A stretch of DNA of 64,000 nucleotides from assembly GCA_021323165.1 (NCBI GenBank), contig JAJTCJ010000017.1, forward strand, positions 8,645-72,644, given 5' to 3'. The translations under genes were made by a program, and so were the position numbers. This document shows, piece by piece, positions 1 through 64,000 of this stretch (position 1 is the first letter of the stretch; each line of letters opens with the position of its first letter). The notes below the pieces were generated by a model. That model worked only from the letters and a program-made list of their open reading frames with translations, was not told the origin of the DNA and did no database searches. The DNA is from Bacteroidota bacterium (lineage in GTDB: Bacteria > Bacteroidota > Bacteroidia > 2-12-FULL-35-15).

Positions 1-229
1 AAGACCTGCCGCCATCATTTCCATCAGAATTCTTTATTGAACCAGATCGCTGATTAGCTCTTGGCCAGTCGGATCCATTTTCCATTCTTAGATCATCTTC
101 ATCCTCACCCATATCAGTATTTTTACTGTTCGTTTTTTGTTTGCGTCCCAGCTGGTCTTTACCATTTCGTTTAAGGCTGGAACTGCCTGTCTTTGGCGAT
201 TGTGTGGCTTTGTCGGATTTGTTTTTCAT
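1..229 (-). CDS. Hypothetical low-complexity hydrophilic protein, partial (runs off window start)
   Basis: ATG at 229 after an AT-rich leader; open frame MKNKSDKATQSPKTGSSSLKRNGKDQ...DMGEDEDDLR... to position 1; not in the ORF track. Confidence 0.5.
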   Translation of the reverse strand, partial: MKNKSDKATQSPKTGSSSLKRNGKDQLGRKQKTNSKNTDMGEDEDDLRMENGSDWPRANQRSGSIKNSDGNDGGRS

Positions 230-445
230 GTTGTAATATTTATGAATTAATATAAATTGAAATACTATCGTTATTCCACTAATATTTTATGCCAAAGGCC
301 GATTTTTTGCCGGAGAAGGTTATTTTTTTGATTTCAATTCTATAAATGAAGCTCTGATTAATCTTAAATAATAATTCATAAATAGAAATTTCCCGTTTGC
401 AGGTGGCATTCTTTTTAACTCTTTTATCATTAAAGATTTAAAAAA

Positions 446-1108
446 ATGAAACGTACGATTATTTACTCCCTGTTGCTAATGATTATACTGGCAGGCTGTG
501 CACCTACAACCTACATTACAGGATCATGGAAAAGTCCCACCGCAGCTGCCAAACAGTATAAGAGTATCCTTGTTGCTGCTTTTACCAATAATACAATTGC
601 GCGTTCAACACTGGAAAAGGACATGGCAGCAATTCTCTCTAAGAATGTAACTGTTCTGAAAAGTATAGATGAATTTCCTCCGACTATAAATAATACAGAT
701 TCGAGTAAAGCAGCAATTATTGATAAAATGAAAGGAAGGATAGATGCTATTCTTGCCATCTCTATTATCAGCCGTGAAACAGAAACGAGATATATACCGG
801 GAGAAAGACCTTATGATCCATTAAATTATATGTATTACAGTGATTTCTGGGGATATTATAATTATCGTTATCCAACTTTGTATCAACAGGGATATTATGA
901 ACAGAACAAAGTCTATTATATAGAAACCAATTTATACGATGCCGAAAATGAAAAACTGATCTGGTCTGCACAATCAAAAACATATAGTCCTGATGACCTT
1001 GAACCATTTTCAAAGGAATTTGCTGCAGTTATCGTAACGAAGATGCAGGAAGAGAAGATCATTTCAGGTTATCAGAAAAAGAAAGACACCGCTTTTGATG
1101 GATATTAA
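446..1108 (+). CDS. Lipoprotein, DUF4136-like
   Basis: Lipobox LAGC; Tyr/Trp-rich segment; C-terminal YIETNLYD..NEKLIWSAQS motif. Confidence 0.7.
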   Translation: MKRTIIYSLLLMIILAGCAPTTYITGSWKSPTAAAKQYKSILVAAFTNNTIARSTLEKDMAAILSKNVTVLKSIDEFPPTINNTDSSKAAIIDKMKGRIDAILAISIISRETETRYIPGERPYDPLNYMYYSDFWGYYNYRYPTLYQQGYYEQNKVYYIETNLYDAENEKLIWSAQSKTYSPDDLEPFSKEFAAVIVTKMQEEKIISGYQKKKDTAFDGY

Positions 1109-1123
1109 TACTATCTAATTTTC

Positions 1124-4123
1124 TTATTGCTTGATTATCTTTTCTGACCGGGTTTCATTGTCGGTCCTTATAATTATAATATAAATACCATTGGTATAAG
1201 AAGACATATCAATCACTTCTTTTGAAGAGATATTTCCAGATCTCACACACTCACCTAAAACATTATATATTTCCATAATAATATTTTTCGACTTTGAAGT
1301 CTCGGTTACGATGGTGATTAGATTCTGAGTAGGATTCGGAAATATTCTCATCATCTTTTGTTCTGCACCGGGAATATAATTTACTGATGTAACAAGCGGG
1401 ACTCCATCAGGATAAAAAGCATATAAACCAGTACCTCCGCCCTGATAAAGATCATTGTAACCTCCTGTATATACTACATTCTGCGAATTTACTTTAATAC
1501 TATTATAAGTAACACTGATCAGAGGAGAATTGGTAGAATCATATGCAGTAAAAGTGTTTCCATCAAACATGAATATTCCATTCTTATGTGCACACCAGAC
1601 ATTATTACTTGTATCAACATCCAATGCAGCTATTCCTTCTGCAGGAATTGCACTGTTGGTTGAATCAAAATATGTAAACCCTGAAGCAGAATACTTAAGC
1701 AAGCCTTTTCCTGTGGCCATCCAGGTATTGCCTGACTTATCATTGACTATTTCAGCGATACGTTGTCTTCCCCAGTGATACGGAATGCCATAATTTCCGC
1801 CTTCGTAATTAACCCATGCTGAACCATTGAAGACGTTAACACCGGAATCCAAAGTTCCTACCCAGATCTCGTCTGTGATATCATTGTAAGCTACACTGAT
1901 AGGAATTGCACCTTTAAAACCCGGAGTATTTAACCTGTTATACTGCGCAAAAGTGCTTCCATTAAACTTATGCACTGAAAGATTCGAAGCTATCCACTTG
2001 TTATTAGCTGAATCTACAGCAATATCCTTGGCCGGATTTGGAGTGCTGTAAAATGTATTGGGTCCGGGATTGAATTCAATTAATCCTGATTGAAATCCTC
2101 CATAAAGCTTATTGGAATTGTCTGTCTTTACAGAATAAACTTCTAATCCTCCGGAACCACCGGTTGTATCAAACACCCAGGTGTTGTTTGTTTTTAAGGT
2201 AGAGATATCACTTCTTGTACCTATTACAACATCATCGTTAGAATGAATATCAATATCAGTAACGTAATTGTAATTTAACTGAAGGTCACTTGTACCTGTA
2301 TATGTCCCCCAGAATTGCCTGTCATAAGTTGTAACCCCAATTCTTGTAGCTATCCAGATAAGGTTGTTCTTATCCAGATCAATACGATTCACATAATTAT
2401 TATTTAAACTCGCGGTTGTATTATAATGATCCCAAACCGCACCTCCGTTTAATCGTGAAATCCCCAATGCTGTAGGAGATGTGGTATAGCTTATCCAAAT
2501 ATTATCCTGCTTATCACAACGAACCTGCATTACTTCATTCTTCTTAATGGTGGAATTTGAAATAGAATAATTAGTCGCTGTTGTTCCGGATAATTTACTG
2601 ATACCGTCATAAGCCCAGCCTATCCATAAGTTTGCAGCTGAATCCGTTGACAAAGAACGCACGTAGCTGTTTGGCAAGGAAGTGTTGGCATAGTTATAAA
2701 TTTGCCATGTGCTGCCGGTATATTTTGCAACTTTATCTGCACATCCTGCCCATAACATTCCATTTTTATCTGTCGTAACCGCTCCAACGATAGAAGAAGT
2801 AAAACCGATAGTCGCTGATGGAGTATTTGTGAAAACACCGGAATTGTATGCAGATAATCCTGCACCATGACCTAAATACATAGTATTGGTTGGTTTGTGA
2901 CAACAGATATCGTAAATGAAATTATTAGGCAAAGTTGAATTAGATGTGCCGAGTAATGTAAAAGTAGATCCGTTGTAAATAAGTAAACCAAAATTTGTCC
3001 CTACATACAATAGACCATTGGTATCTGTCGCCATGGAAAGCATATTCAGTGAAGCCGGCAGATTAGAATTAGATGTGGTTATATTCGTAATATTATCAGA
3101 ACCATCCATCTTTGAGATTCCATAAGGATTTCCGGTTGTACAATATCCCATCCACTTTACACTGTTCTTTTCATCTACACAAAATGCATCTGCCCTGCTT
3201 GATAAAAATGTATATGGTGGATTTAAATAGGTAAAGAAGCCTGCTCCTTTTTCTTTGTGCAAGGTATTGATTGAACTCATCCACACAAAATCCGAAACTG
3301 AATCCAATACAATTTTATACATATAAATGCTGTTCAGAAAAGTGCGTGCTGTGTTTTTATACAACATTACAAATCCTCCTCCTGTAGCGAGGCAAGGAAT
3401 ATCCTGACTGTTAACAACAAGCGAATTGACCTGGATAACATTACTGATCCTTACCCATGAAGCACCGCCAGAATATTCAAATACACCATTCTGACCACCC
3501 ACTAATAAATTCCCGTTTGATTTTTTTGCAAATTCATGTGCCATCCCCGAAGCAAAATTCGCGTTGCTGATCTGCCATGTTGATCCGGTAAGTTTGTACA
3601 TACCGGTATAAGAAGCAATGAACATATCTCCGTTTGAATATTGAATGATATCTTCGATCGGGCCGCCTGCAGGAGAAGAGAACTGATCAAAAGTCGTCCA
3701 TGAAACTCCATCGAATTTATAAACCGTCTGTATTCCCCCTACCCACATATTATTCAAATTATCAAAGAAAATACTGCTGGCTGTGAATGGAACATTTGAA
3801 CCATAAGGCCCGTCCAAAGAAGTAAACTGATCATTTGAAATAGTTACGATACCACGGCCGGTAGCAATAAATAGCTGCCCGTTATTTTTTTTGATATCGT
3901 ACACTTTGTTGTGAGGGATAGTAGAATTCGCCTTATTAAATTCCTTTCTAACACCTGTTGAAATAATATATTTAATAAGACCGCCATCGGTACCAACCCA
4001 CATTGTATCATTATCTTTTAATAATGCATTTACATTTCTGTCATTGGTATAATTGATCCAGTTATTCTGAGAATAACCTATTATAGATATCAGAATAAAA
4101 CTAATTAAGGAAAGTTTTTTCAT
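1124..4123 (-). CDS. T9SS-secreted multi beta-propeller protein (two-component regulator propeller repeats, type A CTD)
   Basis: Signal peptide MKKLSLISF (start 4123; ORF extends to 4153); many S.LP.N.V..I..D..G..W.GT repeats; C-terminal IFPNP...NGIYII...KIIKQ. Confidence 0.85.
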   Translation of the reverse strand: MKKLSLISFILISIIGYSQNNWINYTNDRNVNALLKDNDTMWVGTDGGLIKYIISTGVRKEFNKANSTIPHNKVYDIKKNNGQLFIATGRGIVTISNDQFTSLDGPYGSNVPFTASSIFFDNLNNMWVGGIQTVYKFDGVSWTTFDQFSSPAGGPIEDIIQYSNGDMFIASYTGMYKLTGSTWQISNANFASGMAHEFAKKSNGNLLVGGQNGVFEYSGGASWVRISNVIQVNSLVVNSQDIPCLATGGGFVMLYKNTARTFLNSIYMYKIVLDSVSDFVWMSSINTLHKEKGAGFFTYLNPPYTFLSSRADAFCVDEKNSVKWMGYCTTGNPYGISKMDGSDNITNITTSNSNLPASLNMLSMATDTNGLLYVGTNFGLLIYNGSTFTLLGTSNSTLPNNFIYDICCHKPTNTMYLGHGAGLSAYNSGVFTNTPSATIGFTSSIVGAVTTDKNGMLWAGCADKVAKYTGSTWQIYNYANTSLPNSYVRSLSTDSAANLWIGWAYDGISKLSGTTATNYSISNSTIKKNEVMQVRCDKQDNIWISYTTSPTALGISRLNGGAVWDHYNTTASLNNNYVNRIDLDKNNLIWIATRIGVTTYDRQFWGTYTGTSDLQLNYNYVTDIDIHSNDDVVIGTRSDISTLKTNNTWVFDTTGGSGGLEVYSVKTDNSNKLYGGFQSGLIEFNPGPNTFYSTPNPAKDIAVDSANNKWIASNLSVHKFNGSTFAQYNRLNTPGFKGAIPISVAYNDITDEIWVGTLDSGVNVFNGSAWVNYEGGNYGIPYHWGRQRIAEIVNDKSGNTWMATGKGLLKYSASGFTYFDSTNSAIPAEGIAALDVDTSNNVWCAHKNGIFMFDGNTFTAYDSTNSPLISVTYNSIKVNSQNVVYTGGYNDLYQGGGTGLYAFYPDGVPLVTSVNYIPGAEQKMMRIFPNPTQNLITIVTETSKSKNIIMEIYNVLGECVRSGNISSKEVIDMSSYTNGIYIIIIRTDNETRSEKIIKQ

Positions 4124-4185
4124 GTTGAGGAATTTAAGTCTAAGATAGAACAATTATGAAAATACACAAGACTTAGAGGACTAAA

Positions 4186-5406
4186 CTAAAACAAGCTCAG
4201 CTGCTCATTTCCCGGAGGCTGTGCTTTTCCAAACACTGTTCTTCCACCGTACTTATATGATTCCGCTCTTTCTTTAGCGATCACTTTATCAAACGCATTT
4301 TCATCCGGCTCAAAGCTTTGTTCCATTAACTGAGAAACCATTGTAAGGTTTTTTATTGCCTGCTGTTTGTCAGTATTGCCAAGTTTTGCTTTTTGAATAG
4401 CGTTGTTCAAAAGCTCGATCGTTTCATCATAAGTATTGACAGGAACAGGAAAGGGATGACCGTCTTTTCCTCCATGTGCAAAAGAAAATCTTGCAGGATC
4501 CGAGAATCGTGATGGTGTTCCGTGGATCACTTCACTTACCAGAGCAAGAGATTGAATTGTACGAGGACCCACACCTTCCAGTAAAAGTAATGATTCAAAA
4601 TCCCGTAATTCTTTATCATGAGCTAAAGCCAGAACACTTCCAAGTCTCTTCAAGTTAACATCCTTCGCTCTTACATCATGATGTTTTGGCATTACGATCT
4701 TTTGTATTTCCGGCATCATTAAAACAGGATCTTCTTTAACAATTTCAAGCATTGCGGATTTTGTCTCAGCAGCCTGAATATCTGCAAGATTCAGGATCAC
4801 GCCCTGATTCTTTCCATAAATGGAAGTATGCGGATTCTCAACAAATGATTTGACCTGTTCAGAATGCCAGTGATATCTCCTTGCCATTCCGCTGGCATCA
4901 TTCATGCCCTGCTGAACTACAGCCCATTCTCCTTTGTCGGTGACAATAAATGTATGAAGATAGATCTGGAAACCATCCTGAATTGCAGTATTATCAACCT
5001 TTGCAGTTAATTTACTGGACCTTACCAGGTCGTTGCCGTTTAGACCTGTCCTTTCGCCAAAGGCAATAAGCTCGGAAGGTGTTTGTCGTGAATATTTTCC
5101 TTTTCCTCCGCAGATATAAATTCCGAGTTCTTTGTACTTCGGGTTAACCGCCCTTTTTAAGGCACCCATCACTGAAGTGGTTATTCCGGATGAATGCCAG
5201 TCCATGCCCATTACACAACCCAAAGACTGAAACCAGAAAGGGTCACTTAACCTGCTTAACACAGCTGACTTGCCATATTCAAGGACTATTGACTCAACGA
5301 TGGCACCTCCGAGCAAACTCATGCGTTCAGCAAGCCATGGGGGAACTTGGCCATAGTGAAGAGGCAGATCGGCAGTTCGCCTGTTATTAAAATACAGCTT
5401 GGGCAT
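4186..5406 (-). CDS. DUF763 family protein
   Basis: ADLPLHYG, DPFWFQSLGCVMGMDWHSSG, GGKG, QQGMN, FAHGGKDGHP motifs. Confidence 0.9.
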   Translation of the reverse strand: MPKLYFNNRRTADLPLHYGQVPPWLAERMSLLGGAIVESIVLEYGKSAVLSRLSDPFWFQSLGCVMGMDWHSSGITTSVMGALKRAVNPKYKELGIYICGGKGKYSRQTPSELIAFGERTGLNGNDLVRSSKLTAKVDNTAIQDGFQIYLHTFIVTDKGEWAVVQQGMNDASGMARRYHWHSEQVKSFVENPHTSIYGKNQGVILNLADIQAAETKSAMLEIVKEDPVLMMPEIQKIVMPKHHDVRAKDVNLKRLGSVLALAHDKELRDFESLLLLEGVGPRTIQSLALVSEVIHGTPSRFSDPARFSFAHGGKDGHPFPVPVNTYDETIELLNNAIQKAKLGNTDKQQAIKNLTMVSQLMEQSFEPDENAFDKVIAKERAESYKYGGRTVFGKAQPPGNEQLSLF

Positions 5407-5628
5407 AATCTTAAATTACAAAAAAAACACATTAGAATTTTCACATTTCGACCAAGTCAAAAGAATATTCTTTATATTCGTCCCTTGACTGTACGAGGCA
5501 AATCCAGTATAAGAGATAATTAAGTTAATACAACGAATTTGTTTAACAAACACAGATTCGTAATTCGTTAAGATTCGTTATCCGTACCTGGCACAGCCTT
5601 TTTAAATTGAATAATTAACCAATAATAT

Positions 5629-5934
5629 ATGATCATGAAAAATTCAGGATTAAAAACATTTTTTGCTGCCATTGCTGTTACAACGGCTTGTGTTCCGGAT
5701 GAAAACGGAGATAACATCGGAAATGATGAGATCACCGAAAACAGAAGTATGGGCAGCGATTGCAACCCAAACAATGTAATGTGGGACGGATATACTTCTC
5801 CTGAAGAAAGAGTTGGTGATGTACCATGTGCTGAAAAGTGTAACAATGGTGATAAGCATGATGCTCATGGTGAAGGCCATGACAAAGGACATGCTGAAGA
5901 ACCTAAAGAAGATGCAGGCCACGGACATCACTAG
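5629..5934 (+). CDS. Small His-rich lipoprotein
   Basis: Signal peptide ending TTAC; acidic body; His-rich tail HDAHGEGHDKGH...GHGHH. Confidence 0.65.
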   Translation: MIMKNSGLKTFFAAIAVTTACVPDENGDNIGNDEITENRSMGSDCNPNNVMWDGYTSPEERVGDVPCAEKCNNGDKHDAHGEGHDKGHAEEPKEDAGHGHH

Positions 5935-5952
5935 TCCTGAACATTAATATTT

Positions 5953-6081
5953 GCCGCAGATTTACAGATTAGAAAATTTTATTGTTTCGAATAAAAATCA
6001 ACAAATAAAATCCAATCTGCAGATCTGCGGCTATTTTTTCTACCTACAGCTTAAATCCTGATAATCTGTAAATCTGCAGCT
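5953..6081. repeat. CGCAGATT-type short inverted repeat cluster
   Basis: GCCGCAGATTTACAGATT (5953) with inverted copies AATCTGCAGATCTGCGGC (6014) and AATCTGTAAATCTGCAGC (6063); related copy at 7496. Confidence 0.7.
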
Positions 6082-6148
6082 ATAAACCTTTCTACTTCAC
6101 GGCAGCCAAGCTGCTATGAATTCTTAAACATCTCCCGCCCAAAATTGT

Positions 6149-6156
6149 TATCTTTG
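6149..6156 (+). promoter_or_regulatory. Bacteroidota primary-sigma -7 element for ribBA
   Basis: TATCTTTG matches TAnnTTTG, about 20 nt before the ATG. Confidence 0.7.
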
Positions 6157-6175
6157 TATCTCTAATAAATCAAAG

Positions 6176-7393
6176 ATGCAATCAGTATTAAATACCATTG
6201 AAGAAGCCATTGCCGACATTAAAGCAGGGAAAGTAATTATAGTTGTTGATGATGAAGGACGTGAGAACGAAGGCGATTTTTTAACCGCTGCACGTAACGT
6301 TACTCCTGAGGTGATCAATTTTATGGCGACTCACGGGCGCGGACTTATCTGCGCTGCAATCACTGAAGTGCGTTGTGAAGAGCTTGGCCTCGAAATGATG
6401 GTCAGCAATAATACAGCTGAACACAGCACTGCATTTACTGTTTCTGTTGATCTTCTCGGTTATGGATGTACTACAGGAATTTCTGCTTCTGACCGCTCCA
6501 AAACAATTCAGGCACTTATCAATCCTAATATTAAACCGGAAGAATTCGGTAAGCCGGGACATATATTTCCTTTAAAAGCAAAAAACGGTGGCGTTCTTCG
6601 CAGAGCAGGACATACTGAAGCAACGATAGATCTTGCACGTATAGCAGGTTTTGAGCCTGCAGGTGCGCTCGTGGAGATCATGAATGAAGATGGCACCATG
6701 GCTCGTTTGCCTCAGTTGCTTGAGATCGCTAAAAAACATGATCTTAAAATAATATCTATTGAAGATCTTATTGCTTACAGACTGAAGAACGAAAGTATAA
6801 TCACTAAAGATGTTCAGGTGAAAATGCCAACCGAATGGGGTAATTTTGAACTTGTTGCTTATCGCCAGACAACCAATGACCAGGAACATCTTGCATTAAT
6901 AAAAGGAACATGGGAAAAAGATGAACCGGTTTTGGTTCGTGTTCACTCATCTTGTTTAACAGGCGATATTTTTGGTTCATGCAGATGTGATTGCGGTCAT
7001 CAACTTCACCGCTCAATGGAAATGATTGAAAAAGCAGGCAAAGGTGTTATTGTATATATGAACCAGGAAGGCCGCGGAATAGGACTACTTAATAAATTAA
7101 AAGCATACAAACTCCAGGAAGAAGGCCGTGATACTGTAGAAGCGAATGAAGAGCTTGGATTTAAATCAGATGAGCGCGATTACGGAGTTGGAGCTCAGAT
7201 CATACGCGACCTTGGGATCACCAAAATAAAACTGATGAGTAATAATCCGAAAAAACGTGCGGGATTAATTGGTTACGGATTAGAGATAGTGGAAAATGTT
7301 GCTATTGAAATTCAATCGAATGAGCATAATAAATTTTATCTGCAAACAAAACGGGATAAGTTAGGGCATTCGATAAAGGTTGATCATAAGTAG
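6176..7393 (+). CDS. ribBA: Bifunctional DHBP synthase / GTP cyclohydrolase II
   Basis: [42 protein letters not shown] motifs. Confidence 0.97.
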
Positions 7394-7446
7394 GAGTCGG
7401 GAGAGCTTAGTTAATCAAGAGGTTAACCTAATTTCACTTTCGTAGC

Positions 7447-7560
7447 GTCATCCCGTGCTTGACACGGGTCTTCATTAATGCTTGCAGAATCTTAAGCCGC
7501 AGATTCGCAGATTCTATTTCTAAATATTTAGAGGCAGATTATCACTTCGCGATTTGATTA
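7447..7560. repeat. REP-like palindromes between convergent ribBA and tamB
   Basis: GTCATCCCGTGCTTGACACGGG hairpin (7447), GCCGCAGATTCGCAGATT (7496), ATCACTTCGCGATT (about 7541). Confidence 0.65.
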
Positions 7561-7570
7561 GTAATCTTCT

Positions 7571-10500
7571 TTAATTATCCTGAGGCAATGGATCTGTCTT
7601 CGTAGAATTCTGCTTGTTCTTTTTGCGTTCTCTCAGATTTCCTAAGTAACGTTTATATAATTGTCCGATCGTATCAAACTCCTCTCTGTATAAAACCCCT
7701 ACTCCCTGAGTGTACGGGCCTGCGGTATAGATCTGGTTATTATCGTTTGCCTTATTGAAAGCCTTGATCCTGAACTTCCCGTCATCAGTGATCTTATAAT
7801 CCACATTAACATCTCCTACAATGTTGTTTGTATTATTGGTAGTTGCATTGTTATTATTGTTCACACCGAGATTACCATCAATACTTAACCGGTCATCGAA
7901 AAGCTGGGTTGAAAGCGCGACACCAAGTTCTTCTTTACTGATCTCATCTCCCGGACGGTAATTAACACCAATATCAAAATCGTTACTGATCTTACTAAGC
8001 ATATTACTCAGCTGATTGGATAAAAGCTCACTGGTATTAGCATATGTCGCAGAAGCAACACCCGGACCTGTTCCGGCACCTGTTAATTGAGGTGGTGTCA
8101 CAAAGCTATTGAGGATCAGTAAAGAGAAAACCTGCCTGTTCATCTCCGCATCCGTATTGATATAACTCATGACCTGCTGACGAATACCGGCATCTACCGT
8201 AGGAATATTAATATCAAAATTAATTTCCGGAGACAAAAGATCATCCGTCATTGCAAGCTTCAGATCTACGGGATAGCGTCTCTTATAGGTGCTGGAAGAG
8301 TCCGTAGGGAAAAATGGTTTTAGAGAAGCACGGGCTTTATAAACCGCATTGATATTAACATCTGCTTTATAAGGAACTCCGCTCCATTTAATCACACTTC
8401 CTTTTTCTATATCGAATCTCTTATTAATAATATTCTGAAGCGTGAATAAATAATCTCCATTCTCTATCACATAATCACCATACATTTTAAACTCACCTCT
8501 TGAGCTGATCTGAAGCTTAATATTACCCTCTCCTCTTGCCTTGATAACATCACCCACCTTCTGATCAAAGATCAGCTGAACCTCTGCATCCGGAGTTACT
8601 TCCAGGTCAAAGTTCAAAGCAAGTCCGCCCAGTTTAACATTATAAATATTCTTATTAGTGGATACAGAATCCTTTTTAACGAAGGTGATAAAATTATTTT
8701 CACTTACTTCAGCAGGACCGGAAAGAGGAATAAAGAGTTTTGTTATTTCTGTTTTAGAAAGTAAAGAAACCTTGTCTGACTTATCATTCGAGGTGATCTT
8801 TTCGGTCTTCACATTAGCATCAATTCTTAATTCATCCTTCACAAAACCAAAGATGTTTATGATCCCAGTTACATAAGCTTTCCCGTAATACAGGTTATTC
8901 TCTGCCTCCGTGGTGTTGAGACACATAAACTTAGTTGCCCTGATATCATAATCCAGCTGAAAATCTTTGAAATTATCATGGTAAAGTTTTCCGGTGGCAA
9001 TAGCTTTATTATTATTGATATCATACAACACCATATCTTCTATGCCAAATGAATTATTCTCAATGATTATATCATGATTAAAATGATAGGAAGTATTCAG
9101 ATAACTTACAGTCACCTTTTTTGCATTCACGTTTAATTTCCCCGCAACCAAAGGCTTTTTAACGGAGCCCTTCAAAGTCATGGCCCCTGAAAACTGTCCT
9201 TTAAAGTCAGAACAATAATCCTGGATATAAGGTTCGAAAACTCTCATTTGTATTGCCTGAAGGTTCACTTCCATATCCAGATTCTCTTCCTGTCTTTTCG
9301 GATAATAATAGCCTGAAAATAAAATGTTAGGTATAATTCCTAAAGTAAATGTACCATGCAGATACAATGCTTCTTTAGCTTTATCCCATACACTTTCCAC
9401 ATCTCCATCACCAATCTGTTCATCATTCAGAAATAAGGAATTAAAAGTTGTATTGCTGGTGAAGATCATATTATTATAAGCATCCTGAACACGTGATTGC
9501 CCTGTCACTGTTCCTCTTAGTTTAAGTCCCAGAGGTCTGGTGATCACATTCAGATTAGCGAGATTAAAATTATTGAGGTCCAGCACAACCTGATCCTGCT
9601 TATTTTTGGATATTATGCCATTCACAGCAATTGATTGCTTATCATGTTCAAACATCAGATCGCGAATACTTATCCGTGAAGAATCAACGAGAACCTCATT
9701 GGTTTTACTTACATCCCATATAGAGTCTGAAATAACAAACACAGAAGGAAGTATCTTAAATTGTATCTGCTGATCAGAGTTGAAGCGTAAAAAAGCATTG
9801 AGATCTCCTTTATACAATTTCGTTTTCGCCTGATTATCCCATGTTACCTGGAGATTTACGCTATCATCAAGGGTGCTTGTATTTAATGAAAGATCAGTAA
9901 GCCATAAGCTGTCTGTCAGATAAAACCTATCTGAGGTCATTCTTACATCGAGTTCTTTGAACTTTGTTTCCGCATCAATATTCCAATTCTGTAATACATA
10001 TCCATATAATTCTAATCTTGAGGAATTGCCTTTTAATGACAAATCACTTAAAGAAGAATTATAATTTCCGGTGATAGAAGTTCTCGGAGCTATCTTTATT
10101 TCAGGCGCAAATAGTCTGGTAACTGCTTCAGTCATTTTGAAAAGAAAACTGTATTCAAAGATCTGCAGAGGATTGCTCTTGGATTTTGATTTTTTCACAT
10201 AAGCAGGTAAATAGTTATTCATCAGGTTTTGCAATGACGAAGGAAGCTCAAGAATCTTAAAGCTTCCTCTTATTCTTGCGTCACAAAAATCAGAGAATAG
10301 TTTAATCGATTTAACTCCATTCTCTTCCTCTGAAATAAGATTGAAAACACTAAGCTTATACACATCATCATTTTCTTTATAAACCGTGTTATCAAAATTG
10401 ATCTGTCCGATAAGGTTATCAATATTGTTTCCCGTAACATTAATGATCACCTGCGTTGAAAGATCTGTCTTCTTATCTGTTTTAACAAAATGCAATGCAC

Positions 10501-12091
10501 CAAGATCAGCTTTATTAACTGTTGCAATAAAATCAAGATTCGGGAGCTTTTTAGTAAAATCAACCTTTCCTATGAAATCGAAATCAATGTTATCATCCTT
10601 TACAGCAAGCTTTCCTTTAAAGACTTGTTTTGCAACATTTCCTTCTATTGCAACATTGCTGTAGGTGTAATTATTAAAATCTATAGTTGTGATTGTTCCG
10701 CTGAGCTTTGCAGCTACATCTTCAAGAGTAAAACCTTCACCATCCACTACAACATTGGCAGTTACTTTTCCTAAAAGAGGAGCGTTGAAAAAACGCCCGA
10801 AATCAAAACCATATGAACGGATCTTCCCTTTGTACAATTCTTTATCCTTTTTATCATCATGTCTTAATGAGAGATCCGTTGATAATCTTCCTAATGCCGA
10901 AGAAAAATCCCCATAAGCATAAAAATCGTTATACAAACCCGTAAATGTTCCTTTGAATTTGATATTTCCAAGCTTCTGAATATTGGCTGGCAGATCAAGC
11001 CTGTGATATTCTGTAAAAGGCGGCAGAGGAAATGCTTTCAGATCTTCGTAGTTCGTTGACAAATTTTCAACGTTAAGATGGATAAGTGTTTCATCAAAAT
11101 TCGGTAATCCTGTAAAAGCAAAATCACCGATGTAATGTGTGCTTCCTCCAAGATAAATATCCATTTTTTTTCCTCTTAGATCACTCACTTTTCCGGTCAC
11201 TTTTCCCGTTACCGTAATAGCTTTATAAAGTCCTTTTAATCCGGGAGCAAAATATGCCAGATCATTCATTTCAAGTACAGATTGATCAAACTCCGCACTC
11301 AGCTTTACTTTATTGATGAAATTATTGAAATCGCTGTATTGATCATACTTAAAAGAAAGATCTGTTGCAATATTGCTTTCTGCGGTCCTTAACTTTAGCG
11401 CATCCATTTTCACTCCAACCGGGCTAACATTCACGAATGAGCTTAAGCTTTTAAGAATGAATCCGCTTTTTTCAATAGCTGAAAGATATTCAATGGTACC
11501 ACGGATAGTATCATGATCAAGCTTGATATCAGTAAACCTTCCGTTGATATGATTTACTCCAAGATCAATAAAGTTGATCCCTGTTGTGATCATAGTATCA
11601 TGCTCATTCCTGTAGTTAAATGTTGTATTAACACAAGTAATCTCAGATACTTGAATATCCCAGTATGGTTTAACCGTTTTCGCAGTATCCCAGGAGGTGA
11701 ACGCATCTATTATGAACTGCAGGTTCAGGTCTTCATCTTCCCTGTATTTGATGAGTGAAGCGTTTGTATTCAAAAGAACTACATTGCTTATCAAAAGCTT
11801 ATGTTTTTCAAAATCAAGCTCCCCTAGATCCACTTTAAGCTTTTTAGAATAAAGAAGAGTATCTTTATGCAGATCTTCTATATAAACATCAGTAAGTACA
11901 ACAGTCTTGACAAATTCAATATCAACACTTCCGATCTCTACCTTTGTATGAAGTCTTTTAGATAAATAAGCTGCGGCTTTATGACCTGCAAAGGTTTGTA
12001 TGCTTTTGACCTGGATAAGTAAAAATAAAAGTACTGACAGAAATATCAGTATGGAGATAAGACGAAATAATATGTTTGTTAGTTTTTTAAT
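7571..12091 (-). CDS. tamB: Translocation and assembly module TamB family protein
   Basis: About 1500 aa; N-terminal TM anchor then a QT motif; C-terminal DUF490-like region (QLFDDRLSIDGN, YTQGVGVLYREEFD); start uncertain (ORF open to 12157, ATT at 12091 proposed). Confidence 0.85.
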   Translation of the reverse strand: MKKLTNILFRLISILIFLSVLLFLLIQVKSIQTFAGHKAAAYLSKRLHTKVEIGSVDIEFVKTVVLTDVYIEDLHKDTLLYSKKLKVDLGELDFEKHKLLISNVVLLNTNASLIKYREDEDLNLQFIIDAFTSWDTAKTVKPYWDIQVSEITCVNTTFNYRNEHDTMITTGINFIDLGVNHINGRFTDIKLDHDTIRGTIEYLSAIEKSGFILKSLSSFVNVSPVGVKMDALKLRTAESNIATDLSFKYDQYSDFNNFINKVKLSAEFDQSVLEMNDLAYFAPGLKGLYKAITVTGKVTGKVSDLRGKKMDIYLGGSTHYIGDFAFTGLPNFDETLIHLNVENLSTNYEDLKAFPLPPFTEYHRLDLPANIQKLGNIKFKGTFTGLYNDFYAYGDFSSALGRLSTDLSLRHDDKKDKELYKGKIRSYGFDFGRFFNAPLLGKVTANVVVDGEGFTLEDVAAKLSGTITTIDFNNYTYSNVAIEGNVAKQVFKGKLAVKDDNIDFDFIGKVDFTKKLPNLDFIATVNKADLGALHFVKTDKKTDLSTQVIINVTGNNIDNLIGQINFDNTVYKENDDVYKLSVFNLISEEENGVKSIKLFSDFCDARIRGSFKILELPSSLQNLMNNYLPAYVKKSKSKSNPLQIFEYSFLFKMTEAVTRLFAPEIKIAPRTSITGNYNSSLSDLSLKGNSSRLELYGYVLQNWNIDAETKFKELDVRMTSDRFYLTDSLWLTDLSLNTSTLDDSVNLQVTWDNQAKTKLYKGDLNAFLRFNSDQQIQFKILPSVFVISDSIWDVSKTNEVLVDSSRISIRDLMFEHDKQSIAVNGIISKNKQDQVVLDLNNFNLANLNVITRPLGLKLRGTVTGQSRVQDAYNNMIFTSNTTFNSLFLNDEQIGDGDVESVWDKAKEALYLHGTFTLGIIPNILFSGYYYPKRQEENLDMEVNLQAIQMRVFEPYIQDYCSDFKGQFSGAMTLKGSVKKPLVAGKLNVNAKKVTVSYLNTSYHFNHDIIIENNSFGIEDMVLYDINNNKAIATGKLYHDNFKDFQLDYDIRATKFMCLNTTEAENNLYYGKAYVTGIINIFGFVKDELRIDANVKTEKITSNDKSDKVSLLSKTEITKLFIPLSGPAEVSENNFITFVKKDSVSTNKNIYNVKLGGLALNFDLEVTPDAEVQLIFDQKVGDVIKARGEGNIKLQISSRGEFKMYGDYVIENGDYLFTLQNIINKRFDIEKGSVIKWSGVPYKADVNINAVYKARASLKPFFPTDSSSTYKRRYPVDLKLAMTDDLLSPEINFDINIPTVDAGIRQQVMSYINTDAEMNRQVFSLLILNSFVTPPQLTGAGTGPGVASATYANTSELLSNQLSNMLSKISNDFDIGVNYRPGDEISKEELGVALSTQLFDDRLSIDGNLGVNNNNNATTNNTNNIVGDVNVDYKITDDGKFRIKAFNKANDNNQIYTAGPYTQGVGVLYREEFDTIGQLYKRYLGNLRERKKNKQNSTKTDPLPQDN

Positions 12092-12098
12092 ACCTTTG
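12091..12098 (+). promoter_or_regulatory. -7 promoter element for tsaD
   Basis: TACCTTTG upstream of ATG 12145. Confidence 0.6.
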
Positions 12099-12144
12099 AA
12101 TTTTAAGAGCCGTCCCGCTGAAAGGCGGGACGAAGTTAACGATA

Positions 12145-13049
12145 ATGAGTAAACCAAGGAACTGGCTTCACGCGCTCATCAGCAGAATATAATTCCTGTT
12201 GTTGATCAGGCCATTCAAAAAGCCGGTATTAAAAAAGAAGATATAAGCGCCATTGCTTTTACAAGAGGCCCCGGATTAATGGGCTCACTCCTCGTTGGAA
12301 CATCATTTTCAAAGGCTTTTGCTATGGGATTACAAATTCCTCTCATTGAAGTTAACCATATGCAGGGGCATATTTTAGCTCATTTTATTGACACTCCCGA
12401 AGAAACACCTAAGAAGCCGTCTTTCCCTTTTATTTGTCTCACCGTTTCCGGAGGACATACCCAGATAGTTGTTGTTAAAGATCATTTCGATATGCAGGTG
12501 ATCGGAGAAACCATTGATGATGCCGCTGGTGAAGCTTTTGACAAAGCAGCTAAAATAATGGGACTGCCATATCCCGGAGGTCCGCTGATCGATAAATATG
12601 CTAAAGAAGGTAATCCGAAAGCTTATAAGTTTACCAAGCCTCATATCCCGGAATTGAATTTCTCTTTCAGTGGATTAAAAACGGGATTTATGAACTTCAT
12701 TAATAACGAAAGTGCCAGAGATTCCGGTTTTGTGGAAAATAACAAGGCTGACATCTGCGCATCCATTCAGTTTACTATCATTACTATATTAATGGATAAG
12801 CTTAAAGCTGCCTCGGAACAAACCGGTATAAAACAAATAGCCATTGCAGGGGGTGTTTCTGCAAACTCAGGTTTACGCGATACTTTAAAAAAACTTGAAA
12901 AAGAATTAGCTTGGGAGGTTTTTATTCCGAAATTTGAATATTGTACCGATAATGCTGCAATGATTGCCATAACCGGATATTATAAATATTTAAAGAAAGA
13001 TTTTACAAGCCAGGCAGCAACACCATTGGCCCGGTATGAATTAAAATAA
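12145..13049 (+). pseudogene. tsaD: tRNA N6-adenosine threonylcarbamoyltransferase TsaD, disrupted in this sequence by an N-terminal block deletion and frameshift (probably an assembly gap)
   Basis: ELASRAHQQ, TRGPGLMGSL, NHMQGH, SGGHT, DDAAGEAFDK, CTDNAAMI all present; ATG AGT AAA CCA is joined out of frame to ELASRAH; the GIESSCDD region is missing. Confidence 0.9.
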
Positions 13050-13050
13050 A

Positions 13051-13764
13051 TTGAATAAAAAACTTACATACTATATTTTATTTATCAGCACTGTTCTTCC
13101 GCTCTGTATGAACGGAATGGAAACAGATACTATCATTCGGAAGAAGCCTGTTAAAACCGACAATTTAAAAGAGAGAATTTTCAATTCTCCAATGGTTCTT
13201 AAAACCAGCCCTACCGCGTTTCTTTTAGGGGCTATGTTTCCTCCTTTTACAGCAGAGTACAGATTAATGATGGAAATCAGTTCCGGAAAAAGACAATCTG
13301 AACAGCTTGGAATATCTTATCTTGGAAAGAACATCTTCGTGAATGCTATTGAGAAAGCAGCAAACATTCCTGCCGAATATCATTATAAAGTTGAAGGCTG
13401 GAGAATACAATACGCTCATAAATTTTATCTTGTAGGAAGAAGAGGTTATGCTCCATTTGGTTTTTTTGTGGGGCCATCCGTTTCTTATGCAAATGCGAGG
13501 ATCGCGATCGGCCGCAAAAGATATTATGAAGAAGTGTATTTTGATTTCAGGCACTTTAACGTGAATGCTATAATTGGCGTGCAGGTAGGAAAAGCAAACA
13601 GTTTAACTTTTGAAGTTTATGGCGGTATTGGATATAAATCAAATAAGGTTTATTACCACTCAAGTTCTGCCAATATTACCCCATACGATACAGAAGATTT
13701 CGGTCTTATCTACCAAACGAATCTGAACCTATTATTTGGGATAAATATAGGATATGCCAGATAA
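13051..13764 (+). CDS. Putative outer-membrane beta-barrel protein (DUF3575-like)
   Basis: Signal peptide; amphipathic aromatic strands; ends GINIGYAR. Confidence 0.6.
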   Translation: MNKKLTYYILFISTVLPLCMNGMETDTIIRKKPVKTDNLKERIFNSPMVLKTSPTAFLLGAMFPPFTAEYRLMMEISSGKRQSEQLGISYLGKNIFVNAIEKAANIPAEYHYKVEGWRIQYAHKFYLVGRRGYAPFGFFVGPSVSYANARIAIGRKRYYEEVYFDFRHFNVNAIIGVQVGKANSLTFEVYGGIGYKSNKVYYHSSSANITPYDTEDFGLIYQTNLNLLFGINIGYAR

Positions 13765-13795
13765 AAAAAGCCGCCTCTATTCAGAAGCGGCTTTT
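13763..13795. terminator. Bidirectional intrinsic terminator
   Basis: A-tract, GCCGC stem, loop, GCGGC, T-tract between convergent genes. Confidence 0.75.
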
Positions 13796-13812
13796 AAATT
13801 TTTCAATAAATG

Positions 13813-16227
13813 TTATTTCATTTTTATTATTCTAAGCTGTGCATTTCCCTCATCACCATTAATAACATTAACCAAATACATTCCTGAGCTGAGGCCATCA
13901 ATTGTGAAAGATCCTTTCAGCTGTGAGATCTTAATTGATCTGATCACTCTTCCTGTAACATCCATGATTTCAATTCTTGAATCAGAAGTTATTTTAGTCA
14001 GATCATAAGAAACCGTTGTTTGATCTGAAAATGGATTCGGATACACATTTAAGATTGTATTCGTTTTTACATTTTCTTCTACCCCAACTACATTGCCTTC
14101 GGTGATCTGAAACTGATCAAACGCTGCTTCAACGAGATGACCACTTGCAATATCAGCCGTCCTTACAATTAATTTCATGGTAGCCGTAACAGCTATTATT
14201 GAATCTATAGGGAATGATCTATAAACCCAGCTTGAATTTCCCGGACTATTATATATTAAAGAATCCACTGTGACAGTTGTAATTCCATTATTCAGGCTGA
14301 TCTTTAAATAATCATTAGGAACACCTGATCCACCTGCATTATAAAACCAATGAGTATAGTTCAAATAAGGATTTGAATAATTTGAAAGATTAAATATAGG
14401 GGATGTTAAGAGTGTAGAACCGTTATCGACATCATCGGAAGCAGCACTTCCACCGCCATTACCTGTAACATATGCACGGTTACCGCAATCTAAACTATCA
14501 TCCATACCAGGATTTGAAAAAGCCGTTCCATTCATTGTTCCTACAGGAACCCCTCTCTCCCAATCTCCTGTAGATGCACTTCCGGTAACTGTCCATCCGA
14601 AGTTAAAAGTGAAATCATCATAATAACCCGGAGAGACTTCAAATATCAAATCTCCTGAAGTAGAATTGATCACCATATTACGGGCGCAGTTCGTCAAATA
14701 TCCCCACTTTCCTCCCGCAACTTCATAATTTCCAGGGTATATTCCGGGAATAGTAAAATTACCTGATGCATCGGTTACTGTCGAATAATTGAAATCATTA
14801 TTTCCAATGGAAACATTCGCACCTGCAACACCAGTTGTGGTACCGGTTTCAATTACCCTTCCGTTTAATGAAATCACCTGAATAGGAATTAAAGCAACAT
14901 CCCTGATAGTAACACTTGCCGGAACCAAAGACACTCCAGTGATAGTTTTAGAATAATATCCAGGCTTAGAATAAACAACTGTGTATAAACCTCCCGGTGA
15001 AGGAAGTCCTGTTCTATATGTACCGGTTATGTCTGAGTTGTCTGAAACGTTCGATGACATGATCTGTACGCCTGCTCCTGTGATCGGCAGACCGGTAACA
15101 GAGTCCGTAACCATACCTTCAAGATAACAAGCACGTTCGTAAGTTGGAGTGAAAACAAATAATCCATCTTCCATATTCGAAACGACAATAGTTCCGGAAG
15201 GAAGATAAGGATATACTCCCCAGGTTCCTTCAAAACCACCACCGCTAGCTGCATAAGTATCATAATTTCCAACCTGAACTAAATTTGAAGGACGGCCTGC
15301 ATCTACAATTGTAAAACCGTCTTTATACCAGGACGTAACTGCATAATCATTTCCTCCAACACGGATGATATGCGTATTATGCACAACCGACTGAGATCCT
15401 GGATTAGATTGAATTCTGTCTAACTCTACAATATTGGTTGGATCTGTAACATCATAAGAAGTAAGAAATGAATTATCTACCTCATCAGTAGTAAATAATG
15501 TTTTACTGTTAGTAGAAAGCCAGGTATTATGAGTGAAATTGCTGGGAGTATACTTTATTGAAAGTTCAACCGGTGTAGCTTTATTAGTAAAATCTACAAC
15601 TGAAAAATATCCTGCATAGATATGTCCGGCCCACAAAGTATCATTTCTTACATAACCATCATGAACGTAAGCCTGTTGGCCCGCTCCTACTTCATATTTA
15701 CCAGCAAAAGTCGGGTTCCATGGATCTGTAAGATCCGCAGCAATTGCTCCTCCGTTAAACAAATTACTTCCATATAAATATGCAAAATGGCCATCAATAT
15801 GCAATGCATGGATTGTATTTAAAGCTCCGGCAATAGTTCCGTCACCCGTCCAATTTTTATAAACTATTCCTGTAACATCCGGAAGACTTCTCATATTAAC
15901 GATCTGCAATCCTCCCCCACCTTCAGTTGTAACATAAGCATAGTTACCATAAACCTTAATTTCTTTCCAGAGATTATTTACATTCGGGATCTTTTTTACC
16001 TCAACAGGAGTTGATGGATTTGTTACATCAACAATTGACATTCCATCCTCTACACCAACTAGAGCATATTCATTTCCTAATGAATCCACATACCCGCAGA
16101 TATTAGCACAGGTTTTACCTGGATATGCCAGCTGGCCACGTAAAACAACATTCAGATTCTGTGCGATAACACTTGCTGATATAGAAAGAGCAAGTGTAAC
16201 GCAAGTAAACAACATTCGTAATTTCAT
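13813..16227 (-). CDS. Choice-of-anchor B / LVIVD-repeat protein with carboxypeptidase-regulatory-like domains and T9SS CTD
   Basis: YVHD, FTHNTW, TTDE, VVHN, GTWGVYPYLPSG motifs; two beta-sandwich repeats; VYPNPF...SGMYLV CTD. Confidence 0.85.
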   Translation of the reverse strand: MKLRMLFTCVTLALSISASVIAQNLNVVLRGQLAYPGKTCANICGYVDSLGNEYALVGVEDGMSIVDVTNPSTPVEVKKIPNVNNLWKEIKVYGNYAYVTTEGGGGLQIVNMRSLPDVTGIVYKNWTGDGTIAGALNTIHALHIDGHFAYLYGSNLFNGGAIAADLTDPWNPTFAGKYEVGAGQQAYVHDGYVRNDTLWAGHIYAGYFSVVDFTNKATPVELSIKYTPSNFTHNTWLSTNSKTLFTTDEVDNSFLTSYDVTDPTNIVELDRIQSNPGSQSVVHNTHIIRVGGNDYAVTSWYKDGFTIVDAGRPSNLVQVGNYDTYAASGGGFEGTWGVYPYLPSGTIVVSNMEDGLFVFTPTYERACYLEGMVTDSVTGLPITGAGVQIMSSNVSDNSDITGTYRTGLPSPGGLYTVVYSKPGYYSKTITGVSLVPASVTIRDVALIPIQVISLNGRVIETGTTTGVAGANVSIGNNDFNYSTVTDASGNFTIPGIYPGNYEVAGGKWGYLTNCARNMVINSTSGDLIFEVSPGYYDDFTFNFGWTVTGSASTGDWERGVPVGTMNGTAFSNPGMDDSLDCGNRAYVTGNGGGSAASDDVDNGSTLLTSPIFNLSNYSNPYLNYTHWFYNAGGSGVPNDYLKISLNNGITTVTVDSLIYNSPGNSSWVYRSFPIDSIIAVTATMKLIVRTADIASGHLVEAAFDQFQITEGNVVGVEENVKTNTILNVYPNPFSDQTTVSYDLTKITSDSRIEIMDVTGRVIRSIKISQLKGSFTIDGLSSGMYLVNVINGDEGNAQLRIIKMK

Positions 16228-16351
16228 TTCAATAAGAGAGATTTAGTTTAGAGGGATGATTATCTGTCTAAGTACGGTATTTTATTCTGAAAAACCAAGA
16301 ATATAGCAGGTGGAAATCAGGATCAGAAAGACCTGAATCATGAGTATATGG

Positions 16352-16388
16352 CAAAAAAAAATCCCGTTCTTTCAAACGGAATCTTTTT
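16352..16388 (-). terminator. Probable intrinsic terminator of parC
   Basis: Imperfect CCGTT/AACGG stem next to an A9 tract (U-tract on minus strand). Confidence 0.55.
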
Positions 16389-16389
16389 A

Positions 16390-19098
16390 TTAATCGAAAT
16401 CAAGTGTCAGATCTTTTCCATCATCCTTACCTTTTTTTCTCTTTTTCTTTTCTTCTGAAGGAAGCTTTATTTCAGCATTGATCATTTGGTCAATTGAAAG
16501 CATATTCTTTTCTTTTGCCGGCTCTTGCGCTTTTTTTATTGCTTCGAGCGGTGACATACCGCTTTCTTCAAACTCTTCCAGAACATCTTCTTCAATATGG
16601 ACCTCAACAGGAGGAAGTAAGTTGATCTCTTTCACCTTAGCATAGGACAATTTATTGCCTTTTGCCTTAAGTCCTTTAACTTCTATGAACTCATGAAGCT
16701 TGATCTGCTCAGTAGGAACTTCCTTATCTTTTACCTTTGAGAATTTCACCTCTACTATCGGTAATTCTTCAGTAGTCACAACTTCAATGCGTGATCCTTC
16801 AGCTTCTGAAATAAAGAGTGTTTTCTTATCATTGACCTCAACCATAAAACGTTTTACAAAATATGTTTTACTTTCTCCGTCAAGGTATATTGCCGAAACA
16901 GGTTTTTTCGGATTGAACTTCTCTATCAGAACCATATCCTGATCGAAATGTGTGGAAACATCAAAACCTGTAAGCTTGTAATATCCATTCTGTGTTACTG
17001 TCAGGATCTTATCTTCAGGGCCGAAGCTTCCTAAAAACTGACCGCGCTTGTCGGTATTTAATCTGTGAACAGTGTCATCAAACCAGATGTCACGCGCTCC
17101 TAAAGTTGATACGCCTTTTTCTTTAAGAATGATCTTTCTTACAGCATATTTGGTAACCACATTTCCTAATGAATTCCGTCCTTTTACAGCTAACTCAGAG
17201 AAATTAAGGTCCCACTGAACCTTTCTTAATCCCGGCATAGGCTTTAACTGGACCTCAACAACTTCAGCTTCTCCATTTGGATTTGCAGTAAAATATAAGA
17301 CTTCAGAACCTTTCGTTCCTTTGGTAAGATCATATTGCTTATCGCGTGTAACCCCCGTAACCGGGAAGCGTTTCATAAACACGCTGCCTGATTTCCCATC
17401 ACGATAGATCATATTATAAACAGTGCGTTCATCATTCTTTTTGAACACTGCAATATGTATGAGGTCTTTTCCTACGAAAGCTTTATCTGCAACCTTGGAA
17501 ACCTGCATGGTTCCATCCTTACGAAAGACAATGATATCATCTATATCAGAACACTCTCCAACAAATTCATCTTTCTTTAATCCGTATCCGGCAAAACCTT
17601 CTTCACGGTTCACATATAATTTTTCATTTGCAACAACAACGCTTGTCGCGACAATTGTTTCAAAAGACTTGATCTCAGTTTTACGCTCGCGGCCCGGACC
17701 ATATTTCTTTTTTAGGTTCTTGAAATACTCGATCGCGTAATCTGTAAGATGTGCCAGGTGGTGATCGATCTCTTTGATACGGGCATCCAGTGATCTCATT
17801 TTTTCATCTGCTTTTGCAGAATCGAAACGAGTGATACGAATCATTGGAATTTGTGTAAGCTTTTCGAAATCCTCATTTGTGATCTCGCGGATGAACTGTT
17901 TCTTATATTTGGCGAAACGTCCGTCAAGATATCCAAATAAACTTGCCTTGTCGGAATAATTCTTAAAGTCAATATACATTTCATCCTTGATGAAGATCTT
18001 CTCAAGAGAAGCAAACATATAAGATTCCTGCAATTCACCTTTTTCAATCTCGAGCTCGCTCTTTAAGAGACCTAAAGTCTGATGAGTGGAGATCTTGAGT
18101 ATTTCATTAACCCCAATAAATCTCGGTTTGTCATTTTCAATGATACATGCATTCGGAGAAATTGAAACTTCACAATCAGTGAAAGCATACAATGCATCAA
18201 TTGTTTTATCAGGAGAGATGCCGGGAACAAGATGAACAACAATTTCAACATTTTCAGCTGTATTATCTTCTACCTTTTTTATCTTGATCTTTCCTTTGTC
18301 GTTCGCAGCAACTATTGAATCTATAAGCGATCCTGTGGTTGTACCAAAAGGGATCTCATTGATCACAAGCGTCTTTTTATCCAGCAATGATATCTTTGCT
18401 CTCACTCTCACCTTACCACCACGCAATCCATCATTGTAATTACCGAAATCAGCCATCCCGGCAGTAATAAAATCAGGAAGAATATCAGTTCTCTTACCCT
18501 TAAGGATTGCTACTGAAGCATCACATAATTCATTAAAGTTATGAGGAAGCATTTTGCAGGCTAAACCTACTGCAATACCTTCTACTCCCTGAGCCAATAA
18601 TAATGGGAATTTAACGGGTAACGTCTCCGGCTCTTTGTTTCGGCCATCATAACTTAAAAGCCAGGTGGTTGTTTTAGGATTGAACACAACTTCCTGAGCA
18701 AACTTGGATAAGCGGGCTTCAATATAACGAGGTGCTGCTGCTCTGTCACCTGTTAAAATATTCCCCCAGTTTCCCTGTGTATCTATTAAAAGATCTTTTT
18801 GTCCTAATGCAACAAGAGCATCTCCAATACTCATATCCCCGTGAGGATGATATTTCATGGTATGCCCGATAATGTTCGCAACCTTATTATAGCGTCCGTC
18901 ATCAAGGTCATTCATAGAATGAAGGATCCTTCTCTGAACGGGTTTTAAACCATCTTCCACATAAGGTACCGCTCTTTCCAGGATTACATAAGAAGCATAA
19001 TCCAAAAACCAATTCTGGTACATTCCCGATACGTGAGTGATGTTATGCAGCTCCTCACCTCCACCGGTGTTTTCTTCGTTTATATTTTCTTCGCTCAT
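16390..19098 (-). CDS. parC: DNA topoisomerase IV subunit A (Bacteroidota type)
   Basis: DGLKPVQRRIL, YHPHGD, AAAPRYIEARL (catalytic Tyr); downstream of parE. Confidence 0.95.
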   Translation of the reverse strand: MSEENINEENTGGGEELHNITHVSGMYQNWFLDYASYVILERAVPYVEDGLKPVQRRILHSMNDLDDGRYNKVANIIGHTMKYHPHGDMSIGDALVALGQKDLLIDTQGNWGNILTGDRAAAPRYIEARLSKFAQEVVFNPKTTTWLLSYDGRNKEPETLPVKFPLLLAQGVEGIAVGLACKMLPHNFNELCDASVAILKGKRTDILPDFITAGMADFGNYNDGLRGGKVRVRAKISLLDKKTLVINEIPFGTTTGSLIDSIVAANDKGKIKIKKVEDNTAENVEIVVHLVPGISPDKTIDALYAFTDCEVSISPNACIIENDKPRFIGVNEILKISTHQTLGLLKSELEIEKGELQESYMFASLEKIFIKDEMYIDFKNYSDKASLFGYLDGRFAKYKKQFIREITNEDFEKLTQIPMIRITRFDSAKADEKMRSLDARIKEIDHHLAHLTDYAIEYFKNLKKKYGPGRERKTEIKSFETIVATSVVVANEKLYVNREEGFAGYGLKKDEFVGECSDIDDIIVFRKDGTMQVSKVADKAFVGKDLIHIAVFKKNDERTVYNMIYRDGKSGSVFMKRFPVTGVTRDKQYDLTKGTKGSEVLYFTANPNGEAEVVEVQLKPMPGLRKVQWDLNFSELAVKGRNSLGNVVTKYAVRKIILKEKGVSTLGARDIWFDDTVHRLNTDKRGQFLGSFGPEDKILTVTQNGYYKLTGFDVSTHFDQDMVLIEKFNPKKPVSAIYLDGESKTYFVKRFMVEVNDKKTLFISEAEGSRIEVVTTEELPIVEVKFSKVKDKEVPTEQIKLHEFIEVKGLKAKGNKLSYAKVKEINLLPPVEVHIEEDVLEEFEESGMSPLEAIKKAQEPAKEKNMLSIDQMINAEIKLPSEEKKKRKKGKDDGKDLTLDFD

Positions 19099-19122
19099 AG
19101 ATTATTAAAATTCTGTAAAAGA

Positions 19123-19207
19123 TGTCATCTCGACCGCAGTGGAGAGATCTTTTTATTAAAAAACAATATTTCAGGAACAAGATTCCTCCGCTTCGGTCGG
19201 AATGACA
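19123..19207. repeat. GTCAT...ATGAC paired palindromic element
   Basis: TGTCATCTCGACCGCAGTGGAGAGATCT ... AGATTCCTCCGCTTCGGTCGGAATGACA inverted arms. Confidence 0.8.
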
Positions 19208-19220
19208 GAAACACTTATCT

Positions 19221-21045
19221 CTATTTCACCCCAACTTCTTTCTCTATCTTCTCGATCTCCTCTATAAGATCTTTCTCTACAACAAGATTGTCAATAATAA
19301 AATCCTGTCTTTCAGGAGTGTTCTTACCCATAAAATAACTTAACATTTCAAAGATCTTGTCTTTACCAATAATCACAGGATCTTTACGCATATCTTTTCC
19401 AATGAACAATTTAAATTCGTCAGGCGAGATCTCTCCTAAACCCTTAAATCGTGTGATCTCCGGTTTAACACCAAGCTTTGCAATAGCTGCTTTTCTTTCT
19501 TCGTCACTATAGCAATAGATCGTTTCTTTCTTGTTCCTTACACGAAATAAAGGAGTCTGCAGAATGTAAACATGTCCGTTCTTCACCAGATCCGGAAAAA
19601 ACTGAAGAAAGAATGTCATTAACAGTAAACGGATATGCATTCCATCCACATCGGCATCGGTTGCAACCACTATATTATTGTAACGAAGATTCTCAATACC
19701 ATCTTCAATATTTAAAGCTGCCTGAAGAAGGTTAAATTCTTCATTTTCATAAACTATTTTTTTTGTAAGTCCGAATGCAAGTGATGGATCCGCTTGCAGA
19801 ATCTCCCTCACAGATGAATAAAGTTGTATCCAGCTTACGTTCATCATTCGAGTTAAAATGAACTCTGCAGTCACGTAATTTTTTATTATGAAGATTTGAT
19901 TTCTTAGCGCGTTCACGTGCAAGCTTTTGAATTCCCTGCAGATCCTTACGCTCACGTTCACTTTGCTGAATCTTCTGTAAAATAGACTGAGCTACTTCCG
20001 GATTCTTATGAAGGAAGTTATCAAGCTCCGTTTTCATAAAATCACCAATAAAACTTTTCACAGATGGTCCTTTTGGCCCGATCTCCTGCGATCCAAGTTT
20101 TGTTTTGGTCTGTGACTCAAATACAGGCTCCTGAACTTTAATGCTGACTGCAGCAATAATAGATGTTCTTACATCAACCGCTTCAAAATCTTTCTTAAAG
20201 AAATCACGAATAGTTTTTACAACGGCTTCACGAAATGCTCCCTGGTGTGTACCACCCTGTGTTGTATGCTGACCGTTAACAAATGAATAATACTCTTCAC
20301 CATATTGTTGGTTGCTGTGGGTCATCGCCACTTCAATATCATAACCTTTCAGATGAATGGTAGGATATAAAATAGGACCATTAATGTTTTGGGTAAGAAG
20401 GTCAAGTAAACCGTTTTCCGAATGGAACTTTTGACCGTTATAGTTTATAGTCAGACCGGTATTCAGGTAAGCATAGTTCCATAACATCTTCTCCACATAC
20501 TCATTGATAAAATGGTAATTTCCAAAAATTGCCTCATCAGGAGTAAAGGTTACGAGTGTTCCTTTGCGGGCATCAGATGCCGTGAGCTTATCTTCTTTTA
20601 CTAACTTACCTTTTGTGAACTCAGCAGATTTGGTTTGGTTATCACGGTAAGCCTGAACTACGAAATAGCTTGATAATGCATTTACCGCTTTAGTACCTAC
20701 TCCGTTCAGACCAACAGATTTTTTAAATGCTTCAGAATCGTACTTTGCACCAGTGTTAATCTTGGACACAACATCCACCAGCTTACCTAATGGAATACCA
20801 CGGCCATAATCACGTACCCGAACGGTTTTATCTTTAATTGTGATGTCAATGGATTTTCCATTCCCCATCACAAACTCATCGATACAGTTATCAAGAGTTT
20901 CCTTTAAAAGGATATAGATACCGTCATCCGGTGAAGAACCATCACCCAGCTTACCGATATACATTCCCGGACGAAGGCGGATGTGTTCATTCCATTCCAG
21001 CGTCCTGATACTGTCTTCGTTATATTTTACTTCTTTTTCTGCCAT
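19221..21045 (-). pseudogene. parE: DNA topoisomerase IV subunit B, split in this sequence by a block deletion and frameshift in the TOPRIM domain (probably an assembly gap)
   Basis: GHKL motifs ([22 protein letters not shown]) and EGDSA in ORF 19747-21075; ATDADVDG and RFKGLGE in ORF 19221-19961; the RGKPLN segment is absent. Confidence 0.92.
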
Positions 21046-21070
21046 TTTGTTTTCTGTTTTGTGTGTTGCC

Positions 21071-21128
21071 GTCATCCTGAACTTGTTTCAGGATCCGCGC
21101 GCAGATTTTGAAACAAGTTCAGAATGAC
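21071..21128. repeat. GTCAT...ATGAC paired palindromic element
   Basis: GTCATCCTGAACTTGTTTCAGGATC ... GATTTTGAAACAAGTTCAGAATGAC; near-identical arm at 56753. Confidence 0.85.
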
Positions 21129-21150
21129 CTTCGCACAATTAACAATCTAT

Positions 21151-22251
21151 TTACACATTAAACCTGAAATGCATCAGGTCACCATCATTAACCACATATT
21201 CTTTTCCTTCTACTCCCATCTTACCTGCTTCCTTACAAGCCGCTTCAGAACCCAATCTTACGAAATCTTCGTACTTGATCACCTCAGCACGGATAAAACC
21301 TTTTTCAAAATCCGTGTGAATAACTCCGGCTGCCTGTGGTGCTGTCATTCCCTTTTCAATTGTCCATGCACGTACTTCTTTAACCCCTGCAGTAAAGTAA
21401 GTCTGAAGATTAAGTATACGATAAGCAGCTTTGATCAGATGATTTACACCTGGTTCTGACAAGCCCATCTCTGCTAAGAACATTTGTCGTTCCTCAAAGG
21501 TTTCAAGACTTGCTATTTCTGCTTCCATTGCTGCAGTTATTATAAGCACTTCAGCATTTTCATCCTTAACAGCTTCCTTCACCTGGTCAACATATTTATT
21601 TCCAGTTTTCACTGAAGCCTCATCAACGTTACAAACATACAATACCGGCTTCACGGTTAATAAATGACAATCAGCAATATATTGCATATCGTTTTCATTC
21701 AGATTTGCTGATCTTGCAGATTTACCTTGTTCAAGAAGATTTTTCACATTCACCAACACGTCATATGCTTTCTTAGCTTCTTTGTCATTTCCAGTCTTGG
21801 CCATTTTCTCCACACGCTTGATCTTTGTTTCAACTGATTCAAGATCCTTTAACTGCAATTCGGTATCAATGATCTCTTTATCCCTTATCGGATTAACAGA
21901 GCCATCCACATGTATGACATTGTCATCATCAAAGCAGCGCAATACATGAATGATCGCATTTGTCTCACGAATATTGGCAAGGAACTTATTCCCAAGGCCT
22001 TCTCCTTTACTGGCTCCTTTTACCAGACCTGCAATATCTACTATTTCCACTGTAGTTGGAACCACTCTCTCCGGTTTTACCAAACCTTCCAAAACAGCTA
22101 AACGCTCATCAGGAACGGTGATCACCCCTACGTTCGGCTCTATAGTACAAAAAGGAAAATTAGCCGCCTGGGCTTTTGCATTCGATAAACAATTAAACAA
22201 AGTTGATTTCCCCACGTTTGGTAAACCCACTATTCCACACTGTAAAGCCAT
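21151..22251 (-). CDS. ychF: Redox-regulated ATPase YchF
   Basis: GIVGLPNVGKST, NFPFCTIEPN, DIAGLV, GLGNKFL, GFIRAEV motifs. Confidence 0.98.
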   Translation of the reverse strand: MALQCGIVGLPNVGKSTLFNCLSNAKAQAANFPFCTIEPNVGVITVPDERLAVLEGLVKPERVVPTTVEIVDIAGLVKGASKGEGLGNKFLANIRETNAIIHVLRCFDDDNVIHVDGSVNPIRDKEIIDTELQLKDLESVETKIKRVEKMAKTGNDKEAKKAYDVLVNVKNLLEQGKSARSANLNENDMQYIADCHLLTVKPVLYVCNVDEASVKTGNKYVDQVKEAVKDENAEVLIITAAMEAEIASLETFEERQMFLAEMGLSEPGVNHLIKAAYRILNLQTYFTAGVKEVRAWTIEKGMTAPQAAGVIHTDFEKGFIRAEVIKYEDFVRLGSEAACKEAGKMGVEGKEYVVNDGDLMHFRFNV

Positions 22252-22393
22252 ATTTTCTTAATTAATGATTTGGTAAATTAGAGATTTGGAGAATTATTGA
22301 TTTCGAATTAAAACATGAATTATCAGGTAAACACAAGTACACTTCAACAATTCTCTATTTCTCCAATTTTTAATCCCCTTAGATTTCAGCCCG

Positions 22394-22401
22394 CAAATAT
22401 A
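22394..22401 (-). promoter_or_regulatory. -7 promoter element for ychF(-parEC)
   Basis: TATATTTG on the minus strand. Confidence 0.6.
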
Positions 22402-22505
22402 GCCAACTAAGCACTTTTAAAAAACCCTTATCCCCCTTAATTTCCTTGAGTTTTCAACAATACACCTATATTTTCAACAATACATGAAAGGCTTGCAAAA
22501 AGTGG

Positions 22506-22513
22506 TACTTTTG
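22506..22513 (+). promoter_or_regulatory. -7 promoter element for the transketolase operon
   Basis: TACTTTTG upstream of ATG 22552. Confidence 0.65.
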
Positions 22514-22551
22514 AACGCTTAGAACAAAAACCGACAATAATCCAAGTTTAT

Positions 22552-23403
22552 ATGGCATCCACAGCAGAATTAGAAAAGATTGTATCTCAGGTAAGAAGAG
22601 ACATTGTTAGAATGGTACATGCAGTAAATTCAGGTCATCCGGGTGGTTCACTGGGATGTGCCGAGTATTTCACTGCTCTCTACTTCGAAATTATGAAACA
22701 TGAACCTTCTAAATTCAATATGGATGGCAAAGGAGAAGATGTTTTTTTCCTTTCAAATGGACATATCTCACCGGTGTTTTACAGTGTTCTTGCCAGATCA
22801 GGATATTTTCCCGTAAAAGAACTTGCTACATTCCGTAAACTGGATTCTCGTTTACAGGGACATCCTACAACTCACGAAGGACTACCGGGAGTTCGTGTTG
22901 CATCAGGCTCTTTAGGCCAGGGACTTTCGGTGGGTATCGGTGCTGCATTGGCGAAAAAACTGAATAAGGATAATAGCATTGTATATACTCTCCACGGTGA
23001 TGGAGAACTTCAGGAAGGACAGATCTGGGAAGCTGCAATGTATGCTTCCGCAAAAAAAGTGGATAACATCATTTCAACAGTTGATATGAACGGACAGCAG
23101 ATTGATGGCTCAACTGATCAGGTATTACCAATGGGAAGCCTTCGTGCAAAGTTCGAAGCTTTTGGCTGGGATGTACTCGACCTTGAAAGAGGAAATAATA
23201 TTTCTTCTGTTGTTGCAGCTCTTAAACAAGCAAAAGAACATACAGGAAAAGGAAAGCCGGTTATGATCCTTATGAAAACAGAAATGGGCCATGGAGTCGA
23301 CTTCATGATGGGAAGCCACAAATGGCACGGTGTTGCGCCTAACGATGAACAATTGGCACAGGCTTTGACCCAAAACCACCTCGATGACGAAAAGGATTAC
23401 TAA
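22552..23403 (+). CDS. Transketolase, N-terminal (TPP-binding) subunit
   Basis: SGHPGGSL, SNGH, LQGHP, GSLGQG, GDGELQEG motifs. Confidence 0.95.
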   Translation: MASTAELEKIVSQVRRDIVRMVHAVNSGHPGGSLGCAEYFTALYFEIMKHEPSKFNMDGKGEDVFFLSNGHISPVFYSVLARSGYFPVKELATFRKLDSRLQGHPTTHEGLPGVRVASGSLGQGLSVGIGAALAKKLNKDNSIVYTLHGDGELQEGQIWEAAMYASAKKVDNIISTVDMNGQQIDGSTDQVLPMGSLRAKFEAFGWDVLDLERGNNISSVVAALKQAKEHTGKGKPVMILMKTEMGHGVDFMMGSHKWHGVAPNDEQLAQALTQNHLDDEKDY

Positions 23404-23452
23404 TCTTCATTAAAAAATTCCTAAGTCAAAATTCAAAGTTAATAACCCAAAT

Positions 23453-24856
23453 ATGCATTTCAGAAAAAAACCATTGCTTTTCAATAAGATGAGAACCGTT
23501 TTTCTTCTGACTTTTGCCTTACTCACTTTTATCTTACCGGCCCAGCCAGCAAAACCTCTTACCAGAATTGAGTTTGTCTTTGATGCATCATTCAGTATGT
23601 TCGGACAATGGCAAAGCGGAATGAAAATGGATATTGCCAAGAAAATGCTTACCGAATTTCTTGACAGTTTAAAAACAGTGAACAACTTAGAAATTGCTTT
23701 TCGTTGTTACGGCCACCAGGTTCCTTTACGCCCCGAAAGAAGCTGCACTGACACAAGATTAGAAGTACCTTTTCATCCGAATACGCGAAACAACGTTCTT
23801 CTGATAAAGAATAAGTTAAAAACGATACTTCCAAAAGGAACTACCCCGATCGCCTACACACTTGAACAATGCGGTGGCGACTTTCCTACTCCTTCAAATC
23901 CTAATCTAAGAAACATCATCATTCTGATCACTGACGGAATTGAAGAATGCGATGGCGACCCTTGCGCTGTTTCGCTAGCTCTCCAGAAAAAAGGGATCAT
24001 CCTCAAACCTTTTGTTATTGGTATTGGTATGGACCAAAGCTATCTGAATACATTTGGCTGCATGGGAAAGTTTTATGATGCTTCTACTGAAGCCAGCTTT
24101 AAGAATATCCTGAATATTGTCATTTCTCAGGCAATGAACAATACAACAGTGCAGGTAAATCTGAATGATCAGATTGGAAAACCAACTGAAACAGACGTGA
24201 ATATGACCTTTTACGATGAGAACTCAGGTTTGATCAGATATAATTACATGCACTCTATTAATAATAAAGGCGTTCCGGATACAGTGGGTATTGATCCTAT
24301 CGGAACCTACAAAATGGTTGTTCATACCATTCCTCCGCTAGAAAAGAAAGGAATCGAACTTATACCAGGAAAACACAATATTATAGCTGTTGATGCTCCT
24401 CAGGGCTATATAAATCTTAAAACCTCTGGAAATTATCCTCCTGCATGCATAATCCGAAAGCATGGAGATATGCAGACCATTCACCTCCAGCAATTCAATA
24501 CCACCGAAAAATTCATTGTTGGCAAATACGATCTTGAGATCCTGACTCTTCCCCGGATAAAGCTCAACAAGACGGATGTTTCTCAAAGCAAAACAACTAC
24601 CATCGAAATACCTCAGGCTGGTATAGCAACTATTGCAAAACCCAGTGAAGGCCCCGGCAGCTTATATGTTGAAGAGAATAATGTATTGGTCTGGATCGCC
24701 AATCTTAATAGTTCACTTACCCAGGAAACCTTTATCTTACAACCAGGAAAATATCGGGTTGAATACCGTCCTAAAAGTGCAAAAGAATCGATTTATACAG
24801 TTGAAAGAAGATTTAAGATCGACTCAGGAATCTCAACTCCTGTAAAATTATACTAA
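23453..24856 (+). CDS. Secreted von Willebrand factor A domain protein
   Basis: Signal peptide (likely start 23489); MIDAS DASFS, GTTPIA, LITDGIEEC. Confidence 0.85.
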   Translation: MHFRKKPLLFNKMRTVFLLTFALLTFILPAQPAKPLTRIEFVFDASFSMFGQWQSGMKMDIAKKMLTEFLDSLKTVNNLEIAFRCYGHQVPLRPERSCTDTRLEVPFHPNTRNNVLLIKNKLKTILPKGTTPIAYTLEQCGGDFPTPSNPNLRNIIILITDGIEECDGDPCAVSLALQKKGIILKPFVIGIGMDQSYLNTFGCMGKFYDASTEASFKNILNIVISQAMNNTTVQVNLNDQIGKPTETDVNMTFYDENSGLIRYNYMHSINNKGVPDTVGIDPIGTYKMVVHTIPPLEKKGIELIPGKHNIIAVDAPQGYINLKTSGNYPPACIIRKHGDMQTIHLQQFNTTEKFIVGKYDLEILTLPRIKLNKTDVSQSKTTTIEIPQAGIATIAKPSEGPGSLYVEENNVLVWIANLNSSLTQETFILQPGKYRVEYRPKSAKESIYTVERRFKIDSGISTPVKLY

Positions 24857-24900
24857 ACTGATTAACAGCAAAATATACAACTTATTTAAACATAAAAACA

Positions 24901-25857
24901 ATGAAAAAATTTACTTACACCGAAAAAAAAGATACACGTTCAGGTTTTGGAGCCGGTTTGTCAGAATTAGGAAAAACCAATCCTAATGTTGTAGCTCTTT
25001 GTGCTGATCTTACCGGATCATTAAAGATGGATGCATTTGCAAAAGATCATCCGGAGCGCTTTTTTCAGGTAGGTATAGCGGAGGCGAATATGATAGGAAT
25101 TGCTGCGGGTTTAACGATTGGTGGTAAGATTCCTTTCACCGGAACATTTGCTAATTTTTCTACCGGAAGGGTCTATGATCAGATCCGGCAATCTGTTGCA
25201 TATTCAGGCAAAAATGTAAAGATCTGCGCCTCTCACGCAGGTTTAACTCTCGGAGAGGATGGAGCAACCCATCAGATACTTGAAGATCTGGGACTTATGA
25301 AAATGCTGCCTGGAATGACCGTAATAAATCCCTGCGACTTTAACCAGACAAAAGCGGCAACCATTGCAATAGCAGACCATGAAGGGCCGGTTTATCTCCG
25401 TTTTGGCCGTCCAACAGTTCCTAACTTCACCCCTGCTGATCAGAAGTTTGAAATTGGAAAGGCCGTGATCTTAAATGAAGGGACCGATGTAACTATTTTT
25501 GCTACAGGCCACTTGGTTTGGAAAGCAATTGAAGCTGGAGAGCAGCTTTCTGCTAAAGGTATCAGTGTTGAAATAATAAATATCCATACAATTAAACCAT
25601 TGGATAATGAAGCAGTCCTAGCATCGGCTAAAAAGACCGGATGTGTGGTTACTGCTGAAGAGCACCAGATGAACGGAGGATTAGGTGACAGTATTGCTCA
25701 GCTTCTGGCACGTGAACTTCCTACTCCACTTGAGATGGTTGCAGTGAATGATAGTTTCGGAGAAAGCGGGACACCGGATCAGCTGATGACAAAATATGGT
25801 TTGGATGCCATTAATATCGTTAATGCCGTTGAGCGAGTAATAAAAAGAAAAAGTTAA
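24901..25857 (+). CDS. Transketolase, C-terminal subunit
   Basis: GIAEANMIG, GEDGATHQ, PVYLRFGR, TIKPLD, AEEH motifs. Confidence 0.95.
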   Translation: MKKFTYTEKKDTRSGFGAGLSELGKTNPNVVALCADLTGSLKMDAFAKDHPERFFQVGIAEANMIGIAAGLTIGGKIPFTGTFANFSTGRVYDQIRQSVAYSGKNVKICASHAGLTLGEDGATHQILEDLGLMKMLPGMTVINPCDFNQTKAATIAIADHEGPVYLRFGRPTVPNFTPADQKFEIGKAVILNEGTDVTIFATGHLVWKAIEAGEQLSAKGISVEIINIHTIKPLDNEAVLASAKKTGCVVTAEEHQMNGGLGDSIAQLLARELPTPLEMVAVNDSFGESGTPDQLMTKYGLDAINIVNAVERVIKRKS

Positions 25858-25916
25858 AGGTTGCCCGTTAAAAGGTTAGGTACGTACCCATTAACTTTTA
25901 ACCTTTAACGAATAAC

Positions 25917-26459
25917 ATGAATTCCGATAAAGAGCTTTTAATAAAATTCAGAGATCCCGAAACACGTAATTACGCGTTTAACCTGCTCGTCCGCGAATAT
26001 CAAAAAAGGCTTTACTGGCACATCAGAAAAATCCTCATCGACCACGATGACAGTAATGATGTGCTTCAGAATGTATTTATCAAGGTCTGGAAAAATCTCG
26101 ATGCTTTCAAAGAAGAATCCCAGCTCTATACCTGGCTTTACAGAATAGCCACCAACGAATCTATCACTTTTTTAAATCAAAAAAAGAAACGAGCCGGCAT
26201 TCCAATGGATGATGTTTCTGATTTCTTAGCGGCTAACCTGGAAAGCGATCATTACTTCAAGGGCGATGAGATCCAGGCTAAGCTTCAGAAAGCAATTCTC
26301 ACCCTGCCCGATAAACAGCGCATTGTTTTTAACATGAGGTATTTTGATGAGATCAAATACGAAGAAATGAGTGAGATCCTTGAAACATCCGTAGGCGCAT
26401 TAAAAGCATCCTATCATCATGCAGTAAAAAAAGTGGAAGATCATTTAAAGAACCATTAA
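25917..26459 (+). CDS. ECF RNA polymerase sigma factor
   Basis: Region 2 (DVLQNVFIKVW, TWLYRIATN) and region 4 (LPDKQR, YEEMSEIL). Confidence 0.93.
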   Translation: MNSDKELLIKFRDPETRNYAFNLLVREYQKRLYWHIRKILIDHDDSNDVLQNVFIKVWKNLDAFKEESQLYTWLYRIATNESITFLNQKKKRAGIPMDDVSDFLAANLESDHYFKGDEIQAKLQKAILTLPDKQRIVFNMRYFDEIKYEEMSEILETSVGALKASYHHAVKKVEDHLKNH

Positions 26460-26491
26460 ACCTTTATCAATATTAAGGCTCAAAGAATCAA

Positions 26492-27058
26492 ATGAATCCT
26501 AACATAACAGATAACAATTTTAATGAAGGACCTGGTCCTTCTTTCGGAGAAGGAAACAAAAACCCCTTCAGAACTGAGGCGGACTATTTTGAGAACTTTG
26601 CAGAAAGTATTTCAGGTAAGATCGAAATTCATGAAGAATTGAAAAATGAAGCGCCTCTTTTAAGCAGCATCCCTAAATACAATCCATTTATAACTCCAAA
26701 AGGTTATTTTGATGAGCTTCCATCATCTGTTCAGGAAAAATGCCTCATCACGACCTCCGGTTATTCTTTTTTTGAAATATTGAAATTGATCTTCCGGCCT
26801 AATTTTGCTATTCCGGTAGTTCTGGTAATCGTTTTGGCTTTTACAGCTATTCGCTACATAGATAATGACCCTATAGAAAAAGTAGTGGCTCAAGAATTAA
26901 ATATTGATGATCATCTACTTAATATTGATGAATCGGTTATTATTGAAGCCCTTGCTTCTGCTTCCACAAAAGAAATGGAAATGGATCCTGAAAATGAGCT
27001 CATAAAAGATTATCTGCTGGATAATAATATAGAAGAAGATCTTAACAACGAATTATAA
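26492..27058 (+). CDS. Putative membrane-anchored anti-sigma factor
   Basis: Repeated PF..P.(G/D)YF(D/E) motifs, single TM helix, directly after the ECF sigma. Confidence 0.65.
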   Translation: MNPNITDNNFNEGPGPSFGEGNKNPFRTEADYFENFAESISGKIEIHEELKNEAPLLSSIPKYNPFITPKGYFDELPSSVQEKCLITTSGYSFFEILKLIFRPNFAIPVVLVIVLAFTAIRYIDNDPIEKVVAQELNIDDHLLNIDESVIIEALASASTKEMEMDPENELIKDYLLDNNIEEDLNNEL

Positions 27059-27073
27059 AAAACAATATCCCCT

Positions 27074-27565
27074 ATGAAAACAATATTATTAAGACATTGC
27101 ATCATTATTTCATTGATTTGCTTTTCTGCTCCTTCTTTCGCACAGCTTACCACGTCTAAAAATAAAGTCGCACGGGAAGAAAGACGGGATAATATTGAAT
27201 CAATGAAGATCGCTTTCCTGACTAAAAAACTGGATCTGACTCCCGAAGAAGCACAACAGTTCTGGCCTGTATATAATCAGTATACTGATAAACTGCAGGA
27301 ATTGCGCAAAAAGCACCGTTTGGAAAACAAAGATGCGAAGCACAATTTTGATATTATGACTGATAAAGAAGTTGAGCAAACCGTAGACAATGAAATGGCT
27401 TTTCGTCAAAAGGAGATCGATATTCAAAAAGACTATCATTCAAAATTCAAAGCAGTACTCCCAATCAAAAAGGTTGCAAAACTATATCAGGCGGAAGAAC
27501 AGTTTAAGCGTGTACTTCTTGATAAATTAAAAAGAGATCAGCCTCCGGTGAGGGAAAATAATTAG
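27074..27565 (+). CDS. Periplasmic Spy/CpxP-like protein (sensor of ECF sigma type)
   Basis: Signal peptide; KIAFLTKKLDLTPEEAQQFWPVYNQY motif. Confidence 0.75.
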   Translation: MKTILLRHCIIISLICFSAPSFAQLTTSKNKVAREERRDNIESMKIAFLTKKLDLTPEEAQQFWPVYNQYTDKLQELRKKHRLENKDAKHNFDIMTDKEVEQTVDNEMAFRQKEIDIQKDYHSKFKAVLPIKKVAKLYQAEEQFKRVLLDKLKRDQPPVRENN

Positions 27566-27703
27566 TTAATGGTTAATTGGTTATTAGGCTGTGTATCAAT
27601 TTGAGAACAATCGTATTAGTGGTTTTACTTTTCGTGACGGTAATAAGATCCTCAATTTTTAAATATGGCCTAAATAACTATTAACTAATTAACCATTCTC
27701 CAA

Positions 27704-28603
27704 TTAAGAGCGGGGATGAAACTGAATTATTGCCGACCTTAAATATTCCCTGTCAAGGTGCGTATAAATTTCAGTTGTTGTTATTGATTCATGCCCCAGC
27801 ATTTCCTGAACAGCTCTCAAATCAGCTCCGCCTTCAATTAAATGGGTAGCAAAAGAATGTCGGAAGGTATGCGGACTAATATGTTTTTTTAGTTGCGCTT
27901 TAGCGGCAAGCCGCTTTATTATAGTAAATATCATCACCCTTGTCAGCCTGGCCCCCCTTCTGTTAAGAAATAAAAAATCCTCATGATCCTTTTTAACTGG
28001 AATATGCACGCGGATCTCATCCTTGTAAATATTGATCTGCTTAATTGCCACGCTGCCTATAGGAACCAGCCTTTCTTTATCCCCTTTCCCTGTAACTTTT
28101 ATAAACTCATCATTAAAATACAAATGAGATATCTTAAGATTAACCAACTCGCTCACCCTTAAGCCGCAGCTGTAAAGAGTTTCAATCATCGCTTTATTCC
28201 GTTGCCCCTCATTCGAACTTAAGTCGATTGCCTCAATAATTTTGTTGATATCATTCACACTAAGCGTATCAGGAAGTTTTCTTCCAAGCTTTGGAGCTTC
28301 AAGTAATGTTGTTGGATCATTGCTAACAACATTTTCAAGCAGCAGGTACTTGTAAAAACCCTTGATTCCGCTTATCATTCTTGCCTGTGAATGCGCAGCC
28401 ATACCAAGCTCATTCACCCACTTTACAAAATCCTGTAAATGCTGGAGCTCCAATTCCTTTGGAGAGATTTCCATTTTTTTATATTCGAGAAACTGCAGAA
28501 GCTTGTGTACATCATGAAGGTATGCTTCCACCGAATTACCCGAGAGTGAGCGCTCCAGTTGTAAAAAAGATTTATAGCCCTGTATGTATGGTTTCCAGTT
28601 CAA
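27704..28603 (-). CDS. xerD: Site-specific tyrosine recombinase XerD
   Basis: LYSCGLRVSEL, GKGDKERLVP, SPHTFRHSFATHL, LGHESITTTEIY. Confidence 0.92.
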   Translation of the reverse strand: MNWKPYIQGYKSFLQLERSLSGNSVEAYLHDVHKLLQFLEYKKMEISPKELELQHLQDFVKWVNELGMAAHSQARMISGIKGFYKYLLLENVVSNDPTTLLEAPKLGRKLPDTLSVNDINKIIEAIDLSSNEGQRNKAMIETLYSCGLRVSELVNLKISHLYFNDEFIKVTGKGDKERLVPIGSVAIKQINIYKDEIRVHIPVKKDHEDFLFLNRRGARLTRVMIFTIIKRLAAKAQLKKHISPHTFRHSFATHLIEGGADLRAVQEMLGHESITTTEIYTHLDREYLRSAIIQFHPRS

Positions 28604-28698
28604 ATGATGCGTATATTCAGTTTAAAATTACAACAGAGAATTTTACTTTATCTTTACATGCAATAATTTAACGAACAACCAATAACTCATAACTCATT

Positions 28699-29118
28699 AT
28701 GAAGCTCATCATCATCAACGGCCCTAACCTTAATTTATTAGGCACAAGAGAAACAGACGTTTATGGTTCTCAAACCTTTGATGAATATTTTTCCTCTCTG
28801 AAAACCAAATTCCCATCGATCGAATTAACAAACTATCAAAGTAATGTGGAAGGTGAATTAATAAACAAGATCCATGAAACTGGGTTTGATCATAATGGTA
28901 TAATATTAAATGCAGGAGGGTATACACATACCTCTGTCGCTTTACGCGATGCCATTGCTTCAGTAAAAACTCCTGTGATAGAAGTCCATATCTCAAACAT
29001 TTTTGCCAGGGAAGAGTTTCGTCACGTTTCCCTTATCGCACCCAAATGCAAAGGATCAATCTCCGGATTCGGACTGGATTCATACAGACTTGCCGTTGAA
29101 AGTTTCCTGTGTAAATAA
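28699..29118 (+). CDS. aroQ: Type II 3-dehydroquinate dehydratase
   Basis: NGPNLNLLG.RE..YG, HTSVA, EVHISN..AREEFRH. Confidence 0.97.
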   Translation: MKLIIINGPNLNLLGTRETDVYGSQTFDEYFSSLKTKFPSIELTNYQSNVEGELINKIHETGFDHNGIILNAGGYTHTSVALRDAIASVKTPVIEVHISNIFAREEFRHVSLIAPKCKGSISGFGLDSYRLAVESFLCK

Positions 29119-29213
29119 ACAGATTTCTCAATTTAGAGAAACGGAACAAATTTTGCTTTTCGGTTAAACCTTTTATATTAAGGAAGGTCATAATCCAAAT
29201 AAATCATAAAAAC

Positions 29214-30125
29214 ATGAAAGCAATTAAACTCTTTGCCTTATTTTTTCTTGCAAGTACAGGCCTATCTGCTTCTCCCCTCATTCAGGATTCCCTTGGCCTG
29301 CCAGGAGATAATTTGGATCTCTATGGTGTACTGGAACTCTTTAAAAAATCAGAAAGTCCGGAAGAATTTGAAAAAGCTCTCAACACTCAGGATAATAAGC
29401 TTAATAATCTCGATCTGAATAACGATCAAAAGACAGATTACATTTATGTGATCGACAAAACAGAAAGCGATGCACATGCTTTAATACTACGTGTGGCAAC
29501 AAGTGATACAAAAACACAGGATGTTGCCGTAATTGAGATCGAGAAAAAAGGTGAAGAAAATGCTGTTGTTCAGATCGTTGGGGATGAAGCATTGTATGGT
29601 AAAGATTATATTATCGAACCTGCTGATGAAAAAGCTCCTGTTACTAAAACAGAGAAAACAGAAGATTCCAAATCAACAGTTATTGTGAATGTTTATCATT
29701 GGCCCGCAGTAAGGCATATTTACCGTCCAACATATGTTCGTTATGTTTCTCCCTGGGGTTTCAGTCATTACCCTGATTGGTGGAATCCATGGCCACCAAT
29801 GCTATGGGCTTACTATCATCCTCATTGGTATCCGTTTCGTATATATCACCGCAGAACATCCTTTTACCGTACACATCATGCCCATAAAGTTTACCATAAT
29901 CATGTTCACAGAAGTGTTAGTCCGGCACCACACCGCACAAATAATAAAAATTTGAATAGCTCTACGCGCAAAGGCACTGAACAGGCGCCAAGAAAACAGA
30001 AACCTGTTGTGAAAGGAAGTCAGTCAAGGCCGAAGCAGAACCCGGGAGTTAAAGGACAATCAAGGCCAAAACAAAGTCCTGCTCCTAGACAGAAAAATCA
30101 AGGTTCTAGTGGCAGAAGAAAATAG
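29214..30125 (+). CDS. Conserved secreted protein with EF-hand-like loop, Trp/Tyr/His-rich segment and basic tail
   Basis: Signal peptide; NNLDLNNDQKTDYI; VQIVGDEALYG; low-complexity K/R/P/Q C-terminus. Confidence 0.75.
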   Translation: MKAIKLFALFFLASTGLSASPLIQDSLGLPGDNLDLYGVLELFKKSESPEEFEKALNTQDNKLNNLDLNNDQKTDYIYVIDKTESDAHALILRVATSDTKTQDVAVIEIEKKGEENAVVQIVGDEALYGKDYIIEPADEKAPVTKTEKTEDSKSTVIVNVYHWPAVRHIYRPTYVRYVSPWGFSHYPDWWNPWPPMLWAYYHPHWYPFRIYHRRTSFYRTHHAHKVYHNHVHRSVSPAPHRTNNKNLNSSTRKGTEQAPRKQKPVVKGSQSRPKQNPGVKGQSRPKQSPAPRQKNQGSSGRRK

Positions 30126-30131
30126 TAAAAT

Positions 30132-30162
30132 AAAAAAGGGAAGCATGCGGCTTCCCTTTTTT
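30132..30162. terminator. Bidirectional intrinsic terminator
   Basis: AAAAAAGGGAAGC-loop-GCTTCCCTTTTTT. Confidence 0.85.
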
Positions 30163-31195
30163 ATTTTAAAAATCTTTCAGGTTTATCGATCTCTGAAAAT
30201 GTTTTTTTGCCTCTTAAATAAAAATCAGCGATCACTGAATGAAGATAAACCGCAGAAGTTGTGTAATATTTGATCTCTTTTTTTAATGCATTTCTCTTCG
30301 CCCTGGTAGATGAATGAGAATTATAAAAATTAAAGTGAGCCTTAATGATGGCTATAATATGACCGAACTCTCCTGACAAAAGAAATTTCATTCCTGCGAT
30401 TCCATCAAGTATCATTCTCCAGAAAAATTTAATGAAAAAATACTGAGGAGGATGATTTTTATAAATAAGCATGAGGTTATTCCGGAAATTCAAATATGTT
30501 TTTTTCGGACTGATCTTGTTCAGGGTCCCTCCTCCTACATGATATACTGTAGAATCCGGGCAATACATTATTTTATGACCAAAATTCTTTAGCCTCCAGC
30601 AGAGGTCTATTTCTTCCATATGAGCGAAAAAGTCTGCATCGAAACCATTTATCCTGTGAAAGCATTCAGCACGAATAAACATGCATGCTCCTGTCGCCCA
30701 GAATATTTCACGTACATCATTATACTGGCCTGTATCTTTTTCCAGATGATCAAACATACGCCCCCTGCAAAAGGGATATCCGTATTTATCTATAAAACCA
30801 CCGGCAGCACCGGCATATTCAAATGAATCTTTATCTTGATATGACTTGATCTTTGGTTGGCAAGCTGCAATATTTTTTTCGGAATCCATTAGACGAATAA
30901 CGGAATCGATCCAACCGGGAGTTACTTCTACATCTGAATTAAGAAGAACGTAGTATTCTGAATCAACGTGCTGTAAGGCATCATTGTATCCTTTTGCAAA
31001 TCCTCCATTTGCAGAATTGATTATAATCTTCACATTCGGATAATTCTCTTTCAGGAACGAAACAGAATCATCTGAAGAATTATTATCAGCAACAATTATT
31101 TCGGAGTCGGATGAATTGCAGGCAACAACGGACGGTAGAAATTTCTCAAGAAAATGTTTTCCATTCCAATTTAAAATAACTACCGCAACTTTCAT
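30161..31195 (-). CDS. Glycosyltransferase family 2
   Basis: VVILNWNG, DNNSSD, LLNSDVEV, EEIDLCWR, VYHVGG. Confidence 0.93.
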   Translation of the reverse strand: MKVAVVILNWNGKHFLEKFLPSVVACNSSDSEIIVADNNSSDDSVSFLKENYPNVKIIINSANGGFAKGYNDALQHVDSEYYVLLNSDVEVTPGWIDSVIRLMDSEKNIAACQPKIKSYQDKDSFEYAGAAGGFIDKYGYPFCRGRMFDHLEKDTGQYNDVREIFWATGACMFIRAECFHRINGFDADFFAHMEEIDLCWRLKNFGHKIMYCPDSTVYHVGGGTLNKISPKKTYLNFRNNLMLIYKNHPPQYFFIKFFWRMILDGIAGMKFLLSGEFGHIIAIIKAHFNFYNSHSSTRAKRNALKKEIKYYTTSAVYLHSVIADFYLRGKKTFSEIDKPERFLK

Positions 31196-31218
31196 ATAAT
31201 AATTGTTCGTCTTTATCC

Positions 31219-32727
31219 TTAACGCGGGTTGTTGAAATTATCTTTTGACTGTCCGCCAAAGTGATCCGGAGTTTTGTCAGCATCCATATCATTGGTTTGG
31301 GTATCACGCTTATGAAGAAGTAGATTCCAGCTTGTATTATAGATCTCCCCTTTTGCGTTTGAATGGATCAGCCTGTACTTATTGGTAACCAGATCCGGGT
31401 TATAGAAAACGAATTTTTTGCTGGATTGTTTATTATTAGGATTCGTAAATATCTGTTTTTTGTCGGTTAGCGTATAGTATTCCCATATCTCATATGGATA
31501 AGCACTGGGTTCATGTTCAGACATGGCACGCTGATCAGGAGTTCCGTATTGAAGATAAACTCTGCCTCTGTCAGTATCATAACCTTTTAAGCCATAAGTC
31601 CCAAATTCCTTATTTACTTTCAAGACTTCCTTATAGTAATTCAACCAGCTTAATTCAGCATTATCAGGATATCTCGATTTCCAGAATACAAACAAAAACT
31701 GCTGCATCAAGGTCACATCTCTTTCTTTCAGCTGATTCTCCATAAAATCAATTTCGCTTGCACTTGCAATAGGACGCAGACATCTTAGGTACTCCATTAA
31801 TGTATCTCTGCTTTTATAATTTCCTGTAAATGTTTTAGATATATCCAGCGTTTTCAAATCTTCCACGCTAAGCTGCAGCGATTTATTCTTCCGCTGAATA
31901 AAACATTTCTGTTCTGCATGCAGCATATTATCCTTATCACGGACTTCTAAAACAAGATTATAATTACCGGTAGGCAACTCTTCTATATTAAATTCAGCTA
32001 GTATTATATTCACATCATTTGGCACCTGTTTGGAAAAAGCCCCGTATTCGCTTAATTTAACTTTAGTTTCATAATTCTCAATAAAATAGGAGATCAGGAT
32101 CTTCTGCCCTTCACCAATTATCTTTTTAGCATTATATATCTCTGTATAAAAGCGAAGTTTGGAAATGTTTTCCGGGTAATATGTTGATACATAAGGTAAA
32201 AGATCATAACCGCTTTTTGTCAAAGGTCCGGATGTAACACTTTTTGTATATGATTCAAGTAATTCAATGTCGGAAACGGAGATCACTTCATCAGGGAAAC
32301 GAATATTGATAGGCATTTTTGTTATCATTGGTGCAGACAAAGGCAAATTTTTATCTGCAATAGATATTTCAACATCATATAATCCATTTGGCAGCGTATA
32401 TCGCTGCTGGTCAATAAAATTTGGAAATCCTTGAAGAGTATCATTTATTTCAGGACTATTCAAAGAGTACTTCTGAGCATTTTTTAATTCTCCATTCTGG
32501 GAAAAACTGATGGCTATATCCACAGTTCCCTGATACTTTCCATTGGCATTCCTGATGAATTTTACAGAATTCCCAATAACGGAAAGGTGTGTTTCATAAT
32601 ATGGAACTTTTCCGGGAACGTTAAAAGCAGCCGATGTAAGATAAGCAACAACATTGGCTGATGTTGTATTATGCACTAACATACAAATAGTTAGCACAAA
32701 TAATAATGATATTTTTTTCATTAGCAA
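31219..32727 (-). CDS. GWxTD domain-containing protein
   Basis: Signal peptide; GYDTDRGRVYLQYGTPD...YEIWEY. Confidence 0.85.
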   Translation of the reverse strand: MLMKKISLLFVLTICMLVHNTTSANVVAYLTSAAFNVPGKVPYYETHLSVIGNSVKFIRNANGKYQGTVDIAISFSQNGELKNAQKYSLNSPEINDTLQGFPNFIDQQRYTLPNGLYDVEISIADKNLPLSAPMITKMPINIRFPDEVISVSDIELLESYTKSVTSGPLTKSGYDLLPYVSTYYPENISKLRFYTEIYNAKKIIGEGQKILISYFIENYETKVKLSEYGAFSKQVPNDVNIILAEFNIEELPTGNYNLVLEVRDKDNMLHAEQKCFIQRKNKSLQLSVEDLKTLDISKTFTGNYKSRDTLMEYLRCLRPIASASEIDFMENQLKERDVTLMQQFLFVFWKSRYPDNAELSWLNYYKEVLKVNKEFGTYGLKGYDTDRGRVYLQYGTPDQRAMSEHEPSAYPYEIWEYYTLTDKKQIFTNPNNKQSSKKFVFYNPDLVTNKYRLIHSNAKGEIYNTSWNLLLHKRDTQTNDMDADKTPDHFGGQSKDNFNNPR

Positions 32728-32837
32728 CTATATTTTAATGATTACAATGGCTATGGGGAGTCTTACAAAGTTACGGAATAAATATATTTTTTACAGATTT
32801 TTTGATGTGGAAATAAAAAAAATAGTACTTTCGCAGC

Positions 32838-32922
32838 GGAGAGCTGGCAGAGTGGTCGATTGCGGCAGTCTTGAAAACTGTTGAAGGTAACACTTCCGGG
32901 GGTTCGAATCCCTCGCTCTCCG
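32838..32922 (+). tRNA. tRNA-Ser (anticodon TGA)
   Basis: GGAGAGC/GCTCTCC acceptor stem; CT-TGA-AA loop; long variable arm; GTTCGAATC; CCA not encoded. Confidence 0.96.
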
Positions 32923-32935
32923 CTGAAATCAAGCT

Positions 32936-32963
32936 AAAGTCCCGAAGAGATTCGGGACTTTTT
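32936..32963 (+). terminator. Terminator after tRNA-Ser
   Basis: AAGTCCCGAA-GAGA-TTCGGGACTT followed by T-tract. Confidence 0.8.
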
Positions 32964-32983
32964 GCTTTTACAACCTTTATCTA

Positions 32984-34030
32984 ATGTTAAATCACATCAA
33001 CTCCAGCATTGAAAAATTAAGCGTTCACAGGATCGGAAATAAAAATAATGATGAAGACCTGGTACTTTCTAAGGACGTTCTTGATATTGCAAATGAGGAA
33101 TTAAAAGGATTATTGATAAAATTCTTTCTTCAGCCTTTTGTTAATCCGGAGTATTACAACTTTACATTTTCCAATAAGGATGTAACACTTAATCCCATGT
33201 ATCGCTTTGCGACTGCTATATTTGAGAACCAGATCGACTTTCATATCAACAGTGAGTACATTGCAAAACAGCTCTATGAATTATCGAATCATCCCCAGAT
33301 AAAATCCGGAGATCTTTTTGTAGTTTACTTTACTGATATAATGCTGGACAACATAGCTTATGAAGCAGTAGGTGTATTCAAATCTGAGAACAAACACGCA
33401 TTTCTGAAGATTGAAGAAGGTAAAGACTTCTTTTCAATTAATTCTGAAGAAGGAATAAATATTGAAAAGCTCGATAAAGGCTGTCTTATACTTAATATTG
33501 ATAAGGAAAATGGTTATAAGGTTTGTATTGTTGACAAATCAAACAAATCTTCCGAAGCTCAGTATTGGAAAGATCAGTTTTTACTTCTGACTGTTTGTAA
33601 GGATGATTATCATCACACAAAACAATTCATGAATATCACCAAGAACTTTGTTGCAAAACAATTAACGGAAGATTTTGATGTTACAAGGACTGATCAGATC
33701 GAGCTCTTAAAAAAATCCGTTGATTATTTTAAAAAGAAAGACACATTTGATATTAAAGAATTCGAGGAAGAAGTATTTCAGGATAAAGCCGTTATTAAAT
33801 CATTCCGCAGCTTTGATAACGAATACAGAACTGACAACAATCTTGAAATAGCCGATACATTTGAGATTTCTGATCAAGCCGTAAAAAAACAGGCAAAGAT
33901 CTTCAAAAGTGTTTTAAAGCTTGATAAAAATTTCCATATCTATATACATGGTGATAACAGGATGATAGAACAGGGTGTTGACGATGACGGGAGAAAATTT
34001 TATAAGATCTACTATAAAGAAGAACAATAA
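32984..34030 (+). CDS. Nucleoid-associated protein (NdpA/YejK, NA37-like)
   Basis: SVHRIGNK, HPQIKSGDL, GVFKSE, KLDKGCLI, YWKDQFL, LKLDKNFHIYIHG pattern. Confidence 0.8.
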   Translation: MLNHINSSIEKLSVHRIGNKNNDEDLVLSKDVLDIANEELKGLLIKFFLQPFVNPEYYNFTFSNKDVTLNPMYRFATAIFENQIDFHINSEYIAKQLYELSNHPQIKSGDLFVVYFTDIMLDNIAYEAVGVFKSENKHAFLKIEEGKDFFSINSEEGINIEKLDKGCLILNIDKENGYKVCIVDKSNKSSEAQYWKDQFLLLTVCKDDYHHTKQFMNITKNFVAKQLTEDFDVTRTDQIELLKKSVDYFKKKDTFDIKEFEEEVFQDKAVIKSFRSFDNEYRTDNNLEIADTFEISDQAVKKQAKIFKSVLKLDKNFHIYIHGDNRMIEQGVDDDGRKFYKIYYKEEQ

Positions 34031-34043
34031 TTTGTTATTCTGA

Positions 34044-34472
34044 TCATTCGTTATAATCACTTGGAGCTATGCATGTCTTCCAGTATTCAACGATCTTTTT
34101 CATTGTATCTTCAAGCTCCTGGATCTCACTGGGTTTACGAAAAAATCCCTGAACAGACATTGCATAAGCATCAGCAACTGAAGTCTTATCCGCACCTGTA
34201 CTGAAAAACAAAAAAGGCACGCACTTTAATGCCAATGCTTTATTTTCATGGATCTTTTGTCTGAGCTCAAATCCATTGATCTTCGGCATATTGATATCGG
34301 AGATTATCAGGAAAGGAGTCTTATCAGTTTTATCAAGGAATTCAAGCGCATCATTACCATCAGTAAAAAACTGCAGCTCATTAGAATAATCCAGATTTTT
34401 AAATATTTCAGTTAATATCCTTTGATCGCCCTGATTATCCTCAATTACGATTATTGGTCCGTGTTTGTCCAT
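34044..34472 (-). CDS. Single-domain response regulator
   Basis: IEDN, SDINMP, FFST, RKP receiver motifs. Confidence 0.9.
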   Translation of the reverse strand: MDKHGPIIVIEDNQGDQRILTEIFKNLDYSNELQFFTDGNDALEFLDKTDKTPFLIISDINMPKINGFELRQKIHENKALALKCVPFLFFSTGADKTSVADAYAMSVQGFFRKPSEIQELEDTMKKIVEYWKTCIAPSDYNE

Positions 34473-34657
34473 TCTCTTTTTTATTCCTTCCTTCTAAACA
34501 TTCATACCCGGGTATATTATTTGTAAATAAACTAATGATAATAAGAACCAAAGAAAAGCGGACATCCCGGTCAGATGTATGGGGGAAAAACTTCTACATG
34601 CTTTTTTTCTGAATATTAAAATCAATAAATATCTTTATTCAACAGTAAATTTAAATT

Positions 34658-35038
34658 ATGCCGTATCACCATTTACTACTTATTGATGACGATGATGATG
34701 ATCAGGAGATCTTTCTAACCGCACTTGAAAAAGTATCAAAATCAGTAAAATGCACAACATTCAATAATGCCAAGGAAGCTTTAGAAGCCCTCATAAATAA
34801 AGAAGTTGAGCCGGATGTTATTTTCCTTGATCTCAATATGCCTTTGATGAACGGACAGCAATTCTTAATGGAAATAAAGAAAATCGATAGCCTCAAAAAG
34901 ATCCCGGTGATCATTTTTTCAACTTCTTCTCATTCAGGAACCATTGAGCTTACAAAGGAACTTGGTGCTCACGATTTTATAACTAAGCCCGATAAGTTTG
35001 ATGATCTTATTAATATACTGAAGCCTCTTATCAATTAA
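34658..35038 (+). CDS. Single-domain response regulator
   Basis: IDDD, FLDLNMP, FSTS, TKP; TAATG overlap with the downstream kinase. Confidence 0.92.
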   Translation: MPYHHLLLIDDDDDDQEIFLTALEKVSKSVKCTTFNNAKEALEALINKEVEPDVIFLDLNMPLMNGQQFLMEIKKIDSLKKIPVIIFSTSSHSGTIELTKELGAHDFITKPDKFDDLINILKPLIN

Positions 35039-37533
35039 TGAGTACAATACTAATTCATTTGGAAAAAGAAATTACTAAAACCAAGCATCAATTCCTCCAG
35101 GGTGGCGGAGAGATGGGAGAATTAACCAGGGAATACGACTGGGCTAATACACCGATCGGAGAGCCCGACAAATGGCCACAAAGTTTACGGACAACTGTCG
35201 CCATGATACTGAATTCTAAATTCCCCATGTTCCTGTGGTGGGGAGAAGATCTGATCCAGTTTTATAATGATGCTTACCGACCGAGCCTTGGTAATGAAGG
35301 TAAGCATCCGACAGCATTAGGACAAAAAGGAAAAGACTGCTGGCCTGAGATCTGGGCTGTTATTTATCCACTGATCAAGCAGGTAAGAGAAACAGGAGAA
35401 GCAACCTGGAGTGAAGATCAGCTTATCCCCATCTATCGAAACGGAAAATTAGAAGATGTTTACTGGACCTTTGGTTACAGTCCGATCAGAGGTGAAACCG
35501 AAGAAATAGAAGGAGTTCTGGTAGTGTGTAATGAAACTACTGAGAAAGTTCAGAACAATCAAAAGCTTGAACAATCAGAAAAGCGTTTTCAAAATCTCAT
35601 CAGGGAAGCAACCGTTGGAATTGTTGTCTTAACAGGTCAAGACATGGTCGTGGAGGTTGTTAATGAATCATACGGAAAGCTGATCGACAGAAAACCAGAA
35701 GAGCTGATAGGAAAAAAGCTCTTTGAAATTATCCCGGAAACCGGACCATATTTTAGGAAAATGATGGAAGGAGTCAGGGATACCGGAAAACCTGTATTCT
35801 TATATGATCATCCGTATTTTGTGTATTCAAAAGGAGAAAAGATCGAAGGGTATTTGAACATCATTTATCAGCCATACCGTGAAGAAGATGGAAGAACAAC
35901 CGGAGTAATGGCTTTATGTCATGATGTTACGGAGCAGGTTCTCTCAAAGAACAGATTACAGATAAGTGAAGAACGGACAAAAAGCCTTGTAGAAAGTGCA
36001 CCATTTCCTATAGGTGTATATATCGGAAAAGATATGGTGATCGAACTTGCTAATCAGGCGATTCTTGATGTGTGGGGAAAAGGGAATGATGTTATTGGCA
36101 AAAAATATTCTGATATTCTTCCGGAACTTGAAAATCAGAAGATCTTTGATCAGCTGGAAAGTGTTTATACAACCGGAATGCCTTTTCATGCAAAGAACCA
36201 GCGAGTGGATCTAGTCGTAGATAATAAAATGCGGATCTATTATTTCAATTACAGCTTCACACCTCTTTACAACAGTCATGGAGATATCTATGGCGTAATG
36301 AATACTGCTGCCGATGTTACTGACCTTGTTAAAATAAAAACTCAGCTGGAAAAAAGTGAAGATAATTTAAAGAACACCATTCTGCAGGCACCAGTTGCTA
36401 TGTGTCGTTTACGTGGGGCCAATCACCTTGTTGAGATCGCAAACATACGAATGCTGGAGCTGTGGGGAAAAACAGGAGAAGAGATCATTAACAAGCCTTT
36501 GTTTGAAGGGTTGCCCGAAGCCAAGGATCAGGGCTTTGAAGCTATGCTTGATAATGTTTATCAGAACGGAGCAACCGAGATAGCGCAGGCTGTCCCGGTT
36601 ACCTTACCCCGTAACGGGACCCTTGAGGTAGTTTATGTAAACTTTGTTTACGAAGCTTATCATGAACCTGATGGAAGCGTTTCTGGGATCATGGTTGTGG
36701 CTTCCGATGTAACAGCCCAGGTAATAGCAAAAAATAAAATTGAAGAAGTTGTTGCGAAACGCACAAAAGAACTTGCTGACACTAACAGTGATCTTCAGCG
36801 TTCGAATGCGGAGCTTGCTCAGTTTGCATATATCGCCTCACATGACCTTCAGGAACCTTTGAGAAAGATAAGCACTTATACGCAAATGCTTGAGAATCAG
36901 CTTGAGAATATTGATGACAAATCAAGAAACTATTTTAATAAGATCACAAGTGCTTCCTCAAGGATGAATAAACTTATCCGTGATGTACTTACCTATTCTG
37001 AACTGGTAAGGGAAAACGATGTGTTTGAAAAAGTAGATCTTAATAAAATTGCAGATGCAATCACTAACGATTTCGAGTTATTGATTGAGCAAAAGCAGGC
37101 TGTGATAAAATATCATGATCTTCCTGTGATTGAGGCAATACCATTACAGATGTCTCAGCTCTTCAGTAATATGCTTTCAAATGCGCTGAAGTTTTCCAAA
37201 CCCGGTGTAAAGCCAGTTATTACTATCTCATCAAAACAATTATCTTCCAATGAAGTTAAACTGATTCCTGATCTCGACCCTAAAAAATTATATTATAAAA
37301 TAGTGTTTAAGGATAATGGAATTGGATTTCGCTCGGAACACGGAGAGCAGATCTTTAATATCTTTCAGCGCCTTCATCGCAAATCCGAATATGAAGGAAC
37401 AGGTATAGGATTAGCTATGTGTAAAAAGATTGCAAAGAATCACAATGGCGATGTTAATGCTGATGGAACATCCGACAAAGGGGCAATATTCAACATTATC
37501 CTGCCGGCAACACATGTTTCGATTAAAAAGTAA
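35038..37533 (+). CDS. Cytoplasmic multi-PAS sensor histidine kinase
   Basis: Four PAS/PAC-like repeats; SHDLQEPLRKI H-box; NALKF, DNGIGF, GTGIGL. Confidence 0.93.
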   Translation: MSTILIHLEKEITKTKHQFLQGGGEMGELTREYDWANTPIGEPDKWPQSLRTTVAMILNSKFPMFLWWGEDLIQFYNDAYRPSLGNEGKHPTALGQKGKDCWPEIWAVIYPLIKQVRETGEATWSEDQLIPIYRNGKLEDVYWTFGYSPIRGETEEIEGVLVVCNETTEKVQNNQKLEQSEKRFQNLIREATVGIVVLTGQDMVVEVVNESYGKLIDRKPEELIGKKLFEIIPETGPYFRKMMEGVRDTGKPVFLYDHPYFVYSKGEKIEGYLNIIYQPYREEDGRTTGVMALCHDVTEQVLSKNRLQISEERTKSLVESAPFPIGVYIGKDMVIELANQAILDVWGKGNDVIGKKYSDILPELENQKIFDQLESVYTTGMPFHAKNQRVDLVVDNKMRIYYFNYSFTPLYNSHGDIYGVMNTAADVTDLVKIKTQLEKSEDNLKNTILQAPVAMCRLRGANHLVEIANIRMLELWGKTGEEIINKPLFEGLPEAKDQGFEAMLDNVYQNGATEIAQAVPVTLPRNGTLEVVYVNFVYEAYHEPDGSVSGIMVVASDVTAQVIAKNKIEEVVAKRTKELADTNSDLQRSNAELAQFAYIASHDLQEPLRKISTYTQMLENQLENIDDKSRNYFNKITSASSRMNKLIRDVLTYSELVRENDVFEKVDLNKIADAITNDFELLIEQKQAVIKYHDLPVIEAIPLQMSQLFSNMLSNALKFSKPGVKPVITISSKQLSSNEVKLIPDLDPKKLYYKIVFKDNGIGFRSEHGEQIFNIFQRLHRKSEYEGTGIGLAMCKKIAKNHNGDVNADGTSDKGAIFNIILPATHVSIKK

Positions 37534-37567
37534 TAGAAGAAAAGCTCCTTCCAGTGCTTTTCTTCTA
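37534..37567. terminator. Bidirectional hairpin between the convergent kinase genes
   Basis: TAGAAGAAAAGC / GCTTTTCTTCTA inverted repeat. Confidence 0.7.
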
Positions 37568-37572
37568 TATAA

Positions 37573-39909
37573 TTATTTCAGTTCTTCAATTTCCATTTTG
37601 AGAGGATCTTTAACCTCATTATAACATTTTTCTATCTCATTATATTTGAGACGTATCTCCTCTATAGGATATTTATTATCTGCCAAACGCTCCACCTGCT
37701 TGATTATATCACCAGTTTCTTCAATACCCAAAGTAAGAAATAAGCCCTTCATACTATGCGCGTATATTTTAATATCCCCATAATTTTTCTGATCTATTGA
37801 GGACTTTAGTTTTGTAAGTGCCTGCGGAACATCATTAATAAACAAGGTGATCATTTCAATGATAAATTCCTTATCACCATCAGCATGATCGATGAGGTAA
37901 TCAAGATTAAATAAAGGCTTCCCTTTAGATACATTTTTAACAACCACTTTTTCAGGTTTGCCGGACTTATTCATTAGCTGCATGATCACTTTTTTTAAGT
38001 AGTTTGCATTAAAGGGTTTTGACACATATGCATTCATCCCGATATTGATACATCTCTCAGCCTCAGAATTGGACGCATGCGCAGTAATAGCAATTATCGG
38101 AATGTTCTTTTTACGATAATCCTTCATGTCCCTGATAATACGAGTGGCAGTATAACCATCTATTTCAGGCATCTGAATATCCATCAGTATAAGATCATAA
38201 TCCTTCTCTTTTAATTTTTCTATCGCTTCTGCTCCATTGTTAGCAATATCAAGTTTATACTTCCACTTGGCCATTATCTTCTGAACAAGCCTTTGATTCA
38301 AAGGAATGTCCTCTGCAAGCAGAACTGAATATGATTCATTACTATCTGAAGTTACACCAACATTTTTCGTTATATCCACGCTTGGTTTTTCGGTGGTCTT
38401 CTTAAATCGCATAATAAAGTTAAAAGTAGAACCTACTCCTTCTTTGCTTTCTACTTCTATCTTTCCGCCTTGAAGTTCTACCAATTGCTGAACAATTGTC
38501 AAACCCAAACCAGTACCACCATATTTCCTTGTTGTATCTGAAGAGCCCTGCGTAAATCTTTCAAATATCAATTTGATCTTTTCAGGAGGAATTCCAATGC
38601 CTGTATCTTTAATACTGAACTTATATTTAATATCAAGCCCGGTATCTTCCAAAACTTCTGTACTGATGCTCACCTCACCTTTTTCTGTGAACTTGATGGC
38701 GTTACCAATAAGGTTCAGGAGTATCTGACTTAATCTTGCTGAATCACCCATTAAATATTCAGGAGATGCCGGATCTATTTTAATACTGATCTGAATATCT
38801 TTTTCCTGAGCTCTGTGTTCAACCAATTCAACAACTGATCTAATAATTTCAGTCACACTGAAACTCGCTTCTTCAAAAATAAATTTTCCTGCTTCTATTT
38901 TAGAAAGATCAAGTATATCATTAATGATTACGAGCAAGTTTTTACCAGCAAAATCAATAGATTCAACATATTCTCTTTGCTCAGGATTCAATTGTGTTTC
39001 TTTAAGAAGCTCCTGAAAACCAAGGATCGCATTTAAAGGAGTGCGGATCTCATGGCTCATACTTGCCAGGAATTGTTCTTTTACGGTTTTAGATTCTTCG
39101 GCTATTTTTTTAGCAGCGATAAGCTTTGCATTTTTTTCAACGAGTTCCTGGGTTCTTTCTTTAACTCTTAATTCAAGCTGATTATTAGTTTCAGATAATG
39201 TATGATCATGTTTTTCAATCTTCTCAATCATTTTATTAAAGGCCATAGAAAGTTTCGCTACTTCATCCTTTCCTTTAAAACGGGAACGCAGACTGAAATT
39301 CCCGCTTTTCATTACATCTTCCATTACATTAACCAGATCAATGATTGGAGTTGAAATATATTTCTGTAAGAAATATGCAAGGAAGTAAGCTAATAATCCG
39401 CCTATAAAAATGATCAGTAGCGCGAGTTTCATTTTTTTATAAAGCTGTGCTTGAATATCTGAAAGATCAACCTTCAGGCATACTGTACCAAGCCACTCCT
39501 TATTACTGAATATTTTATAATAAACGAACAGATCATTTCCACTTGTATGAGAGAACATGTTCATTTTAGGTACATACGAAAATGTAAACGGGTCTGCCTG
39601 TTTGCGCGTAAATGCAGCGAATACTTTCCCTGTAGTGTCAATAATACTGGCGTTGGTTATTGTTGATTCAACATTAAGATCGGTAAGTGTTTCATAAGCA
39701 GTTTCTGTATCACCAAAAAGGATTGGAGCTACTGTATTTGAACCAATAACCTGTGCAATGGAAGAACTTGATTTGATCTTATTCTCACGCATTGCCTTAT
39801 AATCGATGACCACAAATGTAAGGGAACATAAAACGATCACTACCACAGCAGTGGTAAGCTGCATTAAGATCAGCTTACGGTGAATCGATATATTAGTTAA
39901 CAATCCCAT
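37573..39909 (-). CDS. Hybrid sensor kinase (periplasmic CHASE8-like, HAMP, HisKA, HATPase, REC, Hpt)
   Basis: Two TM helices; DEVAKLSMAFN HAMP; SHEIRTPLN; GGTGLGL; LMDIQMP; AHSMKG Hpt. Confidence 0.92.
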   Translation of the reverse strand: MGLLTNISIHRKLILMQLTTAVVVIVLCSLTFVVIDYKAMRENKIKSSSSIAQVIGSNTVAPILFGDTETAYETLTDLNVESTITNASIIDTTGKVFAAFTRKQADPFTFSYVPKMNMFSHTSGNDLFVYYKIFSNKEWLGTVCLKVDLSDIQAQLYKKMKLALLIIFIGGLLAYFLAYFLQKYISTPIIDLVNVMEDVMKSGNFSLRSRFKGKDEVAKLSMAFNKMIEKIEKHDHTLSETNNQLELRVKERTQELVEKNAKLIAAKKIAEESKTVKEQFLASMSHEIRTPLNAILGFQELLKETQLNPEQREYVESIDFAGKNLLVIINDILDLSKIEAGKFIFEEASFSVTEIIRSVVELVEHRAQEKDIQISIKIDPASPEYLMGDSARLSQILLNLIGNAIKFTEKGEVSISTEVLEDTGLDIKYKFSIKDTGIGIPPEKIKLIFERFTQGSSDTTRKYGGTGLGLTIVQQLVELQGGKIEVESKEGVGSTFNFIMRFKKTTEKPSVDITKNVGVTSDSNESYSVLLAEDIPLNQRLVQKIMAKWKYKLDIANNGAEAIEKLKEKDYDLILMDIQMPEIDGYTATRIIRDMKDYRKKNIPIIAITAHASNSEAERCINIGMNAYVSKPFNANYLKKVIMQLMNKSGKPEKVVVKNVSKGKPLFNLDYLIDHADGDKEFIIEMITLFINDVPQALTKLKSSIDQKNYGDIKIYAHSMKGLFLTLGIEETGDIIKQVERLADNKYPIEEIRLKYNEIEKCYNEVKDPLKMEIEELK

Positions 39910-40448
39910 TAATTTTTAATATTCAATGCTAATTTTAATAGCTGAGAACTCGCCTTAATATTGTTTCTGTTGAGTGAATTAAGATTCACTTCAAATTTTA
40001 TCTTGTTATTTACAATAAGGAAGTTGATCGCGGATCCTAAGTCCAGATCACCTTTTTGTTCGCTTACAATAAGTGCATTCTTTATAGAAGGGGCTTGTAA
40101 AGACCTCTTAATGTGTTCAGGAGAAATATGTTCAGGAATAAATAGCATATGACAGGTTTTAATATCTCCTGCATCACTGTATTTAGTTATGTTGATCTTC
40201 TTATTGTTGATCTTTTTATTTGCTGCCAGATCATTTAAAGGGCTGACTATTGGCGAATCACCTAAAACACAAATATTGAAAGTTGAAGCATTGTTCAATG
40301 AATTATCTTCCCACTCTACAAATTTCGTAAAATTGTACATGAAGGCTGCCTTTGCCTGATACTCTTCAACCTCTGTTTGAATCATCACAAAGGATGAACC
40401 TAACAGGAGTAATAGAAACATAAATAAGCAACAGGCTTTTCTTTTCAT
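39909..40448 (-). CDS. YfiR (DUF4154) family periplasmic protein
   Basis: EYQAKAAFMYNFTKFVEW; two Cys; INF...KIKFEVN...SSQLLKLA. Confidence 0.9.
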   Translation of the reverse strand: MKRKACCLFMFLLLLLGSSFVMIQTEVEEYQAKAAFMYNFTKFVEWEDNSLNNASTFNICVLGDSPIVSPLNDLAANKKINNKKINITKYSDAGDIKTCHMLFIPEHISPEHIKRSLQAPSIKNALIVSEQKGDLDLGSAINFLIVNNKIKFEVNLNSLNRNNIKASSQLLKLALNIKN

Positions 40449-40488
40449 AAACTGGAATTGAGAAAATAATTCTTAATTTCTCTGTTTG

Positions 40489-41241
40489 TTATTGAAACTT
40501 TATTCGATTTTCGATTAAAGGAGTAACAGGAGTATTTAATATTATATATTCTTTAATTGCATTTGATTGATTCTCCTGAAGATTTTCTTTCATTGAAGAT
40601 GAAATATTCTTAAGAGTAACATAACCATCATTTCCATCGGCAATGAAGGCAGGAAACGCCACAGTATAAACTGTATTCGAATCAAGCATAGCCTCCTGGA
40701 TCTTAACAGATGTAATTCGGTTGCCCGGACTTATTATTACAGTTCCTTCTATATTAATGACCTGAGGTGACTGATTAGTATCGATAGTAATTTCAAGTTC
40801 TTTTGAGAGTTGCAGAAAGGGTCCTTTGGTTAATGGATATTGTGCAACAGAGCGTTCAAATACCGATTTAAGATCTTTGCCATTCAGTTTGATCAAAACT
40901 GTAGGATCCCCGAATGGAAGCATTTCATCAATCATTTCAGCAGTAATAATTCCACTCGGATAAATTCCATTTGGTCTTTTTGAAGCGCTGTAACGGATAC
41001 TTCCCGCATTTACCACAGCACAATCAATTAACTTTCCTTTACTAACCACATTATTAAAAATAGCATCACATATAAGGTTTCCGATCACAGATTCTTTTTT
41101 CCTGATTACATTTTCCCTGGCATCCATATCCACAGTAACCGTTCCCAATGCTGTAGGTTCAGGTAAGTGCTCATCTTTACGGCAGGCATCCGCCAATAAC
41201 AGAAGTAAAATGAAACTTGAAATTTTCAGAACTGTTTTCAT
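40489..41241 (-). CDS. Lipoprotein consisting of a stand-alone 5'-nucleotidase C-terminal (substrate-binding) domain
   Basis: Lipobox ADAC; R..IR..ES.IGNL..DA, NAGSIR, MLPFGD, FIADGNDGY; no metallophosphatase domain. Confidence 0.85.
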   Translation of the reverse strand: MKTVLKISSFILLLLLADACRKDEHLPEPTALGTVTVDMDARENVIRKKESVIGNLICDAIFNNVVSKGKLIDCAVVNAGSIRYSASKRPNGIYPSGIITAEMIDEMLPFGDPTVLIKLNGKDLKSVFERSVAQYPLTKGPFLQLSKELEITIDTNQSPQVINIEGTVIISPGNRITSVKIQEAMLDSNTVYTVAFPAFIADGNDGYVTLKNISSSMKENLQENQSNAIKEYIILNTPVTPLIENRIKFQ

Positions 41242-41246
41242 TTTCC

Positions 41247-43379
41247 TTATAATTTATAAATTACATTCAGCAGTAATGAAGGCCCGGGCTGAATAAGTCC
41301 CTTTAATCCAAATGCATTGATATTTGTGGATTCTTCAGGATCACTGTATTTTTGTGTCCCAAGATTATTTCCAATAATATTGATATTTAAATGCTTATTA
41401 ACACTATACCCTAAGGTGATATTTCCCTGTAAATAATAAGGGATACGAACATAGTGATCGGTTTCCAGATAAAAGCGTTTATTATTTTCGGCTTCGTTAC
41501 CATAGTTAATTCCAATAGCTATGAATACTTTTTTTATTGTGTAATCAAATCCTCCGTTTAATTTTAAGGTTGGGACATTCCTAAGCTCTTTGTAATAATC
41601 CGGCTGCTTATCATAAAACGCAACATCAGATGCTCTTACATTATTTTCATTCCACTTGAACGTACTTAAGAACTGAGAATAATTTGCAAAAACATGGAAT
41701 TCAGGTGCAAGAGCTAGTGTAATTGTTCCCCCATTTCCGTAAGTTTCGACATCCCCGATATTCTCGTATATACCAATACTTCCTCCCCCATGTGGATCAT
41801 AAACTCTTATTAAATTTCTATTCTGAATGTAATACAGGTTGTATTTTATCTGCAGCTTTTTATAATTGATCACTGTACCTATTTCGACTGTATTAATATC
41901 TTCAGGAGTGAGCTTAGTATTGCCTTTTACCCCATACTCATTGCCAATTGTTGAATTATCATATAACTCCTGGAATGAAGGTGCCCGGAATGCTTTTCCG
42001 TATAAACCTTTAAAATGAATATGCTGGGTAGCTTTATAAGTAATGCCCAAACGCGGGTTAACAGACTGACCAAAATCATTATAGTCATCATATCTCAATC
42101 CTGCTGTTACTGTAAATTTCTTTATACGGAAATTAGTTTGAAGGAAATATGCAAAAACGAATCTTCTTTTTTTATCCTGAGTAAATTCAATATTATCATA
42201 ATTATTAAAAGCTCCTTGATATTCATCTCCCACAATTTTATAATTACGTGACAGATCATATTTCGCCAGAGAAAGATCTTCGAACACGCTGCCTGTTAAG
42301 ATATCAAAATGTTCATTGGCTTTAATGTAAATATCAAGAGAACTTCCGTAGGTCACTCCAGTGTATTTTTCTCGTGTAAGCTTACCATCTGGAAAGAGAT
42401 CTCCTGAAGTAGCTGATACATAATTATCAGGTGCCTCCTGATTAAGAAAATCATGCGTATTTGAATTATAATAAAGTTTAGGAGTTATTATAACATTATC
42501 GCCAATCCTGTAGTCATAAAAAATATTTGCTGCAAGCTGATTGGTAATTAATTTGGAATCAGGTGACGCAATAAAAACCGGACCGACCCAACTCCCTTGC
42601 TGCCTGTAAATATTAAATAAATTAAAGTGCAGATTATTAGAAACTAAATTACAATTTACATATCCATCCTTATTCCAACGGTTAGTTCTATAATTTTTAT
42701 CCATGTAAGTTAAGCTCCATTCCTGATCTTTTACTTTATCACTTTCGATCAGTTGTGAGTTACCATCGCTCTGATAATATCCTAGTGAAAGATCAAGTTT
42801 AACTTTCTCGTTTTGAACAGTATAATTTGCGTTTGCATTTAGTGTCGAATTCAATCCACCGGTAACGCTAACGGAGGTCTGACTTATAGTAAAGATGTTT
42901 ATTACGCCAGCCATTGCGTTACTTCCGTAAATTGCAGATCCGGGTCCACGGATAATTTCGACTTTCTCTATAAAATCTAATGGAAGATCATAAATAGCCC
43001 TTCCATTATAAAAATCATTTATCTGTTGGCCATTTATCAAAACCAATATATTACCATCTTTGCGGCCTCCGCGTAAAGAAATCCGATATTGTCCATCTGT
43101 TCCCATACTCGTTTCGATTCCCGGGATAAATTTCAAGAGATCAATAAGTGTGATCGCTCCAAAATTCTTAAAATCGGAATGTTCAATAACAGAAATAATT
43201 GCGGGTGCTTCTGTTTCTAATTGTGGTTTTTTAGCCGCGCTGAATACTTTCAACTCTAGAAGTTCTTCAAGAGAAAGGTCAGCGATATCACCGTTCTTTC
43301 CCGTTGAATCATTTTGGGAAAATGAAATCAGAGGAAAAAAGAGTATTATGACAAAAAGTATTGTGTTTCTATTAACCAT
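41247..43379 (-). CDS. TonB-dependent receptor (YfiR-operon type)
   Basis: DLSLEELLELKVFSAAK N-terminus; plug IEIIRGPGSAIYGSNAMAGVINI; GLRYDDY, AFRAPS barrel motifs. Confidence 0.92.
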   Translation of the reverse strand: MVNRNTILFVIILFFPLISFSQNDSTGKNGDIADLSLEELLELKVFSAAKKPQLETEAPAIISVIEHSDFKNFGAITLIDLLKFIPGIETSMGTDGQYRISLRGGRKDGNILVLINGQQINDFYNGRAIYDLPLDFIEKVEIIRGPGSAIYGSNAMAGVINIFTISQTSVSVTGGLNSTLNANANYTVQNEKVKLDLSLGYYQSDGNSQLIESDKVKDQEWSLTYMDKNYRTNRWNKDGYVNCNLVSNNLHFNLFNIYRQQGSWVGPVFIASPDSKLITNQLAANIFYDYRIGDNVIITPKLYYNSNTHDFLNQEAPDNYVSATSGDLFPDGKLTREKYTGVTYGSSLDIYIKANEHFDILTGSVFEDLSLAKYDLSRNYKIVGDEYQGAFNNYDNIEFTQDKKRRFVFAYFLQTNFRIKKFTVTAGLRYDDYNDFGQSVNPRLGITYKATQHIHFKGLYGKAFRAPSFQELYDNSTIGNEYGVKGNTKLTPEDINTVEIGTVINYKKLQIKYNLYYIQNRNLIRVYDPHGGGSIGIYENIGDVETYGNGGTITLALAPEFHVFANYSQFLSTFKWNENNVRASDVAFYDKQPDYYKELRNVPTLKLNGGFDYTIKKVFIAIGINYGNEAENNKRFYLETDHYVRIPYYLQGNITLGYSVNKHLNINIIGNNLGTQKYSDPEESTNINAFGLKGLIQPGPSLLLNVIYKL

Positions 43380-43401
43380 AAATTAAAAACGACTAACTAG
43401 T

Positions 43402-43409
43402 CAAATTTA
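43402..43409 (-). promoter_or_regulatory. -7 promoter element for the receptor-YfiR operon
   Basis: TAAATTTG, 23 nt upstream of the ATG. Confidence 0.6.
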
Positions 43410-43654
43410 TAGATAAATCGACTCTCGCGCAACAAAAACTTTAATATGTTTATAATCTGGAAAAAAGGGAAAATATATCCCCGACCAGTACTTACATATA
43501 AGTTCTAATAAGAAATCTCGGAAACCGGCTTCTGACAATATACTCGATAAGAGACAAATGTAATTTTCTTCATTGGCAGATTATTTTACCGGGATTCTCG
43601 ATCAGCTATTAAAACTCCCTGGATAGCATATTATTAAACTATAATTTTCTATGC

Positions 43655-45304
43655 ATGAAAAAAAGCTACTTTGTTTTTATAATCAGTTTTGTATACTGTA
43701 ACTGTTTTGCCCAGGATTTTCTATGGTCAAAAGTCGAAGGAAAATATGCTTACGATTACGGTTATGGTATCGCTACAGACAATTCAGGGAACGTTTATGT
43801 GACCGGTAAGTATGAAGAGCTTGCAGATTTTAGCGGAACCATCTTACCAAATCAGGGTAACCATGATATTTACCTTGCTCAATATTCCCCTTCTGGAAAT
43901 TTAAACTGGATAAGGACCGGTGGAAGTTATACCGGTGACTATGCCCGTATTCTTGCCTGCGATAAAACAAGTCATGTATATATAGCAGGGGAAATAGAAG
44001 GAGTTAATTCTACCATAGTATTTCCGGGCTCTTCCATAACAATTACCGGACATGGTGAAAATGATGTGTTTGTCGCTTCGTACGATCTTAATGGAAATTT
44101 ATTATGGGCCAGAAGTGAAGGTGGAATTTATAATGAAAAAGCTTTGGGTGTTGCCTATGATATGTTGGGAAATGTAATAATATGTGGATTTTTCAATGAC
44201 ACAACCAACTTTGGAGGAACTACATATGTAGGAAATGGAGGCAAAGATCTTTTTGTTGCGAAATATGATTCTAATGGAAATCTTTTGTGGATGAAACACG
44301 CTGGAGGTCCTGGGGAAGAAGAGGCAAAATCTGTAGTATGTGATGATGATGGAAATATTTACATCTGCGGCAAATATTCAGATGGAGTAATTTTCGGAGA
44401 TGATGATTATTCAACAGCAGTAACTCAATACGGACAATTCTTTAATGGATATGTCGCAAAATACTCATCTGATGGGACCTTTCTATGGATGAAAAATATA
44501 GATGGTGATTATGACGATATTGCTTGGTCAATAACAAAGGATAACAATCATAGAATTTATGTAACCGGGGAGTTCAGCGGTGCGGTATTCGATTCTCTTA
44601 CATTATATACCTATGGGAAAGCTGATGTATTTGTTGCATGTTATGATGAAGAAGGCGTTATTCAGTGGGCGGTGCACGGAGGAGAATTACTTGCTGACAG
44701 AGCAAGAGGCATTGGTACTGATGGAGACAAGATTTTCATTACCGGTCAGTTTGCCGGAACTGCCGTGTTTGGTGATCATACAATTTCTGCAATTGACAGT
44801 TCAGATATTTTTGTGGCCGGACTCGACAATACAGGTCAATTCCTATGGGCAAGATCTGTTGGTGGAATAGCTGACTCTTATGAGCCTGATGGTTATGAAT
44901 CCGGAATTGCAGTGTGCGGTGACACATCCGGGGTAGTATATTTCACAGGAGCGTTATTAAATGGCGGTGTCTTCGGAAATACAAGTCACTACGGATATAC
45001 AAGAACGGATGTTTTTATATCAAAATTATCTACTGTTGTTGGCCTTGACGAGAGAGTAAACAATAAGAATCAACTCTTGATCTATCCTAACCCCGGAACC
45101 GGAATATTCAAAATCTCCACAAATCAGATCAAAGGACATGACACGGAAGTTAGTGTATATAATTACCTGGGAGAACTTGTTAAACCGGCAGATATTACAA
45201 ACTCTGAAATGCATATCGACCTTTCAGATCAGCCAAAAGGAATTTACTTTGTTCATGTTAATTCAGGGAATAATTCATTCATTGAAAAGATCATCCTGAA
45301 TTAA
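43655..45304 (+). CDS. SBBP-type beta-propeller repeat protein with T9SS type A CTD
   Basis: Repeats D..GN.Y.TG ... D.FVAKY...G.L.W; IYPNP...KGIYFV CTD. Confidence 0.87.
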   Translation: MKKSYFVFIISFVYCNCFAQDFLWSKVEGKYAYDYGYGIATDNSGNVYVTGKYEELADFSGTILPNQGNHDIYLAQYSPSGNLNWIRTGGSYTGDYARILACDKTSHVYIAGEIEGVNSTIVFPGSSITITGHGENDVFVASYDLNGNLLWARSEGGIYNEKALGVAYDMLGNVIICGFFNDTTNFGGTTYVGNGGKDLFVAKYDSNGNLLWMKHAGGPGEEEAKSVVCDDDGNIYICGKYSDGVIFGDDDYSTAVTQYGQFFNGYVAKYSSDGTFLWMKNIDGDYDDIAWSITKDNNHRIYVTGEFSGAVFDSLTLYTYGKADVFVACYDEEGVIQWAVHGGELLADRARGIGTDGDKIFITGQFAGTAVFGDHTISAIDSSDIFVAGLDNTGQFLWARSVGGIADSYEPDGYESGIAVCGDTSGVVYFTGALLNGGVFGNTSHYGYTRTDVFISKLSTVVGLDERVNNKNQLLIYPNPGTGIFKISTNQIKGHDTEVSVYNYLGELVKPADITNSEMHIDLSDQPKGIYFVHVNSGNNSFIEKIILN

Positions 45305-45307
45305 AAT

Positions 45308-45341
45308 AAAAAAGATCCGGCTGAAAACCGGATCTTTTTTT
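45308..45341. terminator. Bidirectional intrinsic terminator
   Basis: AAAAAAGATCCGG-loop-CCGGATCTTTTTTT. Confidence 0.85.
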
Positions 45342-45343
45342 GT

Positions 45344-47548
45344 TTAAAGTGAATATCTCACATTTAAATAAAAACTTCTTCCCCTGGTTCTGAATCCGTT
45401 GATCTCAGAGTATTTCTCATCAAGCACATTTGCAACTCTGAGGCCTGCGCTTAAACCTTTCCAGATCTTAACATTTGCAGACAGATCAAGAAGTGTATAT
45501 TGTTTTACATTTACAGTTCCCAATGCACCATATGGTCCCAGAGCCGGATCATAAACAACATCACCGCGTCCTCCGACATAACGAACATCTGCTCTAAGCA
45601 TGAGTATAGTTATTGGGCGATATGTTAAAGAAATGTTAGCTGTGTTCGGCCTGCGTGATAATCCTAAAACCTCTATATCCTTATCATTGATGAAAGAACC
45701 ATTGCTGTATATCTGAACATGGTTTCCTCCTGTCTGAGCCGTATCAATATTTTCTTTAGTATATTTTAATTTACCGCTTGTTAAACTTAGGTTTGCCGAT
45801 ACCGTAATCTTTCCAGAGATCTTACTGCTGATCCCCAACTCCACTCCTTCAGTGGTCATGGAAGCAGCATTAATATATGTATCACCGCGGTAATCATCTC
45901 TTCCCCAGTTTTGTCCTAATGTATCCGTTCCAATATTTTTATCCCAGAGATAAACATATTCAATTACATTTTCAACAACTGTTTTATAATATGCGGCAGA
46001 AAGCTCAATATTATTTATTCTTTGTTTAAATCCCACTTCAAATGTTTTAGAAGTTTCCGGGTTCAGTTTTTTATTCCCTCTGTTCAAACCTGTTGAAGGT
46101 TGTCCATCCCATGGCTTATATGCAGTAGGATCATACAACTGATAAAGAGAAGGAGCATTATAACCCGTGGAATAAGTCATGTAAAGCAACGCTGTTTCTG
46201 TGATCTTAAAAGACGGATTAATCTCGTATGTTATATTACTTCCAAATATACTGTGATCACTGTATCTCAACCCTCCGGATAAATTCAGCCAATTATATTT
46301 ATCATTGATCAACTCCCCTCCGATATCAGCATGCATAAATATGCTTCCTGTAGTAGATTTCGGATCAACAGAATCAACGGATGTTTTTATTTCTTCGTAA
46401 CCAGCCGGAAAACTCCACATATTGTAATAATAAAGGCTTGTATTTATTCTCATTGATTCAGAATACACACCACCGCCAACAACAGCACTCAGACCTTTGA
46501 TCTTGTAATTGGCCTGGAGCTCTTCGCTTTCTAATTTCCCTTTGTAAGTATTCTTGACATATTGTCTGTCATTATCCCCATTGCTATTGATACGGGATGA
46601 ATCATCTATCGCGATCCTTTTCATATCCGACATCCCGCCAATATATGAAACGCTTAATTTCTCATTCACTTTATATGATGCACCAAAAGTGAACAGATTT
46701 CTTTTAAAGTCTAATGTATAATTATCATCATCACGATAAGCCCCTTTATCTATTTCGGTGAATTGATTCGTTTGTTTGAATGAAGCATATACATCAATTT
46801 TTTTATTATTAAAACCTGCTTTAACAAGCCAGTCAAGCTTATCAAAATCATCGCTCATATCGGAATGTTTATAGGCTGTAGTGCTTTTGACAGTATCTTC
46901 TGTCGCATTCATGCCTTGAACATTGGTATTATAAAGCTCAGCAGAAACATACAGTCCGTTCTTTAAAGCATAATTCAGATATACATTTTCTGAGATCTCT
47001 GAAGTATTGTTACCGAAAGTACCTCCCAAAATAGATACATCTGCTGAAAGACCCGCCTTCTCAGACTTTTTAGTAATGATATTTATCACTCCCCCGATAG
47101 CTGCTGACCCATATAAAGTGCTGTGGGAACCTCTTACAATTTCAATTTTCGAAATATTAGCAAGAGATAGTTCTGAAACATCAATCGCATTATTAATTGC
47201 GGAAGGATCGGTGATACGCACACCGTCAATTAAAATAACAGTTTGATTACTGTTGGCCCCACGTGTAAATATACTGGAGGTTAGACCCGGATTCTGACCT
47301 GCTCCAACAGCATACATTCCTTCCTGCACTGTTAGTAATTCGGCAACAGACGTTGCACCGGATCTTTTAATCTCTTCAGAAGTGATTACACTAATACTTC
47401 TGCCAACATCATTGGGATCTTGTTCACTTCGTGTTGCTGTAATAACAACTTCCTTTAATTCTTTTTTCTTTAATGAATCCTGAGCGGATACACTCATTGA
47501 TAAACACAGAAAGGTGCTTACCGCAATAAAACATTTTTCCTTTTTCAT
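45344..47548 (-). CDS. btuB: TonB-dependent vitamin B12 receptor (BtuB-like)
   Basis: EVVITATR; IEIVRGSHSTLYGSAAIGGVINI; directly downstream of a cobalamin riboswitch. Confidence 0.85.
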   Translation of the reverse strand: MKKEKCFIAVSTFLCLSMSVSAQDSLKKKELKEVVITATRSEQDPNDVGRSISVITSEEIKRSGATSVAELLTVQEGMYAVGAGQNPGLTSSIFTRGANSNQTVILIDGVRITDPSAINNAIDVSELSLANISKIEIVRGSHSTLYGSAAIGGVINIITKKSEKAGLSADVSILGGTFGNNTSEISENVYLNYALKNGLYVSAELYNTNVQGMNATEDTVKSTTAYKHSDMSDDFDKLDWLVKAGFNNKKIDVYASFKQTNQFTEIDKGAYRDDDNYTLDFKRNLFTFGASYKVNEKLSVSYIGGMSDMKRIAIDDSSRINSNGDNDRQYVKNTYKGKLESEELQANYKIKGLSAVVGGGVYSESMRINTSLYYYNMWSFPAGYEEIKTSVDSVDPKSTTGSIFMHADIGGELINDKYNWLNLSGGLRYSDHSIFGSNITYEINPSFKITETALLYMTYSTGYNAPSLYQLYDPTAYKPWDGQPSTGLNRGNKKLNPETSKTFEVGFKQRINNIELSAAYYKTVVENVIEYVYLWDKNIGTDTLGQNWGRDDYRGDTYINAASMTTEGVELGISSKISGKITVSANLSLTSGKLKYTKENIDTAQTGGNHVQIYSNGSFINDKDIEVLGLSRRPNTANISLTYRPITILMLRADVRYVGGRGDVVYDPALGPYGALGTVNVKQYTLLDLSANVKIWKGLSAGLRVANVLDEKYSEINGFRTRGRSFYLNVRYSL

Positions 47549-47660
47549 TTTTTTTGAATGATTTAAATAGTAAATAAAAAGGAATAAAAAGTGAACGGAT
47601 TAGATTGTTCTGAGGATCTTTTTCCATTCTTAGCTCTTTACCCGAAAGCATTGAATTATT

Positions 47661-47838
47661 GCAAAATGGCAGGTCTCCTGACTTACTCTTGTGCGCCTTC
47701 CCATAACGCATGTGCGGTACAGTGGCTTTTGGGGAACACTTTTCTGAATGATACAGAATGAGCTTACAGTTGCGGGAACAGTCCTTGAATTTAACAAGGT
47801 TCCCTTTTAACCCTTCCACTGATGGAAAGGACCAAAAT
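47661..47838 (-). ncRNA. Cobalamin riboswitch
   Basis: Minus strand: AAAAGGGAA...CTGTTCCCGCAACTGTAA...GCCACTG...GGGAAGGC...AAGTCAGGAGACCTGCC (B12 box). Confidence 0.95.
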
Positions 47839-47845
47839 TGCGCGG

Positions 47846-47853
47846 CAAAGATA
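47846..47853 (-). promoter_or_regulatory. -7 promoter element for riboswitch-btuB
   Basis: TATCTTTG immediately 5' of the riboswitch. Confidence 0.75.
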
Positions 47854-47926
47854 GAAAAATATTGAAGTAAATATCTTAATTTTTAAATTGCTATTTTTAA
47901 ACGGTAATATCTATTCACCATATTTT

Positions 47927-49165
47927 ATGACTAAACAAACCACTCATTCGGTTTTCAATATAATTGTAATTGTAGCTGCCCTGGGCTATTTTGTTGACAT
48001 ATACGATCTCCTTTTATTTAGTGTGGAGAGAATTGACAGCCTTAAAGAAATTCTGGGTGCTTCCGCAACTACTGATCAGCTTCAAAGTGTCGGAAAACAA
48101 TTGCTCAACTGGCAGATGGGCGGAATGTTGGTAGGTGGTATATTCTGGGGGATTTTAGGAGATAAGAAAGGGCGCCTTTCAGTTTTGTTTGGTTCTATTT
48201 TGTTGTATTCACTTGCAAATATCGCGAATGGCTTTGTCCAATCGGTTCCTCAGTATGCAATTCTAAGATTTATTTCCGGTTTCGGCCTGGCAGGTGAACT
48301 TGGTGCAGGAATTACCCTGGTAAGTGAAACTATGAGCAAAGAAAGACGTGGGATCGGAACAATGATAGTTGCCACGATAGGTGTATTTGGTGCTGTGGTA
48401 GCTGGTTTCATGGGCACTGTTATCGAGAACTGGAGATATTCCTTTTTTATAGGTGGCGGAATGGGGTTGTTGTTATTGATCATGCGAATAGGTGTTTTTG
48501 AATCAGGGATGTTTGAACAAACCCGACAAACAAATGTAAGCCGCGGAAATCTTTTAAGTTTATTCTCATCGCGAAAAAAAGCTTTTAAATATCTTAGTAT
48601 AATAATGGTTGCAATCCCAGTATGGTATGTAATGGGGGTTCTTATAACTTTTGCTCCTGAAATGATGGAGCGTCTTGGAGTTACAGCCTTTAAACCGAAT
48701 CCCGGGAAGTGTGTGATGTTTGCATATCTGGGAATAACCATTGGTGATTTCGCAAGTGGAATGCTGAGTCACTTTCTTAAAAGCAGAAAAAAAGCACTTG
48801 CTACATTTATGTGTCTGACTCTCATAGCTATCCTCATGTACTTCACAATAGCCAAGGAATCTGAAACAATGTTCTACACCGTGGTTACTTTCACAGGATT
48901 TGCGACCGGATATTGGGCTGTGTTCATGAGCACAGCATCAGAATTATTCGGAACGAATATCCGATCTACAGTTACCACCACTTCACCCAACTTTGTAAGA
49001 GGATCACTTATTTTTGTTACTATGCTTATAGATCTGGCAACAATTTTTACTGGTAAGGTTGAAGCCGTCATCTTTGTTGGTGGATTTATTTTCCTTTTGG
49101 CTTTTTTAGCCCTTAGGAATCTTGAAGAAACATTTGGAAAGGAATTAAACTATATAGAAGAATGA
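47927..49165 (+). CDS. MFS transporter
   Basis: About 12 TM segments; GILGDKKGR, GFGLAGELG, SELFGTNIRST motifs. Confidence 0.92.
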   Translation: MTKQTTHSVFNIIVIVAALGYFVDIYDLLLFSVERIDSLKEILGASATTDQLQSVGKQLLNWQMGGMLVGGIFWGILGDKKGRLSVLFGSILLYSLANIANGFVQSVPQYAILRFISGFGLAGELGAGITLVSETMSKERRGIGTMIVATIGVFGAVVAGFMGTVIENWRYSFFIGGGMGLLLLIMRIGVFESGMFEQTRQTNVSRGNLLSLFSSRKKAFKYLSIIMVAIPVWYVMGVLITFAPEMMERLGVTAFKPNPGKCVMFAYLGITIGDFASGMLSHFLKSRKKALATFMCLTLIAILMYFTIAKESETMFYTVVTFTGFATGYWAVFMSTASELFGTNIRSTVTTTSPNFVRGSLIFVTMLIDLATIFTGKVEAVIFVGGFIFLLAFLALRNLEETFGKELNYIEE

Positions 49166-49530
49166 GCAAAAAAACTGTCGTTATAGGAGCATCAGAAAAT
49201 CCGGAACGTTATGCATATAGAGCTACTGTTTCATTAGATAGATATAATCATCCGGTAGTTCCGGTGGGTCTAAAAGAAGGTCACATCCAGGATATAAAGA
49301 TTCTTAGTGTGAAAGACAAACCGGCTATCGAAGGTGTTGATACAGTTACTATGTATGTGGGACCATTGCATCAGCCTTCGTGGTATGATTATATCCTTTC
49401 ATTGAAACCTTCACGTGTGATCTTTAATCCGGGAACAGAGAACGAAGAATTCTATAAAATGCTTAAAGAAAAGAATATTGAACATATTGAAGCTTGTACA
49501 TTAGTAATGCTTTCGGTCGGTAATTATTAA
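49162..49530 (+). CDS. CoA-binding protein (YccU-like)
   Basis: VIGASENPERY, DTVTMYV, IFNPGTEN, ACTLVM. Confidence 0.9.
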   Translation: MSKKTVVIGASENPERYAYRATVSLDRYNHPVVPVGLKEGHIQDIKILSVKDKPAIEGVDTVTMYVGPLHQPSWYDYILSLKPSRVIFNPGTENEEFYKMLKEKNIEHIEACTLVMLSVGNY

Positions 49531-49533
49531 AAG

Positions 49534-49560
49534 AAAACCTCTCCTGTTAAGGAGAGGTTC
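49534..49560. terminator. Intrinsic terminator between convergent genes
   Basis: AACCTCTCCT/AGGAGAGGTT stem. Confidence 0.75.
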
Positions 49561-49622
49561 TCATCACAACTGGTGATTTTACACCATCGCGGTTCCCGCA
49601 ACTAAAACAAACAAACCAACTT

Positions 49623-49829
49623 TTAATATTCTCTTTCTGAAGTCGCGTAAGAATAACTTTGTCCTACCGAGCTTCGTGTTTTGTGATCATTTAATTTGTT
49701 CGTTGATGTTTTATCAGTTTTACCTTCTACAACTTTAGAAACCATATTTTTTAAACCTGAAAAACCACCTCTTGCGTATATAGCGCTTGAAACTAGTCCA
49801 AGTACAGCTACTAATAATAACTTTTTCAT
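49623..49829 (-). CDS. Small secreted hypothetical protein
   Basis: MKKLLLVAVLGLVSSAIYA signal peptide; 68 aa. Confidence 0.6.
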   Translation of the reverse strand: MKKLLLVAVLGLVSSAIYARGGFSGLKNMVSKVVEGKTDKTSTNKLNDHKTRSSVGQSYSYATSEREY

Positions 49830-49878
49830 AATCTTCCGTTTTATTGTTTCTTATAAAACGTCAAACAACAAACAAAAA

Positions 49879-50058
49879 TTATTTTGAAACTGCAATTGCA
49901 GCTTTTAGCGGTTTCTTTATAACGGCCTTCTTTACCATTTTTTTGTCCCGGACAATTTTAGTTTTTGAAATTTTTGGCTCCTGAGGATAATAATTTGCCG
50001 CATCCACTGCTGTTGTAGTTATAGAAGTAAGAGCGAGCATTAAAATTAATCTTTTCAT
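49879..50058 (-). CDS. Small secreted Lys-rich hypothetical protein
   Basis: MKRLILMLALTSITTTAVDA signal peptide; basic mature part. Confidence 0.6.
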   Translation of the reverse strand: MKRLILMLALTSITTTAVDAANYYPQEPKISKTKIVRDKKMVKKAVIKKPLKAAIAVSK

Positions 50059-50089
50059 CTTTTCGGATTTAAAATTACAGACGGCATTC

Positions 50090-50105
50090 AGCAATTGGAA
50101 TGCCA
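50090..50105 (-). promoter_or_regulatory. Putative sigma-54 (-24/-12) promoter
   Basis: TGGCATTCCAATTGCT with exact GG-N10-GC spacing, 32 nt upstream of ATG 50058. Confidence 0.6.
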
Positions 50106-50132
50106 AATAACTTATTGAATTGCCAATAGATG

Positions 50133-51320
50133 TTAATTTATCTCGGAAAGGCTGGATAGAATTATGTCGCAGGAAGTTCTTATTTCTTCATGTGAAATTG
50201 TTAATGGTGGAGCTATTCTCATTGAATGAGAATTAAAAAGGAACCAGTCTGTTAAACAACCATTCTTTATACACTTATCAATGATCATTTTATTTTGTTC
50301 ATAATTCTCAAATTCAACCGCTAGCAAAAGTCCTTTCCCATTTATTGATCTGATCAAAGGATGAATTAAAAGTGATCTGAATAACAATTCCTTTTCATGA
50401 ACAGAATCAACAAGCTTTTCATCCAGCAAAACATTCAATGTTGCAAGGCTAGCTGCACAGCTTACTGGATGACCTCCAAAAGTTGTAATGTGACCTAACA
50501 CCGGATTATTGGTAAGTACATTCATTATTTTTTGTGAAGAAATAAATACCCCAATAGGCATACCTCCGCCAAGTCCTTTAGCAAGACATAAAATATCCGG
50601 AGTGAAATCATATTGCTCAAACGCAAACATTGACCCTGTACGTCCAAATCCGCACTGGATCTCATCAGCAACCAACAGGGCTCCTACCCGATCACATTGT
50701 TCACGCAATTTTTTAAGAAAATTATTTTGCGGGATAACAGCGCCTGCTTCTCCCTGAATAGGTTCAACAATTACACAGGCTGTTTTTTCAGTGATGTATT
50801 TCAGATCTTCTTCCGAATTAAATCTGATTGATCTTGTATCCGGTAAAAGCGGGCGGAATGCATTTTTAAATTCCTCGCTTCCCATAATACTCAGGCTTCC
50901 CTGGGAACTTCCGTGATATGCATGTTTAAAGGAAATAATCTCCGTTCTTCCTGTGGCTCGTTTGGCAAGTTTCATAGCCCCTTCAATTGCTTCAGTTCCT
51001 GAATTAACGAAATAAACAGAAGTTAAATTATCAGGAAGTATCGCAGCTAATGCTTTGGCTAATCGGGTTTGCGAAGTTTGTATAAACTCACCATAAACCA
51101 TCAGGTGCATATATTTATCAAGTTGATCCTTAATTGCAGTCACAACCTTAGGATGTCGATGCCCCACATTGCTCACAGAAATTCCTGATATAAGATCAAT
51201 GTATTTTTTACCGTCAGCATCAAACAGATGAACTCCTTCCGCTTTTACAATTTCAAGTGCAAGAGGAGAATCACTTGTTTGTGCAACGTGATTAAAAAAG
51301 ATCTGACGATTGGTAAGCAT
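50133..51320 (-). CDS. Class III PLP aminotransferase (acetylornithine aminotransferase-like)
   Basis: NSGTEAIEGA, YHG, EPIQGE, DEIQCGFGRTG, AKGLGGG. Confidence 0.92.
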   Translation of the reverse strand: MLTNRQIFFNHVAQTSDSPLALEIVKAEGVHLFDADGKKYIDLISGISVSNVGHRHPKVVTAIKDQLDKYMHLMVYGEFIQTSQTRLAKALAAILPDNLTSVYFVNSGTEAIEGAMKLAKRATGRTEIISFKHAYHGSSQGSLSIMGSEEFKNAFRPLLPDTRSIRFNSEEDLKYITEKTACVIVEPIQGEAGAVIPQNNFLKKLREQCDRVGALLVADEIQCGFGRTGSMFAFEQYDFTPDILCLAKGLGGGMPIGVFISSQKIMNVLTNNPVLGHITTFGGHPVSCAASLATLNVLLDEKLVDSVHEKELLFRSLLIHPLIRSINGKGLLLAVEFENYEQNKMIIDKCIKNGCLTDWFLFNSHSMRIAPPLTISHEEIRTSCDIILSSLSEIN

Positions 51321-51370
51321 TGCGCAAAGTTATGTTTTTTAGGTATCAAAAAAAATTCGTTAATTGCAGT

Positions 51371-52738
51371 ATGCTTTATGGAATATTGAAACTATTAATG
51401 AAAGGAACTACACAGGTTTTCTTTCGAAGCATTACCATAAAAAATAAAGATACTGTTCCTGCAGAAGGTCCGGTAATTTTTCTTGCAAATCACCCCAGCA
51501 CCTTTATGGATCCTATTGTGATCGCAAGCGTCCTGAACCGGGAAGTATTTTTTCTTGGCAAAGGAGAACTCTTTAAAAACGGTTTGGCAAAATGGCTTCT
51601 TCCAAAACTCAATATGATCCCGGTTTACAGAAAACAGGATGATCCAACCCAGATGAACAAGAATGCAGAAACTTTCAATAAATGCTTTGAACATCTCGAA
51701 AATGGAGGTGCAATCCTTATTTTTCCAGAAGGCATAAGCATTACCGAACGAAAGCTTAAGCCAATAAAGACAGGTGCTGCGCGAATTGCACTTGGGGCTG
51801 AATCAAGAAATAATTTTTCTCTCGGAGTTAAGATCGTCAATATCGGTTTGAATTATGCTGATCCGCATAAGTTCAGTCGTGACCTTTTCATTAATATACA
51901 AGATCCTTTCAGAGTAGCGGATTATAAAGAACAATTTGTGCAGGACGAGTTTGCTGCTGCCGAAAAACTAACGGAAGAGATTCGCATGCAATTGGAAGGC
52001 GTTGTCATTTCCATTCAGGATTCAAAAACAGAAGAGCTTGTTAAAGATATTGAGACACTTTATAAATATGACCTGAAAAAAGCCAGAGGAGTATCTGGCA
52101 AAGATAGCGAAACGGAATTTTCGATAACTCAGAATATAATAAAAGCTGTTGATTATTTTTCTGAATCGGATCCGGAGTTCGTAAAAAACATGAGAACAAG
52201 GATCAGAAATTACATTGAGAGTCTCAAAGAATTAAATATTCATGATGAGGATATCAGCCGTAACAGATCAAACCCAAGTTTTATAGGAACCAATATCCGC
52301 TCACTGTTATTTCTGATCCTTGGCCTGCCTGTTTATCTTTATGGACTCATTAACAACTTTCTACCATTCGAAATTCCGGGATTGTTAGCTGGAAGAATAG
52401 CACAGAAAGATTTTCGCGGGGCAATCGGAATGGTACTTGGAATGTTTACCTTCATTATCTTTTATAGTGTTCAGATAGCGCTTGTACATCATTACTTTAA
52501 CCAAACTATAATAACCATTTCATATGCTTTAAGTCTTCCCTTAAGCGGGTTCTTTACTTACTATTATTGGCACACGTTTGATAAAATAAAAGCAAAATGG
52601 CTTCTTATTTCTTTGTTCTTCACGCGCAGCACCGCAATCGCGACAAGGATCGCAGAAAGAGAAAGTATTATAGCAGAATTCAATAAAAGAAGAGAGGAAT
52701 TTTTAAAGAAATTTCCAGACGCAATTGCAACGAATTGA
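51371..52738 (+). CDS. Phospholipid/glycerol acyltransferase with C-terminal TM domain
   Basis: NHPSTFMD (HX4D), IPVYR, FPEG motifs. Confidence 0.9.
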   Translation: MLYGILKLLMKGTTQVFFRSITIKNKDTVPAEGPVIFLANHPSTFMDPIVIASVLNREVFFLGKGELFKNGLAKWLLPKLNMIPVYRKQDDPTQMNKNAETFNKCFEHLENGGAILIFPEGISITERKLKPIKTGAARIALGAESRNNFSLGVKIVNIGLNYADPHKFSRDLFINIQDPFRVADYKEQFVQDEFAAAEKLTEEIRMQLEGVVISIQDSKTEELVKDIETLYKYDLKKARGVSGKDSETEFSITQNIIKAVDYFSESDPEFVKNMRTRIRNYIESLKELNIHDEDISRNRSNPSFIGTNIRSLLFLILGLPVYLYGLINNFLPFEIPGLLAGRIAQKDFRGAIGMVLGMFTFIIFYSVQIALVHHYFNQTIITISYALSLPLSGFFTYYYWHTFDKIKAKWLLISLFFTRSTAIATRIAERESIIAEFNKRREEFLKKFPDAIATN

Positions 52739-53009
52739 ATACAATAATGATTAGAAAATAAAATACTTATTTAAACTTTTTGAAGGCAAAAAGTTACAAA
52801 AACCTTTTCTTTTCATTAGGGGATTTCTTCTTTCGCTTTGCTACAGAAGAACCGCGGTTAAATTGATTGCAAACACATTCCGCTCCGCAATGTTTATTCT
52901 TGCTACAATCATTTCCCGCTATCCCTGAATAAAAAGAAATCTCCACCTTAAGAGTACAAACTCCATTTTTAATAATTAAAATTATTAATGATATCAAAGG
53001 TCAAATCCG

Positions 53010-53189
53010 GAGCAGCGCGCGCGGCCTGACTGAATACGATGCCATTTAGCGGTGAACGTGATTTTTTCAGAAAATCATAATGAGAGCTTCAGTTCTCGTA
53101 GTTTAGATTTTCGAAAAAAATCATGAGAGGCGGGAAGGAATTATTCAGTCTTGATTTTTTGTTTCTTTTGTATCAAGACAAAAGAAAGA
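53010..53189. repeat. Long nested inverted-repeat intergenic element
   Basis: GACTGAATA/TATTCAGTC outer stem; inner TGATTTTTTCAGAAAATC/GATTTTCGAAAAAAATCA; GAGAGC-TTCA-GTTCTC apex; TTTCTTTTGT/ACAAAAGAAA hairpin. Confidence 0.6.
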
Positions 53190-53242
53190 AGCAAGAGAAA
53201 GAATACACCACTATACCTCTTTGCATAAAAGACAAGAAAAAT

Positions 53243-53268
53243 AAAAAGCTCAGGCTTTCACCTGAGCT
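53243..53268 (-). terminator. Terminator of the DUF4349 gene
   Basis: AGCTCAGG/CCTGAGCT stem with A-tract. Confidence 0.7.
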
Positions 53269-53273
53269 ATGAT

Positions 53274-54170
53274 TCATTTTTTCGTGTTTCTTTTGATGAA
53301 CTTATAAAGAAGATATCCTCCTGCCGTAAGGATCAACCATAAAGGCCATGCATACATCATTCCAACAAGAAACGATAAGAATCCATTCCAGCCATTACCG
53401 AAAGCATTACCCATTCTACCAAAAAATCCGGGGCGAGCTTCCGGAGTGTATTCAAAATCCTGGTGAAAGCTAAGATTTATAGTGCTGTAGTCTACCTGAT
53501 CATTCAGAAACTTTAACTGGCCTTCTTTTGCTTCTATTTCTTCACGGATAACTCTCAGCTGATCTTCTACTTCAAGAATATCACTCACTTTATTTGCTTT
53601 CTGTAGAATTTCAAGATATCGTTTCTCCACTTCTTTCTTGCTTTTTAATCTTGCTGTAATATCAACAAACTCTGCAGTCACATCTTCTGTGTAAACATTC
53701 TTAGAATTAACATTTCCTTTAATGAAGGAAATATTGCTTACCATACTATCAAAATCTTTATTCGCTACGCGAATTACCATCGAATTAGAAATGTTGTAGG
53801 TATTGTTTTGTTCGTTTTCCCCGCTAATATAGGCTCTGCCAGACTTCACTATTTTTTCAATTGAAGCTCTGGCCTGATGGTAATCGTCAACTGTAATATT
53901 AAGATCCGCAGTTTTCCGGATCTTCTCCACTATCTTTTCTTTTGGAGTTGAGCCGTTTAATTCCAATTGCTTTTTATCATTTTCACTGTTCCCTGCAAAA
54001 TCAGAAGTAACAGGTGGTGTAAAACTGACCTTTTCTGACATTGGAGCAGGTTCTGTATCCAAAGAAGAGATAGATTCTTTAGCTTCGTGACGGTAATTAC
54101 CCTTGTCACATGCAACAAGGAAAACCGCTGAAAGAAGAAATAAGCGTGCAAAAAATTTGATTGATTTCAT
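53274..54170 (-). CDS. DUF4349 domain lipoprotein
   Basis: Lipobox LVAC; KIRKTADL, DVTAEFVDITARL, coiled coil, YSTINL; C-terminal TM. Confidence 0.88.
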   Translation of the reverse strand: MKSIKFFARLFLLSAVFLVACDKGNYRHEAKESISSLDTEPAPMSEKVSFTPPVTSDFAGNSENDKKQLELNGSTPKEKIVEKIRKTADLNITVDDYHQARASIEKIVKSGRAYISGENEQNNTYNISNSMVIRVANKDFDSMVSNISFIKGNVNSKNVYTEDVTAEFVDITARLKSKKEVEKRYLEILQKANKVSDILEVEDQLRVIREEIEAKEGQLKFLNDQVDYSTINLSFHQDFEYTPEARPGFFGRMGNAFGNGWNGFLSFLVGMMYAWPLWLILTAGGYLLYKFIKRNTKK

Positions 54171-54302
54171 GGTTTGTGTTTTTGGAGGTTAGAACGACTT
54201 GTATGATTAAATATTACAAACAAAAGATGCATTGTTTAAAATATTCCATAAACATGCTTAAAGGCATATTTGCTTTTAGTAATTTTAGAAAAAATAGAGA
54301 TC

Positions 54303-54737
54303 ATGAGTATTTGGTTCAGGGACTATAAAATTGAAGATCTTCAGTGGATGCTGAAAGACAATATGTGTGAAAGGATTGGTATCGAGATCACAGAGATCAC
54401 CGAAAATTCACTTAAAGGAAAAATGCCTGTTGATCATCGTACAGTGCAGCCGATGAACATTCTTCACGGAGGAGCTTCAGTCGCATTGGCCGAATCGCTT
54501 GGAAGTATTGCATCCAACCTCATAATAGACAACAGTAAATTTGCCTGCGTAGGGTTGGATATTAATGCAAACCATCTCAGGCCTGCCAGCAGCGGATATG
54601 TTTACGCTGAAGCCAAAGTGATACACATGGGAAAGAAAACCCATGTTTGGAGTATTGAGATCAAAAATGAGAAGGAACAACTTGTTTGTATCAGCAGACT
54701 AACAATGGCTGTAATTGAAGTTGTTGGAAAAGGTTAA
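54303..54737 (+). CDS. PaaI/hotdog thioesterase (MenI/YdiI-like)
   Basis: QPMNILHGGASVALAES, GLDINANHLR. Confidence 0.9.
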   Translation: MSIWFRDYKIEDLQWMLKDNMCERIGIEITEITENSLKGKMPVDHRTVQPMNILHGGASVALAESLGSIASNLIIDNSKFACVGLDINANHLRPASSGYVYAEAKVIHMGKKTHVWSIEIKNEKEQLVCISRLTMAVIEVVGKG

Positions 54738-54890
54738 GTTTAATAGGTTATTGGTTAATTTGGGGAATCATAATAAAAAAAAGACGGAAAGATAAACAGG
54801 AATAAGTCAAAGGATAGTACACTAAAATTTGAAATAATAGAAGTATCCTACTTCTAAAATTCAACAAATCTCTAAATCAACAATTGTATT

Positions 54891-55127
54891 ATGTGGAAAG
54901 AAGAAAACAATACATTAAACAGAAGCTTTGAATTCAGTAATTTTATTGAAGCATTTGCTTTTATGACCAAAGTGGCATTCCTGGCGGAGAAAGCTAACCA
55001 TCATCCAAATTGGAGTAATGTCTATAACAAAGTAAATATTTCACTGAATACACATGACGCAGGAAATATAGTCACTGAAAAAGACAGAAAGCTGGCAGAA
55101 GCTATTGATAAGATCTATGGGAAATAA
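54891..55127 (+). CDS. Pterin-4-alpha-carbinolamine dehydratase
   Basis: [22 protein letters not shown]...THD. Confidence 0.93.
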
Positions 55128-56619
55128 TAAGAAATTTCAGATTTCAGATTCCAGATTAAGTGCCTTGCTTTCAGTAGCTTTTATTTTTATAAGCCAGATC
55201 CTTTTTTCTCAGAGCTTTTTAAAATTAAAAACAGAAACAGAATTCCTAAAAAAAGATCCGGCTCTTAAACATGCAGCCTGGAGTGTATGTGTGATGAATT
55301 CTAAAAAGGATACTGCTATCTTCGAATATAACAGTGAAGCAAGTCTTATACCCGCAAGCACATTAAAGATAGTAACCACCGGAGCGGCATTATCTATATT
55401 AGGAAGTGATTTTATGTTTCAAACCCGTCTTGAATTTGATGGAACTTTTGATACCATCAACGGAACCTTAAAAGGGAATCTTTACATACATGGTGGCGGG
55501 GATCCGACACTCGAGTCCGAATATTTCAGGGATAAAAAAGACAGTCTAACCACACTAGAAAAATGGGCTTTAATCTTAAAGGCGAAAGGGCTCAAAAAAA
55601 TAGAAGGAGCCATCATAGGTGATGCTTCTATATTTGAAGATAACATGACGCCCGGGCAATGGATCTGGAGTGATATGGGAAATTATTTTGGAGCCGGTGC
55701 ATGCGGCTTAACTTATCATGACAATAAATACACTGCTTATTTCAGGACCGGGCTTTCAGGTACAAAGGCAAATCTCATAAAGATCGCTCCTGCTGTTGAA
55801 GGACTAAAGTTCGTTAACAATGTAACTGCAGGAGGGAGCGATGATAATGCATTTATCTATGGTTCGCAATACAGCTATTACCGCAATGCGCAAGGAACTA
55901 TCCCTCCTAATAAAAACAATTATGAAGTAGATGGTTCTATTCCCGATCCCGCTTTATTTTGCGCTGAAAAATTCACAACGGCATTACAAAACATTGATGT
56001 AAAAGTGGAAAAGAAACCTTCCACTGTAAGAGCGTTAAAAGAATCAAATGATAGTATAAACAAGAACAGAAAAGTGCTGCATACCCATTACTCTCCTACT
56101 CTCGATAAGATCGTTTATTATACAAACCTCAAGAGTAATAATCTTTATGCAGAACATCTGTTGAAATACATTTGCTACACAAAAAAAGGTTTCGGATCAG
56201 GATCAGATGGAACAGATATTATTACCAATTTCTGGAAAAGCAAAGGTGTGGATGTAAAGGGTTTTTTTATGAATGATGGATGCGGACTTGCACGCGCAAA
56301 TGTTATCACGACAAAAACAGAAACACAGATCCTTAGATTGATGTCGAAAGACAAAAACTTTAACGCTTTTTATAATTCATTACCTGTTGCAGGGAAATCA
56401 GGATCATTAGGGAACCTTTGCGAAGGTACATGCGCAGAAAACAATTTACGCGCCAAGAGCGGTTATATTACGCGTGCGAGAGGATATGCAGGATATGTCA
56501 AAAATAAAAAAGGAGAGATGCTGTGTTTTTCTGTAATCGCAAATAATTATGAATACTCTCCATCCGAAATGAAAAAGAAACTGGAAAAGATTTTAGTGGC
56601 TATCGCGGAATCAGAATAA
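55117..56619 (+). CDS. dacB: D-alanyl-D-alanine carboxypeptidase/endopeptidase (PBP4, S13)
   Basis: PASTLK (SxxK), GGGDPTL, SNNLYAE (SxN), AKSG. Confidence 0.93.
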
Positions 56620-56912
56620 AATTTCAGGTTTCAGGTTTTTCACAACTCGCGCCTTGGCGAAGCTTCTGCGGAGCAAGGAAGGCACGAAGACACTAAGAAA
56701 ACACTAAGGAAGGATTTCTGGTTTCAAGTTGAAGGACTCGAATTGTGCGAAGGTCATCCTGAACTTGTTTCAGGATCTGAGGGCTGGTTTTATTTTAGTC
56801 GCAGATAACAGATTAAGTGTGATCCCTTTAAGATCACAGATTATTATCGCTTCGCGATTGATTATCTATGACATCCCAATTACCTTTAACTTTTAACCGT
56901 TAACCTTTAACT
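56620..56912. repeat. Composite intergenic repeat cluster
   Basis: TTTCAGG x2; CACGAAGACACTAAG/ACACTAAG; GTCATCCTGAACTTGTTTCAGGATCT; CAGAT(T/A) repeats; ATCGCTTCGCGAT; (C/T)nnTAAC heptamers. Confidence 0.7.
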
Positions 56913-56917
56913 TATCA

Positions 56918-57709
56918 TCACAACAAACCTTTCTGATACATGGCACAAAGATCCATAGTGATTGCGACAGAATAATGTATTGCAACGCCCATCCAGATGC
57001 TTCTGCTTTTTAAGCTTAGCGTTCCTAATACTATTCCTGCAATGATCGCTGCGATTGTTTCCGGCAAAGGTTTTCCAAAATGGATCATGCAGTAAGGAAT
57101 GGTCATTATAAATACTGAATAAAATCCGAAACGCTGTTTGGTTCCATGAAGCATGAAACCTCTGAAAAAGAATTCCAGAGCAAAGAATTGCAGGAAATAA
57201 AACACTTCCCAAATTATGAAGTTCGGGTAAAAAGGTTCTCCTTTTTGAACATCATAAAATGGATAACGTATCTGGAAGCTTTCAGTACGGGAGAAAAAAA
57301 GAACAAGCGGGATCATGACAATAAGCATGTAAACATATAACTTATAATCTTTAAATGCTCCCTTAAAACTTAAACCATATTCTGAAAGATTCTGACGAAA
57401 CACAAGTTTTATTATCAGTACCGGAAGAACAAAGTAAAACAGTATCATTACGAATACCCAATATAAAAGACGATACAGATGAGCATTATTATTAATGGAC
57501 ATCAGATCTTCATAAGAGGAAGAAAGACTTACAAAACTTGTATTGCTCAGAAATTCAATCATAAACCTGACATTCCCCAGGTATTCGATCATAGTGAGCG
57601 AAACGGCAACAATGATGCAGACAAGCATCACTTTATAATCAGGTATGTCTTTCTTCTGAGATTCTGCTTCAGCTGAAGAAAAGGTATCAGAAAAAATTCG
57701 TTTAATCAT
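56918..57709 (-). CDS. CPBP (CAAX/Abi) intramembrane glutamic protease family
   Basis: Multi-TM; EFFFRG, IHFGKP.PE, AIH motifs. Confidence 0.88.
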   Translation of the reverse strand: MIKRIFSDTFSSAEAESQKKDIPDYKVMLVCIIVAVSLTMIEYLGNVRFMIEFLSNTSFVSLSSSYEDLMSINNNAHLYRLLYWVFVMILFYFVLPVLIIKLVFRQNLSEYGLSFKGAFKDYKLYVYMLIVMIPLVLFFSRTESFQIRYPFYDVQKGEPFYPNFIIWEVFYFLQFFALEFFFRGFMLHGTKQRFGFYSVFIMTIPYCMIHFGKPLPETIAAIIAGIVLGTLSLKSRSIWMGVAIHYSVAITMDLCAMYQKGLL

Positions 57710-58439
57710 ACGTTGGATATTCTACCCAGCCGCGGCACACATCTGATAAATATTGCATTTGGAGCGGCCCGACATAACCTATCCTGTCTGCAAGATTCAA
57801 TAATTTCTCCAGATTAGGAGCTGTTTCAAAATTACGTGTACGAAGGTCAAAAAGTAGATATTCGATTTCGGGATGACCTGCCTTCTGCATTTCCTGAGAC
57901 TGGCTGTTATCCACTTTAATAATGGCAAAATTCTCATCAAATGCGATCTGGGAAACATTGTTTACGAAAACACTGTCTTCCCCGTTTATAACGATATCAC
58001 CAGTTTGCGCAACATTGTTATAAAGAAATTGGAAAGGATATAAGAAAGGAATGATTGTTTTTCCATTCGCATCTTTTACCGGAGGATTATTTATGTAATA
58101 ATCAGCAGGGATCTTATTTTCGTATTTTTCTATGTTGTGCAGCTGCAGACTATCCAGCCATTCCTGACGCTCATCTTTACGTGCCAGGTCTTCTTCCGAA
58201 GTTCTTACGTTTTCCTGTTCTTTCACCCAGTCGATACCATCTTTCACCTTATCAGAAACTTTATGCACCATTTGGTAAACGGATATGATTACCAATATCA
58301 GAGCGATTATAAAACCGATACCCCAGACTACAGCTTTATTACTTCTTCCATTAGCAAGTGAAATAATTGCAAATACAAGAGATACAATGGTCATAAGTCC
58401 ACCGATAATAAGTCCGATCATTATTAGAGCAAAAGACAT
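57702..58439 (-). CDS. Hypothetical membrane protein
   Basis: Two N-terminal TM helices, soluble C-terminal domain; TACTTTTG promoter element at 58463-58470. Confidence 0.75.
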   Translation of the reverse strand: MSFALIMIGLIIGGLMTIVSLVFAIISLANGRSNKAVVWGIGFIIALILVIISVYQMVHKVSDKVKDGIDWVKEQENVRTSEEDLARKDERQEWLDSLQLHNIEKYENKIPADYYINNPPVKDANGKTIIPFLYPFQFLYNNVAQTGDIVINGEDSVFVNNVSQIAFDENFAIIKVDNSQSQEMQKAGHPEIEYLLFDLRTRNFETAPNLEKLLNLADRIGYVGPLQMQYLSDVCRGWVEYPTYD

Positions 58440-58660
58440 ATTTGTTACGTTTTTAGTTTGAGCAAAAGTACATTATAATTCAATATAAGGTTTAAGTCAT
58501 CGGAAGTAGAGTGATTCAAAGGAAATAAAGGGCTGATTTACAAGGGTAAGCAATAAAAAACACATCTTTTTAAGAATAATGTTTGCTGGTATGAAAAAAA
58601 CCTCTATTTTTGCAATCCAATTCTGAGGAATATCGTTCAGTAATTGTACAAAGATTTTGA

Positions 58661-58734
58661 GGTTTGGTAGTTCAGCTGGTTAGAATGCCTGCCTGTCACG
58701 CAGGAGGTCGCGGGTTCGAGTCCCGTCCAGACCG
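58661..58734 (+). tRNA. tRNA-Asp (anticodon GTC)
   Basis: GGTTTGG/CCAGACC acceptor stem; CT-GTC-AC loop; GTTCGAGTC; promoter element TATTTTTG at 58605. Confidence 0.97.
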
Positions 58735-58746
58735 CTCAAAATACAG

Positions 58747-58776
58747 AAGCCCTTCAGGAAACTGAAGGGCTTTTTT
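58747..58776 (+). terminator. Terminator after tRNA-Asp
   Basis: AAGCCCTTCAG/CTGAAGGGCTT stem followed by T-tract. Confidence 0.85.
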
Positions 58777-58786
58777 GTTTAACTAA

Positions 58787-59041
58787 GTTCAGGTTGATTT
58801 GAAAGGCAAACCAACCTCTACACTTCAGGATCTTTATTTTAAGATCGAACATCCATCAGAGGATTCATTGACAATTATGTTCGTTTTTGAAAATGTGAAT
58901 GGCAGTGTTTTCAGGTATCCGAAAAGATTTATCAGGAGCGGACAGCCGCTCACATTTGATGATAATAATTACCGTTTTGAAGGCCCTATCAAAAGCATCA
59001 AGCTCATCTCGGAAGAAGATATAGAGATAACAGTAAACTAA
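58787..59041 (+). pseudogene. Probable 5'-truncated gene fragment
   Basis: Protein-like 80-85 codon frame with only a TTG start, beginning right after the tRNA terminator. Confidence 0.4.
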
Positions 59042-59047
59042 AAACTC

Positions 59048-60622
59048 TTAGTTCACGATCATTAACTTCCTATAAATGACCTTCCCTGATTCTTCAGTTT
59101 TAACCCTGAGCAGATAGATTCCATTCTCCAGTTTAAGTTCTAATGCGTTGTGAGAACCGCATAGTTGAGCTGAATGAACTTCTTTTCCAAGCTCATCCAT
59201 TATCATTAAAGAGAAACATTCTGAAGCATTATGCGCTAAGGAGAATGTTCCATTGTTCGGATTCGGAAATAGTGAAAACAACATATCTTCTGAAAGATCA
59301 TCAATACCGGTTGAAAAAGAAACTGTGGCATTATCACAAAACACACAACCATTTGCATCAGTAATGCAGTAGGTATAAGTCATAGTACAAAGATCAGTGG
59401 CAGTGGGTGTAGTCACCAAATTTGGTTGCCAAAGGTATGTATAACCCGGTGTTCCCCCGGAAGGTGCTACCTGAACCGAACCATCACAGCAGGAAGAACA
59501 GCTTGCATTTGTTACTATTTCCGTTGCGGTTATTTGTGTGGGTTCTGTAATTGTAACAGGCTTGCATACCATACAGCCATTCGAATTTGTAACGCATAAT
59601 GTATAAGTACCAGCCACAGCGTTGGTCAGACATTGTCCCATTCCACCAGCAGGCACCCAGTTAAAAGTATACGGAGCGGGTCCCCCTGTAATATTGGTAA
59701 CACAAACAGAGCCGTCATTCCCTCCGTAACAGCTTACATTAGTTGGACTTGTAAAAGAAAAATCTACCGGTGCCGGATCCGGCATATTAAAATAGGAGGT
59801 GCAGGAAGTACCATTTGCATCTGTTATAGTAACACTCATTTGACCAGCACACACGCCATTGATTGTATTTCCCATTTGAACAGGAGTAGTACCCCATGAA
59901 TAAGTGTAAGGACCCGTTCCGCCAGTTACATTTGAAAGCGTGATAGAACCACTGCAGGTTCCTGCACAATAAGGCGGACTAATAGAATAATTATAAGAAA
60001 AAATTCCGCATGTACCGGCTCCGGATCCTCCGGTCGGGATTGCATAGGCAGTACTGGCACATGGAGAAAGTATTTCAGCAATTGTTAATGTTACCGGAGC
60101 ACTGCCGCTCCCCGAATCTATAAGATTAAAAGAGATCCTTATCCAGCCAACCTGAGAGGTACTAATATTTGTGTACGATAAATATTTATTTGTAATTGTA
60201 TTAGGCCCGGAGCAATCCATGCAGCCGTAATTGCCTAGTTGAAAAATAGAATCATTACTCCAGTCATTTGTGCCCATGCAAAATAATGTGTCTGCTGCAT
60301 TGTAATAATTTACCATTAAAAGAGGGCTATTCCCTGTATCGGCACAGACTTGAAAAGAAGGATTTAAAACAAATAAATACGCTGTATTTGCTCCATCTAC
60401 TACTGTGGGACCTTTATGCAATTCAACACGCATATCAGGAACACTGTCACAATCGAGATCAAAAAAGCCGCTTGAAGTCGAACCTACTGATGTCACAGAT
60501 AAATTTATTAATGGATCTGAGATCAATAGGCCGGAAGCACCCGAACCCGCAATGATCTGAGCAGAAGCCCGACTTAAAAACACCATACTTATTAATGCCA
60601 GGATTTGTATTTTTTTTCTCAT
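59048..60622 (-). CDS. SprB-repeat, Cys-rich T9SS-secreted protein
   Basis: Three C...C.G....GG..PYTY.W...AG.Y...TD.NGC repeats; LFPNPN...NGIYLL CTD. Confidence 0.88.
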   Translation of the reverse strand: MRKKIQILALISMVFLSRASAQIIAGSGASGLLISDPLINLSVTSVGSTSSGFFDLDCDSVPDMRVELHKGPTVVDGANTAYLFVLNPSFQVCADTGNSPLLMVNYYNAADTLFCMGTNDWSNDSIFQLGNYGCMDCSGPNTITNKYLSYTNISTSQVGWIRISFNLIDSGSGSAPVTLTIAEILSPCASTAYAIPTGGSGAGTCGIFSYNYSISPPYCAGTCSGSITLSNVTGGTGPYTYSWGTTPVQMGNTINGVCAGQMSVTITDANGTSCTSYFNMPDPAPVDFSFTSPTNVSCYGGNDGSVCVTNITGGPAPYTFNWVPAGGMGQCLTNAVAGTYTLCVTNSNGCMVCKPVTITEPTQITATEIVTNASCSSCCDGSVQVAPSGGTPGYTYLWQPNLVTTPTATDLCTMTYTYCITDANGCVFCDNATVSFSTGIDDLSEDMLFSLFPNPNNGTFSLAHNASECFSLMIMDELGKEVHSAQLCGSHNALELKLENGIYLLRVKTEESGKVIYRKLMIVN

Positions 60623-60802
60623 AGAAAAGGAATTTAGGAGTAGTTCAATCTCCTTTCATAGGATGCAGATATTCTCATATTAGTTGCATTCTTGTTTCTA
60701 ATCTTTAGGTAAATCTCTCCTGATCCAGTTCCCGTATTATTACTGATTCAAATAAAGTTCATTGAATTATCTTTACTATACCATTAATCAAATGTTCATT
60801 AA

Positions 60803-61210
60803 ATGAATTTAGCTGAACGTCCCAAGCATCCATTAGTGATACTGATCGATGATAACGAAACAGATAATTTTATTGCACAGCAATTAATTACCAATGCCAA
60901 CTTTGGAAAAGAAACGCTGATCTTTAAGAGCACAAAAGATGCGTTGGAGAAATTAATAATATTACGGTCAGTTCCGGATACTCTTCCCTCCTGCATCTTT
61001 CTTGATATTAATATTGCTGATGAGAACGGACTGGACTTCCTGTATGAATTAAATACATTGAAACTTTCATATCCTTCCCCATTATCCATCTTTATCCTCA
61101 CTAACTGCACTGACTCAGCTGTTAAGGCTGAAGCTCTTTTATTTAAGACTGTTAAGGGCTGGATCCAGAAACCATTGAAAGTTTCTGATCTGAACATTTT
61201 TACTGCCTGA
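60803..61210 (+). CDS. Single-domain response regulator
   Basis: LIDDNETD, FLDINI, ILT, QKPL. Confidence 0.8.
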   Translation: MNLAERPKHPLVILIDDNETDNFIAQQLITNANFGKETLIFKSTKDALEKLIILRSVPDTLPSCIFLDINIADENGLDFLYELNTLKLSYPSPLSIFILTNCTDSAVKAEALLFKTVKGWIQKPLKVSDLNIFTA

Positions 61211-61277
61211 TGTAATTCCATTTGCATAAGCTATTCGTGCCAACATTTATGGAATAAACTTTTATATTATCCTGGTG

Positions 61278-61940
61278 ATGATCATAAAAGCGAAAAAATA
61301 TTCGATTACTGAAAACTTCTTTTTAAAGAAGCATGTTCCAAAGCCATCCACAATTGCGCTTTTACAAAACATTTACCCTACTGTTAACTGGCAAAGAGTA
61401 GATTTTTATGAAGGGCTTCCCTGGTACACACCTATTATTGCGCCTTATGTAACAGCGCAAGCTTTACCCCAATTTTATTCATTCAGTCGATTCCGTATTT
61501 ATCTGAAGAAATTTGATGAATCCCGTGCACAATGCCTTGCTGATATTGTTCATGAAGGAATGCATGTATTACAAGGTATGTCATATATGAAAGGATATGG
61601 CTTGGGAATGTTCAGAGGTTTTATAGTAAGATACGGGGCGTTCTTCATGAAATATGGTTACAGGAATAACCCGTTTGAGATTCCTGCTTACGACCAGGAA
61701 TACCGTTTCCTTGATTTTTGTGAAAAATATCATCAGCATGGTATCGTTCCTCCGATCAATATCGATGCATTGAAGAATATCAGTACAGAAAAAGAGCTTG
61801 TGTTCAAAAATGCAAAGGTCAGTTATAATGAAAATATATTTTTATTCATCCTTAGTTTCATCAGTGTTTTCTTCATTGCTATTATTAAACCAATCGCTGA
61901 TCTGATCGTATTCTTATTAAAATCGTTTCAAAAGAAATAA
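61278..61940 (+). CDS. Putative zinc metallopeptidase-like membrane protein (DUF4157-like)
   Basis: HEGMH (HExxH), GYRNNPFEIPAY; C-terminal TM. Confidence 0.65.
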   Translation: MIIKAKKYSITENFFLKKHVPKPSTIALLQNIYPTVNWQRVDFYEGLPWYTPIIAPYVTAQALPQFYSFSRFRIYLKKFDESRAQCLADIVHEGMHVLQGMSYMKGYGLGMFRGFIVRYGAFFMKYGYRNNPFEIPAYDQEYRFLDFCEKYHQHGIVPPINIDALKNISTEKELVFKNAKVSYNENIFLFILSFISVFFIAIIKPIADLIVFLLKSFQKK

Positions 61941-61947
61941 TACTCTT

Positions 61948-62571
61948 ATGAAAAACAAACAGGCAAAAAAAGAGATCGTTCCGGAACAAAAAAAAGGAAA
62001 TCAAACCGGAGCAAAACATACTATCGATTGCGATTCTTTACAAACCGCTCATGAACTTTTTAATATTGGAAAGCAGCGACTAACCGATATAAATCATTGG
62101 GCCGATTACTGCTCTGTTGCTATGGCAGAAACAAAGTTAACAGATGGAAAAGGAAATTTAATAAACAGAGAACCAAAAATCGGTGATTACATCCGCATAG
62201 ATCTTGCAGGTCCCGGACCCCGTTCAGGAGATGGTTACGACTGGGTCCGAATAGAAGAATTTATGCAACATGGATCAGAAAGCACTGAAGAGGAACTTTT
62301 CGGATTCCGTGTTCGACCGGCATCTAATCCTTCCACATCAGACCCAAACACTTCACATTTTTACACATCGGATGCTACAAGCAGCTTTATTGTTGAAAGA
62401 AAAGACAAATCAGTAAGTGCTTCAGAAATCGGTAAAAACGAAATTCCAAATGTAAAAACTGAAAGAGTCACTGATAAAGTGAGAAATGCAGTGGTTGCTA
62501 CAGGAGGCATGGTTGGTTTATCAGTAGTTCAATGGAAGATCTTGATGAAAGGCATCCTTGAAAAAAAATAA
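61948..62571 (+). CDS. Conserved hypothetical protein
   Basis: 207-aa ORF; GDYIRID..GPG...GDGYDWVRIE, HFY...ATSSF motifs. Confidence 0.75.
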   Translation: MKNKQAKKEIVPEQKKGNQTGAKHTIDCDSLQTAHELFNIGKQRLTDINHWADYCSVAMAETKLTDGKGNLINREPKIGDYIRIDLAGPGPRSGDGYDWVRIEEFMQHGSESTEEELFGFRVRPASNPSTSDPNTSHFYTSDATSSFIVERKDKSVSASEIGKNEIPNVKTERVTDKVRNAVVATGGMVGLSVVQWKILMKGILEKK

Positions 62572-62593
62572 GCTTAGACATGTTGCGGAGTTA

Positions 62594-62911
62594 TCAGCAG
62601 GCCATTTTCAATAATTCATTCTGTGCGGCATAGAATGCATAAGCGAAGCCAAGCAGGGATTGACCCAATAAAAAATTAAGATCCAGATTTCGTGCATAGA
62701 ATCGAAGCCGGCTCATATCTTCAAGTATCCTCACTCCTACCAGCTTGCCGGTTTTCACATCATTGAACACTTCTACGAAATGCTTATTGTAACAATATAA
62801 TGTCAGCACTAAGCCATGTGACTTAAGGCTGCAAATTATTTTAGCTTCCTTTGATAAGATATCTGCTTTCTCTTTTATCGGCAGATACCTGAAATTTTCC
62901 AGATCTTTCAT
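62594..62911 (-). CDS. Small hypothetical protein
   Basis: 105-aa ORF with LY...FVEVF pattern; AT-rich leader. Confidence 0.65.
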   Translation of the reverse strand: MKDLENFRYLPIKEKADILSKEAKIICSLKSHGLVLTLYCYNKHFVEVFNDVKTGKLVGVRILEDMSRLRFYARNLDLNFLLGQSLLGFAYAFYAAQNELLKMAC

Positions 62912-63034
62912 TTTATAACAATTAAACAGATTTATTTACTGTGTTATGAATGACGAAGAAAGAAGAGGAAAATTGTTCGCTTATAGATGAAGATATTGTT
63001 TGGTGAGCCGATACAGTAATGCAGGAAGCCAGTC

Positions 63035-63514
63035 TTAATTACTGATGATCTTTACTACTTCATCAGTGTTCCAATTGAAATAATCAAGTTTACTGAGTAC
63101 AACATCCCCATTTCTGTTTAAAAGATAAGTTGTTGGGAAGACCCTGATACCGAGATCAGGAAATGGTTGGGTGATATAGTAGTCCAGGGTATTGCAATAC
63201 TTTTCTTTAAAACGAAGCACCTTTTCAAGAGGTTCATCGCTGACTACAAGAACACGAAGATTCTCTTTTCCCACTTTCTGCTGCAGAGCATCAATTTCGG
63301 GGAGCTCACGGATACAGCTGCCGCACCAGGTTTGAAAATAACTGATCAAAACAAACTGTCCTTTAAAATCAGAGATCTTTACTCTTGTTCCGTTTTCACC
63401 TATCAGATTATGGTCATAAGCAGGCAGCTCCGGAACCATTTTATATGATTTATAGAACCATGCAGCTATCAGTAATAATATAAGGATTCCAAAAACCGGA
63501 ATTATCTTTTTCAT
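63035..63514 (-). CDS. TlpA-family thiol:disulfide oxidoreductase
   Basis: N-terminal TM; FQTWCGSCIRELP; VFPTTYLL. Confidence 0.9.
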   Translation of the reverse strand: MKKIIPVFGILILLLIAAWFYKSYKMVPELPAYDHNLIGENGTRVKISDFKGQFVLISYFQTWCGSCIRELPEIDALQQKVGKENLRVLVVSDEPLEKVLRFKEKYCNTLDYYITQPFPDLGIRVFPTTYLLNRNGDVVLSKLDYFNWNTDEVVKIISN

Positions 63515-63520
63515 CCAAAG

Positions 63521-64000
63521 TTAATTAAGGCCGTACTGACTGATCATCCATACCAATGCGGCCATTGCAGCTCCGCCCATTTCCAGCTCACGTTGATTTA
63601 CGGCATCAAAAGTATCAATTGCAGTGTGGTGATAATCGAAATAACGCTGTGAATCAGGCATAAGTTCCATGCAAAAAACACCTTGTTCACCTAATGGGCC
63701 AAGATCAGGACCTCCGCCTTCACCGTCAAAACTGTATATCCCATAAGGCTCAAAAAGAGGCCTCCAGCTTTTCAGTTTCATTCTTGCCTGAACACTTCCT
63801 TCACTGCTGAATCCGCGAGGAGTAAAACCACCCGCATCCGATTCAATAGCAGCTGTATGCTTTTCATTTTTCAGCTTCGCCATTTCTGCATATTTCTTTC
63901 CTCCTCTGCCTCCGTTCTCTTCATTCATAAAAGCCACAGCACGGATAGTTCTTTTGGGTTTGAGCCCGGAAGCTTTAAATATCCTAAGCACTTCAATGCT
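63521..64000 (-). CDS. M28 family peptidase (carboxypeptidase Q-like), C-terminal part
   Basis: PKRTIRAVAFMNEENG, ESDAG, YFDYHHT..DTFD; continues beyond the window. Confidence 0.9.
   Translation of the reverse strand, partial: SIEVLRIFKASGLKPKRTIRAVAFMNEENGGRGGKKYAEMAKLKNEKHTAAIESDAGGFTPRGFSSEGSVQARMKLKSWRPLFEPYGIYSFDGEGGGPDLGPLGEQGVFCMELMPDSQRYFDYHHTAIDTFDAVNQRELEMGGAAMAALVWMISQYGLN

Follow-up and report, generated by a model that had tools for sequence, protein, structure and literature searches.

The YfiBNR system (TpbB/DgcN) of Pseudomonas aeruginosa and E. coli combines a YfiR-family periplasmic protein and a CHASE8-HAMP membrane sensor, YfiN, whose output is a GGDEF cyclase, with an outer-membrane component encoded in the same operon, the lipoprotein YfiB, which is described in PMC4655355 as sequestering YfiR. 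A second arrangement is modelled in NCBIfam as a trio of co-oriented genes for a receptor (NF053590, TOL_0244), a YfiR-like protein (NF053591, TOL_0243) and a sensor with a YfiR-associated kinase domain (NF053592), for which our literature search found no experimental study. In Bacteroides, TonB-dependent transporters are found in pairs with surface lipoproteins, as described for BtuB-BtuG in PMC10404256.

The locus studied here lies in a 64-kb stretch of DNA that was analysed as a whole (the window) and consists of four co-oriented minus-strand genes (37573–43379), encoding a receptor, a lipoprotein, a YfiR-like protein and a hybrid kinase (Table 1). The source genome is that of a soil Bacteroidota. 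Our ORF coordinates agree exactly with those of the initial annotation, and its description of the gene junctions is borne out by ORF calls and by the junctions themselves, which read TAA-GGAAA-ATG between receptor and lipoprotein genes (a 5-nt gap), a 40-nt spacer before the YfiR-like gene, and TAATG (a 1-nt overlap) before the kinase gene. TAnnTTTG is the promoter consensus of the phylum Bacteroidota, and the promoter element proposed earlier, TAAATTTG, is indeed present 22 nt from the receptor ATG, with a second match, TACATTTG, at 43555–43562 on the minus strand; however, the window holds 63 copies of the motif where 76 would be expected, and this lack of enrichment leaves position as the one argument for a promoter role of TAAATTTG. 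The closing hairpin that had been noted at the other end of the operon withstood comparison with shuffled sequences (-17 kcal/mol, z = -4.9, with none of 200 shuffles equally good); it is common to the cassette and to a convergent gene ending at 37533, and was not among the matches of a simple terminator scan.

Table 1 Features of the four-gene cassette and its flanks, in window coordinates.
Feature	Position	Strand	Basis
Candidate Bacteroidota-type -7 promoter element, TAAATTTG	43402..43409	-	22 nt upstream of receptor ATG
TonB-dependent receptor, 710 aa	41247..43379	-	Pfam Plug and barrel
Lipoprotein, 250 aa, 5'-nucleotidase C-terminal substrate-binding domain only	40489..41241	-	PF02872
YfiR-like periplasmic protein, 179 aa	39909..40448	-	PF13689
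Hybrid histidine kinase, 778 aa	37573..39909	-	Pfam domains and motif positions
Operon-closing hairpin, 13-bp stem	37533..37568	-	Folding against shuffles; 3' of kinase stop codon

Pfam matches agree with all four gene identities given previously. The receptor carries Plug (3.6e-21) and TonB_dep_Rec_b-barrel (4.6e-34) domains, preceded by a conserved N-terminal DLSLEEL-x4-V-x-SA-x-KK segment in which S36, E38, L40 and V45 are invariant in an alignment of 10 orthologues; among the eight TonB-dependent receptor reading frames detected in its own genome, only the cassette receptor has the SLEEL motif. The third gene encodes a DUF4154/YfiR protein (PF13689, 3.3e-40) that resembles the solved P. 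aeruginosa YfiR over its full length, but only weakly (E 1.3e-3). The kinase contains CHASE8, HAMP, HisKA, HATPase_c, Response_reg and Hpt domains according to Pfam, arranged as TM1, CHASE8, TM2, HAMP, HisKA (H286), HATPase_c, REC (D577) and Hpt (H718), with the numbered residues and both hydrophobic segments located in the sequence itself. Thus, while the cassette shares with YfiBNR a YfiR-family protein, a CHASE8-HAMP sensor and an outer-membrane component encoded in the same operon, its output is a HisKA-HATPase-REC-Hpt kinase rather than a cyclase: Pfam detected no GGDEF domain in the kinase, and no OmpA-family match corresponding to the OmpA/Pal-like YfiB was seen in the four genes or in 16 scanned neighbours in the window.

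The NCBIfam trio is closer. Gene order and the three protein types are the same, and the cassette receptor and kinase share with it the N-terminal SLEEL segment plus plug, and the CHASE8-HAMP N-terminus, respectively. The YfiR-like protein narrowly passes the NF053591 cut-off (126.3 bits against 125), whereas the other two fall below theirs: the receptor scores 135.1 bits against 645 for NF053590, the better of its two matched stretches being residues 31–168 (N-terminus and plug) on model positions 1–143, and the N-terminal domain of the kinase scores 163 bits against 194 for NF053592 while covering the full model length (1–222). The clearest difference is the 250-aa lipoprotein gene between receptor and YfiR-like genes. 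Our HMM of the lipoprotein family found no member in 80 metagenome loci of trio-type receptors, 44 of which hold YfiR and 28 the CHASE8-HAMP kinase N-terminus; the order of receptor, YfiR-like protein and CHASE8 kinase was seen in such loci with no extra gene, and wherever receptor and YfiR lie on one strand there is no room for one (37 of 37). The trio core is widespread and already modelled in NCBIfam, and the lipoprotein is the new part; judged by the sequences sampled, it is specific to this branch of the trio. The initial annotation, which singled out the lipoprotein as the unusual part, named no characterised system of this composition; that is an overstatement in so far as the lipoprotein alone sets the composition apart.

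The lipoprotein belongs to a family of ~250-aa Bacteroidota proteins (59 clusters, 46–79% identical internally). Lipoproteins 49–63% identical to it are encoded in 11 other loci from Bacteroidota metagenome-assembled genomes, all of which hold cassette genes. Nine of these keep the order uninterrupted, one (L008) has a second receptor inserted and one (L016) is decayed, so that the conserved gene order on which the initial annotation had staked its reading is found elsewhere. The receptor gene lies directly upstream of the lipoprotein gene in 10 of 10 assessable loci, at most 15 nt away or overlapping in 6 of the 10; the YfiR gene lies directly downstream in 10 of 11, the exception being L008, and a CHASE8 kinase gene follows in 10 of 11, the exception being L016. 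Genes flanking the cassette vary from locus to locus. Recurrence in 11 other loci shows that the arrangement is no chance juxtaposition. At E<=1e-30 the lipoprotein was found in none of 400 other sampled genomes of the phylum, nor was it found in a genome of the same genus. We tentatively propose, as a reading that we hold possible but short of probable, that the cassette represents a four-gene form of the trio specific to Bacteroidota, in which a surface nucleotide-capture lipoprotein partners the receptor and feeds a YfiR-gated phosphorelay; here we infer the identity of the ligand, the surface location, the receptor contact and every step of the relay.

The sole Pfam match of the lipoprotein is 5_nucleotid_C (PF02872, 5.3e-30), with no Metallophos domain (PF00149) found by Pfam in its 250 residues. 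Its AlphaFold2 model (pLDDT 88.6) has as top Foldseek matches the Thermus thermophilus 5'-nucleotidase and CD73 (TM-score on query 0.69–0.75). In open-form CD73, as described in PMC8677862, the C-domain alone binds AMP, in a preformed site made up of F417, F500, N390, D506, R354 and R395. These residues align with F110, F199, N78, D205, R47 and R83 of the lipoprotein, and the six positions are kept in 57–59 of the 59 family members (F199 being F or Y). From its sequence, the protein thus appears to keep a complete predicted nucleoside-monophosphate site while lacking the catalytic domain, for which reason phosphohydrolase activity would not be expected; this is in line with the headless 5'-nucleotidase domain described in the initial annotation.

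The CD73 aromatic clamp takes riboflavin (a flavin) and caffeine besides all NMPs (PMC8677862), so that the ligand of the lipoprotein need not be a plain nucleotide; relatives in the family have NAD and UDP-sugars as substrates (NadN and UshA matches), and the best general NCBIfam matches of the receptor are to models for heme and B12 receptors, with scores well short of the cut-off in every case. These points would suit a receptor partner that serves nutrient uptake, its ligand being a flavin, a dinucleotide, a nucleotide-sugar or some nucleotide-containing cofactor; YfiR and the kinase would then do no more than adjust expression. We regard this as distinctly unlikely, as the predicted phosphate-binding arginines R47 and R83, like the Asp and Asn predicted to bind ribose, are kept in 57–59 of 59 members and fit a ribonucleoside 5'-phosphate moiety, which larger ligands may also contain. 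Against nucleotide capture by the receptor and its partner, our literature search turned up no account of nucleotides being handled by a TonB-dependent receptor.

The lipoprotein shares the C-terminal domain fold and the six nucleotide-contacting residues with UshA/CD73 5'-nucleotidases and their split Bacteroidota form, but differs from both in having neither a metallophosphatase domain nor an adjacent metallophosphatase gene, and in forming a separate ~250-aa clade: only two longer relatives were found (31–32% identity), and the nearest full-length enzymes found are 25–37% identical. Both halves of such an enzyme are needed for its catalytic chemistry, and split enzymes, in which a C-domain lipoprotein gene lies directly beside a Tat-signal Metallophos gene, are present in the lipoprotein's own genome and in five other cassette genomes. 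The lipoprotein could accordingly be the substrate-binding half for a metallophosphatase encoded elsewhere, a prospect that the initial annotation had raised against itself, and the operon would then serve to scavenge nucleotides under a regulator of its own. Yet no unpaired 5'-nucleotidase-type metallophosphatase was found in any of the six genomes, the lipoprotein's own genome being 89.6% complete; each stand-alone one has a short C-domain gene of its own right beside it, which makes the cassette C-domain copy supernumerary. Nor was a Metallophos gene found in the 75 of 92 neighbourhood ORFs scanned across 11 loci, the 17 others lying at the far flanks. Furthermore, the export signal described below would put the lipoprotein at the surface, whereas a Tat-signal metallophosphatase stays periplasmic. 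A dedicated partner encoded elsewhere is therefore unlikely, and we consider the scavenging-enzyme explanation very unlikely overall, though the lipoprotein could borrow the one stand-alone metallophosphatase of the genome.

In the lipoprotein, Cys20, present in all 29 aligned family members, is followed by R-K-D-E-H. The optimal signal for lipoprotein surface export in Bacteroidetes is given in PMC5080379 as C-X-K-(D/E)2-X, which C-R-K-D-E-H fits in full, and C-X-K-[DE][DE] occurs in just 12 of the 186 lipoproteins predicted in the same genome with a PROSITE-like lipobox rule; the C-domain lipoprotein of that genome's split enzyme begins C-S-G-S-T-K. Across 57 family N-termini (six rows re-anchored by hand) the signal is full in 17, partial in 28 and lacking in 12, which have a basic run and neither Asp nor Glu between +2 and +6, so that surface exposure may not hold family-wide. 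The predicted signal, a point absent from the initial annotation, supports the idea put forward there of a SusD-like lid. As in SusC-SusD and BtuB-BtuG, the lipoprotein gene is immediately downstream of the receptor gene, and its product combines a published type of surface-export signal with a ligand-binding fold. Unlike in these pairs, the fold is that of a 5'-nucleotidase C-domain, neither SusD nor BtuG, and the pair is coupled to a YfiR/kinase module, not part of an uptake locus; the receptor lacks the SusC signature (TIGR04057, 17.3 bits against a cut-off of 46.2), and SusD_RagB had no match in the genome.

If the lipoprotein faced the periplasm it might replace YfiB, as an outer-membrane-anchored nucleotide sensor that sequesters or releases the YfiR-like protein as nucleotide levels in the periplasm change, with the receptor merely admitting the nucleotide. 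There is a precedent for an outer-membrane lipoprotein sequestering YfiR in YfiBNR (PMC4655355), the lipoprotein gene is near yfiR too (40 nt here, 0–92 nt in nine other loci), 12 of 57 family members have no acidic residues after the Cys, and the lipobox of the window protein is atypical (A-D-A-C, with Asp at -2, failing the PROSITE-like rule, where most relatives have [SA]-C). We nevertheless judge this arrangement unlikely. In 45 of the 57 members, position +3 is K and one or both of +4 and +5 are D/E. In L008 the lipoprotein gene stays beside the first receptor, and a whole second receptor gene, itself SLEEL-bearing, parts it from YfiR. Finally, the lipoprotein is missing from all 80 ordinary trio loci sampled, and YfiR comes directly after the receptor in the 37 of them that have both on one strand, which makes the receptor the likelier YfiR partner.

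In the surface-capture reading that we prefer, Cys20 of the lipoprotein would receive the lipid anchor, and the C-R-K-D-E export signal would have the protein flipped to the outside of the cell. There it would capture an extracellular nucleotide for delivery to the receptor, whose gene lies 5 nt upstream, in the way that BtuG and SusD assist their transporters. The ligand-loaded receptor would then expose its conserved periplasmic N-terminal segment and capture the YfiR-like protein, a sequestration modelled by analogy on YfiB-YfiR. This capture would free the CHASE8 domain of the kinase from the hold of YfiR, allowing a phosphorelay that may run from His286 to Asp577 to His718 and on to a response regulator. 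The presence of the nucleotide-binding half of a 5'-nucleotidase in such a cassette suggests that the signal consists of extracellular nucleotides.

The four co-oriented genes of the initial annotation were recovered on the minus strand with identical coordinates, as were its gene junctions: TAA-GGAAA-ATG between receptor and lipoprotein, a 40-nt spacer, and TAATG. The kinase carries the expected motifs (H286, D577, H718), with two hydrophobic segments bracketing CHASE8. Two cysteines in the mature region of the YfiR-like protein, Cys60 and Cys99, align with two cysteines of Pseudomonas aeruginosa YfiR that form a disulfide in that protein.

Features of the four-gene cassette, its surroundings in the window and related loci discussed in the text
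Feature	Coordinates	Strand	Details
TonB-dependent receptor	41247-43379	minus	710 aa; Pfam Plug and barrel
Lipoprotein	40489-41241	minus	250 aa; PF02872 (5.3e-30), no other Pfam domain
YfiR-like protein	39909-40448	minus	179 aa; YfiR/DUF4154 (Pfam, 3.3e-40)
Hybrid kinase	37573-39909	minus	778 aa; CHASE8, HAMP, HisKA, HATPase_c, REC, Hpt (Pfam)
TAAATTTG	43402-43409	minus	22 nt upstream of receptor ATG
Terminator-like GC hairpin and T-run	43467-43482	minus	within 275-nt leader
TACATTTG	43555-43562	minus	second match to the motif; leader hairpin lies between it and TAAATTTG
Beta-propeller protein and second receptor	43655-47548		T9SS-sorted (Por_Secre_tail) propeller; receptor of 734 aa
Receiver-only gene near receiver and PAS histidine kinase pair	34044-37533		receiver-only 142 aa (minus); pair 126 aa and 831 aa
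Candidate relay regulators (receiver-only)	34044-34472; 34658-35038
Tyrosine recombinase	27704-28603	minus	Phage_integrase
Split 5'-nucleotidase, own-genome contig C60 (L002)	C60:17406-18939		outside the window
Two-receptor locus L008	4866-12957
Receptor-YfiR pair L030 (G363)	C9:141055-143738
YfiR-phosphatase locus L031 (G363)	C7:300653-303970

The window contains 63 motifs of the TAAATTTG type where 76 would be expected; there is thus no enrichment, and only the position of TAAATTTG points to a promoter role. The leader hairpin, which lies between TACATTTG and TAAATTTG, has no Rfam match, and an Rfam search for riboswitches or leader RNAs at E≤1 over 37300-43800 returned nothing beyond a chance resemblance to a snoRNA within the kinase gene. 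A sigma-70 promoter scan, whose model carries no information in a Bacteroidota genome, gave 33 promoter-like sites against 26.7 expected; the terminator scan run with it overlooked the operon's closing hairpin, whose 13-bp stem (-17 kcal/mol, z = -4.9) comes after the stop codon of the kinase and is common to the convergent gene. When the 5.8-kb stretch was compared with sequencing runs, two soil-metagenome DNA runs matched, one of them perhaps the origin of this sequence, and no RNA run did.

The initial annotation had asked whether the four-gene order is conserved elsewhere, and we found it uninterrupted in nine of 11 Bacteroidota metagenome-assembled loci that encode the lipoprotein (L007, L009, L010, L011, L012, L013 and L019, together with L014, where the contig start cuts the receptor, and L015, where the contig end cuts the kinase). 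In L008 a second receptor lies between lipoprotein and YfiR, and L016 begins at the lipoprotein gene; its YfiR is truncated, and of the kinase just an Hpt remnant is left. These assignments come from neighbourhood gene calls and Pfam scans of 75 of the 92 open reading frames in the 11 loci, the remaining frames being far flanks. Flanking genes vary between loci, and the taxa include Crocinitomicaceae, Chitinophaga and unclassified Bacteroidia; the L011 kinase joins the same CHASE8-HAMP head to another body, with PAS repeats and a separate receiver. Upstream of the cassette, the propeller and second receptor, which has an ordinary TonB box, form a pair that also occurs at L007, and the recombinase gene lies ~9 kb from the cassette.

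The lipoprotein family is rare. A search covering 5.8 billion proteins gave 59 clusters, query included. The other 58 show 46-79% identity and, apart from two fragments, have lengths of 239-260 aa with PF02872 as their only domain; the sole longer matches were two proteins 31-32% identical. In the genome collection, the lipoproteins of the 11 loci are 49-63% identical, and nine more loci at 25-37% identity encode ordinary enzymes of 502-575 aa. No family member was detected at E≤1e-30 in 400 other sampled genomes of the phylum, nor was a match to the receptor at E≤1e-40, the latter in a weak search that scored two candidates per genome. We also considered that the lipoprotein is a decayed piece of a full-length enzyme, and rejected this because its 59 clusters of ~250 aa have their own signal peptide and an invariant lipidation cysteine.

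The lipoprotein was likewise not found in the same-genus genome G363, whose YfiR-like genes are only 32-34% identical and stand in other arrangements. At L030, the N-terminus of a receptor reads MSLEEL; its gene and a YfiR-like gene share 4 nt, and an asparaginase gene comes next, giving a receptor-YfiR pair without an adjacent sensor kinase. At L031, the genes after a YfiR-like gene encode a TPR protein and a membrane protein of HAMP-SpoIIE (PP2C phosphatase) type, which would amount to a YfiR module whose output is a phosphatase.

Among solved structures, the lipoprotein comes closest to the human CD73 C-terminal domain (E 2e-19), and its AlphaFold2 model (pLDDT 88.6) superposes on 5'-nucleotidase C-domains with TM-scores of 0.69-0.75 on the query. 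In excerpts of a structural study of CD73, the open form has a preformed site in which AMP is bound by C-domain residues alone, with F417 and F500 clamping the base, N390 and D506 contacting the ribose, and R354 and R395 the phosphate (PMC8677862). These residues align with F110, F199, N78, D205, R47 and R83 of the lipoprotein, and all six are kept in 57-59 of 59 family members, position 199 being F or Y. Since they are kept though the catalytic half is absent, the predicted nucleotide pocket is, judging from this conservation, under selection. That the pocket holds a non-nucleotide or cofactor ligand instead seems to us rather unlikely.

A different explanation is that the lipoprotein is one half of a 5'-nucleotidase whose metallophosphatase is encoded elsewhere, and it may indeed share the one stand-alone metallophosphatase of its own genome. 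PF02872 occurs in three genes of that genome (89.6% complete), belonging to the cassette, to a full-length enzyme and to an ordinary split pair on C60, in which a 219-aa C-domain lipoprotein gene directly precedes that of a Tat-signal Metallophos protein. In five other cassette genomes (G401-G405), each stand-alone metallophosphatase has a short C-domain gene of its own at a distance of ~100 nt. Stand-alone metallophosphatases are thus already paired in all six genomes and the cassette lipoprotein is supernumerary to these pairs, so a catalytic partner encoded elsewhere is unlikely and we consider the split-enzyme explanation highly improbable.

We next turn to where the binding domain would reside. 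All 29 aligned family members share Cys20, the predicted lipidation site; in the window protein it is followed by R-K-D-E-H, and the lipobox has an uncommon Asp at -2. For Capnocytophaga lipoproteins, the excerpted text of Lauber et al. gives C-X-K-(D/E)2-X as the best signal for export to the surface, its position being critical (PMC5080379). A SusD_RagB (PF07980) search of the 89.6% complete own genome gave no match, and the signal was calibrated by a whole-genome lipoprotein tally in place of SusD homologues; classical Sus systems may therefore be missing from the genome in which the receptor-lipoprotein pair occurs. Among its 186 predicted lipoproteins, the commonest residue is K at +3 and D/E at +4, and only 12 carry the full motif; the C60 split-enzyme lipoprotein (C-S-G-S-T-K) does not match the signal. 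Across the family, the signal is full in 17 of 57 members, partial in 28 and absent in 12, the last with a basic run (six rows of this tally were re-anchored by hand). These N-termini make surface exposure likely in the subclade of the window protein and leave it uncertain across the whole family.

The other three proteins belong to a catalogued type. NCBIfam holds three models for a neighbourhood of receptor, YfiR-like protein and YfiR-associated kinase (NF053590, NF053591, NF053592). The window's YfiR-like protein scores above the NF053591 cut-off (126.3 against 125), whereas the kinase N-terminus falls below that of NF053592 (163 against 194) and the receptor reaches 135.1 bits against 645 for NF053590, in two matched stretches of which the better is the N-terminus and plug. 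We sampled ordinary trios, rather than receptor orthologues, in 80 metagenome loci with receptors 24-42% identical to ours, using general search patterns. Among the matches listed, 44 of the 80 have a YfiR-like frame, 28 a CHASE8-HAMP kinase N-terminus and none the cassette lipoprotein, and all 37 loci with receptor and YfiR on one strand leave no space for an intervening gene. Literature searches on YfiR with a TonB-dependent receptor and histidine kinase returned nothing on the trio, nor did CHASE8 papers in their titles and abstract openings; those on DUF4154 gave only a YfiB-YfiR structure. The cassette is therefore a variant of a catalogued, widespread but uncharacterised type of system, with the lipoprotein as its new part. 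The overall observation of the initial annotation stands, and its interpretation is supported in part, by a conserved cassette and a complete predicted nucleotide pocket without a catalytic domain; its claim of novelty narrows to the lipoprotein.

That ordinary trios do without the lipoprotein suggests that the receptor itself contacts YfiR and is its interlocutor. It also speaks against a periplasm-facing lipoprotein with a YfiB-like role, which we regard as unlikely, the receptor being likelier to talk to YfiR. The receptor N-terminal segment DLSLEEL-x4-V-x-SA-x-KK is conserved among orthologues and its SLEEL part recurs in the sampled trio-type receptors and the YfiR-adjacent receptor of G363; of eight TonB-dependent receptor frames detected in the own genome, only the cassette receptor has it. 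The pattern, a correlation, is consistent with a periplasmic signalling segment particular to the family. In the window, 5 nt separate the receptor stop codon from the lipoprotein start, and the two genes are ≤15 nt apart or overlapping in six of 10 other loci. At L008, with the order receptor 1, lipoprotein, receptor 2, YfiR, kinase and SLEEL-type segments in both receptors, the lipoprotein adjoins the orthologous receptor and YfiR lies beyond the second (24% identical), suggesting that one YfiR can take input from two receptors and that receptor and lipoprotein form a separable unit. Complex prediction with receptor residues 24-710 (alignment A2) and lipoprotein residues 21-250 (alignment A1) scored 0.18 against a mark of 0.32, a value that does not bear on binding either way.

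In TonB-dependent receptors, the TonB-box region becomes exposed when ligand binds. We tentatively propose, as a possible rather than a probable reading, that the cassette is a trans-envelope sensor of extracellular nucleotides. By analogy with BtuG/SusD and YfiB-YfiR, as far as excerpts of that literature go, the surface lipoprotein would bind an extracellular nucleoside phosphate and pass it to the receptor, whose N-terminal segment, exposed on ligand, would capture the YfiR-like protein and so free the CHASE8 kinase; a His-Asp-His relay would then run from the kinase to a response regulator. The two receiver-only genes are candidate regulators and possible acceptors for the kinase's Hpt, and also lie beside L007. 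The receiver and PAS histidine kinase pair is convergent on the cassette, with the same neighbours at L007.

Literature searches on TonB-dependent transporters and extracellular nucleotides in Bacteroidetes found nothing, and those combining TonB-dependent receptor, nucleotidase, surface lipoprotein and nucleotide found only unrelated Caulobacter work. If true, the proposal would be the first to assign a ligand to any of these uncharacterised trios and would supply, as far as the literature searched shows, the first nucleotide-handling TonB-dependent receptor and the first headless (non-catalytic) nucleotidase domain serving as a binding protein. The value of the cassette is that the fold and conserved pocket of its accessory protein name a testable candidate ligand class for the trio, nucleoside 5'-phosphates, so that its ligand question can be taken to the bench with a soluble protein of 230 residues. 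If the proposal holds, the Bacteroidota pairing of a transporter with a surface-lipoprotein lid would reach beyond nutrient uptake into signalling, and the cassette would show the substrate-binding domain of an enzyme reused as a stand-alone binding protein.
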